This document shows, one piece after another, positions 1 through 64,000 of a DNA stretch of 64,000 nt; positions within the stretch are counted from its first letter, which is position 1; each line of letters begins with the position of its first letter. The stretch lies in the NCBI GenBank assembly GCA_965116905.1, contig OZ220732.1, forward strand, positions 544,001 through 608,000. The letters are read 5' to 3'. This DNA comes from Longimicrobiales bacterium (lineage in GTDB: Bacteria; Gemmatimonadota; Gemmatimonadetes; Longimicrobiales; Gaopeijiaceae). A model generated the notes under the pieces. It was not told where the DNA came from, ran no database searches, and saw nothing but the letters and a program-made list of their open reading frames with translations. The translations under genes and the position numbers were made by a program.

Positions 1-149
1 GCGCGTGAGGGATTCAGGGCCGAGGGCCTGGCGGCCACACAGGACTGGTACGCGCCCGCCGATCCCGAAGACGCGGCCGAACTCGCCGGTCCGACAGCGC
101 CGTGAGCCCATCCGCCTCACCGCGCACCGTCGATCGCGCACCGCCCGGC

Positions 150-3100
150 ATGACCGACGACGAAATCGTCGCCGCGATCGCCACCGCCGTTCACGACCCC
201 TTCCGCGCCCTGTGGCGGGACCAGGACGAACGGGCCTGGCAACCCATTCGCCACGTCCTAGCACACGCAACGGCCGCGCATGCGGACGCTGTCGAACAGC
301 TCGCGGCTACCGACGGCCCGCCTGAGGAATACCGCCGCCGCGCGGCGCGTGACGTACTCAAGCCCATCCGTCTCGCCCTGCTTCGGGCCGACCTCGCCAC
401 GCGGCTCCACGGCCACCTGGAGGCGACGACGGGGGATGTGCGCGCCGCCCTGGAGGAACTGCCCGTGCGGGTGCGCACTCCACTGGCGCCCACCGCGCTT
501 CAGCATCGTCGCGGACTGGGAGCCGCAGAACGACTCCGACGGTTCACCGCGCGGGCGTTGCGCCCCATCGTTTGGCGGCGCAAGGACCACGATGTCGAGG
601 TGGCCCGCCTCGCGCGTCAACATCTCGAGTCGCATGTAATTCCGGCCCAGGCCCGAGCCTTCCGCGCCAGTCAGCGCGCCCGGGCCGAATGGCTGGGACG
701 CATGGAGCGCGCATGGTCCGTGTGGACTGTCACCGGCGCGGGCCGTGCCGCAGATGGAGTGCCGGGGGTCCAGGCGGTGCCGGAGGCCGATGGAGTGCCG
801 GCGGCCGCGGAGAAGCTCCAGAGCGAGTTGAGCGCACTGTTCGACGGCATTTCGGAGGCGTCGGGGCACGCGAAAGGCCGGGATTTCGAGGGCCTGACCC
901 ATCGCCTGAACGCGACCGTGGCCGTGGCCGGGACGTTTGTCGCCAGCGGGGATTCCGGGACTTCCGGGGTCCGCAAGACCCGGGATCTGGCGCGCCAGTG
1001 GGACGAATGGGCCGTGCAGGCGGCAAGGCGCCTGGAGCTTCTTCACCGCCTGCTGGGGGCAACGACAGGCACCCGCGCGATCAGCCGGCGCATGGTCGAG
1101 AGCTGGGGACGCACTGTCCAGGAGGCGGATGGCGTGTTGGAGACGTTGGAGAGTGAGCTGCGCGCCGCAATCGCGCGCGCTTCGCGATCGATGTCGGTCG
1201 CAGCGGAGCTGTCGGAGGCGTTGCGCCGGGAGCAGACCAGAACGGTAGATCGGCTGAGCAAGTCGGCCGGGGCGCTGGATGCACCGTCCCGTTTTGCACG
1301 CAAGCTGACCGCCGGGGCGGAAGAGGCCGTCGCCGACATTGAGGCACTCTGCCTGCAATTGCCCGAATCGCTGGCCGTCCACGACCTTCCCGATGCCGGT
1401 GAGCCCATCCGTGCTCCGGGGCGGGACGTGCGGGAGGTCGAAGTGCGGGACGCTGCCGTCCAGGCATTCGATACGCTCAGAATGGAGCGCATTCACACGG
1501 CGCCGCAGGCGGTGGCTCGCGCGCTGGAGGACGCCGGCGGGCAGGTCACGGAACTCATTGAAGTGTCCTCCTACGGATACGAGGCGGCGATCGCCGAAAT
1601 CTCGGACACGGGCAACGCCGAGCCCGGGCAGGCGATCGCCCTCGTCTCCAACGGGCTCGAGAGAGCAGGCGACAAGGCCAATCGGGCGCGCGAAGAACTG
1701 GACAGCGGGTTCCGGGCCGCGGTGCAACGCGCCCTTGCCGAGGTCGACGAGGGCACGGACCGGCTCACGCGGCGGGTCACGGCGGACCGCCTGACCGCAG
1801 GCTACCTGGATGCGCGATCCTACGTGGCGACCGAAGTGGTGCAGGATTGGCGGCGTTGGCGGAGCCGCCTCGCGGATCTGGGCCGCCGCGTCGCCGTGGG
1901 AATCGGGAGCCTGGGCAGGTTGCTCCGCCCCCTGGCCAGCACCCTGGGCATCCGTCCCCCGCCACCGGGCACGACCGACCTCCGCGCACACACGCTGGCC
2001 TCGGCCGCCGAGTTCGTCCGCACGCTGCCGATTGTCTACCGCCGCCTGTTCGCTTTTGAGCCGCTGACAGACCCGGGCCTGCTCGCCGGAAGGGAAGATG
2101 CGCTTGCCGAGCTCGCGGCCGACTGGGAACGCTGGCAGGCCGGCGGGCCGGGATGCCAGGTCGTGGTGACCCCGCCGGGCGCGGGCATCACGAGCTTTCT
2201 GAACGTCGTGGCCGGACGCTTCGCCGACGACGAGCCGAACGCCGTGAGGAAGATCCTGCGTGAACGAATCCGTGACGAAGCCGTGCTCGCGGCGACCCTT
2301 GCCGACTGGCTGGGACTTGAAGAGACCGCCGACCTCGACCTCCTGGCCGAACGCGTTCTCGAGACACCGGCCGGTACGATCCCCCGCGTCGTAATCCTTG
2401 AAAGCGCCGAGCACCTGCACCTCCGCGTTCGCGGCGGAAGCCGTCTCTTCGAGCGCCTTCTCGGCCTCATGGCCAGGACCGAGGCCCGGATCTTCTGGGT
2501 CGTTTCGCTGACTTCATCGGCCTGGCAACTGGTCCGCAAACGTGCGCCGGGCTACGTCACCGACGTCAAGCGCATCCCTCTCTCGCCCCTTACCCCGGAT
2601 CAGCTGCGAGACGCGATCCTCGCACGCCACCTGCGCAGCGGCCTCCCCCTGCAGTACGCCCAGCCGACTCGTGGACGCGAGGCGATCCGCACCCGGGCGC
2701 AGCAGATGCGCCGAAGCGACAAGCAACAGCACCTGATCGAGAAGAGCTACTTCGAGCGGCTGCACAGGGCTGCCCACGGCTCCATCCGTCTGGCGCTCTT
2801 CCACTGGCTGCGGTCAGCCGACTTCCAGACCCTGGAGGGAAGCCTGCTCGTTCAGCCGCTGGAGCCGCTCAGTCCACAGCTGGACATGCTCGACCTGACC
2901 CAGAGCTTTGCGCTCAAGGCGATCCTCGACCACGGCACGCTGACCGTCGACGAATACCGTGAGGTGGCCCGTGCGCCCGCGCCCCAGGCTCCGCACACCT
3001 TCCGGTCCCTCATGGACCAGCATGTGATCGAGCTCCCCGGCGGCGCCGACGGATCGAACGGCCCGGATCACGCACAGACGGACCGCTATCGGGTCAGGCC

Positions 3101-3155
3101 CTTCATGAGCGGAGCGGTGATCGCCCACCTGCGATCCCGCAATATCCTGCACTAG
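150..3155 (+). CDS. Large protein with helical N-terminal region and C-terminal AAA/P-loop NTPase-like domain (degenerate Walker A)
   Basis: ORF open from GTG102, ATG at 150; 'LLAGREDALAEL' followed by 'VVVTPPGAGITSF' (Walker A-like, K->I) and 'VVILESAEHL' (Walker B-like); start uncertain. Confidence 0.6.
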   Translation: MTDDEIVAAIATAVHDPFRALWRDQDERAWQPIRHVLAHATAAHADAVEQLAATDGPPEEYRRRAARDVLKPIRLALLRADLATRLHGHLEATTGDVRAALEELPVRVRTPLAPTALQHRRGLGAAERLRRFTARALRPIVWRRKDHDVEVARLARQHLESHVIPAQARAFRASQRARAEWLGRMERAWSVWTVTGAGRAADGVPGVQAVPEADGVPAAAEKLQSELSALFDGISEASGHAKGRDFEGLTHRLNATVAVAGTFVASGDSGTSGVRKTRDLARQWDEWAVQAARRLELLHRLLGATTGTRAISRRMVESWGRTVQEADGVLETLESELRAAIARASRSMSVAAELSEALRREQTRTVDRLSKSAGALDAPSRFARKLTAGAEEAVADIEALCLQLPESLAVHDLPDAGEPIRAPGRDVREVEVRDAAVQAFDTLRMERIHTAPQAVARALEDAGGQVTELIEVSSYGYEAAIAEISDTGNAEPGQAIALVSNGLERAGDKANRAREELDSGFRAAVQRALAEVDEGTDRLTRRVTADRLTAGYLDARSYVATEVVQDWRRWRSRLADLGRRVAVGIGSLGRLLRPLASTLGIRPPPPGTTDLRAHTLASAAEFVRTLPIVYRRLFAFEPLTDPGLLAGREDALAELAADWERWQAGGPGCQVVVTPPGAGITSFLNVVAGRFADDEPNAVRKILRERIRDEAVLAATLADWLGLEETADLDLLAERVLETPAGTIPRVVILESAEHLHLRVRGGSRLFERLLGLMARTEARIFWVVSLTSSAWQLVRKRAPGYVTDVKRIPLSPLTPDQLRDAILARHLRSGLPLQYAQPTRGREAIRTRAQQMRRSDKQQHLIEKSYFERLHRAAHGSIRLALFHWLRSADFQTLEGSLLVQPLEPLSPQLDMLDLTQSFALKAILDHGTLTVDEYREVARAPAPQAPHTFRSLMDQHVIELPGGADGSNGPDHAQTDRYRVRPFMSGAVIAHLRSRNILH

Positions 3156-3186
3156 CCGGCGGCGGCGTCCGGTGCCACCCGCCGGC
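3155..3186. terminator. GC-rich hairpin between convergent genes
   Basis: GCCGGCGG (3155-3162) / CCGCCGGC (3179-3186) inverted repeat; no U-tract. Confidence 0.35.
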
Positions 3187-3202
3187 GGAACGGTCCGGAC
3201 GG

Positions 3203-3403
3203 TCAGGCTCGAATCACATTCGCCGCCTGCAGGCCCCGTTCCGTTTCCCGGAGTTCAAACTCCACCTCTTCTCCCTCGGCGAGGGTTCGAAAGCCCTCGC
3301 CCTGAATCGAGGTGAAGTGAACGAAGACGTCCTCGCCCGCAGACCGGGAGATGAATCCGTAGCCCTTTGCATCGTTGAACCACTTGACCGTCCCTCTCGC
3401 CAT
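3203..3403 (-). CDS. cspA: Cold-shock protein (CspA family)
   Basis: [15 protein letters not shown] and [12 protein letters not shown] motifs; 66 aa; GAAGGA upstream of ATG3403. Confidence 0.95.
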
Positions 3404-3477
3404 TCCTGCCATCCTTCGAAGATTTGGTTGTGCGTTCGGACGCTTCCAGGGAGGAACGCGCCCGCGATAACGGCTGC

Positions 3478-3507
3478 ATGATGGGGATGCGCGGCCAAGG
3501 GCGTCAA
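3478..3507 (-). promoter_or_regulatory. Candidate sigma70 promoter for csp
   Basis: TTGACG-N18-CATCAT on minus strand. Confidence 0.4.
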
Positions 3508-3533
3508 GCGACTGGCCGCGGGCAATCGAACGG

Positions 3534-5171
3534 CTATCCGGTGAACTCCAGCGTCCCGATCCGGTCGCGCACCCTGTGCGTCACGAACCGGGGCATCAGC
3601 AGGGCCGCTACCGTGAGCACGGCGATCACCGCCACGGTGTTCAGCGGATGCGCATACGCCACCCAGAGCAACAGCGGCAACAGCCCCACGCCGACCGCTC
3701 CGAAGAGCATGACCCCCATCACCGGACCGATCTTTGTCCCGGTGCGGGGCGGCGCCGCGAAGGGAAGACGTGGCGCGGCGATCAGCACCGCGTGGACCAG
3801 AATGTGGCCCATGAGGCCGAGCACCAGCACGTGTGCGACCGCATGCCAAAAATTGCCAAACGCCCAGGCCAGGACCCCGGCGAGCATGACGAGATACGGG
3901 ATCAGGAAGAAGACGGTCACGCAGTTGCCGGAGTTGCTGACCAGCCTTGCCCGGTCGACAGGGGCCGCGAAGAACACCCAGGCCGCCTTGTAGGATTCGC
4001 TCCGGAAGAGGTTCTCCATCAACATCAGCGGCATGCCCAGCACGGCGAAGTGAATGAGAAACAGGTTGCTGGCTCCGAAGCCCAGCTCCACGAAGGGATC
4101 GGGGAGCGGTCCTTCCCGGAGTCCCATGAAGACGTACAGCACCGTGACCGGCAGAATGGCCAGGACACCGAGCCTGAAGTTCATGTCGTCCCGGAACTGT
4201 CCGCGCACCAGCGTCGCAACGGCGCGCAGTTCGGGAGACATCCGGACTCGCGCCGATCCGCCAGTCCCCCGCGACCCCCGCGACCGCCGCGGCCGCCGCG
4301 GACCCGTGCTTCTCGACGCCATGGCACCCAGGCGTTCGGCGTAGGACAACGACAGTCGGCCCCCGACGTAGCGAACGAGGACGAAGATGCTACCGAACGC
4401 GACGGCCGCGGACACCAGGATCGACGCGCTCCAATTCCCCTCGGCCAGGGGAAGCAGGCTCGCGAACCATGTCGAAGGCAGCACCAGGAGCTGGATCGGT
4501 GGATCGACCGCGTTGGTCGGAAGCCAGTCCGTCATCGTGACCAGGGCCAGCGGAGCGAACACCGCGAATCCCGCCACGAGCTGCAGGTAGGACAGCACGC
4601 GCCGCAGGCGTCGCTGCGGGATCAGGTGTATCATCGCGGCGTACATGTACAGCATCGCCAGCGTGGTCCAGATGATGACCCCGGCCAACGCCGCAATCCA
4701 CGCCGCCGCCACCAGCGGACCGTAGACCACCAGAAACGCGATCGTCGCGAATCCCCCCATGAGGCTGCCGGTTATTCCGGTGTACAGCAGGACACTGGTC
4801 ACCTTCACGACGAAGTAGGTACGCGAGGAGATGGGCTGATGGCCCAGGATCTCGTAGTCGTTCGCCGAAACGACCACCGACTGGAAATCGACCAGAATCG
4901 ATGTCGCGATCATGATGCAGATCATGAGAAGCACAAGCGTGCCCGACATGAAGGCACCCGGCACTTCCACGGCGATGAAGCTGTTGTAGAGGCCGAACAG
5001 ACCATACATCACGAGCGTGCCCCAGGGGATCTTGCGGCCGCGCTTTTCCTTGCCGGTTGTCGACTGAAGGGCCTTGGCCGTGCGCAGCTGGCTCTTCAGC
5101 ATCGTCCGGGTGAGTACGCGCCACTGGGAGTAGTCGGCTCCCGTCGCTTCGACCACCCACCGTCCGAGCAT
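3534..5171 (-). CDS. ABC transporter permease (multi-TM membrane protein)
   Basis: Many hydrophobic segments; start abuts the stop of the upstream ABC ATPase. Confidence 0.75.
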
Positions 5172-6004
5172 CAGGTCGTATCGCTATCCGTGGGGCCGGA
5201 GCGGGGTCCTGGGTCGGTCGGCAGCGCAGCTACCGGGGCGCCCGAATCCAGCGCGGTCAGGAGCCCGCGCGTAACCTCGGCCGCGTCACGCTTGCCGGTC
5301 AGTCGGGCGAACGCCTGCTCAAGGCTGGTGGCACCCGCCTCGGCTGCGATCGTCGCGGCGGTGCCTTCGGTGACCTTCCGTGCCTCGTCGATGATCACGA
5401 TCCGGGTGCAGATTCGCTCCACCACTTCGAGAATGTGCGAGCAGAAAAGGATCGTCCGCCCCTGCGAGGCCAGCTCGCGCAGCAGTTCCTTGACCACCAG
5501 GGCGGCGTTGGCGTCAAGGCCGTTCAGGGGTTCGTCCAGAAAGAGCACCTCCGGGTTGCCGATCAGCGCCGAGGTGATCAGCACCTTCTGCTTCATCCCC
5601 TTGGAGTGTTCCGAAAGCAGCTGATCCAGCGAGTCGAGCATTCCGAAGAGATCCAGCAACTCGTCGATCCTCCTGCCGGCGGCTTCGGCCTCGATGCCCC
5701 GCAAGCTCGAGACCATCATGAGGTACTCTCGCGCAGTCAGTGCCTCGTACATCGCCCCGGCTTCCGGCACGTACCCCAGACGCCTCTTGACCTCCATGGG
5801 GTCCTGCACCACATCGAACCCCGCCACCCGGGCCGACCCCCGCGATGGCCTGATCATGCAGGTGAGGATTTTCACCGTGGTGGTCTTGCCCGCTCCGTTC
5901 GGCCCCAGAAAGCCGAGGATCTCGCCCGGCTCCACCCGCATGTCGAGTTCCTTGACGGCTGCCTTGCGGTCGAAGTAGCGGGTCAGCTGCAGCGTCTCGA
6001 TCAT
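5171..6004 (-). CDS. ABC transporter ATP-binding protein
   Basis: GPNGAGKTT Walker A, SKGMKQK signature, LFLDEP Walker B; ATG6004 overlaps slt stop (ATGA). Confidence 0.95.
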   Translation of the reverse strand: MIETLQLTRYFDRKAAVKELDMRVEPGEILGFLGPNGAGKTTTVKILTCMIRPSRGSARVAGFDVVQDPMEVKRRLGYVPEAGAMYEALTAREYLMMVSSLRGIEAEAAGRRIDELLDLFGMLDSLDQLLSEHSKGMKQKVLITSALIGNPEVLFLDEPLNGLDANAALVVKELLRELASQGRTILFCSHILEVVERICTRIVIIDEARKVTEGTAATIAAEAGATSLEQAFARLTGKRDAAEVTRGLLTALDSGAPVAALPTDPGPRSGPTDSDTT

Positions 6005-8469
6005 GGGGCCGGTCTCGGCGCCGCGGCCTCGCCGTACAGCCACCGGTACAGGGCCCGATTCCGCACCACGCTCTTCACGTAGCCGCGTGTCTCGGCGAAG
6101 GGGATGCGCTCGGTGAAGCGGTGGGGGTCCTCCGCTTCCGGAAAACGCCGCCAACGGTTGGCGCGGCTCGGTCCCGCGTTGTAGGCCGACAGCACCAGCG
6201 GGATGTCGCCCTCGTAGCGGCGCATGAGGTCGGCCAGGAATCGGGCGCCGAGGTGCACGTTCAGCTCCGGTGTCTCGAGCGTTTCGGTGCGAAAGCCGCG
6301 GGGCCCGATCCGGCCGGCCAGCTGCCGGCCGGTCGCGGGCATCACCTGCATGAGACCGATCGCGCCCGCCGGCGACACGATGTCCGGGACGAAGGCGCTC
6401 TCCTGGCGGATGATCCCGGCGACGAGATAGGGGTCGAGCCCCAGGTCCCGCGCACGGGATTCCACGAGTTCGCGGTGGGGGAAGGGGTACACGACCTGAA
6501 GCAGTGTCCGGTCCCACGGCCTGCCCTCGCCTCGAAGCTGCAGTCCCACGCGAATCCCTTCGAGCACGTGCCCGTTGGCGTGGAGGGCCAGCCCGAGACC
6601 GAGCAGGGCGTCGTCGGAACCGTCGGCCATGGTTTTCATCGAGGCGATCCGGGAAGCGACCGCCTCTTCCAGCCCGGCGTCGTCCAGCAACGCCAGGATG
6701 TCCAGCTCGGGCGCAAGCCATTCGGGTTCGGCGGGAACGGTCGCCTCCGCGGCGCCCACGGCCGCCCCCTCGGCGCCGACAGCCGCCTCCGCGATCCGTG
6801 CGACTGCGTCTTCGGCCGGAGCCCCCGTGTCGGTCAGGACCGGGCGGAACACCGAGTCGGCCGACGGATCGGCGAGGAACGCGTAGTAGGATGTCGGACT
6901 CTCCTCGCGGATCCGCGCCCGCAGCGCCTCGGCATCCGCCGAATCACCGGTCTGGTCGGCCAGGTGCGCACCCCAGTAGCTCGCCTCCTCCCAGCGACGC
7001 CCGGCCGGGAAGTCCTCCAGGTAGCCCAGGAAGACCTGGCGGGCGGCCTCGGTCTCGTTGCGGGCCAGGTGGATCTGCCCCCAGCGCATCCGCGCCAGGC
7101 CGGCCCGATCCGCCGAGGGAGACATGGAAACGACCTGCCGGTAGTGCTCGACAGCCTGGCCGAGCCGCCCCGCGTCCTGGTGGTCGTCGCCCCGGAAAAA
7201 GATGACATCCAGCGCCGCCGGACTGGACGGATACCGTTCCACGAGACGGTCCTGCAGCGTGCGAGCGTCGCCGTAGCGTCCCTGCCGGGACCGGATGGCC
7301 GCCCACGCCTGCAGTGCGGCCGCCGCGATCCCCGGGTCCTCGGCGCCCGAAAGCTCGCGGTAGACCTCCACTGCCCGCGTGCGGTCCGCGCTGCCGTTGT
7401 AGGCACGTGCCAGCGCGAGGCGCTCGCGGTCGGTGAGGACGCCTCCCCGCGTGGCCACGAGCCGCCAGGCACGCACCGCGAAGCCGAACTCGCCGCCGCT
7501 TCCCATGGCCGCCGCGACGAGGCGGAGTATCTCCGGGCCGGACCCGGTAGCCACGCGCCAGTGCGCCATCGCGGCCTGGGTCGCCGCTCTGCCGCGGGTC
7601 GTGCGTTGCAGAAGGTTCTCCATCGCGGCGACCGACCCGGCCGTGTCTCCCAGCGCCAGCCTGAAACGCCATTCGCGGTCGAGGAGCCCGGTGCGCGCCG
7701 CCGCTGCGGCCTCCCCGCCCCCGGACGCAATGGCCACGAGGGACGCAAGCGCGCGTGTGGTATCCCCCGCGACGGCCCACGCATCCATCTCCAGCGCCCA
7801 ACCCAACTCCCGGACGGCCGGGTCCCCGATCAGGCCAAGCAGGTTGCGCACCGCCCCGGCCTCACCCGCGGCGGAATGCACACGCGCAGCGGCGAGTGCC
7901 GTCCAGTCGGCCAGCGCAGGGGCCCCATCGCGAATCGCGCCCACATGCTCGGCCGCGAGGTCCGCCGCGCCCCTCGCCGCCTCGGAGCGCGCCAGACGGG
8001 AATGCGCGATGAGCGTCTCGCGGGCGCCGGGGACGGCCGTGTCGACGAAGCGGGAAAACGCGGACACGGCACCCCCGGCGTCACCCGCGGCCTGGCGCGC
8101 GGTGCCCAGCACGAACCAGGCCCGGGGCGGCACGGGCCCCGCGTCACCCGCTCCCGGAGCGAGCGCGGACACGGCTCCGTCCCAGTTCTTCCACCCGGCC
8201 TCGGCCTCCGCCAGCACCAGACGGTCGGCCCAGGAAGCCGACTCGACCGGCGCCAGGTTAGTACGCAGCGCACGGCTGGCCTTCCAGTGACGACCGTCGG
8301 CCAGATCCCGACGGATCGAATCGGGTATGGACGCGCCTACGGCGGCCCCGGGCTGCTCCTGGCCCGAAAGGGAGGTCGCGGCACACGCGGCAGAGACCGC
8401 CGCCACCGCAAAAAGACCCCGGGCAGCCCGCGGCGCGATTCCCGCTTCAACAAGGCGGGAATGTCGCAC
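6001..8469 (-). CDS. Soluble lytic murein transglycosylase with TPR region (Slt70-like)
   Basis: C-terminal IIRQES, GAIGLMQVMP, AYNAG and ETRGYV SLT motifs; signal peptide; TPR-like helices. Confidence 0.9.
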   Translation of the reverse strand: MRHSRLVEAGIAPRAARGLFAVAAVSAACAATSLSGQEQPGAAVGASIPDSIRRDLADGRHWKASRALRTNLAPVESASWADRLVLAEAEAGWKNWDGAVSALAPGAGDAGPVPPRAWFVLGTARQAAGDAGGAVSAFSRFVDTAVPGARETLIAHSRLARSEAARGAADLAAEHVGAIRDGAPALADWTALAAARVHSAAGEAGAVRNLLGLIGDPAVRELGWALEMDAWAVAGDTTRALASLVAIASGGGEAAAAARTGLLDREWRFRLALGDTAGSVAAMENLLQRTTRGRAATQAAMAHWRVATGSGPEILRLVAAAMGSGGEFGFAVRAWRLVATRGGVLTDRERLALARAYNGSADRTRAVEVYRELSGAEDPGIAAAALQAWAAIRSRQGRYGDARTLQDRLVERYPSSPAALDVIFFRGDDHQDAGRLGQAVEHYRQVVSMSPSADRAGLARMRWGQIHLARNETEAARQVFLGYLEDFPAGRRWEEASYWGAHLADQTGDSADAEALRARIREESPTSYYAFLADPSADSVFRPVLTDTGAPAEDAVARIAEAAVGAEGAAVGAAEATVPAEPEWLAPELDILALLDDAGLEEAVASRIASMKTMADGSDDALLGLGLALHANGHVLEGIRVGLQLRGEGRPWDRTLLQVVYPFPHRELVESRARDLGLDPYLVAGIIRQESAFVPDIVSPAGAIGLMQVMPATGRQLAGRIGPRGFRTETLETPELNVHLGARFLADLMRRYEGDIPLVLSAYNAGPSRANRWRRFPEAEDPHRFTERIPFAETRGYVKSVVRNRALYRWLYGEAAAPRPAP

Positions 8470-8498
8470 GCGGACTGCCCGGGGCGGGGGATCTCTGC

Positions 8499-9206
8499 TT
8501 AGTCGCCGGCCGACCGGCCCGCCTGCATCGCGAAGAGGGCGTCGATCATTTTCTGCGCCGACTCCTCCATGTCGATGACAAGATGGTCAATCCGTGACAC
8601 GAAGAAGTTGTGGGCGATGCTCACGGGTATCGCGATTGCGAGCCCGGCTGCCGTAGTCGTCAGGGCAATCTTGATGCCTGAAGCAACCGTGGTGGCGTCC
8701 ACTTCACCTGCCAACTCGATCGCCTGGAAGGCCGCGATCATCCCCATGACCGTCCCCAGGAAGCCGAGCAGCGGCGCGACGTTGGTGAGCGTCGCAAGTA
8801 CCACGAGCCCGCTCTCCAACTTGGACAGCTCGATGAGGCCCTGGTTTTCGATGGCCTTCATCACGCGATCCGTTCCTTCGTCCTGCCGCTCCAGCCCCGC
8901 GTGGAGGATGTTTGCGGCAGGGGAATCGGACTCGCGCGTAAGCTCGAGCGCTTCCTTGATCTGGTGCTGCGCCAGGAGCTCGTCGACCGCCCGAAGCACC
9001 TTCCGGGTGGAACTGCTCTTCCGGAAGATGTCGAAGAACTTCCAGATGATCACGATGATGCCCACCACCACACAGGCACCGAGAGGCCACCGCATGTCAC
9101 CGGCGTCCTCCCAGGACTGCGCCATCTGCTCGGTGAAGGTGAGATCTGGAGCTTCCATTCCGGGAAGCTGAAGCAGTGCGTCGAAAACGGTCATCAAGCT
9201 GGCCAA
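8499..9206 (-). CDS. MotA/TolQ/ExbB proton channel family protein
   Basis: APLLGFLGTVMGMI and ALTTTAAGLAIAIP motifs; TTG9206 preceded by AGGAGG. Confidence 0.9.
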   Translation of the reverse strand: MASLMTVFDALLQLPGMEAPDLTFTEQMAQSWEDAGDMRWPLGACVVVGIIVIIWKFFDIFRKSSSTRKVLRAVDELLAQHQIKEALELTRESDSPAANILHAGLERQDEGTDRVMKAIENQGLIELSKLESGLVVLATLTNVAPLLGFLGTVMGMIAAFQAIELAGEVDATTVASGIKIALTTTAAGLAIAIPVSIAHNFFVSRIDHLVIDMEESAQKMIDALFAMQAGRSAGD

Positions 9207-9311
9207 GGGAACCTCCTGCTTTCGGTCCTGTGCTGATGGTTGAAGTCGGCCGCGCCCAGCGCGCGACCCATGGAGTCTCGGACTTCCGGACCCATTTCGC
9301 AACGGCTTGCC

Positions 9312-9340
9312 ATAATGAGTATCGCTCGGGGGACTGTCAA
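9312..9340 (-). promoter_or_regulatory. Candidate sigma70 promoter for exbB-slt-ABC operon
   Basis: TTGACA-N17-CATTAT on minus strand. Confidence 0.6.
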
Positions 9341-9405
9341 GGACGCGAGAGTGCAAACCGGCGATGCCCCGGCGCCAACCAGCGGCGGGACAAACGCGGG
9401 GCCGC

Positions 9406-10329
9406 TCATCGGCGCCATGTCCACTGGGGGGAACCGTACTTCGTTTCCAACCTCGCCGCCATGGCGATCTCCTCCCGCGTCATCTCACCGCGCGCCCACA
9501 GTCCCCCGAATTCCTCGGCAAATCCCCGCCGAAACGCGTCCACCATGCTCTCCCACGGCGGAACCTCGCCGAGAATCTCGGAAAGCGTGATCGGACGGCC
9601 GACCGTGGCGGCCGCGGACACGACTCCCGTGAGGCGCCCGGAGTCCCCCCCATCGCCATCAGCCTCGCGGGCACCGGCCCCGTCGCCACCAACCCCGCGG
9701 GCTCCGGCTCCGCGGGCATCGGCCCCGGCGAAAAGCGCGCTCTGGTTCGCGACAAGGAGCATCGACCCGTGCTGGAGGATTGCGCCCCCGATGCGCGCCT
9801 GTGCGCTCCCCACAAGCTTCCGCCCCCGCACCACCACCTCCCCTTCGGCCGCCTCGAAGAAGCACGGACCCGAATCAGGCGCCGCTGCCCGTCCCGGGGC
9901 ACCCCCGGCGTCGACCCCCAGACGACGCAGCCCTCGCAGGAGGCCCCCGTTGATCTTGCGGTACGCGGCCCGCAGTCCACCGAATGCCCGCACCGGCAGG
10001 ACGACGCAGTATGTGAGCTCGCGGTCATGGATCACCGCGCGGCCGCCGGTGGGACGGCGCACCGCCTCCATGCCGGGACTCTGGCGGAGCAGTTCCCGGT
10101 ACCCGACGGTGACGGGCTCGTTGCGTCCAAACGAGAGCGTGGCGGATGCCCAACGGTAGAAGCGCACGGTGCCCTCGCCGGGACGTGCGAGTGCGGCGAG
10201 CGCATGATCGCGCGCCATGTTGGTCCTTCCCGGCAACTCCCCGTCCAGGAGGACCCGCCAGTCCAGGCCGCCGGATCCATTGGCCGCCGCGGACGGGCGG
10301 CTGCGGGTCGCGTCAGGGAACGTAGACAT
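9406..10329 (-). CDS. Lipoate-protein ligase A / octanoyltransferase (LplA/LipM family)
   Basis: NMARD, RRPTGGRAVIH, KLVGSAQ and LQHGS motifs; downstream of gcvH/gcvP. Confidence 0.9.
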   Translation of the reverse strand: MSTFPDATRSRPSAAANGSGGLDWRVLLDGELPGRTNMARDHALAALARPGEGTVRFYRWASATLSFGRNEPVTVGYRELLRQSPGMEAVRRPTGGRAVIHDRELTYCVVLPVRAFGGLRAAYRKINGGLLRGLRRLGVDAGGAPGRAAAPDSGPCFFEAAEGEVVVRGRKLVGSAQARIGGAILQHGSMLLVANQSALFAGADARGAGARGVGGDGAGAREADGDGGDSGRLTGVVSAAATVGRPITLSEILGEVPPWESMVDAFRRGFAEEFGGLWARGEMTREEIAMAARLETKYGSPQWTWRR

Positions 10330-10999
10330 CTCCTGGATTCATGACCTGCACGGCCGCGCGGTCCCCCACGAGAGCGCGGAAACGCTCCGGGTCCTGGGCG
10401 ATGAGGGGCCAGGTGTTGTAGTGGACCGGAATCACGACATCGGGCTCGATGAATCCGACAGCCTCGGCGGCGTCCTCCGGACCCATGGTGAAGTTGTCGC
10501 CGATGGGCAGAATGGCGACGTCCACCTTGCCGCGGAGCAGCTGCATGTCCATGAGCAGCGCCGTGTCGCCCGCGTGGTAGACCCGCGTCCCGTCGAGGTG
10601 CATCAGGAAGCCGCCGGGCACGGTGGTGAACTGCCCCGTCGTGTCTCCGTGAACCTGGCCCCCGTGCAGCGCGGCGGTCATCTTGACGCGGCCGAAGGGG
10701 AAGTCGAAGCCGCCGCCGATGTGCAGGGGATGGCCGTTCGTGACTCCCTGGGTCTCGGCGAACGAGACGATCTCGAAGGTGGACACCAGGGTGGCACCGG
10801 TTTCCTTCGCCAGCGGCAAGGCGTCGGCAAAGTGGTCGAAGTGGCCGTGCGTGCAGAGGATGTAGTCCACCGCTCCCACCTCGGCGCGCTTGATGTCCGA
10901 GACCGGACTGTCGTCGAAGAACGGATCGATCACCAGCCGCGTGCCGTCGTCGGTCTCGATGCTGAAGGTGGACTGGCCGTGAAAAGTCAGCTTGGGCAC
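10313..10999 (-). CDS. Metallo-beta-lactamase-fold hydrolase (UPF0173-like)
   Basis: THGHFDH, YHAGDT, PIGDNFTMGP and IPVHYNTW motifs. Confidence 0.9.
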   Translation of the reverse strand: MPKLTFHGQSTFSIETDDGTRLVIDPFFDDSPVSDIKRAEVGAVDYILCTHGHFDHFADALPLAKETGATLVSTFEIVSFAETQGVTNGHPLHIGGGFDFPFGRVKMTAALHGGQVHGDTTGQFTTVPGGFLMHLDGTRVYHAGDTALLMDMQLLRGKVDVAILPIGDNFTMGPEDAAEAVGFIEPDVVIPVHYNTWPLIAQDPERFRALVGDRAAVQVMNPGDVYVP

Positions 11000-11072
11000 G
11001 GGGTCATCTCCATCTCGGAAGGCGCGGTTGAAGGGAAGCGGACGGCACCGGCGCCCACAGCGTGCACACCGC

Positions 11073-13955
11073 TCAAGAGCCGACCGCTTCCTGCGTTTCG
11101 TACTGTTCCACCGGTGGACACGAGCAAACCAGGTTTCGGTCCCCCCAGGCGTTGTTCACGCGTCCCACGTGCGGCCAGAACTTGTGCTCCAGCAGCCACG
11201 GGGCCGGAAAGGCGGCCTGCGCGCGCGTATACGCGTGATCCCACTCGTCGGCGGTGACGGTCCTCACCGTATGCGGCGCGTTCTTGAGCGCGTTGTCGAG
11301 GCGGTCCTGCAGTCCCAGTTCGACCTGTTGAATCTCGGCCCGAATGGATATCAGCGCCTGGCAGAAGCGGTCCAACTCCGCCCTGGACTCGCTCTCCGTG
11401 GGCTCGATCATGATCGTGCCGGGCACCGGAAACGCCATCGTGGGCGCGTGGAAACCGTAGTCCATGAGGCGTTTGGCCACGTCCTCCTCGGTGATTCCCG
11501 TGGCCTTCTTGAGCGGCCGCAGATCCACGATGAACTCGTGAGCCACGCGGCCGCTGCCGCTGCCCCACCAGTAGAGGATGTCGAAGTGGTCCTCCAGCCG
11601 CATTGCCATGTAGTTGGCGCTGAGGATCGCGGTTCTCGTGGCCTCCGTGACTCCGTCGCGGCCGAGCAGGGCGATGTAGGCCCACGAGATCAGCAGGATG
11701 CTCGCGCTCCCCCAGGGCGCCGCGGCTACCGGCCCGATCGCCCGCTCGCCTCCAATCGGCACGACGGGATGGCCGGGCAGGTACGGGGCCAGTTCCCCGG
11801 TGGCGCATATCGGGCCCATTCCCGGACCGCCGCCGCCGTGCGGGATCGCGAAGGTCTTGTGCAGATTGATGTGGATCACGTCCGCGCCGTAGTCGCCGGG
11901 GCGGCAAAGTCCCACCTGAGCGTTCAGGTTGGCGCCGTCCAGGTAGACGTACCCGCCGTGCCTGTGAACGATGTCGCAGATGGTCCGGATCTCTTCTTCG
12001 AAGACCCCGTGCGTCGACGGATACGTGACCATGACGGCCGCGAGGCGGTCCGCGTGACGGGCGGCCTTCGCCGCCAGATCCTCCACGTCGACGTTGCCGC
12101 GGTCGTCGCAGCGAACGACGACGACCTTCATGCCCGCCAACACCGCGCTCGCCGGGTTGGTTCCGTGGGCCGACGAGGGGATCAGGCAGATGTCGCGGTC
12201 CTGCCCCAGGTCGCGATGACGCGCGCTGATCACCAGCAGGCCCGTGTACTCCCCCTGAGCGCCGGAATTCGGTTGCAGCGACACCGCAGGCAGGCCGCTG
12301 ATCTCCGCGAGCCACTCCTGCAAATCCGAAATGATGCGGTCGTAGCCCCGCGCCTGTTCCCGTGGCGCGAAAGGATGCAGGGCCCCGAATTCGGGCCACG
12401 TCACCGGGGTCATCTGGGTCGTGGCGTTCAGCTTCATCGTGCACGAACCCAGGGGAATCATGCTCGTGTTGAGTGAAAGGTCCCGCGACTCCAGCCGGTG
12501 GATGTAGCGCAGCATCTCCGTCTCGGAGTGGTACGAGTTGAACACGGGGTGGGTCAGGAACGGGCTGGAGCGCCGGAGCGCTGTCGGATACGGATCCGGA
12601 TCGAAGGACGCCGCCAGTTCGGTCGAAGAGCGGGCGGCGCCGAAAATGGCCAGCAGATCGTCCAGATCCGCGGGAGTCACGGTCTCGTCCAGGGCGACTC
12701 CGATCGTGCCATCGCCGAAGTCCCTGAGGTTGATGCGTACCTCGCGCGCGGCGGCGAGCACCGCCTTCGATCCGGCAGAAGGCCTGACGCGCAGCGTATC
12801 GAAGTAAAGCTCGTGAACGATCTCGTTCCCGGCCGCCTCCAACCCGCGTGCGAGCGTAGCCGTCTGCTTGCGAACGCGGGCCGCGATTCCTCGAATTCCC
12901 TCGGGTCCGTGATAGGCCGCATACATCCCGGCCATCACCGCAAGCAGAACCTGCGCGGTGCAGATGTTCGAGGTCGCCCTCTCGCGGCGTATGTGCTGTT
13001 CCCGGGTCTGAAGCGCCATCCGGAGGGCGGGGTCCCCGTGGGCGTCGACGGCCACCCCGATGATGCGCCCCGGGAGCTTCCGCTTGAACTTCTCGCGCGA
13101 CGCGATGTACGCGGCATGAGGACCACCGTAGCCCATCGGCACGCCCAACCGCTGGCTGCTGCCCACGGCCACGTCCGCCCCGAACTCGGCGGGCGGCGTA
13201 AGGAGTGCGAGCGATAGAAGATCGGCGGCCACGACGACGCTGGCCCCCACTTCGTGAGCCTCCCGGCACATGGCTCTGTAATCGTGCACGCCCCCGTCCG
13301 TGGCCGGATATTGCACGAGCGCGCCGAACACCGATTCGTCAAAGGCGAAGTCCTTGTAGGCCCCCACTCGAACCTTGATCCCCAGCGGCTCCGCGCGGGT
13401 TCTGACGACGCCGATCGTCTGGGGGTGGCAGTCGTCGGCCACGAGAAAGACGGACCCCCGACGCCTGCGGCCCTGGCCGTAGAGCATGAACATCGCCTCG
13501 GCCGCGGCGGTGGCCTCGTCAAGCAGGGATGCGTTGGCGATCTCCATTCCCGTGAGGTCCATGACCGCCGTCTGGAAGTTGAGCAGGGCCTCGAGCCGGC
13601 CCTGGGCGATCTCCGCCTGGTACGGCGTGTACTGCGTGTACCACCCGGGATTCTCCAGGATGTTGCGCTGAATGACCCCCGGCGTGATGGTGCCGGAGTA
13701 CCCCATTCCCAGGTAGCTCCGCCAGACTTCGTTGCTCGAGGCAATGTCGCGCATCCGCGCCAGCAGTTCCGCTTCCGGTACGCCCTCGGGGATTCGCAAC
13801 GGGCCCCGGAACCGGATCGCGGCCGGGACGGTCTCCTCCATCAGCTGATCGAGGCTGTCACACCCCACCACCTCGAGCATCTCGCGGACATCGTCGGCGC
13901 TTGGGCCCAGGTGGCGGGCGAGGAAATCGGGTCGGTGTCTGATTGGCTGTGGCAT
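11073..13955 (-). CDS. gcvP: Glycine dehydrogenase (decarboxylating), glycine cleavage P protein
   Basis: [32 protein letters not shown] and HINLHKTF (PLP Lys) motifs; 960 aa. Confidence 0.98.
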
Positions 13956-13983
13956 CAGGGGCAGTTGCGGCCGGACCGCGGGG

Positions 13984-14373
13984 CTAGTCGCCGATGTGGG
14001 CTCCGTAGCTCGCGGCGTCCATCAGGGTTTCCACCTCGCCGGGATCGTCGAGGCGCAGCTGGATCATCCACCCTTCCCCGTAGGGATCGCTGTTGACCAG
14101 TTCGGGGTCGTCGTCCAGGGCCGCGTTCACGTCCACGACCTCGCCCGCGACCGGGCAGTACAGGTCGCTGACGGCCTTCACGGCCTCGATGGTGCCGAAA
14201 ACGTCCATGGGGGCGAAGGTGTCGCCGGGCTCGGGCAGCTCCACGTACACCACATCCCCGAGTTCGCCCTGGGCATAGTCGGTGATGCCGACGTAGTAGA
14301 TGTCAGGCTCGTCAGATTCTCTCAGGTACTCGTGTTCGGCCGTATACCTGAGTCCTTCGGGGATCAAGGACAT
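13984..14373 (-). CDS. gcvH: Glycine cleavage system H protein
   Basis: [21 protein letters not shown] (lipoyl Lys) and NSDPYGEGW motifs. Confidence 0.97.
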
Positions 14374-14392
14374 GGTGGTCTCGCTTGAGGTG

Positions 14393-14432
14393 CTGGATGT
14401 CGCGGATCTGGTAACTGGATGTCTCGGATCTG
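14393..14432. repeat. 18-bp direct repeat (1 mismatch, 22-bp period) just upstream of gcvH
   Basis: CTGGATGTCGCGGATCTG (14393-14410) and CTGGATGTCTCGGATCTG (14415-14432). Confidence 0.85.
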
Positions 14433-14587
14433 AAAGCGACAGAAAAAAAGCCGCGCGACCGAAGGGCGTCAAGCCGCCGCGCCGAATCCAATGCGGAACC
14501 AAAGTGCGTAGGTTAGATTATCACCCCTTGGAAAACACGCCCGGGACAGGCGTCAAGTCACGGTTTTGCCCGCCTCAGGAGGGGATC

Positions 14588-15751
14588 ATGCCGACGATGG
14601 TCCATGCGCCGCCGCTTACGGTTCTCGGCGACGATGAGGCCATGTTCCGCGAGGCTGTGCGCGACTTCGCGGAGTCGGAACTCGCGCCACGCGTGCCGCG
14701 GATGGACGCCGCTCAGCAGATGGATTCCGAACTCATTTCGATGCTGTTCGAGCTCGGATTCATGGGAATCGAGATCCCCGAGCACTACGGCGGCATCGGG
14801 AGCACGTTCTTCACGGCCACGATCGTGGTCGAGGAGCTGTCGCGCGTGGATCCGTCGGTGGGCGTGCTGGTCGATGTGCAGAACACGCTCGTCAACAACG
14901 CGGTCCTGAAGTGGGGATCCGAGGAACAGTTGAGCCGCTACCTCCCGGAGCTGGCAACGGGAACGGTCGGCGCGTACGCCCTTTCAGAGGCGGGAAGCGG
15001 CTCGGACGCCTTCGCTCTGGACCTGCGCGCCATCCGCGACGGAGACGACTGGGTGCTCAACGGCCGGAAGATGTGGATTACCAACGGGGCGGAGGCCGGA
15101 CTGTTCATCGTCTTCGCCAACGTGCAACCCGAGCTCGGCTACAAGGGCATCACCGCCTTTCTGGTCGAACGGGGGATGCCCGGCTTCGCGGTGGGGAAGA
15201 AGGAGGACAAGCTCGGAATTCGCGCCTCCTCCACAACGGAACTCGTGCTCGACGACGTGCCCGTTCCCGCCGGGAACGTGCTGGGGGAGCCGGGCCAGGG
15301 CTACAAGGTCGCGATAGAGACGCTCAACGAGGGCCGGATCGGAATCGGCGCCCAGATGGTGGGCCTGGCGCAGGGTGCCTTCGATCACACCCTCCGGTAC
15401 GTGCAGGAGCGTGAGCAGTTCGGCCGTCCCGTCGCCGACTTCCAGGGCGTCCAGTTCCAGTTGGCGGAAATGGCCACCGACATCGAGGCATCGCGCCTGT
15501 TGGTCTACAACGCCGCCCGCCTGAAGGACCAGGGCACCCGGTTCCTTCGCGAGGGCGCGATGGCCAAGATGTTCGCGTCCAGGACCGCGCAGGCGGTATC
15601 TTCCCGCTGCATCGATCTTCACGGCGGGTACGGGTTCACTCGCGAGTATCCCGTGGAGAAACTCTACCGCGACTCGAAAATCGGCACCATCTACGAGGGA
15701 ACCGACAACATGCAGCTGCAAACCATCGCAAAGGACCTCTTGCGTGGCTAG
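14588..15751 (+). CDS. Acyl-CoA dehydrogenase (short/branched-chain type)
   Basis: ALSEAGSGSDA, LNGRKMWITNG, REQFGRPVADFQG and GTIYEGT motifs; AGGAGG SD. Confidence 0.95.
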   Translation: MPTMVHAPPLTVLGDDEAMFREAVRDFAESELAPRVPRMDAAQQMDSELISMLFELGFMGIEIPEHYGGIGSTFFTATIVVEELSRVDPSVGVLVDVQNTLVNNAVLKWGSEEQLSRYLPELATGTVGAYALSEAGSGSDAFALDLRAIRDGDDWVLNGRKMWITNGAEAGLFIVFANVQPELGYKGITAFLVERGMPGFAVGKKEDKLGIRASSTTELVLDDVPVPAGNVLGEPGQGYKVAIETLNEGRIGIGAQMVGLAQGAFDHTLRYVQEREQFGRPVADFQGVQFQLAEMATDIEASRLLVYNAARLKDQGTRFLREGAMAKMFASRTAQAVSSRCIDLHGGYGFTREYPVEKLYRDSKIGTIYEGTDNMQLQTIAKDLLRG

Positions 15752-15769
15752 CCTGCCGAAGGAGGAATC

Positions 15770-15949
15770 GTGCCTCAAATAGGCCTGGCGGAAATCCTGT
15801 TCCTTCTGGGGGTCCTGGCACTCATTTTCGGCGCCAAGCGCATCCCCCAGATCGCGCGCGGCCTCGGCTCCGGCATCCGCAACTTCAAGGGGGCTCTCCA
15901 GGCCGGCAGGAAGGCGGACCCCCAGGACATCGACGACCGGGACGCATAG
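15770..15949 (+). CDS. tatA: Twin-arginine translocase TatA/TatE subunit (59 aa, absent from ORF track)
   Basis: Manual translation MPQIGLAEILFLLGVLALIFGAKRIPQIARGLGSGIRNFK...; AAGGAGG SD before GTG15770. Confidence 0.93.
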   Translation: MPQIGLAEILFLLGVLALIFGAKRIPQIARGLGSGIRNFKGALQAGRKADPQDIDDRDA

Positions 15950-15955
15950 CAGGCT

Positions 15956-17134
15956 GTGGCACAACCCCGCGGGCGTCTCGGCCTGCTCTTCCTGGCGGTT
16001 CTGGTCGATCTCGTGGGCTTCGGGATCGTCCTGCCGATCCTTCCGTTCTACGCCCGGGACCTGGGCGCGGGGGGGCTGCAGGTCGGCCTTCTGGTCACGG
16101 TGTACTCGGCGGTCCAGCTGGTCATGGCCCCGTTGTGGGGACGGATTTCCGACCGCTTCGGACGTCGCCGCGTCCTCATTCTCGGACTGCTGGGAAGCGC
16201 GGCTGCCTATATCATCTTCGCCCGCGCCGACTCCCTGGCTCTTTTGTTCCTGTCGCGCATCGTCGGCGGGATCGGCGGCTCCACCATCCCCGTGGCCCAA
16301 GCATACATCGCCGATGTGACGCCCCCCACGCGCCGAGCCGGCAACATGGGCCTGATCGGGGCCGCATTCGGCCTCGGGTTCGTGATCGGTCCCGCGCTGG
16401 GCGGCATCCTGTATGGCGTCTCGCCGGATTCGCCCGCCGCACCGGGCTACGTCGCAGCCGGACTCTGTTTCGCCAACGCGCTGGTGGCAGGACTGTGGCT
16501 TCCCGAGTCGAGGCAGTCGCGGGATCGCGCGACCTCGAGGTTCAATCTCGGTGCGGCCCTCACGGAAGTGCGCGGATCCAGCCAGATCAAGATCATCCTC
16601 GCGGGCTACCTGTTCATCACGATGGCCTTCTCCACCCTGCAGCCCACGCTGTCGCTGCTCGCGTCCGAGCGGTTCACCCTGGGAGCGCGCCAGGCGGGAT
16701 ATCTGTTCGCCATGCTGGGCTTCGTCTCGGCCGTGTACCAGGGAGGCATTGTTCGCGCGCTGGTCCCGCGGATGGGAGAGCGTCGGCTCTTCCGCTACAG
16801 CGCACTGCCCTTCGCGACCGGCCTTCTGGTGATCGGACTGGCGACGGACCTGCGGCTGCTGCTCGCGGGCCTGGTCCTGCTGGGCATCGGCTATGGCGGC
16901 GCGGTGCCGGCGGTGCTGGGTCTCCTGTCGCGGGCGGCGAGCCCCGACCGCCAGGGGGGAGTCCTCGGCGTCGGTCAGAGCGTCGGGTCACTGGCTCGGG
17001 TGCTTGGCCCTTCCATGGCCGGCGCCCTCTTCGACGTCAGACTCGCCTTCCCCTATCTGGCCGGAGCACTCCTCATTCTGCTGGCGCTGCTCGTGTCCGG
17101 CGGAATCACCCAGCCCGAGGAGGCGACCCGATGA
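15956..17134 (+). CDS. MFS transporter (TetA/DHA1-like)
   Basis: GRISDRFGRRRV motif A; AYIADVT and GFVIGPALGG motif C. Confidence 0.9.
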   Translation: MAQPRGRLGLLFLAVLVDLVGFGIVLPILPFYARDLGAGGLQVGLLVTVYSAVQLVMAPLWGRISDRFGRRRVLILGLLGSAAAYIIFARADSLALLFLSRIVGGIGGSTIPVAQAYIADVTPPTRRAGNMGLIGAAFGLGFVIGPALGGILYGVSPDSPAAPGYVAAGLCFANALVAGLWLPESRQSRDRATSRFNLGAALTEVRGSSQIKIILAGYLFITMAFSTLQPTLSLLASERFTLGARQAGYLFAMLGFVSAVYQGGIVRALVPRMGERRLFRYSALPFATGLLVIGLATDLRLLLAGLVLLGIGYGGAVPAVLGLLSRAASPDRQGGVLGVGQSVGSLARVLGPSMAGALFDVRLAFPYLAGALLILLALLVSGGITQPEEATR

Positions 17135-17877
17135 ACCTGACCGTCGTCCTTCACGAGCCCCAGGACCTGGTCAACATCGCCGCAGCGGTACGCGCGATGG
17201 CCAACATGGGCCTCGGCCGCCTCGCCGTCGTGAATCCGCGGGAGTTCGACGCCTGGCGGATCACGGGCATCGCCCACCGCACCGACCACATCGTCGACGC
17301 CATCGCCCGCGTGGACTCGCTCGAGGAAGCGCTGGCGGACGCCACGTTCGTGGTCGGCACGTCGGCCCGCGCGCGGACGGCTCAGCGCAACTACTCCCGG
17401 CCGCGGGAACTGGCACCGAGCATCCTCCGGCACGCGCGCGACGGAGCCGTCGCGATCGTCTTCGGGCGTGAGGACCGCGGCCTTTCGAATGAGGCCCTCG
17501 ACCGCTGCCACGAGGTGATGGTCATCCCGACCACACCGGAGTATTCCTCGCTGAACCTGGGGCAGGCGGTGCTGCTCGTCGCCTACGAGCTTTTCCTGGC
17601 CGGGGTCGGCGAGACCGGGTCCCTGCCGGTGGGCAAGCGATCGCTCGGACCCGCCACCGCGGACGAGCTGGAGGAGATGTACGCGGCGCTCGAAGCCGGT
17701 CTGGAACGGATCGATTTCTTCAAGGCCCGCAAGGCGGAAAGCGTCATGCGCACCCTGCGCACGGCATTCGGCAGGACGACCCTGGACGCACACGAAGCGC
17801 GCCTCCTGGCCTCCATCGGCTACCAGGTGCGCAACCGGTTCGACCGCATCACAAGAAAAGGGAGTTCACCTTCATGA
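17131..17877 (+). CDS. tRNA/rRNA methyltransferase, SPOUT TrmJ/LasT family
   Basis: NIAAAVRAMANMG, FGREDRGLSNE and SSLNLGQAV motifs. Confidence 0.9.
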   Translation: MNLTVVLHEPQDLVNIAAAVRAMANMGLGRLAVVNPREFDAWRITGIAHRTDHIVDAIARVDSLEEALADATFVVGTSARARTAQRNYSRPRELAPSILRHARDGAVAIVFGREDRGLSNEALDRCHEVMVIPTTPEYSSLNLGQAVLLVAYELFLAGVGETGSLPVGKRSLGPATADELEEMYAALEAGLERIDFFKARKAESVMRTLRTAFGRTTLDAHEARLLASIGYQVRNRFDRITRKGSSPS

Positions 17878-19133
17878 CCCGCCGGCCCGGCAGTCCCCTG
17901 ACCCTCCTGTCGGCAGGCGCCCTCGCTACCTGCCTGGCAGTCGCCGCCTGCGCATACGACGAGGACCGCGCAACGCCACCTCCCGCCAACCAGACCGCGG
18001 GGCCCGGCGCCGCGGGGTCCGGCGCCGAATGGCCCGGCGACGAGTGGCCCGTCTCCACGCCGGCCGCCGAGGGCGTTGACCCGGCAGCGATAGACGCGCT
18101 GGTGTCCGACATCGACGCGGGACGCTACGGGCTCATCGACCACTTCCTCCTCATCCGCAACGGCCGCGTCATCGCCGACCATCACTGGGACCACCACGAC
18201 ACCTACCTCCAGATCCTCGCGGCACAGGACGACACGGCCGGGCACCAGTACAACTACGACCATCCCGCGTGGCATCCGTTCTACCGCGACACGCGTCTGC
18301 ACAGCCTCCAGTCGGTCACCAAGAGCGTGATGTCGGTTGCCTTCGGGATCGCGGTCGACACCGGAGACCTCCCGCCGGTAGACGCGGAGGCGTGGCCGTA
18401 CTTCACCGAATACGGCGTGGATCCGTCGGAGCCCGACCGCGTTGACGCATCGCTCGAGGACTTCCTGACCATGCGCAGCGGGATCACCTGGGCGGCCCCG
18501 GGCCAGACCTACGAAGACGGGACGCACCCCACCACCGCCATGGAGTTGAGCGACGCCTGGATCGACTATGTCGTGAACCGTCCCGTGGGGGTCGAGCCGG
18601 GCACCCGCTTCGACTACAACGACGGCGTGAGCGTGATGCTGGGCAAGATCGTGCGCGAAGCGACCGGCCTGCGGATCGACGAGTGGGCCGAAGAGCGCCT
18701 TTTCGAACCGATCGGCGTCGACGAGTACTACTGGAAGATCACCCCGGGAGGAGAGGTGGATTCGGAGGGTGGCCTCTATCTAACGGCGCACGACCTCGCG
18801 CGCGTCGGCTACCTCATGCTTCGCCAGGGCGAATGGGATGGCCGCCAGGTGGTCTCGGCGGACTGGGTGCACGTGTCCACCTCGGCCGTCGTGCCCGACG
18901 TCAATCCGGCCAACGACCGCCCGGACAGCGGATACGGCTACCAGTGGTGGGTGCCCATGCACGAAGACGGCGAGACGCGCATCTTCGCGGCCAACGGATA
19001 CGGCGGCCAGTTCATGCACGTGGTCCCCGAGCACGATCTGATCTCCGTCTTCAACGGCTGGACGCTGCACGAACGTCCCGAGTTCTCCAGCTGGCTGGCC
19101 ATGCAGGACCGGATTCTGCCTGCAGTTGACTAA
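17874..19133 (+). CDS. Serine hydrolase, beta-lactamase-like family, probable lipoprotein
   Basis: SVTKS (SxxK), FDYN, LFEPIG and YGYQWW motifs; lipobox-like LAVAAC. Confidence 0.85.
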   Translation: MTRRPGSPLTLLSAGALATCLAVAACAYDEDRATPPPANQTAGPGAAGSGAEWPGDEWPVSTPAAEGVDPAAIDALVSDIDAGRYGLIDHFLLIRNGRVIADHHWDHHDTYLQILAAQDDTAGHQYNYDHPAWHPFYRDTRLHSLQSVTKSVMSVAFGIAVDTGDLPPVDAEAWPYFTEYGVDPSEPDRVDASLEDFLTMRSGITWAAPGQTYEDGTHPTTAMELSDAWIDYVVNRPVGVEPGTRFDYNDGVSVMLGKIVREATGLRIDEWAEERLFEPIGVDEYYWKITPGGEVDSEGGLYLTAHDLARVGYLMLRQGEWDGRQVVSADWVHVSTSAVVPDVNPANDRPDSGYGYQWWVPMHEDGETRIFAANGYGGQFMHVVPEHDLISVFNGWTLHERPEFSSWLAMQDRILPAVD

Positions 19134-19194
19134 GGGGTGGACCAAGCCGTGAACCGGGGGTGAAGCACCGCTGGACCAGGCTGTGGGCCGCGGT

Positions 19195-20493
19195 CTAGCC
19201 CTCGGCTTCGAGGGGCTCCGGATCCACCTCCGGCTGCCACATCTGCACCGCCGGGAACGTGGCGAGGAACCAGCGCACCGCCATCAGGAACAGGCCCAGG
19301 AACATGAGGCCGATCAGCGGCGTGGCCACCGAGAACACGGGGTCGCCCTCGTGGTGCAGCGAGGGAAAGATCAGCATGTAGTGCCACAGCCACAGCCCCG
19401 CCAGCACCACCGTCGCGAACATCTGCAGGATGATCGGGGTCTTCTTCGGCCGCGCCCCGATCAACCCCGCGAACGGCGCCACGAAGCACAGCACGATCAC
19501 CGTGGCCGAGAGGCCGCCCCACGGATCTCCCGCCCGCGTGTTGATCCACGCCTGCTCCCACTGGAGCTTGCCGTACCAGATCACGATGTACTGCGAGAAG
19601 AACAGGTAGGTCCAGAAGACCGCGAAGGCGAAGGTCAGCTTCCCCAGATCCCACAACGCGGACGTGCCCACGTGCTCTCCGAAGACCGCGTCGCGCCGCC
19701 TGAGCAGCACGGCCGCGACAGCCGTGGCCGCGAATCCGCCCCACAGCGCGCCCATGAAGAACCAGCCGCCGAAGAGCGTCGAGAACCAGTGCGGCTCGAG
19801 CGACATCGCCCAGTCGAATGCCAGCACCGTCATCACGGTCGCGTAGACGAGCACGAGCACCGGGGCCATGGTCGTCATGACCTGATAGCTGCGCGCCTCC
19901 TCGGCGGCCAGACCCCTCCAGCCCCTCGTGAAACGCGCGTGCCACCATGAACGCACGCGGGAATCGCCCCCCGCCGGATTGCGAGTAGCGCCGACCCGCC
20001 CGAGGTCCGGCCTGAGGGCCAGGTACACGAACCCGCACGCCATCGTGAACAGCGCCAGCACCCCGACGAGATTCCTGCTGACCAGGAAGGGCACGTTGAG
20101 GTACGCCGCCTTCTTCTGGACGATGGGGTCGTCGGCCATCATCTCGATCCACGGGAAGTAGTCCTCCCGCAGGTTGAGCAGCATCGGGATGAAGAGCACG
20201 AACGCGATGGGCAGGTACGCGGCAAACGAGTGGTGGAGCCGGCGCACGGACCAGTTCCACTTCGCCTTCACGATCCAGGTCACGGCCGCGACGATCACCC
20301 CGCCCATGGCGATGGACGCGAAGTAGTTCCAGTTGACCACGTACGACTGCCAGGCCAGCGACGAATCCCGCGACAGGGTGACGAAGAACGACACGATGCC
20401 GACGAAGACCATCAGCCGCACGATCATGGTGGCCGTGGTGCCGCGGTCCAGGTAGCGGAGGGGGACTTCGGACGGGATCGAGTGGTGAGCCAT
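19195..20493 (-). CDS. actF: Alternative complex III membrane subunit ActF
   Basis: FDWAMSLEPHWFST and FWTYLFFSQYIVIWY motifs; last gene of act operon. Confidence 0.88.
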   Translation of the reverse strand: MAHHSIPSEVPLRYLDRGTTATMIVRLMVFVGIVSFFVTLSRDSSLAWQSYVVNWNYFASIAMGGVIVAAVTWIVKAKWNWSVRRLHHSFAAYLPIAFVLFIPMLLNLREDYFPWIEMMADDPIVQKKAAYLNVPFLVSRNLVGVLALFTMACGFVYLALRPDLGRVGATRNPAGGDSRVRSWWHARFTRGWRGLAAEEARSYQVMTTMAPVLVLVYATVMTVLAFDWAMSLEPHWFSTLFGGWFFMGALWGGFAATAVAAVLLRRRDAVFGEHVGTSALWDLGKLTFAFAVFWTYLFFSQYIVIWYGKLQWEQAWINTRAGDPWGGLSATVIVLCFVAPFAGLIGARPKKTPIILQMFATVVLAGLWLWHYMLIFPSLHHEGDPVFSVATPLIGLMFLGLFLMAVRWFLATFPAVQMWQPEVDPEPLEAEG

Positions 20494-20496
20494 GGG

Positions 20497-21195
20497 TCAG
20501 TTCCCCGCGCCCCCGACAGGCGTCGTCTCGCCGTCACTGCCGTCACCGGCCTCACTGCCGTCCCCGCCCTCGTCGGCCTCGCCCGAGCCGGGCCCGAGCC
20601 CCTGCATCTGGCGCACATAGTTGACAATGTGCCACCGGTCGTAGTGGCTGATCTGGTGACCATAGGCCGGCATCAGCGCCCGGCCGACGCGGATCATCCC
20701 GTAGAGGTAGCCGTCGCTCCTGGCCATCGCCACCTCGCCGGTCAACGGGTAGGCGGCCAGGGCAGGATGAACCTCGAAGATGTACGCAGTCGTGCCGGCG
20801 CCGTCGGGTCCGTGGCAGACGATGCAGACGCGCTCGTAGAGCTGTTCCCCGCGGGCAAGCGACTCCGCCGTCGCCGGGACCGGATTGGTGAGGCTGTCCA
20901 CGACGTCGGGACGGTTGCCCATGTCGAGTTGGGTAAACGGCGGGGGCACGTCCGAGCTGCCCTCGGGCTGCCCGACATTCGTGTCGAAGTGGCCCGCCGG
21001 ATAGTTCCCCGCGGCCATGGGCACCGTCCCCTCGGGAGGCAGCAGCGTGTGCTCGTAGGGATCGAACGACCGCTGGTCGCGCATGCTGCGGCCGAAGACG
21101 TCGCCCATGAAGTCGTCGAGCGGCACACAGGCCCCGGAAGCGAGGAGCGCCAGCCCCAGGCCGAAAACGACACGCCCGCGGACCCGGTCAGACAT
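20497..21195 (-). CDS. actE: Alternative complex III monoheme cytochrome c lipoprotein ActE
   Basis: Single CIVCH, distal MPAY, RWHIVNYVR; lipobox ASGAC. Confidence 0.88.
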   Translation of the reverse strand: MSDRVRGRVVFGLGLALLASGACVPLDDFMGDVFGRSMRDQRSFDPYEHTLLPPEGTVPMAAGNYPAGHFDTNVGQPEGSSDVPPPFTQLDMGNRPDVVDSLTNPVPATAESLARGEQLYERVCIVCHGPDGAGTTAYIFEVHPALAAYPLTGEVAMARSDGYLYGMIRVGRALMPAYGHQISHYDRWHIVNYVRQMQGLGPGSGEADEGGDGSEAGDGSDGETTPVGGAGN

Positions 21196-21729
21196 CGAAG
21201 CCCTCCGGGTCGTCCCGCAACTCGTCCGGATCGAAGCCGGCCAGGATGTTGCGGACCTCCTCGATTCTGGCGGGCGGGGCGGTCACGTAGACGCCGAACG
21301 AGCCGTTGGAGCACTCCGGGTGATAGGCCACCAGCGGCCGCAGATTGGGCAGGCCGGCGTTGATGAAGAGGCCGATCACGGTCGAGAGCGCGCCGAACAG
21401 GATCGCGCACTCGAAGGCGATGATCACGTACGCGGGTATCGAGAGGATGGGCTTGCCACCGGTCACCAGCGGCCAGTCCATCGACGTCCACGAAGTGAAC
21501 GCGAAACCCGTCGCCGCGCCGGTCAGCCCGCCCGCAAGGGTGAACACCCTGACGGGACTGTGGGTCAGGGCCAGCCCCTCCTCCAGCAACTCGTGCTCCG
21601 GGAGCGGCGCATAGGCCCGGAACCCCTTGTGTCCCGCGGCGCGCAACGCCTTGCAGGCTTCCACCGTCGAGTCGAGGTGCGTGAAGAGGGCGAAAACCCC
21701 CTGGTGCCCGCGCCGGAACCTGGCTCCGA

Positions 21730-21733
<4 letters not shown>
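21188..21733 (-). CDS. actD: Alternative complex III subunit ActD (DUF3341)
   Basis: Two TM segments around 'DWPLVTGGKP...AFECAILF'; position after actC. Confidence 0.88.
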
Positions 21734-23103
<1,370 letters not shown>

Positions 23104-23106
23104 CGG

Positions 23107-26100
23107 CTAGTGCCCGCCATCGTCCACATCGTGGTGGGTGACCTTCTTGAGGTAGTGGACCGCCGGCTGGGTGTTGATGAACGCGTCCAGTACGCGGTAG
23201 ACGCGCTCGTCGACCGCGGCCGACGCCACCTGCGATTCGTGATCGCGGATGTTGCCGAAGCTGATCACCTCGGCCGGGCAGACGCTCTGGCACGCGGTCC
23301 GAACCTCGCCGTCACGGATGTCGCGTCCCTCGACCGCCGCGCGGTTCCCCGCTTCCCGGATCCGCTGGACGCAGAACGTGCACTTCTCCATGACGCCGTT
23401 GTCCCGCACCGTCACGTCCGGATTGAACTGCCAGTTCATGGGCTCGGGAATGTTCTCCCGGGTGTACCGATACCAGTTGAAGACCCGGACCTTGTACGGG
23501 CAGTTGTTGGCGCAGTACCGCGTACCCACGCAGCGGTTGTACGCCTGGGCGTTCAGCCCGTCGGGCGTGTGATAGGCCGCGAACACCGGGCAGACGGGTT
23601 CGCAGGGGGCGTTGTTGCAGTGCTGGCAGAGCATCGGCAGGAAGCGGATGTCCACCGGCCCCGAGTGCGACGCGTCGACCGTCTCGTAGTAACGCTCGAG
23701 CCGCATCCAGTGCATCTCGCGGCCCATGGTGGCCTGCGTCTCGCCAACCCACGGGATGTTGTTCTCGGCCTGGCAGGCGGTGATGCAGGCCCCGCACCCC
23801 GTGCACTTGTCGAGGTCGATGGCCATCGCCCAGCGGGGCCCCTCGTGATCGTACTCGCCGAAGTCCGACCCGGGCAGCGGGAAATCCTCCGCCAGCCCCT
23901 CGGTTGCGACCGGACGGAAGCCGCCTCCTTCCTGCAGCTCCCGGATCTGGTCATGTGCGTCGCCGGCGCCGTGTTCGTCCTCGGCCGCGTGTCCAAGGGC
24001 GGAGAGCGCCACGGCGGGCGTGACGTTGCGGTCGTCCTGGTCGCTTGAGCCCTCGGTCGAGGTCAGGCGCCGCCAGGCGCCCGTGGGGGTCACGGTGACA
24101 CGGGTCGAAATCAGCGCAAGCGTCCCGGACACGGCGTCGGTGGCCTCCGGGAGAAGTTCCATGGGATTGACGCCGTTGCCGTTGGCGAACTGCCCGTAGT
24201 CGGTATGGCCGCCGCCCATGGCCAGGGCCACCACGTCTTCCCGTATCCCCGGGTAGACCCACACCGGGACTTCCACAGTGCCGTTCGCCGAGGCAATGCT
24301 CACGACATCGCCCGACCTCAGGCCGAGACGCTCGGCTGTGGCCGGGTTCAACTCGGCCCACGAGTGCCACATCACCTTCGAGACCGGATCGGGCAGCTCC
24401 AGCAGCCACGGGCGATTTGCGTGGGTACCGTCGCCGAAACGCGGGGACGGGTGGACCAGCAGCGTCAGGTCGCCATCGCCGCTGAGCCCGGGCAGACGAA
24501 AGTCGACCGCGGTCGTCGGAGCCTGCAACGCGCCGACCTTGGGCGTGAGGTCCGTGTACGACACCGAACCCGTTCGCAGCAGTTCCCGCCACAGAGCGCC
24601 CGGATCGCCGACCAGTCCTGCCGCCTCACCGTTTTGCGCGAGCCACGCGTCGTGCGCGCCGCGCAGGTAGTCGTGGAAGTTCGCCGCGCCAAAGTCGTGG
24701 CCCAGTCGGCGGCCCGTTTCCAGGAGGACATCGCTCATCGGGCGGGAGTCGTATGCGGGAACGGGACGCATGGCCGGTTGCCTGACCGAATACGTGCCCG
24801 GCGCGGGAATGGCATCGCCCCAGGATTCGAGCACGTGGGCATCCGGCAGCACCAGGTCGGCCAGCGCCGATGTCTCGTCCAGCGCAGTCGCGAAAGCGAC
24901 CTTGAAGGGAACCAGCGCGAAAGCGTCGCGGAATCCGGATGCGGACGGCAGGGAGTAGGCGGGGTTGGTCCCGGCCACAACCGCCACGCCGTAGACGCCG
25001 CCGCTCATTCCGCGGATCGCGTCCGCCACGTCGGCGTACGACGAAGCCTCGGCGTCGGGCGCGTCGTCGATGTGCATGGTGCGGCCCAGGCTGCCCGCCG
25101 CCGCGTTGAGGATGAGGACGGCGAGGTTCGCCGCCGTCGCGGTCTGATGGTGCCCCGCTGCTCCCGGTCCCAGCGCCAGTCCCACGCCCGCCTCGAACTG
25201 ATCCGCGAGCGCCGCGAGGGCCTCGGCCTCCACGCCCGCAACCTCGGCGGCGTCCTCCAGTCTCTGTCCCGCGACAAGCTCGGTGTACGGTCCGGCGTCG
25301 CCACCGCGCCGCACGAGTTCGCCGGCAACCGCCAGCGCGATCTGAGTCTCCGAACCCGCCCGGGCCGGAATCCACTCGTCCGCGTTCTGGCCGGTCAGCG
25401 AAAGGCGTGGCCCCACGAATACGAACTTGCCCTTGACGCCGTGATCCACCCCGTGCATGGCGGCGAAGTCCGCACCGAAGGAGACCGGGGACAGCCATGT
25501 TTCGAGGAAGTCGGCCCCGAACGACACGAGAAAGTCGGCCGCCGCGATGTCGTACCGGGGCAGCGCATTGACGCCGAACGCGATCTCGGTGGCTCTCCTC
25601 AGCGCGGGGTCATCCAACGCGTCATGGATGGCCCGCTGACCGCCGACCGCATCGACGAAGCTGTTGAGCAGAAGGCCCTCGGTCGGTCCCTTCTTCCCGG
25701 TCAGGAAGAGCGACCGCCCGCCGGTGCCCATGCGCTCCACCAGCATCTCGAGCGCTTCGTCCCAGGTAATCTCCTCGAACCCGTCCGGGCCCGCGCGCAT
25801 CGGCGCGGCGACGCGATCCGGGTTGTAGAGCCCCTGCAACGCGGAGACCCCGCGCGAGCAGACCCCTCCGCGGGAAACGGGATGCTCGGGATTCCCCTCG
25901 ATCATCACCGCGCGCCCCTCGCGGGTCCGCACCCTGATCCCGCAACCGCTCGAGCATTCGCCGCACGTCGACGCGTACCAGGTAGCGACCCCGGGTGTAA
26001 TCTCCTCCGGAGGCGTCACGTAGGGGATCAGTCGCTCGACGCTGTCGGTCGAACATCCGGCGACGGCAGCCCCGGCGCTTCCGGCACCGACCACCTTCAG

Positions 26101-26130
26101 AAAGTCACGCCGTCCGAATCCGTCGCTCAT
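23107..26130 (-). CDS. actB: Alternative complex III subunit ActB (molybdopterin oxidoreductase-like domain fused to polyferredoxin)
   Basis: Tat signal GRRDFLK with AVAGC; C-terminal CTGCGAC, CQHC..PC..VCP, CVGTRYCANNCP and KCTFC Fe-S motifs. Confidence 0.92.
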   Translation of the reverse strand: MSDGFGRRDFLKVVGAGSAGAAVAGCSTDSVERLIPYVTPPEEITPGVATWYASTCGECSSGCGIRVRTREGRAVMIEGNPEHPVSRGGVCSRGVSALQGLYNPDRVAAPMRAGPDGFEEITWDEALEMLVERMGTGGRSLFLTGKKGPTEGLLLNSFVDAVGGQRAIHDALDDPALRRATEIAFGVNALPRYDIAAADFLVSFGADFLETWLSPVSFGADFAAMHGVDHGVKGKFVFVGPRLSLTGQNADEWIPARAGSETQIALAVAGELVRRGGDAGPYTELVAGQRLEDAAEVAGVEAEALAALADQFEAGVGLALGPGAAGHHQTATAANLAVLILNAAAGSLGRTMHIDDAPDAEASSYADVADAIRGMSGGVYGVAVVAGTNPAYSLPSASGFRDAFALVPFKVAFATALDETSALADLVLPDAHVLESWGDAIPAPGTYSVRQPAMRPVPAYDSRPMSDVLLETGRRLGHDFGAANFHDYLRGAHDAWLAQNGEAAGLVGDPGALWRELLRTGSVSYTDLTPKVGALQAPTTAVDFRLPGLSGDGDLTLLVHPSPRFGDGTHANRPWLLELPDPVSKVMWHSWAELNPATAERLGLRSGDVVSIASANGTVEVPVWVYPGIREDVVALAMGGGHTDYGQFANGNGVNPMELLPEATDAVSGTLALISTRVTVTPTGAWRRLTSTEGSSDQDDRNVTPAVALSALGHAAEDEHGAGDAHDQIRELQEGGGFRPVATEGLAEDFPLPGSDFGEYDHEGPRWAMAIDLDKCTGCGACITACQAENNIPWVGETQATMGREMHWMRLERYYETVDASHSGPVDIRFLPMLCQHCNNAPCEPVCPVFAAYHTPDGLNAQAYNRCVGTRYCANNCPYKVRVFNWYRYTRENIPEPMNWQFNPDVTVRDNGVMEKCTFCVQRIREAGNRAAVEGRDIRDGEVRTACQSVCPAEVISFGNIRDHESQVASAAVDERVYRVLDAFINTQPAVHYLKKVTHHDVDDGGH

Positions 26131-26699
26131 CAGTAGTGACACACCGTGCAATCGCGCGACGCACCGCGCTCCAGGTGGCATGAGACGCACCAGCCCATGC
26201 GCAAATCACCTGCTTCGGGCGCCATCTCTTCGAGCACTCCCATGGCCTGCACCTCTCCGTGGCAGGTCTGGCAGGTGACCCCCGCGGCAACGTGCCGCAT
26301 ATGCGGGAACTTCACGTGGTCCGCGACCTTGTAGATGCGCTTCCACGGAATGGGCGTCCCCGAATTGCCGTATTCGAGAACCCTGGCGACCTCGGCGGGG
26401 TTGTTCCGCCCCGGAATCGCCTGGTGACAGCCCACGCACGTCGCCACCGGCGGAATCCCGGCATCGACCGAACGCTCCGCCGAGAAATGGCAGTACTGAC
26501 AGTCGATCAGGAACTGTCCCGCGTGGGTGTCGTGCGGGAACTGGATCGGCTGGAACTGCTCCGAGTCCTCGGCGACCTCATCGATCGCGCCGCCGTCGGG
26601 AGCCTGTCGGCCGGCCACCAGGGCGACCGTAAAGAGAACCGGCGCTACTGCGACACCGGTCCCGAGCCACAACCTTTTCATTCGAGCAGTAGGCATCAC
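26130..26699 (-). CDS. actA: Alternative complex III pentaheme cytochrome c ActA
   Basis: Five CxxCH motifs (CQYCH, CVGCH, CQTCH, CVSCH, CTVCH); QPIQFPH; N-terminal TM. Confidence 0.92.
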   Translation of the reverse strand: MMPTARMKRLWLGTGVAVAPVLFTVALVAGRQAPDGGAIDEVAEDSEQFQPIQFPHDTHAGQFLIDCQYCHFSAERSVDAGIPPVATCVGCHQAIPGRNNPAEVARVLEYGNSGTPIPWKRIYKVADHVKFPHMRHVAAGVTCQTCHGEVQAMGVLEEMAPEAGDLRMGWCVSCHLERGASRDCTVCHY

Positions 26700-26765
26700 G
26701 GACCCGTCGCCGGGCCGACGTTGAGAGTTGAAGGGATTCCATCAGGGGTACGGAGAAGCCGAAGG

Positions 26766-26795
26766 AAGGTAGGGAATCGTCCACGACGATGTCAA
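26766..26795 (-). promoter_or_regulatory. Candidate sigma70 promoter for act operon
   Basis: TTGACA-N18-TACCTT on minus strand. Confidence 0.55.
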
Positions 26796-26952
26796 CGAAG
26801 CCGGGTCGCCGAGGTCGGCGAGCGGCATCCCGCGGGGCACCCCCCGCCGGCCCGGTGGCCGGTGCCCGCGCTTCCCGCCGGGGCGACGACGGAGTCGTCC
26901 CGATCCCGAACCGCCTTTTGCGGCGACAGCCTCGTGCACTAGACTAGAATCC

Positions 26953-27279
26953 ATGGAACCTTCGTCTGTGCCCCCCGACCCGCCGGTTCCGTCGATCCCG
27001 ACCGACGATGCGGACAACGGTACCGCGCACGCCATGCACATCACCACCTTCACGCACGAAGGGAGGTTCTGGGATGTGCACCTGGAGTTCGTGGACGAAG
27101 GCCAGGCCACGGAATCCTGCCGGGGGCGGCTCTGCTACATCCCCACGGACCAGGCCGACCACGAGGAGCCGATACGGACGGCCGTGATCTTCATCGAGCC
27201 GAGCTATGAAGAGGTCAGGCAGGCCGCCCTGGATCTGGACCGCTACAACCTGGCGGCCTTGCTCCGCTCCGTCAGCTGA
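26953..27279 (+). CDS. Hypothetical protein
   Basis: Protein-like composition, fills the gap before the GATase gene; alternative start ATG27034. Confidence 0.65.
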   Translation: MEPSSVPPDPPVPSIPTDDADNGTAHAMHITTFTHEGRFWDVHLEFVDEGQATESCRGRLCYIPTDQADHEEPIRTAVIFIEPSYEEVRQAALDLDRYNLAALLRSVS

Positions 27280-27293
27280 ATCCGCCGGGGCAC

Positions 27294-28043
27294 GTGCCGC
27301 AATCCCTTTCGCCGCTCCGGTGCCTGCTGCTCCAGGTCCGGGACCCGGGCGACCCGATGATGTCGCACGAGGTCTCTTCCTTCGAGCGCGCCCTCGCGCC
27401 GATGCCGGCGGAGATCGGGGTTTTCGACCTCCTCGGCGGAAGGCTGCGAAGCGCGGATCTCGCCGGCATCGATCTCTTGCTGCTCGGCGGGAGCGGGGCC
27501 TATTCCGCCGCGATCGGAGGCCCGTGGTTCGCCACCGCCATGGATTCGTTGCGCACCGTGCATGGCTCCGGTGTTCCCGCGTTCGCCTCGTGCTGGGGAT
27601 TCCAGGCCATGGCGGCCGCGATGGGTGGCCGGGTCGTTCAGGACCGGAGCCGCGCCGAAGTGGGGACCCATCGGGTGTTTCTCACCGCCGAGGCTCGCCG
27701 GGATCCGGTCTTCGGCAGCCTTCCGCTTTCGTTCGCCGCGCAAATGGGGCACGAGGACCTTGTGGAGGAACTGCCGCCCCGAACGACACTGCTTGCTTCG
27801 TCGAACGCGGTCGTCAATCAGGCGTACCGCTTCGAGGACGCGCCCGTCTACTGCACCCAGTTCCACCCCGAGCTGGATTCGGCGGGACTGCTGGCCCGCT
27901 TGTCCACCTATCCGAGGTACGCCGCCGAAGTTGCCGGCGCGTCGTTCCAGGAGATCGTGGACCGGACGGAGGAAACCCCGGCAGCCAATCGACTGGTCCG
28001 CCTTTTCGCCGAGCACGCCGTGCGCAGGGCTAGGCCTGCTTGA
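27294..28043 (+). CDS. Class I glutamine amidotransferase-like protein
   Basis: LGGSG, SCWGFQ (nucleophile Cys) and QFHPE (His-Glu) motifs. Confidence 0.9.
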   Translation: MPQSLSPLRCLLLQVRDPGDPMMSHEVSSFERALAPMPAEIGVFDLLGGRLRSADLAGIDLLLLGGSGAYSAAIGGPWFATAMDSLRTVHGSGVPAFASCWGFQAMAAAMGGRVVQDRSRAEVGTHRVFLTAEARRDPVFGSLPLSFAAQMGHEDLVEELPPRTTLLASSNAVVNQAYRFEDAPVYCTQFHPELDSAGLLARLSTYPRYAAEVAGASFQEIVDRTEETPAANRLVRLFAEHAVRRARPA

Positions 28044-29277
28044 TCCAGCGCACGAGTTCTCGAAGCGTGGGGCGTTTCCCCTGCATGAGGATGCCTACAC
28101 GGTAGATCCGGCCCGCCACCCATGCCGTCCCGATCAGGGCCGCCACCATCAGCACCAGCGACGCGCCCACCATCCACCACGGCACCGCGCCCACCACGGC
28201 CCTCGGATACATCATGATCGGCGAGAAGAACGGGAAGAGGGCCGCCCAATCCATCCACGGAAGCCTGCTGCCCTCGATCGATGTCATCTGCAGGATGAAG
28301 GGAACGATCAGAAGCATCATGACCGGGAACTGCGCCTGCTGGGCCTCTTCCTCCGTACTGCACATTGCGCCCACGGCGGCAAAGAGCGACGAGTAGAGGA
28401 AGTACCCCAGTAGGAAGAACACCAACAGGAGGCCAAGGGCACCGACCCCCGGCATCAGCTGCCCCAGTTCCGCGACATCCACCTGGGGCCAGTTCGCCGC
28501 GATCATCGGGATCCCCAGCAGTCCGATCAGTGCGGCGCACGCCACCCAGATCCCCACCTGGGTAAGTCCCATCGAACCCACCCCCAAGATCTTCCCGAGC
28601 ATGAGGCGCCACGGGCTGATCGACGACACCACCACCTCGACGACGCGGTTGCGCTTTTCGTCCAGAACGGAACGCAGCACATAGGCTCCGTAGAAGAGCA
28701 TCGTGAAGTAAAGAAGGAACGCCCCCGCGAAGCCGGTCGCCATCCCCGACACGCGTTCCAGCTCCGACTGCTCCTCGCCCAGCGACTCGAAGGACAGTCG
28801 CCCGCCTGCGAGCAGCTCCCGCAGCCCCGCGGTATTCTCCGCAAACGAGAGCCGCAGTTCCAGCACGTTCTCCACCACGACGTTCTCGAACACCGCAGCG
28901 CGCAGCCGTCCTGGCGCCTCGGTGCCCCGATAGGCGAAGACCCCCTCCTGCATGGTCAGGTCGTCGAGGACGACGTAGGCCTCGATCTCGTCCTCGTTCA
29001 CGCGCCGGTCCATCTCCTGCAGGTCGACACCGCGGTCAACCAGTTCAACGTCGTAGCCCACCGCCTCCATGCCCGCGGCCACCGCCTCGCCGAGCTGCCC
29101 CGTGAGGTCGACCAGCGCGAGGTCGCGCTCGCTACGCTCCGCCTGGATGCCGAGGAACACACTCAGGCCGATCAGACCGATCATGAGCACCGGCATCGCG
29201 ATCGTCGCGATGATGAAGCCCTTGGTTCTGACCCGCTCGACGTACTCGCGCCGCAGGACTACCCAGACCTGTCTCAT
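28030..29277 (-). CDS. ABC-2 type exporter permease (NatB-like)
   Basis: RREYVERVRTKGF, EKRNRVVEVVVSS and LMLGKILG motifs. Confidence 0.9.
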   Translation of the reverse strand: MRQVWVVLRREYVERVRTKGFIIATIAMPVLMIGLIGLSVFLGIQAERSERDLALVDLTGQLGEAVAAGMEAVGYDVELVDRGVDLQEMDRRVNEDEIEAYVVLDDLTMQEGVFAYRGTEAPGRLRAAVFENVVVENVLELRLSFAENTAGLRELLAGGRLSFESLGEEQSELERVSGMATGFAGAFLLYFTMLFYGAYVLRSVLDEKRNRVVEVVVSSISPWRLMLGKILGVGSMGLTQVGIWVACAALIGLLGIPMIAANWPQVDVAELGQLMPGVGALGLLLVFFLLGYFLYSSLFAAVGAMCSTEEEAQQAQFPVMMLLIVPFILQMTSIEGSRLPWMDWAALFPFFSPIMMYPRAVVGAVPWWMVGASLVLMVAALIGTAWVAGRIYRVGILMQGKRPTLRELVRWIKQA

Positions 29278-30215
29278 CGCGCACCTCCCGCCACCCCAAG
29301 CGCCGGTTCCGGGTCCGGTTGTCCCGCATGCCTCACGAAGATCTCGTGCAGACTGGGCTCCAGCAGTTCGAAGCGGCGCAACATCACCCGTTCGGCCACT
29401 GCGGCCGCCAGAAGCCGGTCGGGCTCGACCCCGAGATCCGCACCGATGTGATACGTGTCGTCCACCTTCTTCGGGTTGGTGATGCCCTGCCGGACCAGCC
29501 AACCGTCGTCGCCCTCGAACTCGATGGCGATGGCACCCGTTCGTTCGCGTCGCTTCAACTGCTTGAGGTTGCCATCGAGCACCTTGCAGGACCGGGAGAT
29601 GAGACAAACCCTTTCGCAGAGGCGCTCCGCCTGGTCCATGAGGTGCGTTGAGAAGAGGATGGTGGTGCCCTGCTCGTGCTGTTCCCGGACGATGGACTCC
29701 AGCACGTCCTGATTGATGGGGTCCAGGCCGCTGAAGGGTTCGTCGAGGATCAGAAGGTCCGGATCGTGCAGGACGGTGCCGATGAACTGCACCTTCTGCT
29801 GCATGCCCTTCGAGAGTTGCTGCACCTTCTTGTTCGCCCACTCCTCGAGGCCCAGCCGCTCCAGCCACTCCATGGCGCGCCGGCGCACGATCTGACGGGT
29901 CATGCCACGCAATTCACCGAGGAAGACGAGCTGCTCGAGCACCTTCATCTTCTCGTAGACCCCGCGTTCCTCGGGGAGGTACCCCACCCGATTCCGCCGC
30001 GTGAAGTCCGGGAATCCGCCGAGCAGTTCGACGGTGCCCCGGTCGGGGAGGAGGATGGCCATGATCATCCGGATCGTGGTCGTCTTGCCCGATCCGTTGG
30101 GCCCGAGGAGGCCGAGGATTGTCCCACGGGGGATGTCGAGGTCGAAATCCGAAACCGCCGTGTGTGCGCCGAAGCGCTTGGTGATGCCCGAAAGGCGAAC
30201 CGCGTAATCCGTCAC
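29274..30215 (-). CDS. ABC transporter ATP-binding protein (NatA-like)
   Basis: GPNGSGKTT, GYLPEERG, LSKGMQQK and ILDEPFSGLDP motifs. Confidence 0.93.
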   Translation of the reverse strand: MTDYAVRLSGITKRFGAHTAVSDFDLDIPRGTILGLLGPNGSGKTTTIRMIMAILLPDRGTVELLGGFPDFTRRNRVGYLPEERGVYEKMKVLEQLVFLGELRGMTRQIVRRRAMEWLERLGLEEWANKKVQQLSKGMQQKVQFIGTVLHDPDLLILDEPFSGLDPINQDVLESIVREQHEQGTTILFSTHLMDQAERLCERVCLISRSCKVLDGNLKQLKRRERTGAIAIEFEGDDGWLVRQGITNPKKVDDTYHIGADLGVEPDRLLAAAVAERVMLRRFELLEPSLHEIFVRHAGQPDPEPALGVAGGAR

Positions 30216-30509
30216 GAGACTGTACCCGAGTGGAAGTGGAGGACTGTTGCGCGCTGCTGCGCGTCGCGTGCATGCCTGAGCGTGGCGTGCATGCCGTCCG
30301 GTCACCGGACCCGCCGGCACGCGAACCATTCGTCAGGATGCCAACACAGGGTACGCCAAGCCTGTCGGAAGCCTTCAATTGGACTGCAGTTACCGCCCTG
30401 ATTGCGGCCATCGCCGTGACGCCGATCCGGGATGACGTCACGCGGCCGGACCTCCAGGGGAGATTTTGGTTATTCTAAGAGTGCGCTACCAGTACACGAA
30501 GGAGTTCGA

Positions 30510-30701
30510 GTGGCTATCTACCGTACCATTTTCTACGGCGACATTACAGTGGGCACGGGGGGCAGAATGACGATCCCCCTGTCGATGCGGGACCGATGCG
30601 GCATCCAGGAGGGGGACACCTTGACGGTCCGGGTGGAGGAGAATCCGAAGGGGATTCGCCAACTGGTCATGTGGAGAAGGGTTACCGACCCGGAGGACTG
30701 A
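30510..30701 (+). CDS. AbrB/MazE/SpoVT-family small DNA-binding protein (no linked toxin)
   Basis: GRMTIPLSMRDRCGIQEGDTL signature; AAGGAG SD before GTG30510. Confidence 0.8.
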   Translation: MAIYRTIFYGDITVGTGGRMTIPLSMRDRCGIQEGDTLTVRVEENPKGIRQLVMWRRVTDPED

Positions 30702-30747
30702 CCGCAATCAACCGGATCACGCCGGGGCACGGACCCCGGGTGGCCGG

Positions 30748-32124
30748 TCACCGCAGTTCGGCCCAGCGAACGAGTTCCAGGAGCGGACGGCTTCCGTCGT
30801 GGAGCCAGTCCGGATCGGGGAAGGGGACCTGATCGAGCGGCACGATCCTCGTCGCCCCAATGGCAGCGAGCGCCTCACCGAACTCGTGGCGGCGAGAGCC
30901 CATGCCGGCCAGCCCCACGGTCTGCAGGACACGGGCAAGGGGCGTCAGGACCTCGACGCACCCGGCCAGGTCCGGGACCGGTACGACCCAGGCGGTGCGG
31001 CCGCCCACCGGCTCGAAGAGCTCGGGCGGCGCGAGGGCGACGGTCCAGGCTCCCGCGTCGCCGGTCCACAGCCGGACGTCGTCTGAAGCCGCGCGTTGCA
31101 GCGCAAGCCGCCCCCGCAACTGGTGCCGGGCGGACCAGTCGCCGGCAGCTGAAGCCGCCGGAGGCAGCGTGTTCGCCAGCGCCTGCAAACGGGCCGCGAA
31201 GCGGGCGGACCAGTCGCGAGCATCGCCGTGGCTGCCGAGAACCAGGATCAGGTGGGTGCTGACACACCCCTTCTGGTCGAACAGCGCGACGGCCTGGGCC
31301 GCTTGACCATCGGCATCGGGAGCCGCGCAGGGATCGACGATCGCGACGCCGAGGCGGTGGGGATGCTCGATCACCCGGGTGGCAGCGGGGGTTCTGGCGC
31401 GGATAGACTCGATCGCGTTGTCGCCGCCGTATACGACGACCTGGCCGGCTCGTGTGAGGACCTCCCGCTCCCATGCCTCCCAGTCCGGGTCGCCGCCGGG
31501 CCAGTACTGAACCGCCAACGCACCGCGCAGCCGGTCGTCGGCGCGTCCCAGTTCCCGGGCGAACAGGGTGGTCAGGGCGATGTCCCCCGCGCCGGGCTTG
31601 GCCAGCACCGGCGACTTGACCAGCAGGGCCCGAATGATGGATGTAACCGTCACTCCGGGCACGGACCCCGCTCCGACGTGCACCGTGACGCCCGGCGCGG
31701 CCGCCCGGATCTCCCTGCCGGAATCTGCGACGAACCCGTCCAGCACCGCGGGATCGGCGAATTCGGAGCGCAGCAGGCGATCCAGCGCCTCGGTGGTCCA
31801 GGAGTCGGCCATGCCGTGGACCACCACCCGCGCCATGGCCGGTGTGAGGCCCGCGTTGCCCGCCACTTCGGCCACGGTGCGGTCGTCGAGCCGTTGGGCC
31901 AGGCGCTCCCCGGCGGCGCCGAGGACATTCACAAGGTCGTTGGCGCACATGGCCGCAAGACGCTCTCGCGACTCGGCCAGGCACGACATCACCGTACTAG
32001 CTAAGTGATGGTCGGACTTGGGGTAACGAATGTTCGTCCCACCAGCCGTGCCCGTTTGGAACGCGTCCGGGCCGGCAAGACCTGGAGGCCAGACCCAGCC
32101 GTCGGCCGGGATGCCGCTGCTCAT
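30748..32124 (-). CDS. Acyl-CoA reductase, LuxC family
   Basis: HVGAGSVP, VVYGGD and FDQKGCVS (catalytic Cys) motifs; overlaps luxE-like stop. Confidence 0.85.
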   Translation of the reverse strand: MSSGIPADGWVWPPGLAGPDAFQTGTAGGTNIRYPKSDHHLASTVMSCLAESRERLAAMCANDLVNVLGAAGERLAQRLDDRTVAEVAGNAGLTPAMARVVVHGMADSWTTEALDRLLRSEFADPAVLDGFVADSGREIRAAAPGVTVHVGAGSVPGVTVTSIIRALLVKSPVLAKPGAGDIALTTLFARELGRADDRLRGALAVQYWPGGDPDWEAWEREVLTRAGQVVVYGGDNAIESIRARTPAATRVIEHPHRLGVAIVDPCAAPDADGQAAQAVALFDQKGCVSTHLILVLGSHGDARDWSARFAARLQALANTLPPAASAAGDWSARHQLRGRLALQRAASDDVRLWTGDAGAWTVALAPPELFEPVGGRTAWVVPVPDLAGCVEVLTPLARVLQTVGLAGMGSRRHEFGEALAAIGATRIVPLDQVPFPDPDWLHDGSRPLLELVRWAELR

Positions 32125-33410
32125 CGGCCCACCGCGCGCAGGAACGACTCGGCCATGAGCGAGCAGCCCCGGAGGCTGGCGCCCGGGGCGCGCCCGGCCA
32201 GCTCGACGCTGCCGTCCGCGCTCGTGCAGCCGACGTCCTCGGTGAGGATGTGGCAGACGGAGCCCGCGTTCGCGAGATCGAAGTGGGCCAGCAGCCCGGG
32301 CCTACCCGGCGGCAGTGGCAAGAGGGTGGCCGGGTCGAGCGCGCGCGTGCGCACCCAGGGAGGGAACCGGTGGCGACGCACGACCGCCGCGCCGGGGCCC
32401 GCCACGTCACGTTCGGCCACGCCGGGGCCCGCCACGTCACGTTCGGCCACGCCGGGGCCCGCCACGCTGTCGTACGCCTGCGACAGGAGTTCCGTCATTC
32501 CGTACTCGTTGACGATGCCGGACGCGGGAACGGACAGGACCCGTTCGACCCTCGCGTAGAGCGTGTCGCGGTCCACTTCGGCGATCCTCCCCTTGAAACC
32601 GCCGGTCTCCATGATGCGGGAGCCGGGGGGCAGGGGCAGTCGCCGCGAGGCCAGCGCGTCCAGGAGATGGACGAGGGAGAAGGCCGTCGTCAGGAGCAGG
32701 ACGGGATCCGGACCGCGGGCGGCGCTTCGCACCGAATCGATGTCGACTCCGGTCACGGGATCGAAGGCCCACACCGCGCCGGTGATCTCCGGCTCGTCCG
32801 CGATAAACCCCGCCATGCGGGCGAGCGACGAATCGGTCGCGACCGCGGGATTCGGGATCAGCGACACCACCCGGATCCGGTCGACGCCCTTCAGCAGGTG
32901 CCTTCTGTAGTTGCCGCGCGCGGCCGAGCGATAGAGGTCCAGGCTGGGTACATGGTGCTCGCCCCGCCCGCCCCGCCCGCCCCGGCTGCCCCGGCTGCCC
33001 CGGCCACCGCGGCCGCCGCTGGTCCCGCTCGTCCGGAACACCGCTTCCGCCGTGCCGCTGGTGATCGGTACGTCCCGGAATGCCATCACCGGGAGGGGTG
33101 GAACCTCGTGCCAGAAGGCGACGGCACCAGGGGCGGCGCCAGGGGCAGCGCCACCGGTGGGCGCCGTGTCCCAGAAGCGCCGCAGTATGGGATTCGACGC
33201 CCGCTGGATCGCGTGAATGCGCAGCGCCAGGCGGTTGAAAGCACGGTCGTCTGCCAGCTCGGCGGCGCTGGTTATCCCTGCGAGCCCGCCGGCACCTCGA
33301 CGGCCGGTGTCCTCACGGCCCCACCCACCGAACAGGGCGGCGAGTTCCCGCAGTAACTGCGCCATGGACGCGGTCGCGGTTGAACCGGAATGACCCGTCA
33401 TGTCTGTCAT
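32121..33410 (-). CDS. Acyl-protein synthetase, LuxE family
   Basis: FRTSGT, METGGFKGR, EYGMTELLSQAY, DLAN and LRGCSL motifs. Confidence 0.88.
   Translation of the reverse strand: MTDMTGHSGSTATASMAQLLRELAALFGGWGREDTGRRGAGGLAGITSAAELADDRAFNRLALRIHAIQRASNPILRRFWDTAPTGGAAPGAAPGAVAFWHEVPPLPVMAFRDVPITSGTAEAVFRTSGTSGGRGGRGSRGSRGGRGGRGEHHVPSLDLYRSAARGNYRRHLLKGVDRIRVVSLIPNPAVATDSSLARMAGFIADEPEITGAVWAFDPVTGVDIDSVRSAARGPDPVLLLTTAFSLVHLLDALASRRLPLPPGSRIMETGGFKGRIAEVDRDTLYARVERVLSVPASGIVNEYGMTELLSQAYDSVAGPGVAERDVAGPGVAERDVAGPGAAVVRRHRFPPWVRTRALDPATLLPLPPGRPGLLAHFDLANAGSVCHILTEDVGCTSADGSVELAGRAPGASLRGCSLMAESFLRAVGR
32391..32466. repeat. 30-bp in-frame tandem repeat (~2.5 copies) inside luxE-like gene
   Basis: GCCGGGGCCCGCCACGTCACGTTCGGCCAC x2 plus a 16-bp partial copy; encodes VAGPGVAERD repeats. 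Confidence 0.95.
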
Positions 33411-33437
33411 ATCCCGTCATTTCCCGCGCATTGTACC

Positions 33438-35126
33438 CTACCCGGCCCGACCCAGTCCACGAACCGCGCGGCCTCCCAGGTCCCCGGTCTGCTCCCCGTC
33501 GCGGATCGTGTGCACCCCCGAGACGACGACGTGCGCGATGCCTTCGGGGTACTGGTGCGGCTCGTCGAAGGTCGCGCGATCTCGCACGGTGTCGGGATCG
33601 AAGACGACGACATCGGCCACGGCGCCCTCTCTCAGCACGCCGCGGTCGCGGAACCCCAGCTTTCGCGCGGGCAGGCCCGACATCTTGTGCACGGCGCTCT
33701 CCAGGCTCAGGGCGCCCTGCTCGCGCACGTAATGGCCAAGCACCCTGGGGAAGCTGCCGTAGCCGCGCGGGTGCGGCGACGAGCGCGAGAGCGGGCCGTA
33801 GGGCGCAAAAGCACCGCCATCGGAACACACCATGCCGAGCGGGTGGGACAGCATGCGCGCCGTATTCTCTTCGGACATGCCGAATCCGATCATGCCCACG
33901 CTGCCGCCCGCGCCCCGCAGCAGTCTCACGGTGAGGTCGTAGGGATCCTCGCCGAGCTCGGCCGCCAGCTCGCCGAGCCGCCGCCCCCGCGCGGCCGCGT
34001 TGGCGCCGCCGATCCGGGTGATCTGCACGGCGTCCCAGGAGCCCAGCAGCGAGATCTTGTCCCTGCAGGCGCGTTCAAGCGCCGGGCCTTCATCCGGGTC
34101 GGCGAGCCGCGCCAGGAATCGTGCCGTGCCGCCGGCCCGCGCCGAGGCGGGGAAGAGGTTCGACAGGCCCGTGGCGTAGGCGACGTAGGGGTAACGGTCG
34201 AAGTGCACGTCCACGCCCGCCGCGCGCGCGGCCTCGATTGCCGCGAGAGCCGCGTCGGCCTTCCAGTGATTGCGCTCTCCCTGCGCCTTGAGGTGCGATA
34301 CCTGAACCGCGACCCCGGCCACGCGTCCTACGTGCACGGCCTCTTCGAGCGCGCCCAGCAGGCGGTCGTCCTCGTTGCGCATGTGCGAGGCGTATGGATA
34401 GATCGTGCCGCGAAGTTCGCCTGCGAGCGCCACCAGCTCGTCCCGGCCGGCGAAGCTGCCGGGGGTGTATTCCAGCCCGGTGGACAGCCCCACGGCGCCA
34501 CCCGACAGCCCTTCCCGCACGAGCGCGCGCATGCGCTCGATCTCGACCGGGGTCGCCGGACGGTCCGCGCTGCCCACGACGAGGCCGCGGATCGTGCCGT
34601 GCCCGACCATCGACGCCACGCTCACGGCCGGGCGCACGCGGTCCATCCGGTCCAGGAACCCGCCGACATCGCGGAAGTCGATGTCCACGTCGAAATCGCG
34701 CCGGTAGCGGTCGCGCGTGGACTCGAACGCGCCGTCGCTCCAGGGCCCGATCGACGAGCCGTCCTGGCCGACCACCTCCAGCGTGACGCCCTGCCGAATC
34801 CGGCTTTCGGCGCGAGGATTGACCAGGAGGGACAGATCCGCGTGGGAGTGGATGTCGATGAAGCCGGGCGCGACCGCCATTCCCCGGGCGTCGATCTCGA
34901 CCGCGCCCGTCTCGGCCACCTCGCCGACGGCCGTGATGCGGTCGCCATCGATGGCGATGTCCCCGGTGCGCGGCGGGCCTCCCGTGCCGTCGTAGAGGGT
35001 GCCGTGGCGGATCACCAGCGTCTGGCGGCTGCGGGTGGCCGCGACCCAGGGCGCGGCAGGCCGCCCGAGGCCTGCCAGCCCCGCCAGCCCGATCGCACCA
35101 CCCGCCAGGAATTCGCGTCGCTTCAC
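33438..35126 (-). CDS. N-acyl-D-amino-acid deacylase-like amidohydrolase, Tat-exported
   Basis: KRREFL Tat motif; PGFIDIHSH, STGLEY, SHMRNE and HPRGYGSFPR motifs; GAGGAG SD. Confidence 0.9.
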   Translation of the reverse strand: MKRREFLAGGAIGLAGLAGLGRPAAPWVAATRSRQTLVIRHGTLYDGTGGPPRTGDIAIDGDRITAVGEVAETGAVEIDARGMAVAPGFIDIHSHADLSLLVNPRAESRIRQGVTLEVVGQDGSSIGPWSDGAFESTRDRYRRDFDVDIDFRDVGGFLDRMDRVRPAVSVASMVGHGTIRGLVVGSADRPATPVEIERMRALVREGLSGGAVGLSTGLEYTPGSFAGRDELVALAGELRGTIYPYASHMRNEDDRLLGALEEAVHVGRVAGVAVQVSHLKAQGERNHWKADAALAAIEAARAAGVDVHFDRYPYVAYATGLSNLFPASARAGGTARFLARLADPDEGPALERACRDKISLLGSWDAVQITRIGGANAAARGRRLGELAAELGEDPYDLTVRLLRGAGGSVGMIGFGMSEENTARMLSHPLGMVCSDGGAFAPYGPLSRSSPHPRGYGSFPRVLGHYVREQGALSLESAVHKMSGLPARKLGFRDRGVLREGAVADVVVFDPDTVRDRATFDEPHQYPEGIAHVVVSGVHTIRDGEQTGDLGGRAVRGLGRAG

Positions 35127-35410
35127 GTCCCGTCGCTCCTCATGGTCGCTCTTCCTCCAACCCCCAACCTGCCCGGCGTGATCCCGCCCGACCGCAGAAT
35201 CTTGAGCTGCTGCCGCGCCTGCTCGCGCTTCACCATTTCGACGACGGAAGCGAGGTGGTCTTCCATTTCCGCGTAGTCGTCGCCCGGAAAGCCGTCGGCT
35301 TCGGACTGCTCGAGGGCCTCGCGGAGCCCGCGGATCTCCCGCCGGGCCTTTTCGAGGGCCCGTTGGAGTCGGTTCAGTGCTCGGCGGATGTCGGCGTCGG
35401 GTGTCTTCAT
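35123..35410 (-). CDS. Hypothetical coiled-coil protein (95 aa)
   Basis: MKTPDADIRRALNRLQRALEK...; 4-bp overlaps with both neighbours. Confidence 0.7.
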   Translation of the reverse strand: MKTPDADIRRALNRLQRALEKARREIRGLREALEQSEADGFPGDDYAEMEDHLASVVEMVKREQARQQLKILRSGGITPGRLGVGGRATMRSDGT

Positions 35411-35826
35411 GGCATGCAGGGTTGCGCGGACGGATCGAGCACCGCCACGCCCGTGGGCTCGAAATGTCGCACATCGCGGGTGACGACCGTCAACCCGTGC
35501 TCCAGTGCAGTCGCGGCGATGAGCAGATCGGCGCTGTCGTGCCGGTGCCCCCCGGTCAGGAGGCCCCAGCGGCGGGCGACCGACGTGTCGATGGGCAGGA
35601 CGCGATCGGCATACAGGCGGACGAAGTTGTCCAGCCACGCGCCCAGCCGGTCGGCGAACCCGGGATCGCGCGTGCGCTCCCTGGCGATGCCGCGCTCGAT
35701 CTCGCCTACGGTCACGACGCTCAGGTAGAGGTCGGCGGCGCGCTGAGCCGAAACCCATGCCACGATATCGGGATTGCGGCCGGGTCGGCGGAGCGCCGAA
35801 AGGACATCGGTATCGATCAGGTACAT
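35407..35826 (-). CDS. vapC: VapC/PIN-domain toxin
   Basis: MYLIDTDVLS, GEIERG and DLLIAATALEHGLTVVTRD motifs. Confidence 0.93.
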   Translation of the reverse strand: MYLIDTDVLSALRRPGRNPDIVAWVSAQRAADLYLSVVTVGEIERGIARERTRDPGFADRLGAWLDNFVRLYADRVLPIDTSVARRWGLLTGGHRHDSADLLIAATALEHGLTVVTRDVRHFEPTGVAVLDPSAQPCMP

Positions 35827-35914
35827 GCGGATTGCCCGTGGGCGCGGGACGAGGCCGATCGTCCGGCCCGGACGCATCGCCGCTCGAATGCCTGGGGGAT
35901 TCTGTCCACGGCAG

Positions 35915-36169
35915 TTACAGGTCCACCGGCCGGGGCCTCGCGGTCAGCCGCCGCAACCCGGGGCCGCCCTGCGGGATGGCCAGCAGCAGATCCTGGAGCG
36001 AAGGCGCGTTGGCGTCCTCCAGGCGCTGCAGGCGCTCGTAGTCGGCAGTCGCCAGCACGACGACCGCGGGCTTTCCGTGACGGGTCACGCGCTGCGGATA
36101 CCCGGCCATGGCCTCGCGGACGACGGCGCTGAAGCGGTTCTTGGCATCCTGGAGCTTCCAGTCGGTCAT
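35915..36169 (-). CDS. Phd/YefM family antitoxin
   Basis: WKLQDAKNRFSAVV...VTRHGKPAVVV signature. Confidence 0.92.
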   Translation of the reverse strand: MTDWKLQDAKNRFSAVVREAMAGYPQRVTRHGKPAVVVLATADYERLQRLEDANAPSLQDLLLAIPQGGPGLRRLTARPRPVDL

Positions 36170-36187
36170 GGGTGGGGCTCCATTTTA

Positions 36188-36238
36188 TGGACAGATTATC
36201 AGGCTAGATGAATTTACTGGCCAGATTGATCCTGTCAA
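36188..36238 (-). promoter_or_regulatory. TA promoter with repeated operator-like boxes
   Basis: TTGACA-N16-TAAATT on minus strand overlapping palindrome CTGGCCAG; related boxes TGGACAGAT, AGGCTAGAT, TGGCCAGAT. Confidence 0.6.
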
Positions 36239-36391
36239 GTGGAGGCACACGAGCCACACGAGTCTGGACGCGGGGACAGCGTGAGAGTACCTCTTTACTA
36301 GCCTGTCGTGCGCCCTCCACGGGTTGCCGCCGCGGGCTGCTCGAGCCGCAGTAACCAGGAGCAGTAACCAGGACGATGGAGGAATGACCCG

Positions 36392-37912
36392 TTGAACGCA
36401 TCAAGGTACATCCGGGGTTGCATGGTGGCCGCCGTGGCCGTCGTGGCCGCCTCCGCCGTCGCTCTCGCCCTGCCCGCCCCGGCCGCTGCGCAGGAGATCT
36501 ACGACATCGTGCTGGCGGGCGGACGCGTGATGGACCCGGAGACGGGCCTGGACGCGGTTCGAAACGTGGGCATCAACGGCTCCACGATCGCGGCCGTCTC
36601 GGAAGAGGCGCTCGACGGCGAGGTGGTGGTGGACGTCACCGGCCTGGTGGTATCGCCCGGGTTCATCGATCTCCACGCGCACGGCCAGACCAACCGCGCG
36701 AACGAGTTCCAGGCCCGGGACGGCGTCACGACGGCGCTTGAGCTGGAGAGCGGGGTGGGCAAGCCCGCGGCCTTCCTCGCCGAACGCGGCAAGGGGGCGA
36801 TCCTGAACTTCGGCGCCACGGTGTCGCACATGACCGTGCGCACGCTGGCGATGCCGGACAAGCGTGAAGATGTGCATCGGGCACTCATGGCGGTCGAGGA
36901 CAACGCGGGGATCGCGCTGCGGGGGCTGGAATGGATCGCTTCGGCAGCCCGATACGACCCGGTCCTGCCCGACGACTACCCGGCGCTCCACGACGCCCTC
37001 GCCCAGGGACTCGCCGAAGGAGCACTCGGGATCGGGATGGCCCACCAGTACTACCCGGGCGCGTCGCTGGAGGAGATCCTGGAGGTCTTCCGGTTCGCGT
37101 CGGAGACGAATACCACGATCTACACCCACGTGCGCGACATGGCGATCAGCGCGATTCAGGAAGTCATCGCCAACGCGGTGGCGACGGGCGCATCCCTGCA
37201 CATCGTCCACATGAACAGCTCCAGCCTCTGGAACGTGACGCCGGTGCTGCAGCTGATCGGGGGCGCACAGAGCCGGGGCTTCGACATCACGACCGAGGCC
37301 TACCCCTACACCGGGGCCTCCACCGGCCTCCAGTCCGCAATCTTCGACCCCGGCTGGCAGGACAAGCTGCGGATCGGCTACGGGGACCTGCAGTGGCAGG
37401 ACACCGGTGAGCGGCTGACCGAGGAGACGTTCAACGGCTATCGGGCGAGCGGCGGCACGGTCATCATCCACATGATGAGGGAGGAGTGGATCCGTGAAGC
37501 GCTGGCCACCGACTTCGTGATGGTCGCGTCCGACGGGATGCCCTACGCGCCCGGCGCGCACCCCCGCAGCGCAGGCACCTTCTCGCGTTTCCTGGGCCGC
37601 TACGTGCGTGACGAGGGGCTGATGCCGCTAATGGAGGGCCTCGCCAGGATCACGATCATGCCGGCGAAGCGGCTGGAAGGGATGACAGATCAGGCGTCCA
37701 TGATGGGACGTTTGCAGGCGGGCGCGACGGCGGACATCACCGTGTTCGACCCGCAGACCATCATCGACACCGCGACCTTCGAGGAGGATCTGTCCTACTC
37801 GGAGGGCGTCGCCCACGTGCTCGTGAACGGGGAGTTCGTCGTGCGCGACGGGGAGAATGTTCCGGATGCGATGCCGGGGACGGCGATCGTCGGAAGAGGG
37901 GCGGGCGAATGA
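36392..37912 (+). CDS. Secreted amidohydrolase (D-aminoacylase/D-glutamate deacylase-like)
   Basis: Signal peptide ending AAAQ; PGFIDLHAH, ASDG and HPRSAGTFSR motifs; start TTG36392 or ATG36422. Confidence 0.88.
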   Translation: MNASRYIRGCMVAAVAVVAASAVALALPAPAAAQEIYDIVLAGGRVMDPETGLDAVRNVGINGSTIAAVSEEALDGEVVVDVTGLVVSPGFIDLHAHGQTNRANEFQARDGVTTALELESGVGKPAAFLAERGKGAILNFGATVSHMTVRTLAMPDKREDVHRALMAVEDNAGIALRGLEWIASAARYDPVLPDDYPALHDALAQGLAEGALGIGMAHQYYPGASLEEILEVFRFASETNTTIYTHVRDMAISAIQEVIANAVATGASLHIVHMNSSSLWNVTPVLQLIGGAQSRGFDITTEAYPYTGASTGLQSAIFDPGWQDKLRIGYGDLQWQDTGERLTEETFNGYRASGGTVIIHMMREEWIREALATDFVMVASDGMPYAPGAHPRSAGTFSRFLGRYVRDEGLMPLMEGLARITIMPAKRLEGMTDQASMMGRLQAGATADITVFDPQTIIDTATFEEDLSYSEGVAHVLVNGEFVVRDGENVPDAMPGTAIVGRGAGE

Positions 37913-39681
37913 GCACCCCGCGACCGAACCGGCGGCGCGGCGCCGTGCACCCGCTGCTTCTTGCGGCTGCGCTGGCCGTCGGGACCGCGGCAGGGGCAGC
38001 GCCGCTGGCGGGCCAGGATTACGACGTGATTATCCGTGGCGGGCGGGTGCTCGACGGGACCGGCAACGACTGGTTCACCGCCGACATCGCCATCGACGGC
38101 GACGAGATCGTGCGGATCGGCCGCATGCCGAACGCCACGGCCGCGCGCGAGATCGACGCCACCGGCATGTACGTCTCGCCCGGGTTCATCGACCTGCATT
38201 CGCACAGCGATCAGGCGATGACGTCGGACCATCTTGAGGCGCGCCGGGCCAAGAGCCTCAACAGCCAGGGGCTGACGACGGTGATCGGGGGGCCGGACGG
38301 GCGCAACGCAAGGTGGCCGCTGTCGGCGGAGATCGAGGCGCTTCGGGATCGGGGCCACGCCATGAATTTCGTGCCGATGGTGGGTCACAGTACCGTTCGC
38401 AATGCGGTGATGGGGAATGACTACGAACGCCCCGCCACGGCTCGCGAGGTCGCGCGCATGCAGGAACTGGTGCGGCAGGGGATGGAGGCCGGCGCGTGGG
38501 GGCTCGGGGCGGGGATCGAGTACAGGCCCGCGCGCTTCAGCACCCCCGACGAGGTGATCGCGCTGGCGTCCGAGGTGGCGCCGTACGACGGGTTCTACGT
38601 GGCGCACCAGCGCAGCGAGGCCACGATGCCGCTATGGCAGCTCCCCAGCAACGTGGACGACTGGCCGGTCGACGGGCTGCAGGGCCTCCGGGAGACGATC
38701 AACATCGCGCGCGAGACGGGGATTCGCGTGGTGGCGAGCCATCACAAGGCGCGCGGGCGCTCCAGCTTCGGCCGCTCGGGCCACGACACGCTGGTGGTGA
38801 ACGCGGCCCGGGACGAGGGGCTCGAGATCTACCTGGACGTCTACCCGTACGAGACCTTCGGGGGCGGTGCGCGTCCGATGATCCCGCGGTGGAGCCTGGT
38901 GGCCGACAGCGTGGACACGAGCGGCGGCCGCGACAGCCCCGCGTACTATGCGGTGGGGATCTTCAGCGACGCGCAGGCGCACCTGGCGCGGCGGTGGGAC
39001 GATCCCGAGACCCGTACGCGCATCGCGCGGGACATCGCGTGGATCGTGGACCACAACGGCGGCGAGGACCGGGTGGTGGTGGTGGACTATCCCGACGCCG
39101 CGTTCGTGGGGAAGACGCTCACCGAGCTGGCCGGGGAGATGGGCGTGACCTTCCAGGAGGTCGTGGTCCACATGGCCCTCAACGGGTACCCGGACGTGAT
39201 CGGTGGGGCCTGGACCCGGGGATACGGCATTCATGATGTCGACGTCATCAACTACTACAAACAGGAGTACACGGCGACGGCCTCGGACGCCGGTGTGAGC
39301 GGGGTCGCGGGCGTGCCGCAGTTCGCATCGCGGCCCGGTGCGCATCCGCGGCATTTCGGCGCCTTCACGCGCAAGATCGCGCACTACGTGAAGGATCTGC
39401 AGGCGATTTCGCTGCCCTTCGCCGTCCGTTCGATGACCGGACTGCCGGCGCGGATCATCGGACTGCCGGACCGCGGCCTGCTGCGCGAGGGGTACAAGGC
39501 GGACATCGTGATCTTCGACTACGGGCGGCTGCGGGACCGCGCGACCGTGCTGGAGCCCGACCTGTACAGCGAGGGCGTGGACTACGTGATGGTCAACGGC
39601 GTGCTGACGATCGACAATGGCGAGTTCACGGACGCGCTGCCCGGCGAGGTGGTGCTGCGGGGCAGCCGGCCGGTCAGCTGA
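37909..39681 (+). CDS. Secreted N-acyl-D-amino-acid deacylase-like amidohydrolase
   Basis: PGFIDLHSH, AHQRSE and HPRHFGAF motifs; signal peptide. Confidence 0.88.
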   Translation: MSTPRPNRRRGAVHPLLLAAALAVGTAAGAAPLAGQDYDVIIRGGRVLDGTGNDWFTADIAIDGDEIVRIGRMPNATAAREIDATGMYVSPGFIDLHSHSDQAMTSDHLEARRAKSLNSQGLTTVIGGPDGRNARWPLSAEIEALRDRGHAMNFVPMVGHSTVRNAVMGNDYERPATAREVARMQELVRQGMEAGAWGLGAGIEYRPARFSTPDEVIALASEVAPYDGFYVAHQRSEATMPLWQLPSNVDDWPVDGLQGLRETINIARETGIRVVASHHKARGRSSFGRSGHDTLVVNAARDEGLEIYLDVYPYETFGGGARPMIPRWSLVADSVDTSGGRDSPAYYAVGIFSDAQAHLARRWDDPETRTRIARDIAWIVDHNGGEDRVVVVDYPDAAFVGKTLTELAGEMGVTFQEVVVHMALNGYPDVIGGAWTRGYGIHDVDVINYYKQEYTATASDAGVSGVAGVPQFASRPGAHPRHFGAFTRKIAHYVKDLQAISLPFAVRSMTGLPARIIGLPDRGLLREGYKADIVIFDYGRLRDRATVLEPDLYSEGVDYVMVNGVLTIDNGEFTDALPGEVVLRGSRPVS

Positions 39682-39697
39682 AGCCGGGGCGGGCGAA

Positions 39698-40795
39698 GTG
39701 AGTTCGGGGCCGGAGGCCGATCCGCTTGACCTCGTCATTGTCGGGGCCGGGCCGTGTGGGCTGGCTGCGGCGGTGGCGGCCAAGGAGAGTGGGCTGCGCC
39801 ATGTCGTGCTCGACCGCGGGTGCATTACCGAGTCGCTGACGCACTACCCCTACTACATGACGTTCTTCTCCACGGCCGAGCGACTGGAGATCGGGGGCGT
39901 GCCGTTCACGATCCCGGACCCCAAGCCGACGCGGCGAGAGGCGCTGGCGTACTATCGGCAAGTGGTCGCGCACCATGGATTGAGGGTGCGGCAGTATGAG
40001 GAGGTGACGGAGGTTGTGCGCCGGGATGGGGACGAGTCGGAGCGCTCTGGGTTCGTCGTGCGCACGCGCGGCCGCGACGGGCGGGAGGGCGCGCTGTTTG
40101 CGCGGGCCGTGGTCATCGCCACCGGTGGCTTCGGCGAGCCCAACCGCCTCGAACTGGAAGGCGGCGATCCGGAGGGGCGCGTCATCCACTACTACAAGGA
40201 TCCCTATCCCTTCTTCGACCAGGACGTGACGGTCGTCGGGGGCGGCAATTCGGCGGTGGAAGTCGCGCTGGAGCTGTACCGAAACGGGGTGCGGGTGCGG
40301 ATGGTGCACTTCCTGGACGTCTTCGACCGGGGCGTGAAGCCGTGGGTCCGGCCCGACATCGAGAACCGGATCGCGAGCGGCGAGATCCCGATGCACTGGG
40401 GTTCGCGGGTGGCGCGGCTGGGGCCGGGGACGGCCATGATCGTGCGCAAGGGCGGCGGCGAGGCCACGGAGGTCGCGAACGACTGGGTGCTGGCCATGAC
40501 CGGGTGGCGTCCGAACCGGACTCTGCTGCACGGCCTCGGTGTGGAGACCGATCCCGAGACCGGCATCCCGGAGCACGACCCGGCCACCATGGAGACGAAT
40601 GTTCCGGGCGTGTACATCGCCGGGGTGATCGCGGCGGGCTTCAACGCGAACAAGATCTTCATCGAGAACGGGCGGGAACACGGTGGGCTGATCGCGGGGC
40701 ATCTGGCGGGGCTGGGGCTCGATCTTGCCGGGGGCTTTCCCGGGCCGGAGGACTTGTCCACGAATCCCGAATACATGCGCGGATTCGGTCATTGA
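39698..40795 (+). CDS. ypdA: YpdA-family (putative bacillithiol disulfide) FAD/NADPH oxidoreductase
   Basis: GAGPCG, FFSTAERLEIG, KPTRREALAYY, GGGNSA and IFIENGREHG motifs; start uncertain. Confidence 0.85.
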   Translation: MSSGPEADPLDLVIVGAGPCGLAAAVAAKESGLRHVVLDRGCITESLTHYPYYMTFFSTAERLEIGGVPFTIPDPKPTRREALAYYRQVVAHHGLRVRQYEEVTEVVRRDGDESERSGFVVRTRGRDGREGALFARAVVIATGGFGEPNRLELEGGDPEGRVIHYYKDPYPFFDQDVTVVGGGNSAVEVALELYRNGVRVRMVHFLDVFDRGVKPWVRPDIENRIASGEIPMHWGSRVARLGPGTAMIVRKGGGEATEVANDWVLAMTGWRPNRTLLHGLGVETDPETGIPEHDPATMETNVPGVYIAGVIAAGFNANKIFIENGREHGGLIAGHLAGLGLDLAGGFPGPEDLSTNPEYMRGFGH

Positions 40796-40861
40796 CACGG
40801 CGGGACATCTCAGTGGGACTCGCTGGTGGTCGCGCTTGCCGAAGAGCTTGACGTGGAACTG
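40721..40861 (+). pseudogene. Probable decayed TA module: antitoxin-like C-terminus fused to ypdA plus PIN fragments
   Basis: YpdA tail DLAGGFPGPEDLSTNPEYMRGFG; downstream out-of-frame VIDTAG and DSLVVALAEELDV. Confidence 0.45.
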
Positions 40862-40913
40862 CGGGTCGGGTTGCACCCCCCCCCACGCCTGGCATTAGAG
40901 GTGGCCGACGCCA

Positions 40914-40968
40914 CCGCAGCCCCCCGGGTCCCGGGACAGTCCGTTGATGGACCCCCGGGGGGCCGCGG
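40914..40968. terminator. GC-rich hairpin between convergent genes
   Basis: CCGCAGCCCCCCGGGTCC ... GGACCCCCGGGGGGCCGCGG imperfect inverted repeat. Confidence 0.5.
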
Positions 40969-40976
40969 CGGGCGAC

Positions 40977-41453
40977 CTACCTCAGCGGAACCTCCAGGCC
41001 GATCCTAAGCACGCGGTGGCCGGACAGGATGACGCCTCCGGTGCAGCAGTTGCGGTCGGGCACGAGGCCATACACGAATGCCACCTCCGCGCCGACGGGA
41101 TAGTCGCGTCCCCGCACGCTCAGGCCGACCAACGCGCCAACGTCCGGATAGTCATTGTAGCTGAAGGCGGGGCCCGCCGTGAGAGTGATGTCACCGAGCC
41201 GGCGCTTATAGAGCACGGGTACTTCGATCGAATGCACCCGGTAGCTCCCGCTCCCCCTCTGGACATAGAGGGCGCCGAGGTGAAAGTGGTCGCGCACGTC
41301 GAATGACAAGCCGCCGTAGAAGCCTCTTATCGTGTCCTCCCACACGGGGTCGTGAAGGGACGCGAGGGCGAGGCCGAAATGAACCCTTCCACTCTGTGCG
41401 GCTGCCGGTACGGCTGCCAGGGCCATCATGAGAACCGCCAGTAGTGTGCGCAT
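40977..41453 (-). CDS. Small outer-membrane beta-barrel-like protein
   Basis: Signal peptide MRTLLAVLMMALAAVPAAAQ; alternating beta-strand pattern, 'IEVPVL', C-terminal LRIGLEVPL. Confidence 0.65.
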   Translation of the reverse strand: MRTLLAVLMMALAAVPAAAQSGRVHFGLALASLHDPVWEDTIRGFYGGLSFDVRDHFHLGALYVQRGSGSYRVHSIEVPVLYKRRLGDITLTAGPAFSYNDYPDVGALVGLSVRGRDYPVGAEVAFVYGLVPDRNCCTGGVILSGHRVLRIGLEVPLR

Positions 41454-41701
41454 TGTCACCCCACGTTCTGAATCCATGTCTTGCGGATGTCGTCTGCATT
41501 CCATCCCGACGGCCGTGTAGAACTCGGGTTCCGCGGCGCGTTCAGGCCGGGAAACCGGATTCGGTGGACCATGGTATCGACCCGGTTCTCCAGGCACCAT
41601 ACGAAGTCGGCGGTGTCGTTGCGCTTGCCGTCAGAGTTGCGGCACGTCTTGAACAATGGCAGCGGCCGGAACACGCGCGACCGATCGCGGGTAGTCTGGA
41701 C

Positions 41702-42928
41702 ATGGTGAGAATGCCCCGTGTCGCAACCGTCCTGTGCCTCCTGGCAATCCTCCCGGCGTGTGAAGACGCACCCGTCGGCAACGTCACGGGCGCCCCGATC
41801 GAGCTGGGCGAAACGGCCATTGAGATACTCGGGAGCTCCGACTCCCTGGTCGTTGCCCGGGACCTCGAGATTGCGGACGACGGATCCGTCTGGGTGCTGA
41901 ACTCGGCCGAGCCCCTTTTCGTGGGATTCGGACCGGATGGCGAGCCGCTTGGCTCTCATGGACAATCAGGCAGAGGACCCCGCGACTTCCCCATGCCCGC
42001 AGGATTCGTTGCGGGGGGATGGCGGGGGGACGTCTGGGCCCTCGACCTCGTGCGTCACGCGATGGTCCGGATCTCGCACCCAGACGCCGACTGGGAGGAG
42101 ATTTCGTTGCAGTCGGCTTCCCTCCTTCCCGGCACCGTGCGGGGCGGCAGGAGCATGCTGGGCGGCTCGGTGCGAACCGCGAGACTCGGCCGTGAGGTCA
42201 TCGTGCCCCGCACGAGCGCGACGCTGGAGGGCGGCGTCCTGAACTACCGGTTCGCGGTCATGCGGCCCGACTTCGTCGCCTTTGATCCGGAAACCCGCGA
42301 GAGCCGAAGCCTCGTGGCGCTCGCCGACGTGCTGGAGGACCCTTCGAGCACCTTCGATCCCATCGAGGGGGGGTTCGGTTTCCCGCTGTGGTATCGGCTG
42401 TGGGCTTCCTGTGGCGATAGCGTTGTGAGGGTTTACGATCGGGTGACGAATCAACTCCGTGGTTTCGACGGGTCGGGTGCCGAATTGCCACCTATCATCC
42501 TGCCGCCGGTGCCCTTCAACGAAGTCACGGCTCGGCAGTTCGCGGGAGCGGTCTTCGCGATCCGGCAAGCCGAGCTGACGGGAGACGTGTGGAGCCGGCT
42601 CAGCCCGGAGGACAGCGTCCGGGTGATGAACCAGATGGTCCGGTCGGTCAACGGAAGGCCGAGTGAGCTCGCCAGCTACCTGCCTCGCTACGTGGACTTC
42701 CGCTGCGGCGCGGACGGGACGATGTGGCTGAATCCGGTCGATCTGGATGCCGGGGGCCTCAAGGGGGCTACGACGTGGCTACGAATCGCGTCCGACGGGA
42801 ACATCCGCGAGGTGCGTCTGCCCGAGCGGTTCGATGCCTTCCGCTTCTCGGAATCGCGCGTCTGGGGCGTGTACAGGGACGAATTGGACGTGCCCTCGGT
42901 CGCGTCGATCCGGCTGCCCATCAACTGA
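41702..42928 (+). CDS. 6-bladed beta-propeller-like lipoprotein
   Basis: Lipobox ILPAC; GQSGRGPRDF; C-terminal VWGVYRDELDVP. Confidence 0.7.
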   Translation: MVRMPRVATVLCLLAILPACEDAPVGNVTGAPIELGETAIEILGSSDSLVVARDLEIADDGSVWVLNSAEPLFVGFGPDGEPLGSHGQSGRGPRDFPMPAGFVAGGWRGDVWALDLVRHAMVRISHPDADWEEISLQSASLLPGTVRGGRSMLGGSVRTARLGREVIVPRTSATLEGGVLNYRFAVMRPDFVAFDPETRESRSLVALADVLEDPSSTFDPIEGGFGFPLWYRLWASCGDSVVRVYDRVTNQLRGFDGSGAELPPIILPPVPFNEVTARQFAGAVFAIRQAELTGDVWSRLSPEDSVRVMNQMVRSVNGRPSELASYLPRYVDFRCGADGTMWLNPVDLDAGGLKGATTWLRIASDGNIREVRLPERFDAFRFSESRVWGVYRDELDVPSVASIRLPIN

Positions 42929-45900
42929 TCGTGCGACGCCAGTTCGTAATGATCTTCGGGGCATCCTCCAGGAGTTCATTGAGGTCTGCGATCACGCCGT
43001 TCACGATGCCGGACAGCTCCTGCGCCCGCTGAGCGGCCCCGGCCTCGATCTCCGTGAGCACCTCCATTTGCCCGACGGTCGGGCGCGCCTGCGGGCCCGA
43101 CACCGCGCGGGAGATGTTCCGAAGCTGCTCGATCAGACGCGGCCAGTCGCGGTAGCTCATCGAACCCGGCGGACGGCGAACCTCGCTGGACACGGCCGTT
43201 AACTGCCCCTGCGCGTCCCCTGCCACGGCCTTCACCTGCTCCTCGTTGGCCAGGTCCTTGCCTTCGATGGACTCGAGAAGCCCGTCGATCTGGCCATCCA
43301 GGTCGAGGATCGTGCCCATCATCTGGTTGAGCTGCGTCTCGAGGTCACGCGCACGCATGGCCGCGGCGAAGCGATCCGCGTACACGGCCTGCGACGCCGC
43401 CACGTTCGGATCGCCGCGGAGCTGAAAGTCCTTCGACAGCTCCCGGTCACCCAGATCGACCGTCGCCGTGTACGTGCCTGGCACGGCGGGCGGACCCGTA
43501 GAACCGAAGAAGAAGAAAAAGAACCCGCCGCCCGGTGGACCCTCTCCCGGGATCGGCTCCGCGCCGGTCCAGCGGAGGTCCCAGATCGCGCGGTTCACTC
43601 CCGGCTTGACGTCGCGGTGCTGGAATTCGCGCACGAGCACGCCGTCGCTGTCGGTGATGCGCACGTCGACGGAGTTGCCCGCGGCCTCGGCAGCATCCTC
43701 CGAGAGATGGAAGTGGATCCAGGCGCCGGGATCGGGGTTCTCGCCGGCGAAGCGGCTCTGGCCGAAGTTGCTGGTGCGGCCCCACATCTCCCACTCGGTC
43801 GCCATGCGGATGTCGAAGAGATGGGCGTCCTGGCCCATCGCCTCGGTCAGCTCGACCATGGGCTGGATGTCGTCCAGGATGAAGGCGCCGCGGCCGTGGG
43901 TTCCGATGACGAGGTCGTTGTACTGGCGCTGGATCTTCACCCCCCGAACCGACACGCGCGGAAGGTTGCCGCGGATGTCCACCCACGTGTCGCCACGGTC
44001 CCACGAGGCGAAGATGCCCCGCTCCATGCCGACGAACAGCAGGTTGGGGTTCGCGGGGTGCTGCCGGACGACCTTGACGTAGTCGTCCTGCGGGAGCCCG
44101 GCGGAGATGTCGCGCCACGACTGTCCGTAGTCGCGCGTCTCGTACAGGTGCGGGGTGAAGTCGTCGAGGCGGTGGTTGTCGACGGCCATGTACGCGGCCC
44201 CGGCATCCGTGGGCGACGCCTCGATGTTGCCGATCCAGGTCTCGGCCGGCAGGCCCGGCACGCGGTCGCGCACGTTCGTCCACGTCGCGCCGTCGTCGCG
44301 GGTGATCTGCACGTTGCCGTCGTCCGTGCCGACCCAGATCACGCCCGGCTCGAACTCGTCCTCCGCGATGGTGAGGATCGTGGTGTGGAACTCGGCCGCG
44401 GTGTTGTCCAGGTAGATCTCGCCGCCGGAGTCGAGCTGCTTCTCCGGGTCGTCCGTGGTGAGGTCGGGGCTGATCACGTCCCACGAGTGGCCGTAGTCGT
44501 TGCTGCGGAAGACCACGTTGCCGCCCCAGTACACGGTGCCCGGGTCGTGCGGCGAGATGACGATCGGCGCGTCCCAGTTGAAGCGGTACCGCGCCTGGAA
44601 CATGCCCTGCCCCTGTGAACCGATCATGAGCGGCCACGGCTCGATCGAGCGCATCTGCCCGGAGTTGATGTCCGTAATACGGAAGTAACCGCCCTGGGCG
44701 TTCGAGTAGATCAGGTTCGGCTGACCCGGTACGGGCACGGTGTAGAAGCCGTCGCCGCCGGACACCGTGTAGAAGTACCCGGGCAGAATGCCGCGGCGAT
44801 CGTTGAGCCGGCTCGGGCCGCACCAGTTGCCGTTGTCCTGCAGCCCGCCGCACACATAGTAGGGGTCGCGGTCGTCGACGAAGATGTGGTAGTACTGCGC
44901 GAGGCTGAAGTTGCGGAAGATGTGGAAGTTGGCGCCGCCGTCGTACGACACCTGCATGCCGCCGTCCGAGCCGGAGAGCACGCGCTCGCCGTCGGTCGGA
45001 TCGATCCAGTACGCCTGGTGGTCTCCGTGCACGTCGTTGGCGATGCGCTCGAAGGTGCGGCCCCCGTCGGTCGATTTTGCCAGCGCGCCCGAGAGCGTGT
45101 AGAGCGTCTCGTGGTCGGACGGGTCGATGTAGACGTCGGAGTAGTAGAAGGGTCGGAAGTTGATCAGATTCTTGTTGTCGTTGACCATCGTCCACGTCTC
45201 GCCGTAGTCGTCGGACATGAAGAGCGTGCCGGCGGTGGGATACTCGGTGATCAGGTAGACGATGTTGGGGCGCGACTGGGCCACGCTGACGCCGATGCGG
45301 GCCATGGGCTCATCCGGCGTGGTCGTGATCTTCTTCCAGGAGACGCCGCCGTCGCGCGAGACGTAGAGCGCCGTCTCCCTGCCCCCGTCGTCGAAGCGCC
45401 ACGGCTTGCGGCGGAAGGTCCACATGCCCGCGTAGACGTTCCGGGGGTTGGTCAGGTCGATGTCCATGTCCGAGCAGCCCGTGTCCTCGTCGATGAAGAG
45501 CACGTGGTCCCATGACTGCCCGCCGTCGGTGGTGCGGAAGACGCCACGCTCCCGGTTGGGGCCCCATTCGTGGCCCATGGCGCAGACCAGCGCGACGTCG
45601 GGGTCGCGCGGATCGACGACGATGCGCTTGATTCGCTCGCTGTCGTCGAGGCCGAGGTGGGTCCAGGTGGCACCGCCGTCGGTCGAACGGTACACCCCGT
45701 CGCCATACGAGACCGAGTTGCGCGGGTCCGCCTCTCCGGCACCGAGCCAGAGGACGTTGTGGTCCGAGGGGGCGAGCGTCAGGGCCCCGACCGAGTAGGT
45801 GTTCTCGTCGTCCCACTGGTGCTCGAAGGTCACGCCGCCGTTGGTGGTCTTCCAGACGCCCCCGTTGGCAGCCCCCACCCAGAAGGTCCGCGGATCGCCC

Positions 45901-46103
45901 GGCACTCCGATGATCGCGGATACGCGGCCGCCCATGTTCACCGGACCGATGTGCCGCCACTCGATGTCGCCGAGGGCGGCCGAGATGGTTTCGGCGTCCT
46001 GGGCGTGGGCCGGAGGGGCGGCGAGCGGGGCAAGGGTGAGCGGGGCGACGAGCGCGAGGGCGAGGGTGCGCGGGAACGCGCTGCGGGACGACTTCATCTT
46101 CAT
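42921..46103 (-). CDS. Secreted VPS10/BNR(Asp-box)-repeat glycosyl hydrolase-like protein
   Basis: WRHIGP..GGR, multiple S/T-x-D-G-G-x-T/S-W Asp boxes, GGLQDNG, GTHGRG; signal ending AHAQ. Confidence 0.88.
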   Translation of the reverse strand: MKMKSSRSAFPRTLALALVAPLTLAPLAAPPAHAQDAETISAALGDIEWRHIGPVNMGGRVSAIIGVPGDPRTFWVGAANGGVWKTTNGGVTFEHQWDDENTYSVGALTLAPSDHNVLWLGAGEADPRNSVSYGDGVYRSTDGGATWTHLGLDDSERIKRIVVDPRDPDVALVCAMGHEWGPNRERGVFRTTDGGQSWDHVLFIDEDTGCSDMDIDLTNPRNVYAGMWTFRRKPWRFDDGGRETALYVSRDGGVSWKKITTTPDEPMARIGVSVAQSRPNIVYLITEYPTAGTLFMSDDYGETWTMVNDNKNLINFRPFYYSDVYIDPSDHETLYTLSGALAKSTDGGRTFERIANDVHGDHQAYWIDPTDGERVLSGSDGGMQVSYDGGANFHIFRNFSLAQYYHIFVDDRDPYYVCGGLQDNGNWCGPSRLNDRRGILPGYFYTVSGGDGFYTVPVPGQPNLIYSNAQGGYFRITDINSGQMRSIEPWPLMIGSQGQGMFQARYRFNWDAPIVISPHDPGTVYWGGNVVFRSNDYGHSWDVISPDLTTDDPEKQLDSGGEIYLDNTAAEFHTTILTIAEDEFEPGVIWVGTDDGNVQITRDDGATWTNVRDRVPGLPAETWIGNIEASPTDAGAAYMAVDNHRLDDFTPHLYETRDYGQSWRDISAGLPQDDYVKVVRQHPANPNLLFVGMERGIFASWDRGDTWVDIRGNLPRVSVRGVKIQRQYNDLVIGTHGRGAFILDDIQPMVELTEAMGQDAHLFDIRMATEWEMWGRTSNFGQSRFAGENPDPGAWIHFHLSEDAAEAAGNSVDVRITDSDGVLVREFQHRDVKPGVNRAIWDLRWTGAEPIPGEGPPGGGFFFFFFGSTGPPAVPGTYTATVDLGDRELSKDFQLRGDPNVAASQAVYADRFAAAMRARDLETQLNQMMGTILDLDGQIDGLLESIEGKDLANEEQVKAVAGDAQGQLTAVSSEVRRPPGSMSYRDWPRLIEQLRNISRAVSGPQARPTVGQMEVLTEIEAGAAQRAQELSGIVNGVIADLNELLEDAPKIITNWRRTIS

Positions 46104-46236
46104 GTTTGGTTCTCCGGGGGTGGCTTCCAATGCCTGTCGATAAGCAGTGAGTGGCCCACCACTAATACAAGGGACCTCGTCGCGGCAAAAGCTCGGCTCG
46201 CCAAGCCACGGGGTCAGCTTGGCAGGCCACGCTCGA

Positions 46237-46253
46237 TGTGTAATCTTTACACA
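46237..46253. promoter_or_regulatory. Operator palindrome upstream of TA pair
   Basis: TGTGTAA-TCT-TTACACA perfect inverted repeat 28 bp before the antitoxin ATG. Confidence 0.65.
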
Positions 46254-46281
46254 CTTGCCGAGACACCTGGAGGTGAACGAC

Positions 46282-46512
46282 ATGGCTCGACGGGTCAACA
46301 TCATGATGGACGATGACTCCTGGCGCATTATCGGGAGGCTGCCGCGCGGTACTCGCAGCCGGGCCGTCAACGCCGCCATCCGGGAGTGGGCGGGTGTCTC
46401 CATGAGGCGGGAAGCCTCTGCCCGGATGGACGCATTGCGCGCGCGCTTGCCGGCGGTTGACACGTGCCAGATCGTCCAATGGATTCGGGAGGAGCGGGAA
46501 CGGCGGCCGTGA
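46282..46512 (+). CDS. Antitoxin (RHH-like)
   Basis: MARRVNIMMDD...RSRAVNAAIREW; GGAGG SD; GTGA overlap with PIN toxin. Confidence 0.8.
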   Translation: MARRVNIMMDDDSWRIIGRLPRGTRSRAVNAAIREWAGVSMRREASARMDALRARLPAVDTCQIVQWIREERERRP

Positions 46513-46937
46513 TCGTAACGCCCGACGCATCGGTTCTTCTCAAGTGGGTTCTGCCGGGCGACGACGAGCAGGACACGGACGCGGCGCTCGCCCTGCGTGA
46601 CGAAGCGGTGAGCGGGAAGCTTGAGCTGGTCGTTCCCCAGCTCTGGATCTACGAGGTGGGAAACACGCTGGCGAGACGGTTCCCCGATGACGCCGACGAA
46701 CTTCTCGCATCGCTGGTCGACTTCGGCCTGACCGAGGCCCGACTGGACGCCGACTGGAGAACGCGGGCGGTGTCCTTGTCCGTGAGGTACGGCGTCGCGT
46801 TCTACGACGCGGGGTACCATGCCGTGGCGCTCGAGCTGGATGGTGTGTTCGTCACCGCCGACGAACGATACGTGCGCCGCGCGGCGGGCGCCGGCAGCAT
46901 CTCAACGTTGCGGGCCTGGCGAACGGATTCCTCCTAG
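46509..46937 (+). CDS. vapC: VapC/PIN-domain toxin
   Basis: DASVLLKW, YEVGNTL, FYDAGYHAVA and FVTAD motifs. Confidence 0.92.
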   Translation: MIVTPDASVLLKWVLPGDDEQDTDAALALRDEAVSGKLELVVPQLWIYEVGNTLARRFPDDADELLASLVDFGLTEARLDADWRTRAVSLSVRYGVAFYDAGYHAVALELDGVFVTADERYVRRAAGAGSISTLRAWRTDSS

Positions 46938-46941
46938 CGCA

Positions 46942-46982
46942 CACCCCCGGGCTCGTCCTCCACGAACCCCCGGTATCCCAGC
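46942..46982. repeat. Left copy of 41-bp direct repeat (displaced 3' end of amidohydrolase gene)
   Basis: 40/41 identical to 48551-48591; minus strand reads LGYRGFVEDEPG and continues GVR-TAG to 46934. Confidence 0.95.
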
Positions 46983-47087
46983 CACAGGCCATAGACCCTC
47001 TGACCTCGCCGAAGGTTCAGAACCGGACACACTATGTGCTAGAAAACCGGACAGATAAAGTGCTCTCAACAAACCGCCGTAACGTGG

Positions 47088-47116
47088 TTGACTAAGGTCC
47101 CTGGTCCTCCTAGGGT
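47088..47116 (+). promoter_or_regulatory. Candidate sigma70 promoter for peptide-propeller operon
   Basis: TTGACT-N17-TAGGGT; preceded by 20-bp imperfect direct repeats at 47021-47040 and 47045-47064. Confidence 0.55.
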
Positions 47117-47182
47117 TCAGCCCGCTGGTCGGAGGACCCCCCTCTCGCCACGATTACTCGACTCCCACAGTGAGGAGAATCA

Positions 47183-47380
47183 ATGTCGCGCTTCAACCGT
47201 GTTGCCCTGACCCGCTCCCTCGTAATAGCGATAGCCGTAGTCTTCGCTCCCCTCCTCGCGGCCCAGACCACAACGCCGTGTTTCGACGAGTGCCATGCAG
47301 CCGCAATGGACCGTTACAACGAAGGCATGCCGCTCTTCATGAACGACGCGATTTTCAAGCTGTGCCTCGACCTTTGCTAA
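47183..47380 (+). CDS. Small secreted Cys-motif peptide (CX3C-X23-CX3C), 65 aa
   Basis: GAGGAG SD before ATG47183; Sec-type signal ending LLAA|Q; four Cys in mature part. Confidence 0.75.
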   Translation: MSRFNRVALTRSLVIAIAVVFAPLLAAQTTTPCFDECHAAAMDRYNEGMPLFMNDAIFKLCLDLC

Positions 47381-47415
47381 CACTGCACCCTGGCGGCAAG
47401 CATCCACTTTCAACT

Positions 47416-48438
47416 GTGGCGGCCGTCTCCGTGGCGGTCGCTGCAGTTGCGTGTGACTCCGGGACGGTCACCACTCCAGCCGTCCCCCTCGCTTCTATCG
47501 CCTCCGTGTCCGCACCGTTTAGCGTTGACACGCGCATCGTGCTAGTGGATGAAGACCTCGTATGCGTGAACAACTCCTTCGAGATGCGAGTCCGGTGTGT
47601 TGACCAGCGCGGCGACCTGGTCGGTGTATTCGGTCGCAGGGGAGAGGGCCCAGGGGAGTTCGAACTGCCACCGAGTCTTGTGCGCGGACCCGACGGCACG
47701 GTTGGCGCCATCTCCATCAACCGGCTTGCCATCTTCACCCCCGGTGGGGATCTGGTTGATGAGATAACCTTACCCGTAGGCTTTCCCCTTCCGGCCGCAA
47801 AGTCGTTTGATACGACTCTTCTGGCCAACTACTACCTGGGCGGGGCCAATATGACCTTGGTAGAGATCGACCTCTCATCCGCCACCGTGCTGTGGGAACG
47901 CCAGGACATCGCCCACATCGCCGCGACCGAGTGCGGCAGCGTTGCACTGGGAGTCGCTTCTCCCTCCGGAGGCTGGACGTTCCCCGCGTGTCAGCGTGAA
48001 CTCGCATTCCTCGACGATCGTGACGCATCCACCGCTACCGCCATCCTGTCTCCAACCTATGCCGAAGAGTTTCCCAACGAACGCGATATCGCGGAGATGC
48101 AAGCCCAGACCCAGCCCTTTGCCTTTCGAGCGGATTTGGACGTGTACAGGGAGACCCCGAAGCGCAATCACCTCAGGGTCGGGTCCCTTGCGTACGACGA
48201 TGAAGGCCGTCTTTGGGTAGCCACGGAACGAGACCGTTCCCGGTTCTCCTATTTCGACCTCTATGTCGGCACCGAGCACGTCGGCTCGGTGCGGATCAAG
48301 GATCGCCTTCTGGGCTACGACCTCTATGGTTCCACCCTGGCTGCCCTGGTCGAGCGCGACCCCGACACCGACGGAATAGGACGCCGTGCCGTGGACTGGT
48401 ACGATATTGGGCCTCTGGATTTCGGTGTGGGACAATAG
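47416..48438 (+). CDS. 6-bladed beta-propeller-like lipoprotein
   Basis: AAVAC lipobox-like; FGRRGEGPGEF; DDEGRLWV; start uncertain (frame open from 47170). Confidence 0.7.
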   Translation: MAAVSVAVAAVACDSGTVTTPAVPLASIASVSAPFSVDTRIVLVDEDLVCVNNSFEMRVRCVDQRGDLVGVFGRRGEGPGEFELPPSLVRGPDGTVGAISINRLAIFTPGGDLVDEITLPVGFPLPAAKSFDTTLLANYYLGGANMTLVEIDLSSATVLWERQDIAHIAATECGSVALGVASPSGGWTFPACQRELAFLDDRDASTATAILSPTYAEEFPNERDIAEMQAQTQPFAFRADLDVYRETPKRNHLRVGSLAYDDEGRLWVATERDRSRFSYFDLYVGTEHVGSVRIKDRLLGYDLYGSTLAALVERDPDTDGIGRRAVDWYDIGPLDFGVGQ

Positions 48439-48536
48439 CTCGAGCACGAACATTTTTTCGCTCAAATAGCTTCCCTCGAAGTCGCCCGCTGCTTCCCAAG
48501 GTCTAGAGCCTGACCCGGCAGACGGCCTCGGTCAGC

Positions 48537-51500
48537 CTACCGATTCTCGCCACCCCCGGGCTCGTCCTCCACGAACCCGCGGTATCCCAGCGCCCGCTGC
48601 CGCGGCCAGACCTCGTCGAGGGTCTCCGCGTCGAACAGCCTCCCGTTGATCATCACCTGCTCGACCAATTCGGTATTCCGGAGATCGTCGAGGGGGTTGC
48701 GCGACAGGATGGCCAGGTCGGCCAGCTTGCCGGGCTCGATCGAGCCGAGTTCGGTCTCGAGGCCGATGCCGTTGGCGCCGAAGATCGTGGCGGACTTGAG
48801 CGCGTCGTGGTTCGACATGCCGCCCGAGGCGACCATCCACAGCTCCCAGTGGAACCCGAGGCCCTGGAGCTGGCCGTGGCTGCCGACCCCAGCGAAGCCG
48901 CCGTCAGCGACCACATCGGCCAGGAAGCGGGCGTGGTCTTCGAAGACGTACTCCTCGTCGATCGCCCACGCGACCGAACCCGCCGCGCCGGCGCGCCGCC
49001 GGGTGCGGGAGTCGAGGGTCTCGCGGGGTGTGAATCGCACCAGGCGCTCGTTGCCGAGCACGTCCTCGGTCGTGAACCAGTAGATCTCGCCCATGGGGCC
49101 GCCGAAGGAGACGATCAGCGTCGGCGTGTTCAGGACCTTTGTCGCCGAAAAGAGGCGGACGACATCGTGATAGAGGGGGTAGATGGGGACGTTGTGTTCG
49201 ATCCCGGGATAGCCGTCCATTGCGTGCGTCAGGTCGGCCTGATAGTCGAGTCCGGCCTCGGTCGTCGGCATGAGCTCGAGTTCGCGCGCCGCCATGACGA
49301 GCCACTGTCGCTGCTGGCGGTTCCCCGAGAGGTACATCTTGAACGTCTTGGTGTCGTAGTAGTCCGAGTAGCGCCTGAGGACATTGCGCGCGTGGTCGAG
49401 GTCGCGGATGCCCTCCAGCGCCTGGTAGTTGCCGAAGACCCCCGGGCCGGTGGAGAAGATGCGCGGTCCCAGGATGTCGCCTGACCGCACCCGGTCGGCG
49501 TAGGTGAGGACGTCCGAGACGCCGGTCTGGGGGTCGCGTGTGGTCGTGACGCCGAACGCCAGGTTGGCGAGGTAGCCCCACGGCTGCGTGGTGTGGACGC
49601 CGGCCGGCGGACGCAGGTGGGCGTGCGTGTCGACGAAGCCGGGCGTGATGGTCATGCCGGAGACGTCGCGGACCTCGGCGCCGTCGGGGACGGAGAGCGT
49701 GCCGGATGGGCCCACCGCGGCGATGCGGTGGCCGTCGATGAGGATGTCTCCCCGTTCGATGACGTCGTCCCCGCGCATCGTGATGACGCGTGCGCCGGAG
49801 AGCAGGAGCGTCCCGGTGGGCAGGTCGCGGGGGACGTCGAGGGCGACGCGGACTTCGGTGGGCTGGTAGCGGGGGTTGGAGGAGGAGGACGCGGCTGGAT
49901 CGTCGGTCGCCGCAGGGTCGGCGGCGTCCGCAGGGTCGGCCTCGTCGGACTCCGCAGCCTCCGCAGCCTCGACGCTGTCCGCGAATGCCTCCGCGTCGGC
50001 CAGGTTGTAGCGGAAGTACGCGTTCCCGAGTGCCCAAACCGCCTCGGTGCCGTCGCTGCTCCAAGACTGGAACTCGCCGCCGGACTCGGTGATGCGGGTG
50101 ACCGGGACCGCTGCGCCGGAGGGACTCCGGACCGAGACTGTCGGGGCCTCGGCGCCCACCTGTGGGACGGTCACGAGGTAGAGGTCGTTGCCCACCTTGG
50201 CCAGCGCCCGCCCCCCGGCGGGTGACACCCGAATCGAGGAGGCGTTGGCCGGGGGACCGCTACGGTTGGCCGAGAAGCCGGTGACCTTGAGGTGTTCCTT
50301 CTCGTCGGTGCCGTCCCAGCGGATCGAGACCAGGCCGCGCGTGCCCGCGTGCAGGTAGATGCGGTCGGGTTGGTCGGTGCGGAAGTGCGGCTGGGAGCGT
50401 CCCAGCGCCTCCGCCACGATTGTCGCCGCGGCGGGGGCGCCGCTGCCCGCCCCGTACCAGACGATGTCGGCCTGGCCACCGCCGCCGGCACCTTGCAGAC
50501 GTGCGCGCACCGGTCGCTGCAGCGCCACGATGCGGTCGCCGTCTGGAGACCAGGCGGGGGATTGCAGATAGCGGGCCGCGTCCGACACGCGCCGGGCGCC
50601 GTCGCCATTCGCAGGGATCTCCCAGAGATGGCCACCGTCCGGCTCACGCCAGCTCACCGCCGCCAATGTCTCGCCGTCGGGCGACCACGCGGGATGGAAC
50701 ACGGCACCGTCGACCTCCGCGCCGATCCGGCGCGGGACACCTCCACCTGCTTCCATCACATACAGCTGGCCAAGCGCGGTGAAGGCGACCGTGCCGCCGT
50801 CCGGCGACAGGGCGACCTCGCGGATCTGGCGCGCGCGGAAGGTGGGCGTGTCCTCGACCGGGTAGTCGAAGTCGAGGCGGGGGCCCGCGTGGATGACCAC
50901 GTCGGCCGTGAAGGGGATCTCGGTGGGCTCGTTCGCGTCCGTCTCGCCGGCGTTTGTCTCACCGGCATCCAGCGGCACGCGCCACAGGCGGCCGCCGTAC
51001 GAGGCGATCAGCGCGGTGCCATCGGGCGTGAAGGCGTAGCCGGGGAGGAGGTCGAGGGTCGCGCGGCTCTCCATGTCGTCGCGCTGCACGGGGTAGACGA
51101 GCCAGCGTTCGTTGCCGGTGGCGAGGTCGCGGGCGCGGAGACCCGTGGCATCCTCGTGGCGGGAACCGTAGACCAGCGTGGCGCCGTCGGGGGATACGGC
51201 CGGGCGGAACCCGGAACCGTAGCGGCCGGTGACCGTAGGGCTGCGGCCTGTCTCGCGGTCATAGCGGACGAGCTGGTACTTCGGGAAGGCCGCGTCGTAG
51301 GTCCAGTCGCGCGTCCCCTGCGCGAGGTAGATGTAGCGGCCTGTGGGATCGAAGGCGGCCCCGATGGCCTTGAGCTGTTCGGGCTCGTCGATCAGGGCGA
51401 TCCCGCTGCCCCCGTCGCGGTGGAAGAGCCACGGCTTCGCGGCGCCGCCGAGCGGGCTGAAGGTGCGGGACGCGACGAGGTACTGCCCGTCCGGGGACCA

Positions 51501-51944
51501 CTCGGGCGAAGTGTAGAGGTTGTCGTTGCCGCGGGTAATCTGGGTCGTGTCGGAGCCGTCGGTGCTCAGGACCCAGAGGTTCTGGCCGCCGCTCCTGTCC
51601 GAGACGAAGACGATTTCGCTTCCGTCGGGGCTGAAGCGCGGCTGGCTCTCGAAGGCGGGGCCGGTGAGGAGCGGGGTGGCGGCGCCGCCGTCGACGGGGA
51701 GCGTGTAGAGGTCGCCGAGCAAGTCGAAGACGAGGGTGGCGCCGTCCGGGCTGATGTCGACGGAGATCCAGGAGCCCTCGCTGGTGGTGAACCGGATCTC
51801 GCGGGTGGGCTCGAGGGGGAGGGAGGCGGTGGCGAGGGAGTCGGCCTGCGCCGCGGTGCCGGCGGACTCCTGGGCGTGGGCGGGCGCCGCCGGGAGGGAC
51901 GCGATAAATGCGATGGCGACGAAGGTGAGGACGAGGCTCTTCAT
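48537..51944 (-). CDS. Secreted amidohydrolase with N-terminal PD40/TolB-like propellers
   Basis: Repeated P-x-F/W-S-P-D-G; PGFVDTHAH, GSHGQLQG and GSIEPGKLADL motifs; signal ending AHAQ. Confidence 0.9.
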   Translation of the reverse strand: MKSLVLTFVAIAFIASLPAAPAHAQESAGTAAQADSLATASLPLEPTREIRFTTSEGSWISVDISPDGATLVFDLLGDLYTLPVDGGAATPLLTGPAFESQPRFSPDGSEIVFVSDRSGGQNLWVLSTDGSDTTQITRGNDNLYTSPEWSPDGQYLVASRTFSPLGGAAKPWLFHRDGGSGIALIDEPEQLKAIGAAFDPTGRYIYLAQGTRDWTYDAAFPKYQLVRYDRETGRSPTVTGRYGSGFRPAVSPDGATLVYGSRHEDATGLRARDLATGNERWLVYPVQRDDMESRATLDLLPGYAFTPDGTALIASYGGRLWRVPLDAGETNAGETDANEPTEIPFTADVVIHAGPRLDFDYPVEDTPTFRARQIREVALSPDGGTVAFTALGQLYVMEAGGGVPRRIGAEVDGAVFHPAWSPDGETLAAVSWREPDGGHLWEIPANGDGARRVSDAARYLQSPAWSPDGDRIVALQRPVRARLQGAGGGGQADIVWYGAGSGAPAAATIVAEALGRSQPHFRTDQPDRIYLHAGTRGLVSIRWDGTDEKEHLKVTGFSANRSGPPANASSIRVSPAGGRALAKVGNDLYLVTVPQVGAEAPTVSVRSPSGAAVPVTRITESGGEFQSWSSDGTEAVWALGNAYFRYNLADAEAFADSVEAAEAAESDEADPADAADPAATDDPAASSSSNPRYQPTEVRVALDVPRDLPTGTLLLSGARVITMRGDDVIERGDILIDGHRIAAVGPSGTLSVPDGAEVRDVSGMTITPGFVDTHAHLRPPAGVHTTQPWGYLANLAFGVTTTRDPQTGVSDVLTYADRVRSGDILGPRIFSTGPGVFGNYQALEGIRDLDHARNVLRRYSDYYDTKTFKMYLSGNRQQRQWLVMAARELELMPTTEAGLDYQADLTHAMDGYPGIEHNVPIYPLYHDVVRLFSATKVLNTPTLIVSFGGPMGEIYWFTTEDVLGNERLVRFTPRETLDSRTRRRAGAAGSVAWAIDEEYVFEDHARFLADVVADGGFAGVGSHGQLQGLGFHWELWMVASGGMSNHDALKSATIFGANGIGLETELGSIEPGKLADLAILSRNPLDDLRNTELVEQVMINGRLFDAETLDEVWPRQRALGYRGFVEDEPGGGENR
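48551..48591. repeat. Right copy of 41-bp direct repeat (current 3' end of amidohydrolase gene)
   Basis: CACCCCCGGGCTCGTCCTCCACGAACCCGCGGTATCCCAGC. Confidence 0.95.
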
Positions 51945-51949
51945 TTCGG

Positions 51950-52414
51950 TTACTCCCCGAGGCTGTGGCGCCGACGCCGTTCCGGCACGCGAGGCACCGT
52001 CTCGAACCCGGCCTGAGAGAAATGGCGATCGGTCGTCAGGGCCCTGGCCAGACCCAGTTCCTGCATCACGACGAAGCTTGTGCAATCGGTAAACGAGAAG
52101 TCCCTGTCGGTCCACTCGAAGAAGCGCGTCCGGGCTTTCTCGGCCCGCGAGGCATCGATGCGTTCCCAGCGGATCCGGGAACTGGCGTCGATCTGGGCCC
52201 ACCACTCCTCGGCCGCACGCAGCCCCAGCCGAACCCGAATGAGCGTCAGCGTCTCGTCGATCACATAGTCGGTCGAGACCAGGATCCCCCCGCTCTCCAG
52301 GCACACGTCGCGTTCCCGACGGCTGGCTTGATGCGCCGGGTCAGCGGCGTCGGCCATGGCCATCCAGCCGGCCGTGTCGACGAAGAGCGCCCGGCCGCTC
52401 GGTGGGCTACTCAC
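51950..52414 (-). CDS. vapC: VapC/PIN-domain toxin
   Basis: LFVDTAGW, VIDETLTL, FSFTDCTSFVVM and TTDRHF motifs. Confidence 0.92.
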   Translation of the reverse strand: MSSPPSGRALFVDTAGWMAMADAADPAHQASRRERDVCLESGGILVSTDYVIDETLTLIRVRLGLRAAEEWWAQIDASSRIRWERIDASRAEKARTRFFEWTDRDFSFTDCTSFVVMQELGLARALTTDRHFSQAGFETVPRVPERRRRHSLGE

Positions 52415-52661
52415 CACCCCGACCATACAGAATCCGGTCGTGATCCGCAGAGATCAGCCCGTCGGTCGACTGGCCCACCGCTTCCGCCCCGTAGAGCGAA
52501 TCGTCCTCCAGGGGGCCGAGAGCGACTCCGCCATGCAGCGGCACGATCCGAAAGGCCGGGCGGCTCCGGTAGAGCACGGTGAAGTGCTCTCCGCGTTTCA
52601 CCCGCTCGATGACACGCCTCATTTCGTGCCGCAGCGTCTTGACGTTGATGGTGTTGGACAT
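52407..52661 (-). CDS. Phd/YefM family antitoxin
   Basis: INVKTLR...VIERVKRGEHFTVLYRSRP; C-terminal DHDRILYG; overlaps vapC start. Confidence 0.85.
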   Translation of the reverse strand: MSNTINVKTLRHEMRRVIERVKRGEHFTVLYRSRPAFRIVPLHGGVALGPLEDDSLYGAEAVGQSTDGLISADHDRILYGRGGE

Positions 52662-52803
52662 CGGCGAACCCCCGGACGCTGCCTGGTGAGCGACTAAAGA
52701 TAAACTTAAGATAACCTTTGGTGATTGGTTGCGCGCCAAGCTACCTCGATTCTAGCGTACTCCCCGAGAGCTTTCGATCCTGTCGCGCCGCAAAGGAGAT
52801 CCC

Positions 52804-52902
52804 ATGTCTACGTTCGTGCTGGTTCGTCGTGTCCAGGCATCGGACACCGAGGCGTGCGGATCTCGCACAGCACTTCCTGCGGAGCAGGGCGCTTGCCGCT
52901 AG
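52804..52902 (+). CDS. 32-aa upstream ORF (candidate erm leader peptide or frameshifted erm N-terminus)
   Basis: AAGGAG SD then ATG52804: MSTFVLVRRVQASDTEACGSRTALPAEQGACR*; out of frame with erm. Confidence 0.45.
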   Translation: MSTFVLVRRVQASDTEACGSRTALPAEQGACR

Positions 52903-53626
52903 CCTGATCGCTCAGGCCCCCGTCGAACGAAGCGACCTGGTCGTCGAGATCGGGCCGGGCCGCGGCATTCTCACTCGAGAACTGGCACGCCGCTGTCGCA
53001 AGGTCGTCGCGGTGGAGTTCGACGGAGTGCTGGCGGACGCGCTTCGCACACGCTTCCTGAGTGACAACCGCGTCACGATCGTCACGGCCGACATCCTGCG
53101 TTTTGGGCTGCCCGATGTCCCCTACAAGGTTCTGGGGAACATTCCGTTCAATCGGACCGCCGCGATCGTGCGGCGGCTCGCCCAGGCCGATGCTCCGCCA
53201 CAGGACGCCTATCTCGTGGTCCAGCGTGAAGCGGCGGAACGATTCGCCGGAGGTCCCTTTTCCCGGGAGACCCGGTCCTCGCTGTTGCTCAAGCCGTGGT
53301 GGCAAATCGAAATCGCGCGGCGCCTTCGCCGTACCGACTTCGATCCCCCTCCCTCCGTCGACGCCGTCGCCCTATGGCTTGCCCGTCGAACGAGGCCACT
53401 CGTGGACCGATCCCGGGCCGCGGACTACCGTCGCTTCATCCGGACTTGCTTCGGTCGCGATGGTCAGTCGATCAGACGATGTCTGCGACCCGAGTTCACG
53501 CGAACGCAGATCCACCGATTGAGTCGGGATCTGAGGTTCGATCCGTCGGGGCCACCTTCAAACCTCATCTTCGACCAATGGCTCGGGCTGTTCAGATTCC
53601 GCGGGCTCAGGCCGGACTCAGGATGA
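52829..53626 (+). CDS. erm: Erm-family 23S rRNA adenine-N6 methyltransferase
   Basis: AQHFL, EIGPGRGILT, GNIPFNRT, PWW, F-x-PPPSVD and DQWLGLF motifs (more Erm-like than KsgA-like); start uncertain. Confidence 0.75.
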   Translation: MSRHRTPRRADLAQHFLRSRALAASLIAQAPVERSDLVVEIGPGRGILTRELARRCRKVVAVEFDGVLADALRTRFLSDNRVTIVTADILRFGLPDVPYKVLGNIPFNRTAAIVRRLAQADAPPQDAYLVVQREAAERFAGGPFSRETRSSLLLKPWWQIEIARRLRRTDFDPPPSVDAVALWLARRTRPLVDRSRAADYRRFIRTCFGRDGQSIRRCLRPEFTRTQIHRLSRDLRFDPSGPPSNLIFDQWLGLFRFRGLRPDSG

Positions 53627-54778
53627 CCCAGGCCCGAATATCATCTTCACGATCTCGGGAACACCCAGTTCGTCCGTCGCCGCCCCCAACGCCACATCGC
53701 CGCGAATCGCGCCGTAGTCCAGAGCTACTTCCCGCGGCCAAGCCGCATTGAACAGCAGCTCGCCTCCGGCAGAGTAGACATGCGCTGTCGCGAGCGAGTC
53801 TCCGTCCTCGCCCCAGAGTTGAACCCAGAGCCGGTTGTCCTGATCGAACCACAGATCTTCTATTGGCGGCTTTCGCTCGGGGACTTCGAACGGTGCCCAC
53901 TCGACCGGTGTTGGCTGTTGCCGATAGGCGGCGGCGACGCTGTCCATCCGGGATTCCTCGCGTCGACGTTCCGCGGTCGACACGAGCGGCCCCGCACGGT
54001 CCCTGCGGATGGTGCCTGTCTGGACGCCCGCAGCGGTGAACAGGTCGACCTCATATAGCCAGGTGACGACCCTCGCGTATTCGCCGGCTGCCGAGGTGGC
54101 CAGCAGGTCGAACGGCGCGAACGGACCTGGGAGGGCTGGGTACATTACCTCGACTCGGCCGTCGCTGAAGGTCGCCGTCATCCAGTGGTGCCCCAGTTCC
54201 TCCGCATCCAGCGCCGCAGGCAGCGTGTCTTCACGCAGAACGGTCCCCGCCACGTCCAGCCAGACCCGAACACCGTGCAACCCCGTCTCGTACGAGCGCA
54301 GACCGACTTCACCATTCGGCGCGAACACCGGGGTGCTCCCCACTTCGTCGAACGACATCGACCTGACGTACGGCGCTCCGGCTACGGCGGGCGAAAAGAC
54401 CTCGTAGTCCCGGTACGTATTCACCCAGAGCTCACCACTCGGGGCGATGGCGACGCCCGAGACCTGCGAAAACTCCCCCGGACCTTCGCCGGTTCCGCCA
54501 ATCGTCCCGACAAACTGTCCATTCCCCGCATACAACGTGATCCGCGGGCCAATCCCGTCCGCAACCACAAATCGGGAATCGGGGAGTAGAGCCAGGTCTC
54601 TCACGTCGGCGAACAGGTAGTCCGGATCGTCCGTGTTCTTTCCCAAACGGAACTCGACGGACGCCACCCTTCGGTTCCCACGGATCGAGTCTTCGGATTC
54701 CCCCGCGCCGGTCGATTCCAACTCCGAATCGCAGGCCGCCGCAGCAACCATGATCAGGGCGCACCGGGCACACTGCAT
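53618..54778 (-). CDS. 6-bladed beta-propeller-like lipoprotein
   Basis: AAAAC lipobox-like; IGGTGEGPGEF; DQDNRLWV; C-terminal DELGVP. Confidence 0.75.
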   Translation of the reverse strand: MQCARCALIMVAAAACDSELESTGAGESEDSIRGNRRVASVEFRLGKNTDDPDYLFADVRDLALLPDSRFVVADGIGPRITLYAGNGQFVGTIGGTGEGPGEFSQVSGVAIAPSGELWVNTYRDYEVFSPAVAGAPYVRSMSFDEVGSTPVFAPNGEVGLRSYETGLHGVRVWLDVAGTVLREDTLPAALDAEELGHHWMTATFSDGRVEVMYPALPGPFAPFDLLATSAAGEYARVVTWLYEVDLFTAAGVQTGTIRRDRAGPLVSTAERRREESRMDSVAAAYRQQPTPVEWAPFEVPERKPPIEDLWFDQDNRLWVQLWGEDGDSLATAHVYSAGGELLFNAAWPREVALDYGAIRGDVALGAATDELGVPEIVKMIFGPGSS

Positions 54779-55188
54779 CAAAACAGCTCCTCCCCCGGCA
54801 GCCCCGACGCCTGTTCCAGCCAGCTGACCAGCAACTCCTCGTCGGGCTCGTCCCCCTCGTGGATGTGGAAGTACCGCACGTGCTCGTACTTGGAGGTCAC
54901 CGGAGGCACGGGCCGCAGCGAGCCGCCGTTGAGGAAGGTCACCTTGATGTACTTCGTGAAGCAGTGGAAGGAGAGGAACCAGCCCCGGTCCTCGATCCCG
55001 TAGAACGGCGAGTTCCACCGGACCGCCTTGCGGACCTCGGGCACGCTGCGCTCAACAAGCGCGTCGAGCTGGCGGCCGACCTCGCGCTTCCAGCCCGGCA
55101 TCGCCGCGATGTAGGCCTGCACGGGCCCGTCCCCGTCACCTTTCGGGATCTGCGGATTCCCGCCCGAGAGGAGTTTCGGCTTCCCCAC
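54778..55188 (-). CDS. DUF1801 (YdhG-like) protein
   Basis: VQAYIAAMPGWK, KAVRWNSPFYG and HCFTKYIKVTF motifs. Confidence 0.85.
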   Translation of the reverse strand: MGKPKLLSGGNPQIPKGDGDGPVQAYIAAMPGWKREVGRQLDALVERSVPEVRKAVRWNSPFYGIEDRGWFLSFHCFTKYIKVTFLNGGSLRPVPPVTSKYEHVRYFHIHEGDEPDEELLVSWLEQASGLPGEELF

Positions 55189-55228
55189 CGGAAGTCAGCC
55201 CGCCCTGGCCACAGCTCGCCGCCGACCC

Positions 55229-57256
55229 TCAGCTCGCCGCCGGCATCACCCGGTACTTCTCGAACCACGCCACGATGTTCGCGATCTTGGCCATCAGCTG
55301 ACTCGGGCGCCGGCTCATGTCGTGCGACGCGCCGGGCAGCCGGATCACCGCGGTGTCGATCCCGCGCATCTTGAGCGCGTGGAACATCTGGTAGGACTCG
55401 GACAGCGGCGTCCGCAGGTCTTCCTCGCCGGTGATGATCATCGTCGGCGTGGTCACGTTCCCGACCAGCGACAGCGGCGAGAACCTCCAGTACGGCTCCG
55501 GGTCCTCCCACGGCAGCCCCTCGTAGCGGCTGTGGTAGTAGCCGTACCAGTTGTCGGCAGTCAGCGTCTTGCTGATCCAGTTGACGACGGGCTTCTGAGA
55601 CACCGCCGCGCGGAACCGGTCCGTCTTGCCCACGATCCACGCGGTCATGATCCCGCCCGCGCTGCCACCGGTCACAAACAGGTTGTTCTCGTCGACGTAG
55701 CCTTCCGCAATCACCGCATCCACGCCCGAGATCAGGTCGTCGTAGTCCTGGCCGGGGTAGTTGTGGTAGAGCAGGTCGCCGAACTCTTCGCCGTAACTTG
55801 TGCTCCCCCTCGGGTTGGCATAGAGCACGACGTAGCCTGCGGAAGCCAGAAGCTGCATCTCGGCCGAGAACCTGTCGCCGTAGTTCGACACCGGCCCGCC
55901 GTGGATCTCCAGGATCAGGGGATAGCGACGATTCGCGTCGAAGTCGGGCGGCTTGACTATCCAGCCCTGGACCGGGCGTCCGTCGTAGGACGACTCCCAC
56001 CAGATCTCCTCGACCTCGCCGAGGGTCCTGTTGGCGAGCAGGTCGCTGTTGAGGTCGGTGATGGTGCGGGCGTCGGCGCCGGGCCTGCCCACCGCGAGTT
56101 CGCCGGGCATGTCCGGGCGGGTCTGGTTGAGCGCGAAGGTGCCGTCGTTCGCGACCGAGAACGAGCCGCCGCCATAGGGACGCCCGTACGAAGTGCCGCC
56201 CAGGTCGCCCGCGAGGACCTCGGTGTCGCCGTCGAGCGTGGCGAATCCGACCTTGGAGTTGCCCTCGTGGTCGTACTGGAAGTAGACGCCGCTGCCGTCG
56301 GCGGCCCACACGGGGCTGGAGACGCTGCGGTCGAGGCCGGCGGTGAGAGTGCGGTGGCCGCCGCCGTCCAGATTCATGACCTGCAGCCGGCTGACCTGGT
56401 AGGTGCGGGTGCGGTCCTCGTAGCCCACGAATGCGATCTGGCGGCCGTCCGGGGAGACTGCGGGGCTGCCGTCAGGGCCCGGGCGGTCGGTGAGCGCACG
56501 GATATCGCCGGTCTGCACCGAAGCGATGTACAACTCCGAGTTTCGGTAGTCGAGGACGTCCGGGTTGCGGTTCGCGGACAAGACGAGGTGGATCCCGTCG
56601 GGATGCCACGCGGCCGCGCTCGAGTGCTGAAAGTCACCCGACGTGACCTGCGTGGGGGTCCCGCCGTCGACCGGGATCACGAAGATGTGGCTGTAGCCGA
56701 AATCGAGGTACCCGACGCCGTCCTGACGGCTCTTGAAGCGGTCCTCCATGATCGGCGGAGCGGCCCACTCGGCGCCCGCAGGCGGCCTCGGCGGCGTGGC
56801 CAGGCTCGGCGGCGGATACGGCACCAGCATGTTGAACGCGATGTGGCGGCCGTCCGGCGACCAGCGCAACCCGCTCGGCGATTCGGTGAGCTGGGTGAGC
56901 GCCGCGGTCTCGCCCGTGTCCATCCAGCGCAGGTGGATCTGGCCGCCGGCGGTGTAGGCGATGCGCGTGCCATCGGGCGACCAGCGCGGGGAGCCGCCTT
57001 CGCCCAGGCGGCGGTGGTCGGAGCCGTCGGCGTCGATGATCCACAGCTCGGAGCGCTTGCGGTCCCGCATGATGTCCATCGCAGTGCGGATGTACACGAC
57101 CTGGCTGCCGTCGGGCGAGATCTGCGGGTCGGCCGCGTACTCGAGCTGGAAGACGTCCATGGGCTCGAAGCGGGACTGGGCGTGGGTGGGGGCGGCGGGC
57201 GCGGCCGCGGCGGCTGCGGCAACGAGGGTGGCGACGAGGAAGGTGCGGTTGGTCAT
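55229..57256 (-). CDS. Secreted S9 family peptidase (acylaminoacyl/dipeptidyl peptidase-like)
   Basis: IHGGP, NPRGS, GGSAGG (Ser), DLRTP (Asp) and ASH (His) motifs; signal ending THAQ. Confidence 0.95.
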   Translation of the reverse strand: MTNRTFLVATLVAAAAAAAPAAPTHAQSRFEPMDVFQLEYAADPQISPDGSQVVYIRTAMDIMRDRKRSELWIIDADGSDHRRLGEGGSPRWSPDGTRIAYTAGGQIHLRWMDTGETAALTQLTESPSGLRWSPDGRHIAFNMLVPYPPPSLATPPRPPAGAEWAAPPIMEDRFKSRQDGVGYLDFGYSHIFVIPVDGGTPTQVTSGDFQHSSAAAWHPDGIHLVLSANRNPDVLDYRNSELYIASVQTGDIRALTDRPGPDGSPAVSPDGRQIAFVGYEDRTRTYQVSRLQVMNLDGGGHRTLTAGLDRSVSSPVWAADGSGVYFQYDHEGNSKVGFATLDGDTEVLAGDLGGTSYGRPYGGGSFSVANDGTFALNQTRPDMPGELAVGRPGADARTITDLNSDLLANRTLGEVEEIWWESSYDGRPVQGWIVKPPDFDANRRYPLILEIHGGPVSNYGDRFSAEMQLLASAGYVVLYANPRGSTSYGEEFGDLLYHNYPGQDYDDLISGVDAVIAEGYVDENNLFVTGGSAGGIMTAWIVGKTDRFRAAVSQKPVVNWISKTLTADNWYGYYHSRYEGLPWEDPEPYWRFSPLSLVGNVTTPTMIITGEEDLRTPLSESYQMFHALKMRGIDTAVIRLPGASHDMSRRPSQLMAKIANIVAWFEKYRVMPAAS

Positions 57257-57339
57257 GGCATTACTGTGGCTCGGGAATCGGGTGGAGTGTCCCCAAGGTT
57301 CCCAACAAAGGCGTGGCGGGCAACCGGGGGGGAAGCGAA

Positions 57340-57600
57340 TCAACGCGCCCGGTACGCCTCGCCCCGGCTCCGCACACGCACCACCAGAATCACCAATTCG
57401 CCGTCCAACACCTCGTACAGGACCCTATAGCGGCCGACCCTAATCCGGCGAAGTCCTCGCAATTCCCCCTTCAGCGCAGTCCCCGCGAGGGGCTGGTTGC
57501 CCAGTCCGTCGATCGCCCGCACGATGCGAACCCGATCAGCGCGGGGGATCCTGGCCAGCTCCCTGGCAGCGCTGCGCTTAATCCGAATCGAGTAGCTCAC
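57340..57600 (-). CDS. relE: RelE/ParE family toxin
   Basis: SAARELARI, RRIRVGRYRVLY and VRVRSRGEAY motifs. Confidence 0.92.
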   Translation of the reverse strand: MSYSIRIKRSAARELARIPRADRVRIVRAIDGLGNQPLAGTALKGELRGLRRIRVGRYRVLYEVLDGELVILVVRVRSRGEAYRAR

Positions 57601-57799
57601 GCCTGACTTCGTCCCAATCGAGAACGGGATCAGAGGGATCGCGAAGTCGTTCCAGGGCTACGGCAATATCGTCGTAGTCCGCCAGATAGCGCTGCAACGC
57701 CTCGCGGACGACCTGCGCGCGGCTTCGCCTTAGGCGCGCCGCGGCCTCATCCAGCGCATCGACAACCGGCTGGGGTACTCGTGCGGTAATCTGGCTCAT
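57578..57799 (-). CDS. CopG/RHH family antitoxin
   Basis: ITARVP...RSRAQVVREAL; C-terminal WDEVRREL; overlaps toxin start. Confidence 0.88.
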   Translation of the reverse strand: MSQITARVPQPVVDALDEAAARLRRSRAQVVREALQRYLADYDDIAVALERLRDPSDPVLDWDEVRRELLDSD

Positions 57800-57817
57800 G
57801 TGCTTTCCCAGGGTGCA

Positions 57818-57858
57818 GTAATGTCATCGCAATTGATGTCATGTGATGTAATGGCATT
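57818..57858. promoter_or_regulatory. Operator-like repeats upstream of RHH antitoxin
   Basis: AT-rich run with ATGTCAT x2, ATGTAAT and ATGGCAT. Confidence 0.5.
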
Positions 57859-57975
57859 CAACCATGCGATCGAATGACCTCCGTTGTCAAGTGGATGGTC
57901 GTGTCTCGCAGCGATGGACTCGTGGCGTTACGATGCTGCCAAGGTCAGCCAGGCACCCCGTCGTCCAGGATCGAT

Positions 57976-60642
57976 ATGATGAAGACAGCAATGAAGTGGC
58001 CGGTCTCGGTCCGCATGGCCTCAGGCGCCGCAGTGCTAGCACTTGCTGCTAGCACGCCCGCCGCCACCGCCCAGCAGTACGAATACCCCGACCCCTTCCC
58101 GGGCGGCTACCCGAACCTCTCGGGCGCGAGCGGCGCGGGCCGGATGTACATGGAGAGCTACTTCCCGCCGCCGGTCACCGCGTCGCCCACCTACCCGGCG
58201 TGGTCCCCCGACGGCGGGTCGATCGCGTTTGCGTATCAGGGGCGCATCTGGGTGGTGCCGGTCGAGGGAGGTACGGCGCGCCAGGTCACCAGCGGCCCCG
58301 GGTATCACTCGCAGCCGAGCTGGTCGCCCGACGGCGCCCACATCGCGTACGCGGCCGACATCGACCGCAACTTCGACATCTTCGTCGTCGAGGTGGGAGC
58401 GGGCGGCAGTGGCGCCATAGGCGAGCCGCGCCGCCTCACCACGCACCCGTTCCTCGACCTGCGCCCGCGCTGGTCGCCCGACGGCGGCCGCATCCTCTTC
58501 ACCACCGAGCGCGACGGCACCTTCGACCTGTGGGCGTACGACATGGAGCGCGGCGAGGCCGAGGCCGTGATCGCCGACCCGCAGGCCAACGACATGGCCG
58601 GGGACTGGGTCGGCAGCACCGGGGATATCGTATTCGTGTCGCGGCGGGGCAAGGCCGCGCTCGGCTCCGGTTCCCTCTGGAGATGGCGTTCCGGCACTGG
58701 AGAGGTGGAACTCCTTCTGCGCATCGAGACCAACTACCAGGCGGCGCCGGTCGTCGCCCCGCATGGGGGCATCGTCTCTTACATCACGGACTCCTCGGGG
58801 AACAACGACATCTACGCCGTCCCCAGCGAGGAATCGCCCCGCGGCATCCAGCCCGTGCGGCTCACGCACACGCGCACGGACGAGTACTTCCCGTCGTGGT
58901 CACCCGACGGCGGCCACATCGTGTACGCGCGCAACGGAGGGACCGACGACCAGCCCCGCACCATCGACAGCGGCATGGGGTTCGGGCTCTACGTCATCAC
59001 GCGGGGCGGCGGCGAGCCCAGGCGGGTGCGGATCGACGACTACGCGTGGTCCGAGCCCACCGGCCGGGTGCGGGTGCGCGTCAGTGACTCCGCCGGCGAG
59101 CTTCTGCCGTCGCGCATCTACCTGACCGGCGCCGACGCCCGGGCCTACTTCCCCCACGGCAGCTATCCCCGCGTCGTCAGCGTCACCGAGGACTACTACT
59201 TCCACAGCGACGGCAGCTTCACGGCGACTCTGCCCGTGGGTGAGGCGAGCCTCGAGGTCTGGCGGGGCTTCGAATATGAGCCCGTCTCGCGCTCGGTCGA
59301 GGTGCGGGCGGGCGAGCACACCACCATCGAGGTCCAGCTCGACCGCTGGATCGACATGGCGGCGGACGGCTGGTACTCGGGCGACAACCACATCCATCCC
59401 AACTACGGCGGCCACTACTTCGTGACCCCCGAGGACCTCCGCAACAAGGCCCACGCCGAGGATCTGAACGTGGCGAACGGCATGATCGCCAACTACTGGG
59501 GCAACAGCCGGGTCGAGGACCTGGAGCACTTCCTCGGGCATCCGCATCCGCACGGCGGTCCGCGCACGATCGTCTACTACAACGAGGAGTACCGGCCGAG
59601 CTTCTTCGCGCACCTCTCGCTCCTGAACCTGGTCGAGCTGATCACCCCCTTCTACATCGGCTCGGTGGGGACCGCGCACCATGCCCTCTACCCTGACAAC
59701 GCGTCTGTGCTTCGCAGGGTGCATGAGCAGGGCGGCATTGGCGGATACGTCCACCCCTTCGGGCTACAGCATCGCGATCTGGACGCGGCGGGGGTCGGAT
59801 ACGCGCGCGAGCTGCCCGTCGACGCGGTTCTCGGCCTGGCGGACTTCGTGGATGTGGCATGTATCTGGAGCGACGAACTCGGGACGGCCGAGGTGTGGTA
59901 CCGACTCCTCAACACGGGCTCGCGCATTCCGGGGACCGCCGGCACGGACGTCATGTCGGATATCTGGCGGCACCCCGCGGTGGGCGCCACGCGGACGTAT
60001 GTCTACACCGGGGAGGATCACCTGCACTACGACGCGTGGGCCGACGCGATGGCTGCGGGACGAGCGTTCGTGACGAGCGGGCCGATCATGACGCTGGAGG
60101 TGGCAGGGCCTGCGGGCGGCTCTGGCGGCGAGGGAGGCGGCGAGGACGGCGGCGAGGGCGGCGGCGCCCCCAGGGGGATGGGCGAGGAGCTGGCGGTGTC
60201 GCGCGGCGATGTGGTCACGGTGCGGGCGACGGCGCGGTCGCTGTTCGTGATGCACGGGCTGGAGATCGTGCAGAACGGGCGGATCGTGCACAGGGTGGAG
60301 GCCGCGGGCGACGGGCGGTCGATCGACGCCGAGCTGGAGATTCCGGTCGAGGGGAGCGGGTGGATCGCGGCGCGGGCGCTGGGGCCGGCGCAGCACGGTG
60401 CCATGGACAGCTACCTCTTCGCGCACACCAACCCCGTCTTCGTCATCGCGGACGGCGAGCCGATCCGGTCGCGGGACGACGCGGCGTTCTTCGTGCGGTG
60501 GATCGATCACGTGCTGCTTGAGTTGAGCGTGATGGACCGCTGGGACGACCCGGCGCACAAGGCGGAGGTGCTGGCCACGTTCGAAGAGGGCCGGCGGTTG
60601 TACCAGGCGCAGGTGGACGCGCTGGGGGGGAGCGGGAAGTAG
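57976..60642 (+). CDS. Secreted CehA/McbA-like (PHP-fold) metallohydrolase with PD40 propeller
   Basis: P-x-WSPDG repeats; WYSGDNHIH, YVHP, GTD, FVTSGP and AHTNP motifs; start uncertain. Confidence 0.82.
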   Translation: MMKTAMKWPVSVRMASGAAVLALAASTPAATAQQYEYPDPFPGGYPNLSGASGAGRMYMESYFPPPVTASPTYPAWSPDGGSIAFAYQGRIWVVPVEGGTARQVTSGPGYHSQPSWSPDGAHIAYAADIDRNFDIFVVEVGAGGSGAIGEPRRLTTHPFLDLRPRWSPDGGRILFTTERDGTFDLWAYDMERGEAEAVIADPQANDMAGDWVGSTGDIVFVSRRGKAALGSGSLWRWRSGTGEVELLLRIETNYQAAPVVAPHGGIVSYITDSSGNNDIYAVPSEESPRGIQPVRLTHTRTDEYFPSWSPDGGHIVYARNGGTDDQPRTIDSGMGFGLYVITRGGGEPRRVRIDDYAWSEPTGRVRVRVSDSAGELLPSRIYLTGADARAYFPHGSYPRVVSVTEDYYFHSDGSFTATLPVGEASLEVWRGFEYEPVSRSVEVRAGEHTTIEVQLDRWIDMAADGWYSGDNHIHPNYGGHYFVTPEDLRNKAHAEDLNVANGMIANYWGNSRVEDLEHFLGHPHPHGGPRTIVYYNEEYRPSFFAHLSLLNLVELITPFYIGSVGTAHHALYPDNASVLRRVHEQGGIGGYVHPFGLQHRDLDAAGVGYARELPVDAVLGLADFVDVACIWSDELGTAEVWYRLLNTGSRIPGTAGTDVMSDIWRHPAVGATRTYVYTGEDHLHYDAWADAMAAGRAFVTSGPIMTLEVAGPAGGSGGEGGGEDGGEGGGAPRGMGEELAVSRGDVVTVRATARSLFVMHGLEIVQNGRIVHRVEAAGDGRSIDAELEIPVEGSGWIAARALGPAQHGAMDSYLFAHTNPVFVIADGEPIRSRDDAAFFVRWIDHVLLELSVMDRWDDPAHKAEVLATFEEGRRLYQAQVDALGGSGK

Positions 60643-60644
60643 GC

Positions 60645-61475
60645 CTACGCCTCGACTCCCTCCAGGAACGCCCGCATCTCCGGCACCATGATTGCCGGAT
60701 CCAGGATCGCGGCCGTCTCGGCGCCCGGGATTTCGCGCACCGCCCAGCCCATGGCCTCCAGTGCTGGCCGGGCCTCACGCAGCCGCTCGACCAGCCGCAG
60801 CGGAATACCCGCCACCGAGCTTTCCGCGTTCGCGCCGATGAGGGCCAGCCGGGGACAGGTGATGGCCGCCGCGACCTCCGCTTCGGGCCAATCCTGCATG
60901 CCGGCGTAGAAGGTGCGCCACTGCGCGTACTGCTCCCGGTTGCGAAGGATCACCATGGCGTGGGGTGGGGGCTCGGCAAGCTGCATTTCGCCTCCGCGCA
61001 GCATGTCGGCGTACGGTGCGCCGAGCGGCGGCCAGGTGCCGCAGATCAGCGCCGAGAGCCGGTCCGAGCGCGACGCCAGCATGAGGCCGCTGATCGCGCC
61101 CCAGAGGTGGCCGCAGTAGGCGAAGCGGTCGAATCCGGCGGCGTCGGCAACGGCCAGGAGGTCGGAATAGACGCGGTTCGGCGTCATCTCGGCGGGTGCC
61201 GGCACCATGGTCCTGCCGACGTTCGGGTAGTCGACGAGCAGGACGCGGTAGCGATCGGTGAGGCGGCCCAGGAACCCGTCCTTCACGGCCCCCTGCTCCT
61301 GGCCGAAGATCTCGGCGTAGGACGCCATCAGGGGGAAGCCGAGGAAGAGGGGAACGCCGTCTTCGGGTCCGTGCACCTCGAAATGGATGAGGTGTTGCTC
61401 TGCGCTCCGACAGTTGGCGAGCGCAGTTCCGGCAGCGAAGGTGGCCGAAGTGCGGATGAAGTCGCGTCGGTTCAT
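60645..61475 (-). CDS. Alpha/beta-hydrolase-fold protein, Tat signal, apparently non-catalytic
   Basis: MNRRDFI Tat motif; DLLAVADAAGFDRFAY-CGHLWG (Leu at nucleophile position). Confidence 0.75.
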   Translation of the reverse strand: MNRRDFIRTSATFAAGTALANCRSAEQHLIHFEVHGPEDGVPLFLGFPLMASYAEIFGQEQGAVKDGFLGRLTDRYRVLLVDYPNVGRTMVPAPAEMTPNRVYSDLLAVADAAGFDRFAYCGHLWGAISGLMLASRSDRLSALICGTWPPLGAPYADMLRGGEMQLAEPPPHAMVILRNREQYAQWRTFYAGMQDWPEAEVAAAITCPRLALIGANAESSVAGIPLRLVERLREARPALEAMGWAVREIPGAETAAILDPAIMVPEMRAFLEGVEA

Positions 61476-61603
61476 GAGAGAGACAGGGAAGCAACAGGAC
61501 GATTGGCCGATTCAGCCATTCTAACGCCCCTGATTCCGCTGACGTTAGTCATCCGGCAACCATTGCCGCCCGCCCCCGCACCTGAAGGAGTCAGAATCCA
61601 CCC

Positions 61604-62536
61604 TTGCAGGATCCCGCGTTCAAAACGGTATTCTGCCATCCCGCGGCAATCGAGAGGTTGGTTCGTGGGTACGCTCCGGAGCATGCCGACAGGATCGACT
61701 TCTCGACGCTGGAGAAACTGGACGCCGAACTGGTCGGCGAGGCGCTTGTGCGGCGCTACCCCGACATGCTGTGGATCGCCCGGACCAACGACCGCGACAC
61801 CTCGGTGGTAGTCCTGCTGGAGTTCCAGGGTGCTCAGGATCGACTAATGGCGCTCCGGATGGCGGTCTACCAGCTCCTGACTGTCCAGCAACTGCTGCGG
61901 CGCCGACGATCATTGCGCTCCGACCGCTCGCTGGAGGTCCTGTCGTTCGTGATCCATCACGGCGAGGGAGTCTGGAAGGCGGCCCCGAGGCTTCGGAGAC
62001 TATTTCCGCATTGGGTGCCGGGCGACTACAGGCTGATCTCCCGCGGCGCGGGAGGATTCCAGGGCGATCTGGCCCAGACGATTCTGCAGCTGGAGCGAGA
62101 TCGATCTGTCGAAGGCACGCTGGCAGTCCTTGCGGAGTTGCGGCGGATTGCCGATGAGAGCAGAAGCGACTACGACCACCTGATGGCCGAGTGCGTTGCG
62201 GAAATGCTAGTATTGACGAGACGGATCACAAGAGCGCAGCTACGGGAGGTGAGGACGATGGCACAGGTGGACACTACGTATCAGCGGAGCCTGGAGGAGT
62301 TTGGGCAGAAGTGGTTTCGCCAGGGGCGCGATGAGGGGATCCGCCAGGGGCGTGATGAGGGGCAGGCCGCGATGTTGGAAGAATTGGCCTGCGAGAAGTT
62401 CGGTCCCGAGGCGGCCCGGCAGGTGTCTCGTCTGGTCGGACAGGTCTCGGTCTCCGGGCAAATGTCGATAGCCGTGAAGGCAGTGCTCGAGTCCACTACC
62501 GCCGAAGAGTTCCTGGCCCGCCTACGGAGACTCTGA
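61604..62536 (+). CDS. Rpn/YhgA-like PD-(D/E)XK nuclease (recombination-promoting nuclease family)
   Basis: DPAFKTVFCHP, IDFSTLEKL, YPD...LLEFQ and MALRM motifs; C-terminal RQGRDEG repeats. Confidence 0.85.
   Translation: MQDPAFKTVFCHPAAIERLVRGYAPEHADRIDFSTLEKLDAELVGEALVRRYPDMLWIARTNDRDTSVVVLLEFQGAQDRLMALRMAVYQLLTVQQLLRRRRSLRSDRSLEVLSFVIHHGEGVWKAAPRLRRLFPHWVPGDYRLISRGAGGFQGDLAQTILQLERDRSVEGTLAVLAELRRIADESRSDYDHLMAECVAEMLVLTRRITRAQLREVRTMAQVDTTYQRSLEEFGQKWFRQGRDEGIRQGRDEGQAAMLEELACEKFGPEAARQVSRLVGQVSVSGQMSIAVKAVLESTTAEEFLARLRRL
62258..62536 (+). CDS. Nested in-frame RpnS-like small protein (92 aa)
   Basis: GGAGGT SD 7 nt before in-frame ATG62258, just upstream of the RQGRDEG repeats. Confidence 0.65.
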   Translation: MAQVDTTYQRSLEEFGQKWFRQGRDEGIRQGRDEGQAAMLEELACEKFGPEAARQVSRLVGQVSVSGQMSIAVKAVLESTTAEEFLARLRRL

Positions 62537-63724
62537 ACCTCCGCCCAGTTCGGCCAGCAGCTGACGGACGACCTCGAGCACGAACTCGGGCGTCTCGTAG
62601 GGGTAGTTGTGGCCGGTACCCGGCGGGGTGTGGATGAGCCGCGTGTCGCTCGAGACCTCCAGGTACCGCACCCGCACGCGCTCGAAGAAGTTGACCGCCC
62701 GACGCGCCGCGCCTTCTTCCATCTCCAGCGGCTCGATAATCCCGGTCGCGTCCTCGTCCGGAATCACGACCAGAACAGGCAGGTCACCGAGTTCGCCGTC
62801 GTAGACCACGAGATCGGGCGCGGCCGCCGATACGAAGTCCGCGCTGAACTCCTGGAAGATTGAGGCAGTCGCGAACGACGACGCCGGACGCCGCGCATTG
62901 GCCGCCATCGCTTCGCCCACGTCGGCCAGGAGCGCGCGCTGCTTGCGCAGCACCTCGCCGATCTCGCCCTCCGCTTCGGCCATCGCCAGTTCCGGATTGG
63001 TCCAGCCGCCGAAGAGCTTGTCGAGACCCTGCTGCTCGGCATCCCGCACCAGTCCGTCCAGCGCCGCGGCGCCGTACGCAGGCGCGTAGATGAAAGCGTC
63101 GGGCGGCGATGCGTCGAGGAGCACCACAGCCGCCGTCCGCTCCGGGTATCGGCGGGCGAAGTTCGCGGCCAGCAGTCCGCCGTAGGAGTGTCCGGCCAGC
63201 ACGAACGGGCCTTCCTCACCGGCTTCTGTCAGCAGGGTCGCGAGTTCGACCGCCTCGGTCGCGGTGCGTCGCGGAAACGGGCCCGGATCGCTCCATCCGG
63301 TGCCAGGGCGGTCAAAGAGGATCGAGCGGGTCTCGTCGCGGACCGCCGCGTGCAGGTGATGCAGCGCCAGCCCCTGCGCATGGCCCCCCGGGATCCAGAT
63401 GACCGTCGGCCCGCCGGCGGCGTCCCCCTCGGCGAGGATGTGCATCCGGTAGCCACCGACGTCGACCAGAGCGCCCGGAGGCGGGTGCGCATCGGCCAGA
63501 CGGCGGATCTCGACCATGGACATCGCGGCAGCGATCAGGACAAACGCTGCGAAAGCACCGACAAGCACTCCCAAACCCCTGAGCCCGCGGGCCCGCCCCG
63601 TGGGTTGCCCCGCCCCGACGTGACGCGAGAAAACCAGGAGGATGACGCTGATCGCAGCCACACCCAGACCGATGGCGACACCACCCCACGGGTGCGATAG
63701 CAGTGGATAGAAGGGGGTTGGCAT
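62522..63724 (-). CDS. Membrane-anchored alpha/beta hydrolase
   Basis: Two N-terminal TM segments; VDVGGYRMH, DRPGTGWS, GHSYGG and GTGH motifs. Confidence 0.85.
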   Translation of the reverse strand: MPTPFYPLLSHPWGGVAIGLGVAAISVILLVFSRHVGAGQPTGRARGLRGLGVLVGAFAAFVLIAAAMSMVEIRRLADAHPPPGALVDVGGYRMHILAEGDAAGGPTVIWIPGGHAQGLALHHLHAAVRDETRSILFDRPGTGWSDPGPFPRRTATEAVELATLLTEAGEEGPFVLAGHSYGGLLAANFARRYPERTAAVVLLDASPPDAFIYAPAYGAAALDGLVRDAEQQGLDKLFGGWTNPELAMAEAEGEIGEVLRKQRALLADVGEAMAANARRPASSFATASIFQEFSADFVSAAAPDLVVYDGELGDLPVLVVIPDEDATGIIEPLEMEEGAARRAVNFFERVRVRYLEVSSDTRLIHTPPGTGHNYPYETPEFVLEVVRQLLAELGGGSESP

Positions 63725-63844
63725 GACGGGGCTGAAGCTGGCGTGCCGCCGGGCGCTGCGCCAGCCGGGACGGGTTCGCGTCGACCGCGGCTGGACGGCT
63801 ACCATTGGGGTTCGTCGGCCCTGCCCCGTGACCGTGAGGAAGTC

Positions 63845-64000
63845 ATGCGACCTTCTTTTGCACCCGCGCTCAAGCCCTTGTTCGCGGCTGTCCTGTTCGC
63901 AGCCATCGCAACCGTACGCGGCGCCGCACCCGCCGCGGCCCAATCCCCTGTCCTCGATGCGTTCCGCGCCCAGATCGCGCTCGAGTCCGTGGGAAGCCCC
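63845..64000 (+). CDS. N-terminus of a secreted protein (truncated by window end)
   Basis: GAGGA SD; MRPSFAPALKPLFAAVLFAAIATVRGAAPAAAQ signal peptide; open to the window end. Confidence 0.6.
   Translation, partial: MRPSFAPALKPLFAAVLFAAIATVRGAAPAAAQSPVLDAFRAQIALESVGSP

Follow-up and report, generated by a model that had tools for sequence, protein, structure and literature searches.

The closest described counterpart of the locus analysed here is the insertion with long target duplication, in which an insert of less than 20 kb is flanked by a direct repeat of more than 30 bp that is unique in the genome, and an empty site is found in relatives. No integrase takes part, the lengths vary, and the repeat lies near a stop codon so that the target gene stays intact. 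We know of no settled mechanism for these insertions, and a 2010 paper reportedly proposed restriction-driven breaks. CIME accretion adds cassette after cassette at one gene end, with a further target repeat each time, mostly at tRNA or tmRNA genes and through site-directed recombination; our cases concern protein genes, with repeats of 20-1264 bp. The additive flexible genomic islands of Alteromonas (PMC4898812) likewise build up as cassettes at a fixed gene end, each with a target repeat, but their targets are mostly tRNA/tmRNA genes and the recombination is site-directed, unlike the protein genes and 20-1264-bp repeats in the genus studied here. For ISCR1 complex class 1 integrons, a model quoted in PMC7707992 has a circle made by an insertion sequence (IS), with cargo and part of the target, rescued by homologous recombination, so that this part comes to flank cargo and IS in two copies. 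We propose a comparable layout here, but ISCR1 is a rolling-circle element, whereas our IS is a DDE IS1202-like relic whose circle would be conjectural.

The locus lies in a window of 64,000 nucleotides from a Longimicrobiales bacterium (contig OZ220732.1; genome G000 below), and its features are collected in Table 1. On our best reading it belongs to this type of insertion; its cargo is not of the restriction kind, and the host genus is a sponge-associated one of the Gemmatimonadota. We put the probability at about 0.65 that it is the eroded scar of an additive homologous recombination and not an att-bounded element. The direct repeat of more than 30 bp, unique in the genome, is present in G000 and in a second carrier, G013, and two others (G062 and G043) keep 20 bp. 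A one-copy empty site exists in a relative, and the 1.57-kb insert, which has no intact mobile element and one IS relic, is under 20 kb. Restriction-modification genes, which were a search criterion of the published survey and not part of the rearrangement type, are absent; the cargo is a peptide and a propeller lipoprotein, accompanied by the IS relic. The locus also differs in that its copies end in different natural alleles, in an erosion series of 63, 41 and 20 bp, and in arrays at a second gene, PepX. In a literature search of limited reach we found neither a description of this locus nor one of gene-tail arrays in Gemmatimonadota.

Table 1. Features of the insertion and its surroundings (positions in the window)
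Feature	Position	Strand	Remarks
Putative antitoxin gene, 76 aa, of a resident vapBC-like pair outside the insertion	46282..46512	+	overlaps PIN gene from upstream
PIN-domain (VapC-like) gene	46509..46937	+	PF01850, E=1.7e-11; stop overlaps old amidohydrolase stop
Stranded original amidohydrolase 3' end: 41-bp copy (46942-46982) and old tail VR*	46934..46982	-	
ISNCY/IS1202-like IS relic	46983..47071	-	matched to intact copies in G012, G019 and G059
Cargo operon leader with ribosome-binding site and putative weak promoter	47072..47182	+	
65-aa peptide gene	47183..47380	+	hydrophobic signal-like N-terminus, then C-x3-CH...C motif
354-aa predicted lipoprotein, NHL-like beta-propeller	47374..48438	+	TTG start overlaps peptide stop
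Spacer behind new gene tail	48439..48536	.	first ~60 bp common to cargo-free genomes G001 and G041
Present amidohydrolase 3' end: 41-bp copy (48551-48591) and donor-type tail ENR*	48537..48591	-	
Host gene, PD40/TolB-like propeller and amidohydrolase, 1137 aa, intact	48537..51950	-	PF07676, PF01979

The repeat itself is as it was first described: the copies agree at 40/41 bp, the one mismatch is a synonymous Arg codon (CGG/CGC), both read in the expected frames, and the stop codons of vapC and of the left copy overlap in CTAG at 46934-46937. The next best match to the 41-mer in the 4,207,120-bp genome has 12 mismatches, so a dispersed repeat was dropped as an explanation, and a repeat of this quality is expected by chance at ~2e-10. 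The genomes are metagenome assemblies, and an assembly artefact or chance repeat therefore had to be considered. It is refuted by this expectation, by four carrier genomes and by independently assembled contigs without a single difference in two sequencing runs: one from X22 (46623-48885), which spans both copies and may come from the source sample itself, and one from X23 (46940-48647). The interval is more AT-rich than its surroundings, with a GC content of 60.3% against 66.8% for vapBC and 70.5% for the amidohydrolase, and it holds the two genes that had been noted.

Relatives show what the site looked like before. The preliminary description had predicted an empty allele and held that the insertion replaced the 3' end of the host gene and stranded the old one; both points are borne out. 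In nine of 34 orthologous gene ends the gene leads directly into the vapC sequence, and in G021 it ends PGGGR* and overlaps vapC. This overlap of stops also occurs in the empty alleles of G046 and G048. The 76-aa ORF upstream of vapC, called an antitoxin from its position since it has no Pfam match, is found in six empty alleles. The stranded left copy is identical at 41/41 positions to the empty allele of G042, and vapC then follows exactly as in empty alleles.

The present tail has a different history. In the G001/G041 clade the EHR*-type tail, together with the spacer, is the resident allele, and the ENR-type tail without cargo marks a separate clade (G001, G041/M134; support 98/96), while the carriers sit among the empty alleles. 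The gene body of the carriers is recipient-type at 81/92 informative calls. At the informative site nearest the gene end three of the four carriers have the donor base and G000 is recipient-type; two more distant sites also have donor bases, and sliding-window identity gave no clear donor tract. The carriers do not form one clade on the gene tree (four changes, at least two of them forced), and a single origin therefore needs later transfer or loss. The donor arrangement, an ENR tail with this cargo and without the old tail, was found in no genome.

These alleles also bear on a tandem duplication within the genome, by unequal crossing-over of sister chromosomes, whose interval was then filled with cargo and whose tail was later replaced. 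Tandem duplications that arise during transformation through partial IS copies have been described (PMC3784515), and the two copies in G000 are nearly identical and share an A that is present in only 3/34 ends. However, the two tails are different natural alleles of different clades, so that a second transfer would be needed anyway, and the cargo is compositionally foreign (GC3 of 0.70 versus 0.91). We regard this origin as quite unlikely.

An IS relic lies at the left boundary. The claim that the interval holds no recombinase overlooked an IS1202-like relic with transposase codons, directly beside the stranded copy and joined to it at a GC microhomology. The remnant retains the left terminal repeat, whose TGT is at 47071, and the codons RVYGLW, with 51 nt deleted in between; it is 88% identical to intact copies over IS nt 1-68 and continues with IS nt 120-142. 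The intact relatives measure 1,366-1,367 bp, run from TGT to ACA and have a single 393-aa transposase ORF that scores 318.7 bits against NF033594 (cut-off 250); this agrees with the size, terminus and ORF number of the IS1202 family (1,320-1,990 bp, TGT, one transposase ORF). Our placement uses profile, length and termini. Within the family, the ISTde1 subgroup is reported from Gemmatimonadetes (bioRxiv 10.1101/2022.12.17.520857), and the intact relatives of our relic, at ~1,366 bp, resemble it in their TGT ends, single ORF and 15-17-bp target duplications. Our case differs in that only 89 bp remain in the window and in that the 393-aa transposase of the relatives falls just short of the 400-500 aa given in the same source. 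Of seven IS copies, four have target duplications in this range (15, 16 and 17 bp, and a second of 17 bp that includes one mismatch); the remaining three have 8 bp, ~6 bp and none. An intact helper is absent from this genome, where the relic is accompanied by a single ORF of 41% identity that lacks terminal repeats.

Could the repeat then be an unusually extended target-site duplication, made by the IS or by a composite transposon based on it? The left copy is fused to the relic and this IS makes unusually long duplications, but 41-63 bp exceeds the 5-28 bp of the family, the 16 bp beside the left end recur nowhere in the neighbourhood, and the right boundary has no IS end. The missing second end largely refutes pure transposition, which we consider very improbable.

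The comparison of carriers suggests what the 41 bp are. The stranded copy measures 41 bp in G000, ~56-63 bp in G013 (63 with a 7-nt gap) and 20 bp in both G062 and G043, which points to 41 bp as a deletion endpoint. The four carriers have three different junctions between copy and IS, joined to different points of the same IS, and ten bases at the G013 junction match neither IS nor gene. The 41-bp copy, beside a dead insertion sequence, is likely what erosion has left of a duplication that was once longer. The ancestral junction is not seen, as no carrier keeps the IS right end or a long copy at this locus.

The same variation in length, together with the abutting relic, speaks against the 41-bp att core that had been proposed. 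Nor do the data favour a defined 1.6-kb cassette mobilised in trans or its excision as a circle: repeat, relic end and spacer recur at 0/32 homologous cargo loci of non-carriers, and neither an empty nor a circular junction is listed in the X22 and X23 contigs, in which rare forms are dropped. Raw run X24 had zero coverage of the island. A skip of 1609 in X2 belongs to another strain, with 15 differences in 136 bp. A joint in X4 that goes back 1509 is what an alignment of the left copy of the X2 strain to the right copy would give; in contigs such a joint looks the same as a circle, and we do not use it as evidence.

A wider form of the proposal is a relic of a site-specific integrative element (a CIME or satellite), with an integrase acting in trans or since lost, and with the IS and the deletions coming later. 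In its favour, the insertion hit the 3' end of a gene and left that gene restored, and 12 tyrosine-recombinase matches occur in the genome. The ~60 bp behind the ENR tail, conserved in G001 and G041, might represent an old att arm, and the rare A in both G000 copies could reflect re-integration or gene conversion. On the other hand, the nearest PF00589 match is more than 500 kb from the site, PF07508 was not found, and no integrase is apparent in 13 orthologous regions (ORFs inspected by eye, not scanned with profiles). The copy length is not fixed (41, 63 with a gap, and 20 bp), though erosion of a longer att block is conceivable; the cassette ends recur at none of the 32 loci, and contigs of the identical strain have no empty or circle junction. 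Finally, sister cases of 685-1264 bp far exceed att identity blocks. We think such an element unlikely.

These sister cases are of the kind that had been suggested as a check. Similar duplications in this genome occur at HTH (108 bp), BrnA (163), McrC (250) and PepX (685) genes, and no tyrosine recombinase lies within 30 kb of any of them. None of the four has an IS end, and an IS is therefore not required. The BrnA case lies within a tRNA-flanked island and the McrC case carries a PD-(D/E)XK nuclease. At the PepX peptidase, whose array in G000 lies at 4.10-4.11 Mb of C1, copies of 130-1264 bp occur in 5/48 genomes, with three copies stacked in G021; the ORFs that were scanned include no integrase.

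The reading we favour, an eroded recombination scar, comes close to the homology-facilitated recombination that had been offered as an alternative to mobilisation in trans. Donor DNA would have held the amidohydrolase tail of another lineage, the peptide and propeller genes and the IS1202-like IS. A single crossover likely took place in the last ~100 bp of the resident gene, which would leave the gene intact with a new tail and the old tail displaced downstream. The duplication was probably longer at first, 63 bp or more judging by G013. Separate deletions at microhomologies would then have removed the body of the IS and shortened the dead copy to 41, ~56 or 20 bp. Such trimming would shield the cargo from being lost by RecA loop-out. 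We take the change of tail to be probably neutral, and the filled allele has probably since spread among species via recombination in its flanks. The cargo of G000 is 95.6-95.7% identical to that of the other three carriers, while flank identity is lower, at 89-94%. ComEC and DprA are encoded in the genome, as in 10-11 of 14 controls.

More tentatively, the IS itself may have made a donor circle. Right ends of the IS1202 family are reported to attack the left flank, and it is beside the left end that cargo and gene tail are found, as in the ISCR1 model of a circle followed by recombination. Otherwise the IS would be a passenger in dead DNA.

It is also possible, if doubtful, that the genus runs an integrase-free form of gene capture, in which conserved gene tails are RecA landing pads for circles of tail and cargo that stack and are then locked in by erosion. 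The circles would be seeded by IS1202 mis-excision or by loop-out from arrays and could integrate into any allele of the gene; the PepX arrays (130-1264 bp) would be the active state and the 41-bp case the locked end state. If so, ankyrin, FGE-sulfatase-like, Ig-like and propeller genes would have moved between symbiont species. The case also calls for caution: what looks like a short att repeat at the end of a gene can be all that erosion has left of a long recombination duplication, as comparison with relatives reveals. Here a long target duplication occurs without restriction genes, its intermediates are graded, an IS that may have made a circle is oriented as expected, and duplications are stacked at a second gene across the genus, of which many near-complete genomes exist. 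The RecA single-crossover model can therefore be tested by comparative genomics. The process may also account for the gain and swapping of eukaryote-like surface protein genes by sponge symbionts.

The cargo probably consists of a predicted secreted disulphide peptide and a surface lipoprotein that is its candidate partner. The peptide has no match in Pfam or NCBIfam; an A-Q pair and the residues C, C, H, M and C are invariant among 10 homologues, nine of which are encoded immediately 5' of a propeller gene, and a homologue search gave one match, on a carrier-like contig. The lipoprotein was modelled by AlphaFold with a pLDDT of 92.7 (a 330-aa part was folded), and its best Foldseek matches are NHL domains at a TM of ~0.6. 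It has 29 matches within its own genome, and its named homologues are hypothetical proteins of Gemmatimonadota. As to the promoter that had been described, a sigma-70 scan called none, and a weak TTGACT-17-TAGGGT is visible by eye only; the leader is kept in the carriers and in part in a G021 paralogue. One non-carrier cargo locus, in G021, has the same leader and adjoins a degenerate ISNCY-like ORF without ends. Five non-carrier cargo loci bear flanking repeats of 24-58 bp.

The 41-bp duplication is genuine. Its copies agree at 40 of 41 positions, a match with a chance expectation of ~2e-10, and the preliminary description was right on the reading frames, on the mismatch being synonymous and on the stop overlap with vapC. 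That account also named a dispersed repeat and a misassembly as ways in which it could fail. In the 4.2-Mb single-contig genome holding the window (G000) every other site has at least 12 mismatches to the 41-mer, and contigs from two public sequencing runs reproduce the region with no differences, one (X22) covering both copies and the other (X23) positions 46940 to 48647. Metagenome runs from sponge and coral (X1, X2, X4 and X6) contain versions of the region that are ~95% identical. Along the host gene, the amidohydrolase end (ENR-stop) is followed by a 98-bp spacer, the convergent lipoprotein and peptide genes, a leader, 89 bp of IS, the 41 bp with the old tail (VR-stop) and vapC.

The host-gene end was matched in 31 of the 53 genus genomes (E<=1e-25), and we classified 34 ends (30 genome loci and 4 metagenome loci); G041, M134 and M137 seem to belong to the same species. 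Cargo and stranded tail are carried at four ends (G000, G013, G043 and G062). The empty allele that had been predicted for relatives, an old-type tail running into vapC sequence, is found at nine, with vapBC whole in six of these; that of G042 is identical to the left copy (41/41). At four ends the ENR-type tail and the spacer are present but cargo is absent, and 17 have different tails and different neighbours. An RrnaAD (Erm/KsgA-like) rRNA methyltransferase gene in this neighbourhood is differently placed in G014, G018 and G007.

In G000 the stranded copy is 41 bp long; that of G013 covers a stretch of 63 gene bases that includes a 7-nt gap, and G062 and G043 both retain 20 bp. Each length is joined to its own position of one and the same IS. 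These differences argue for one longer ancestral structure, independently trimmed, and against the 41 bp as a recombination core. The near-identical pair was originally read as bounding an att-flanked mini-element, which such unequal copies leave unsupported, and we regard a decayed site-specific element as improbable. Our preferred reading, at a probability of about 0.65, is additive homologous recombination followed by erosion, which fits variable, sometimes kilobase-long copies of two natural alleles. A single crossover would have joined the resident gene to a donor piece carrying tail and cargo, whether the piece was circular or the exchange took place between sister chromosomes; PMC3784515 offers a precedent. 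At position 7 (gene sense) both G000 copies have A, found in only 3 of the 34 ends (G in 29), and both G013 copies have G. The shared A hints at conversion between copies or re-integration, and counts against a simple single history.

The locus is a new member of the class 'insertion with long target duplication', defined by repeats >30 bp, inserts <20 kb, the absence of other mobile elements and the existence of an empty site (PMC2853133). Published examples have repeats of 45-47 bp and about 400 bp, often lie at start or stop codons and often in competent species, and had their mechanism left open. Unlike those cases, the cargo here is not restriction genes and an IS relic is present.

In a tree of 1.3 kb of the host gene (32 rows, M136 and M137 being too short), the genomes with the ENR-type tail only form a separate branch (support 98/96). 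Carriers and empty alleles are mixed on the tree; G000, for instance, groups with G046, which has an empty allele (99/98). Four changes of carrier state are required, at least two of them forced. Of the 92 carrier calls at 23 columns separating donor and recipient groups, 81 are of the recipient type and 8 of the donor type; the informative column nearest the gene end is donor-type in three of the four carriers, G000 being the exception. A switch to donor sequence might tentatively be placed within roughly the last 100-125 bp of the gene. Cargo identity between G000 and other carriers (95.6-95.7%) is slightly higher than that of the flanks (89-94%), which suggests later lateral spread.

Intact copies of the IS in relatives, identified by a left end matching the relic, are 1,366 bp long with TGT termini, encode a 393-aa transposase (NF033594, 318.7 bits) and have 15-17-bp target duplications in four of seven cases. 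This agrees with the ISTde1 subgroup of IS1202 as characterized in a preprint (bioRxiv 10.1101/2022.12.17.520857). The relic comprises IS nt 1-68 and, beyond a deletion of 51 nt, IS nt 120-142 (RVYGLW), and joins the stranded copy at a GC microhomology. DNA matches to the IS occur in 34 of the 53 genus genomes, many of them fragmentary, and no intact copy was found in the G000 genome. IS1202-family elements are reported to form circles by attack of their right end on the left flank. An over-long attack would take in leader, cargo and gene tail, exactly the order observed, in parallel with the ISCR1 model as quoted in PMC7707992. That said, we consider the IS a doubtful cause of the donor circle, because none of the four carriers retains its right end and the IS is missing from the sister loci. 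Two ISNCY-like ORFs, ~41-44% identical to the intact transposase, show degenerate catalytic regions and no detected terminal repeats, and are possibly domesticated.

Similar duplications, for which a genome scan had been proposed, are present elsewhere in G000. For 32 of 3,095 heuristically called genes the 15 kb downstream contain a match to the tail (none in a displaced control), most of these being tandem paralogues. By inspection, complete gene, cargo and stranded tail recur at four further genes. None of the five loci lies within 30 kb of any of 12 tyrosine-recombinase matches in G000, and none of the four others has an IS end. The BrnA layout sits inside a tRNA-flanked island. Stranded 5' or internal gene pieces are also present. 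At two places exact repeats of 28-57 bp cluster on shrinking diagonals and resemble a gene followed by its multiply deleted self-copy; decay or faulty assembly could account for them.

Coordinates of the features discussed (bare positions refer to the window; C1 is in G000)
Feature	Position	Remarks
Left copy	46942-46982	stranded
IS relic	46983-47071 (-)	
Match to IS left end	47004-47071	multicopy in other genomes (genus search with island as query)
Peptide gene	47183-47380 (+)	65 aa
Lipoprotein gene	47374-48438 (+)	354 aa
Host gene	48537-51950 (-)	
Right copy	48551-48591	
rRNA methyltransferase gene	52718-53623	
HTH layout (L219)	C1 2.525 Mb	tail 108 bp
BrnA layout (L220)	C1 2.704-2.707 Mb	tail 163 bp
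McrC layout (L221)	C1 3.571-3.573 Mb	tail 250 bp
PepX peptidase (L218; also L252-L257)	C1:4098000-4116000	685-bp duplicate of 3' end lies 11.6 kb downstream
5' or internal pieces	C1 1617483/1627079, 944733/949854, 1596788/1610308	109-158 bp around 5-13 kb cargo; first: antitoxin start fused to 685-aa ORF
Repeat clusters	C1 307150-309000, 1334200-1334600	
ISNCY-like ORFs	L102 (C1:718094-719059), L082:2877-4076	

The PepX gene has nearby extra copies in 5 of 48 matching genomes (E<=1e-60), with lengths of 685, 626, 318 and 201 bp and a stack of 130, 1264 and 393 bp in G021. Among 24 ORFs scanned there, the cargo includes FGE-sulfatase-like, ankyrin, Ig-like, propeller, HipA and HicA proteins and no integrase; the G054 copy is followed downstream by one DDE transposase. 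In G000 and G021/G063 a stranded copy has the same DNA upstream of it but a different endpoint, showing erosion here as well. Together with the erosion series, these arrays make a RecA model testable. G021 and G063 also have a 381-bp PepX tail with cargo at another location.

The cargo is likely a secreted disulphide peptide and a putative partner surface protein. The N-terminus of the peptide is signal-like and its cysteines are invariant (an unnamed C-x3-CH...C family, found with beta-propeller lipoproteins here and at L092-L101, in tandem in G021). Homologues of the peptide were found in 10 of 53 genomes, and 9 of 10 loci inspected have one immediately upstream of a propeller gene. The predicted lipoprotein fold (pLDDT 92.7) has NHL propellers as best structural matches. 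Named cargo homologues carry Gemmatimonadota labels (Longimicrobiales or Ca. Palauibacter), and the pair may resemble the NVEALA/propeller pairs of Bacteroidota. Direct repeats of 24-58 bp flank propeller homologues at other loci (L145-L148 and L164).

Follow-up and report, generated by a model that had tools for sequence, protein, structure and literature searches.

A travelling two-gene cassette of a probably secreted four-cysteine peptide and a beta-propeller lipoprotein in Longimicrobiales

Two genes between direct repeats

In the 64,000-nt stretch of Longimicrobiales DNA that we analysed (the window), a unit of two genes lies between two 41-bp direct repeats whose sequence duplicates the end (3′) of an amidohydrolase gene. 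The first gene (47183–47380, plus strand) codes for 65 amino acids, comprising a predicted 27-aa Sec signal peptide (47183–47263) and a predicted mature part, an acidic hairpin of 38 aa (47264–47377); a Shine–Dalgarno sequence, GAGGAG (47172–47177), stands 5 nt upstream of its ATG. The second (47374–48438, plus strand) codes for a six-bladed NHL/DUF5128-like beta-propeller lipoprotein, as judged by model, profile and homologue starts. The left repeat copy (46942–46982) forms the left border of the insert and is identical at 40 of 41 positions to the end of the host amidohydrolase gene (48537–52304, minus strand), within which the right copy lies (48551–48591). Part of the non-coding right end of the insert (48439–48550) is common to two relatives that carry other cargo here (L145/L202 and L146/L203). 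A contig from a DNA run covers 46940–48647 with 0 differences.

The peptide ORF has the features described when the locus was first read from its sequence, namely a Shine–Dalgarno sequence, 65 codons, a 38-aa mature part ending in Cys and the spacing CX3C-X23-CX3C. Ten stop-terminated segments in the six frames of the whole 4.2-Mb genome end in a CX3C...CX3-4C motif, and only the one at 47183–47380 has a Shine–Dalgarno sequence and a hydrophobic N-terminus; because, in addition, homologues keep the signal peptide and the cysteines, the ORF is not a chance occurrence. The longer ORF that overlaps it (47170, in the propeller frame) is open over 422 aa. In four groups of relatives the peptide frame has pN/pS values of 0.27, 0.50, 0.65 and 0.38, and the frame of the long ORF values of 1.2–2.0; GC3 was 0.75 versus 0.44, and in several peptide-bearing relatives the propeller frame is closed 13–16 codons upstream. 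By these comparisons, the peptide ORF is a genuine gene whose reading frame is kept by purifying selection, the 47170 frame is not one, and the long frame is very unlikely to be the true N-terminus, the outcome that the sequence-only reading had named as fatal to its claim. It is likewise hardly credible that peptide and propeller are physically unconnected, the former being a passenger or leader: the long open frame and the many propellers without a peptide would fit this, yet the selection, GC3 and frame-closure data, together with a linkage to the propeller gene in 42 of 43 cases (see below), speak against it. The expectation that gene callers would overlook the peptide was wrong, as the exact 65-aa protein is already in the public record; in that record the propeller is called short, at 310 aa.

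Upstream of the peptide gene, a repeat search found two copies of ACCGGACA-N6-GTGCT, 24 bp apart (47021–47064, plus strand), which may represent a regulator site or a promoter element. In this genome the motif occurs only here, and it is also found upstream of two 42%-identical propellers (L016/L018). Scans for sigma-70 promoters, terminators and Rfam families gave no signal above chance. An RNA run labelled sponge metagenome held nothing matching the peptide and one 214-nt contig on the propeller (47508–47721, 8 differences, depth 4), a match that supports no conclusion, since contigs assembled from an RNA library do not prove transcription.

Three start codons can be considered for the propeller gene: TTG at 47374, in frame and overlapping the peptide stop; CTG at 47383, aligned with the ATG of a relative; and GTG at 47416. 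A start about 35 bp behind the peptide (the GTG) had been proposed; a 97%-identical homologue called at 354 aa fits the TTG, and the start is probably TTG 47374 or CTG 47383. The lipobox Cys (codon 47452–47454) is retained in at least 90% of 150 aligned rows; it was called, like the signal peptide, by inspection by eye plus conservation among homologues. The AF2 model of the propeller is a six-bladed NHL-type fold (pLDDT 91.6) whose closest solved fold is the Brat NHL domain (1q7f; Z 21.6, rmsd 3.1, 254 residues aligned), and NHL domains also ranked top in Foldseek and VIA searches. A propeller profile matched the NHL domains of Thin and TRIM71 among solved structures (E 2e-27 to 4e-25) and, more distantly, Bacteroides fragilis BF0058 (PDB 4raa; E 0.00095), while the top neighbours in the ESM Atlas were DUF5128 clusters (0.95). 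The subfamily thus resembles DUF5128 (PF17170)/NHL lipoproteins such as BF0058 in its six-bladed fold and N-terminal GxGPGEF motif; it differs in having two conserved Cys pairs and a helical insert and in lying below the Pfam cut-off, as neither this propeller (P0002) nor seven relatives reached the curated PF17170 threshold and the locus is not among the 48 matches in the genome. From the portion of the BAM preprint consulted, the six-bladed BamH is a different, two-domain protein.

The genome contains 111 propeller-type genes, only three of which are immediately preceded by a clear secreted Cys-rich ORF; three close paralogues of the propeller in this genome have no upstream peptide. Two further propeller-type lipoprotein genes of the wider clan flank the region (41444–42928 and 53618–55018), neither with a Cys peptide upstream. 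Elsewhere in the genome, unrelated secreted seven-Cys ORFs of 80 and 148 aa stand directly upstream of other propeller genes (L288:1771-2013 + 2031-2696 and the L287:1677-2402 region, all on the minus strand), the former preceded by a CxxC thioredoxin-like ORF to give a three-gene set. Other secreted Cys-rich proteins, of related families, were seen at L197 and L198, the one at L197 upstream of a distant propeller-like lipoprotein. The propeller has close homologues in Gemmatimonadetes or Longimicrobiales MAGs, some of them named Candidatus Palauibacter, names of a type that we take to be sponge-derived; a sponge habitat is likely, judging from these names and one weak RNA-run label. A Rhodothermales bacterium chromosome (L219) carries a 39%-identical member of the propeller subfamily with no peptide detected upstream, possibly as a result of cross-phylum transfer.

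A family of acidic, four-cysteine peptides

A 15-row profile of the peptide gave 23 matches in 13 of the 53 genomes of the genus and found 28 proteins in a 90% protein library; in a separate homologue search, the 6 weak ones among 24 matches were dropped as unrelated after a check. With a 74-row profile, matches were found in 33 of 301 genomes of the order (the weakest 7 of 47 were dropped as unrelated, 6 after a check and 1 not fetched) and in 20 of 401 genomes of the phylum. The latter include 13 of 69 in its own family and, from another order, 6 of the 30 genomes of one family; the 166 and 94 genomes of two large families of the phylum had none. The range beyond the GTDB Gemmatimonadota rests on protein matches that come without genome context. 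At 50% identity the family forms 65 clusters, 21 of them at E <= 1e-10 and 3 of them fusions or unrelated long proteins. Pfam and NCBIfam offered no credible family (74 members scanned with Pfam), no solved structure was related by sequence, fold searches with the peptide model, signal helix included, gave nothing over background (best Foldseek E 4.1, best Z 5.0), and the top ESM Atlas match (0.86) is unnamed and serves as a lead only. By these sequence searches the family has no match to any curated family and is unnamed.

The alignments contain no conserved stretch of 7–10 residues. What the 74 rows share is a pattern of signal peptide, A-Q, CFxxCHxxAM, variable loop, FxxC and a final Cys, with His38 conserved in 71, Met42 in 68 and Gln after the signal-peptide Ala in 62; the mature part is net negative in all 74, with a median charge of −8. 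C33 and C65 are lost together, with C37 and C61 retained, in two rows (P0043 and P0079) and in three copies in genome G079. This joint loss points to nested disulfides rather than heme attachment, and the pairs C33–C65 and C37–C61 are likely. AF2 places helices at 32–46 and 51–63 (pLDDT 94–98), so that the mature peptide is predicted to be a disulfide-stapled helical hairpin; the hairpin suggested by the sequence-only reading is thus borne out by a model rather than by a solved structure. More divergent forms of the hairpin, with six Cys and a C-terminal extension, occur upstream of the same propeller subfamily (L094/L223, L233, L237 and L129).

The same joint loss bears on the suggestion that CFDECH could be an atypical CX3CH heme site, which is unlikely given that the first and last Cys disappear together in two cluster representatives. 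Membership of the c-type cytochromes was rejected: the first Cys goes with the fourth in P0043, P0079 and the G079 copies, and none of the 74 members matches a cytochrome Pfam family. A wider version, in which the small peptide carries a metal or heme through His38 and Met42 and the propeller collects it, could draw on the conservation of these residues one helical turn apart and on the many acidic residues, but the cysteine pattern does not suit CX3CH attachment and no metal-related genes recur nearby. Moreover, a His and a Met on one helix face cannot serve as both axial ligands of a heme. We regard this carrier role as very improbable.

The plant alpha-hairpinins, which have antimicrobial or inhibitor activity and to which the peptide had been likened, share four Cys, a predicted helix–loop–helix, inferred nested disulfides and small secreted size. 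The likeness in fold stands, as a prediction, but family membership does not. The alpha-hairpinin motif is given as C1X3C2X4-20C3X3C4 in the part of the source consulted (PMC11591084), whereas the C2–C3 spacer is 23 here, at least 22 in 69 of 70 rows and at most 20 in the remaining one, and the final motif is CX4C in 53 of 70 rows. The present peptides are also bacterial, all acidic, encoded one per gene with a dedicated partner gene, and marked by conserved F/H/M residues. No sequence link to alpha-hairpinins emerged from the Pfam scan of the 74 members or the search of solved-structure sequences.

NVEALA peptides of Bacteroidales are paired with DUF5128/NHL-type propellers. Membership of that family (PF14055) was tried and rejected, with 0 of 74 members matching; in the genome as a whole PF14055 had no match, a result to be read with the fact that the controls gave none either. 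Our literature search, which covered openly accessible papers, found no description of the peptide–propeller pair and no work on DUF5128 or NVEALA, and the words propeller, NHL and peptide do not occur in the main text of PMC10469786. Within these searches the peptide family and its cassette are real and undescribed.

The earlier suggestion that the N-terminal Gln can cyclise to pyroglutamate is plausible, as the genome contains a glutaminyl cyclase gene (L320:1486-2493, minus strand; PF05096, 297 bits). The host also encodes VKOR; given these two enzymes, oxidation of the peptide and pyroglutamate formation are plausible, albeit generic. A-Q after the signal peptide is frequent among secreted proteins of this genome, and AHAQ occurs in the window proteins at 42921–46820 and 48537–52304; the excerpt of PMC5837995 consulted describes the pattern as Bacteroidetes-specific.

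Mobility and one-sided pairing

The insert has a GC content of 0.57–0.62, against 0.70 for the amidohydrolase gene, and contains no recombinase. The amidohydrolase 3′ end (46942–48591 in the window) is a hot spot for insertions: among the 30 orthologous gene ends compared (L135–L164), 4 have the cassette, 6 are joined directly to a PIN toxin–antitoxin pair, 6 to a VPS10-type gene and 14 to other cargo, so that the cassette is missing from this site in 26 genomes, 12 of which show a clean empty site. A second PIN/Phd toxin–antitoxin pair in the window (51950–52739) lies beside an rRNA adenine dimethylase gene (PF00398, Erm/KsgA-like; 52718–53626). Elsewhere the pair has a different context in nearly every genome, and 8 of 22 loci have mobile-element genes no more than about 4 kb away. 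Tandem copies were seen as a double in genome G021 and as a triple in G079 (L194), where the peptides retain the inner Cys pair only. One stretch of 6,235 bp, including integrase and MobC genes, is 99.9% identical between genomes of two genera, and two separate cassette loci show this degree of identity across two genera (L293/L302 and L295/L193), one of them within the integrase and MobC element. These loci reflect recent transfer or, if the samples were shared, an assembly artefact. The empty sites, tandem copies and near-identical loci in two genera uphold the proposal that peptide and propeller travel as a cassette.

A gene of the propeller subfamily lies directly downstream of 42 of 43 distinct peptides in all fetched loci, the 43rd standing at a contig end; 38 of these propellers are full length. 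In the second order, the propeller follows the peptide in 6 of 6 loci. From the side of the propeller the picture is different: an upstream peptide match was found for 24 of 118 distinct copies, 5 of which had been reached via the peptide in the first place. The pairing is one-sided, with about five-sixths of propellers lacking a peptide. The idea that propeller homologues are preceded by such peptides is correct when viewed from the peptide and incorrect for most homologues, even those 57–71% identical. Among 92 propellers without an intact peptide there are 7 clear remnants and 4 divergent candidates, and a further remnant was seen at L045, with the reservation that several of the broken peptides may be sequencing indels.

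In a 126-row FastTree phylogeny of the propellers, peptide-bearing rows are dispersed throughout, down to the deepest branches; there are 22 state changes, and one clade of 38 rows has no peptide at all. The dispersal fits an old pairing with repeated loss, on a tree that is unrooted and has long branches. Orphan propellers, which often stand in tandem, have a pN/pS of 0.31 (18 pairs) versus 0.28 for peptide-bearing ones (7 pairs), and are, on this sequence measure, under purifying selection. Distances between peptides correlate with those between propellers (r 0.57; 32/34 pairs). The correlation that the proposed co-evolution test would look for is present, but linkage explains it: joint inheritance alone would give such a correlation, and we discounted the mirror-tree result as a sign of co-evolution.

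No third gene recurs near the pair in 22 loci, a result based on Pfam scans of 58 of their 112 non-propeller ORFs and on a comparison of all 112 among themselves. A DsbA-like gene is present in 2 of the 22 flanks, thioredoxin/DsbA genes not being recurrent. With only two genes between the repeats and no recurring third gene in the 22 loci, there is no RiPP-type modifying enzyme, peptidase or exporter.

Predicted complex and possible function

Complex prediction of the sort proposed in the sequence-only reading (AlphaFold-multimer on peptide plus propeller) predicted binding, with an ipSAE of 0.88 (runs 0.88, 0.81 and 0.89) against 0.01, 0.02 and 0.35 for the controls. Of 157 solved complexes, 116 attain the score mark used, as do 2 of 215 mismatched pairs, a calibration that applies roughly to the alignments that we built ourselves; close cousins also pass the mark. 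The control at 0.35 paired the peptide with an unrelated protein, so that in the model the peptide behaves as somewhat sticky. The runs had at least 78% of their contacts in common, with a partner pLDDT of at least 83. No similar solved complex was found by sequence. In the model, the loop of the hairpin enters one face of the propeller; the nearest contacts are made by residues 44–57, and H38, M42 and F58 are also in contact, F34 and M62 not. Taking the prediction and its controls together, we consider it likely that peptide and propeller bind physically.

The predicted top-face positions of the propeller are variable and the peptide has no conserved Trp, features noted in a comparison with propeller enzymes (lactonase, PAL and amine dehydrogenase with its small subunit), whose hallmarks are invariant metal ligands at the centre or Trp/Cys cofactor residues conserved in the small subunit. 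Over the 26 predicted contact positions the frequency of the top residue is 0.31, versus 0.54 at 142 other non-strand positions, the positions not being independent of each other. Greater variability at contacts is as expected for a specificity surface, and the conserved residues of the propeller are found away from the predicted contacts. There was no sign of positive selection at contact positions (pN/pS 0.43–0.51), nor was relaxed selection seen there in orphans. An apparent charge complementarity (propeller face +0.68 with the peptide versus −0.62 without) was rejected: it does not hold once the tree is taken into account (median p 0.375), and a shift is also seen in the remainder of the protein.

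Secreted effectors with a cognate binder offer the closest genetic parallel. Like Tse1/Tsi1-type pairs, the cassette has a small gene followed by a coupled binder gene, is mobile, and has binders that are periplasm-directed, built of propeller-type sheets, more numerous than the effectors and able to outlast their loss. The parts consulted of the respective sources describe Tse1/Tsi1 as a bicistronic pair whose immunity protein, a partial propeller, is a precedent (PMC3391265), and document orphan immunity genes (PMC10539506 and PMC12247911). Effector–immunity genes are marked by adjacency and coupling, by the absence of effectors without immunity and by orphan immunity genes; here, 42 of 43 peptides are followed by the propeller, and orphan propellers and peptide remnants occur. 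The possible exception is L311, where an intact peptide stands upstream of a frameshifted propeller, for which an indel error or a neighbouring propeller could account. The cassette differs in that its peptide has a signal peptide of its own and no enzyme domain and that no secretion-system genes recur nearby.

Since the cassette matches the genetics of effector–immunity systems in its gene order and coupling, its one-sided dependence, its mobility and its variable interface, we tentatively favour, by analogy, a secreted effector with its cognate binder and orphan binders, resembling toxin and immunity. The peptide and propeller genes would be translationally coupled; the peptide would be exported via Sec, cut by signal peptidase I, oxidised by the host DsbA/VKOR route and given an N-terminal pyroglutamate, while the propeller would be processed by signal peptidase II and lipid-anchored. 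The peptide loop would dock, as in the predicted complex, into the top face of the propeller, so that an outward-acting peptide effector would be held in check by its own binder. The weakest steps are that the peptide may act on neighbouring cells and that peptide-less propellers may be kept since they capture the peptides of other strains. Counting against a toxin are the acidity of the peptides, which is unlike most membrane-active antimicrobial peptides; the intact peptide with a frameshifted propeller at L311, which argues against a strict need for immunity; and the lack of positive selection at the contacts.

The predicted complex would fit equally well if the propeller, at the surface or in the periplasm, bound ligands from a host or the environment and the peptide were an optional cap or small subunit, plugging or tuning the ligand face. 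In its favour, the nearest solved folds are ligand-binding NHL domains (the Brat domain and the best profile match above), orphan and paired propellers are under equal selection, most of the 111 propeller-type genes have no peptide, and NHL repeats are enriched in sponge symbionts according to the portion of PMC5524777 consulted. Nevertheless, most copies should not be able to do without a cap if it were needed, yet the peptide is under purifying selection where present, and no host ligand is known; we judge this explanation rather unlikely. Less probable still is that the peptide serves as a signal or recognition tag specific to the strain, with the propeller as the receptor for it and orphans listening to neighbours. 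The variable loop facing a variable propeller face, the conserved residues off the contact set, at which a transducer could dock, and the repeated upstream motif, suggestive of regulation, would agree with signalling, but the propeller has no signalling domain and the 22 neighbourhoods contain no recurring sensor, regulator or transporter gene, just as no secretion-system or metal-related gene recurs in them.

DUF5128/NHL-like lipoproteins are hugely expanded in these bacteria and their ligand is not known. The cassette provides a candidate ligand of 38 residues that can be synthesised, together with a predicted interface and, in nature, dozens of pairs both cognate and non-cognate, which makes the ligand specificity and function of the propeller directly testable. 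If antagonistic, the peptide would be an unfamiliar kind of secreted effector, anionic and without an enzyme domain; antagonistic or not, it is a natural mini-binder scaffold. Effector and binder could, in a broader and more doubtful extension, belong to a class of interbacterial conflict or kin recognition in marine, probably sponge-dwelling Gemmatimonadota, in which polymorphic anionic hairpins would act as keys to about a hundred propeller locks per genome, most of them orphans capturing the peptides of neighbours. If true, this would give a function to the large unexplained expansions of DUF5128/NHL propellers.
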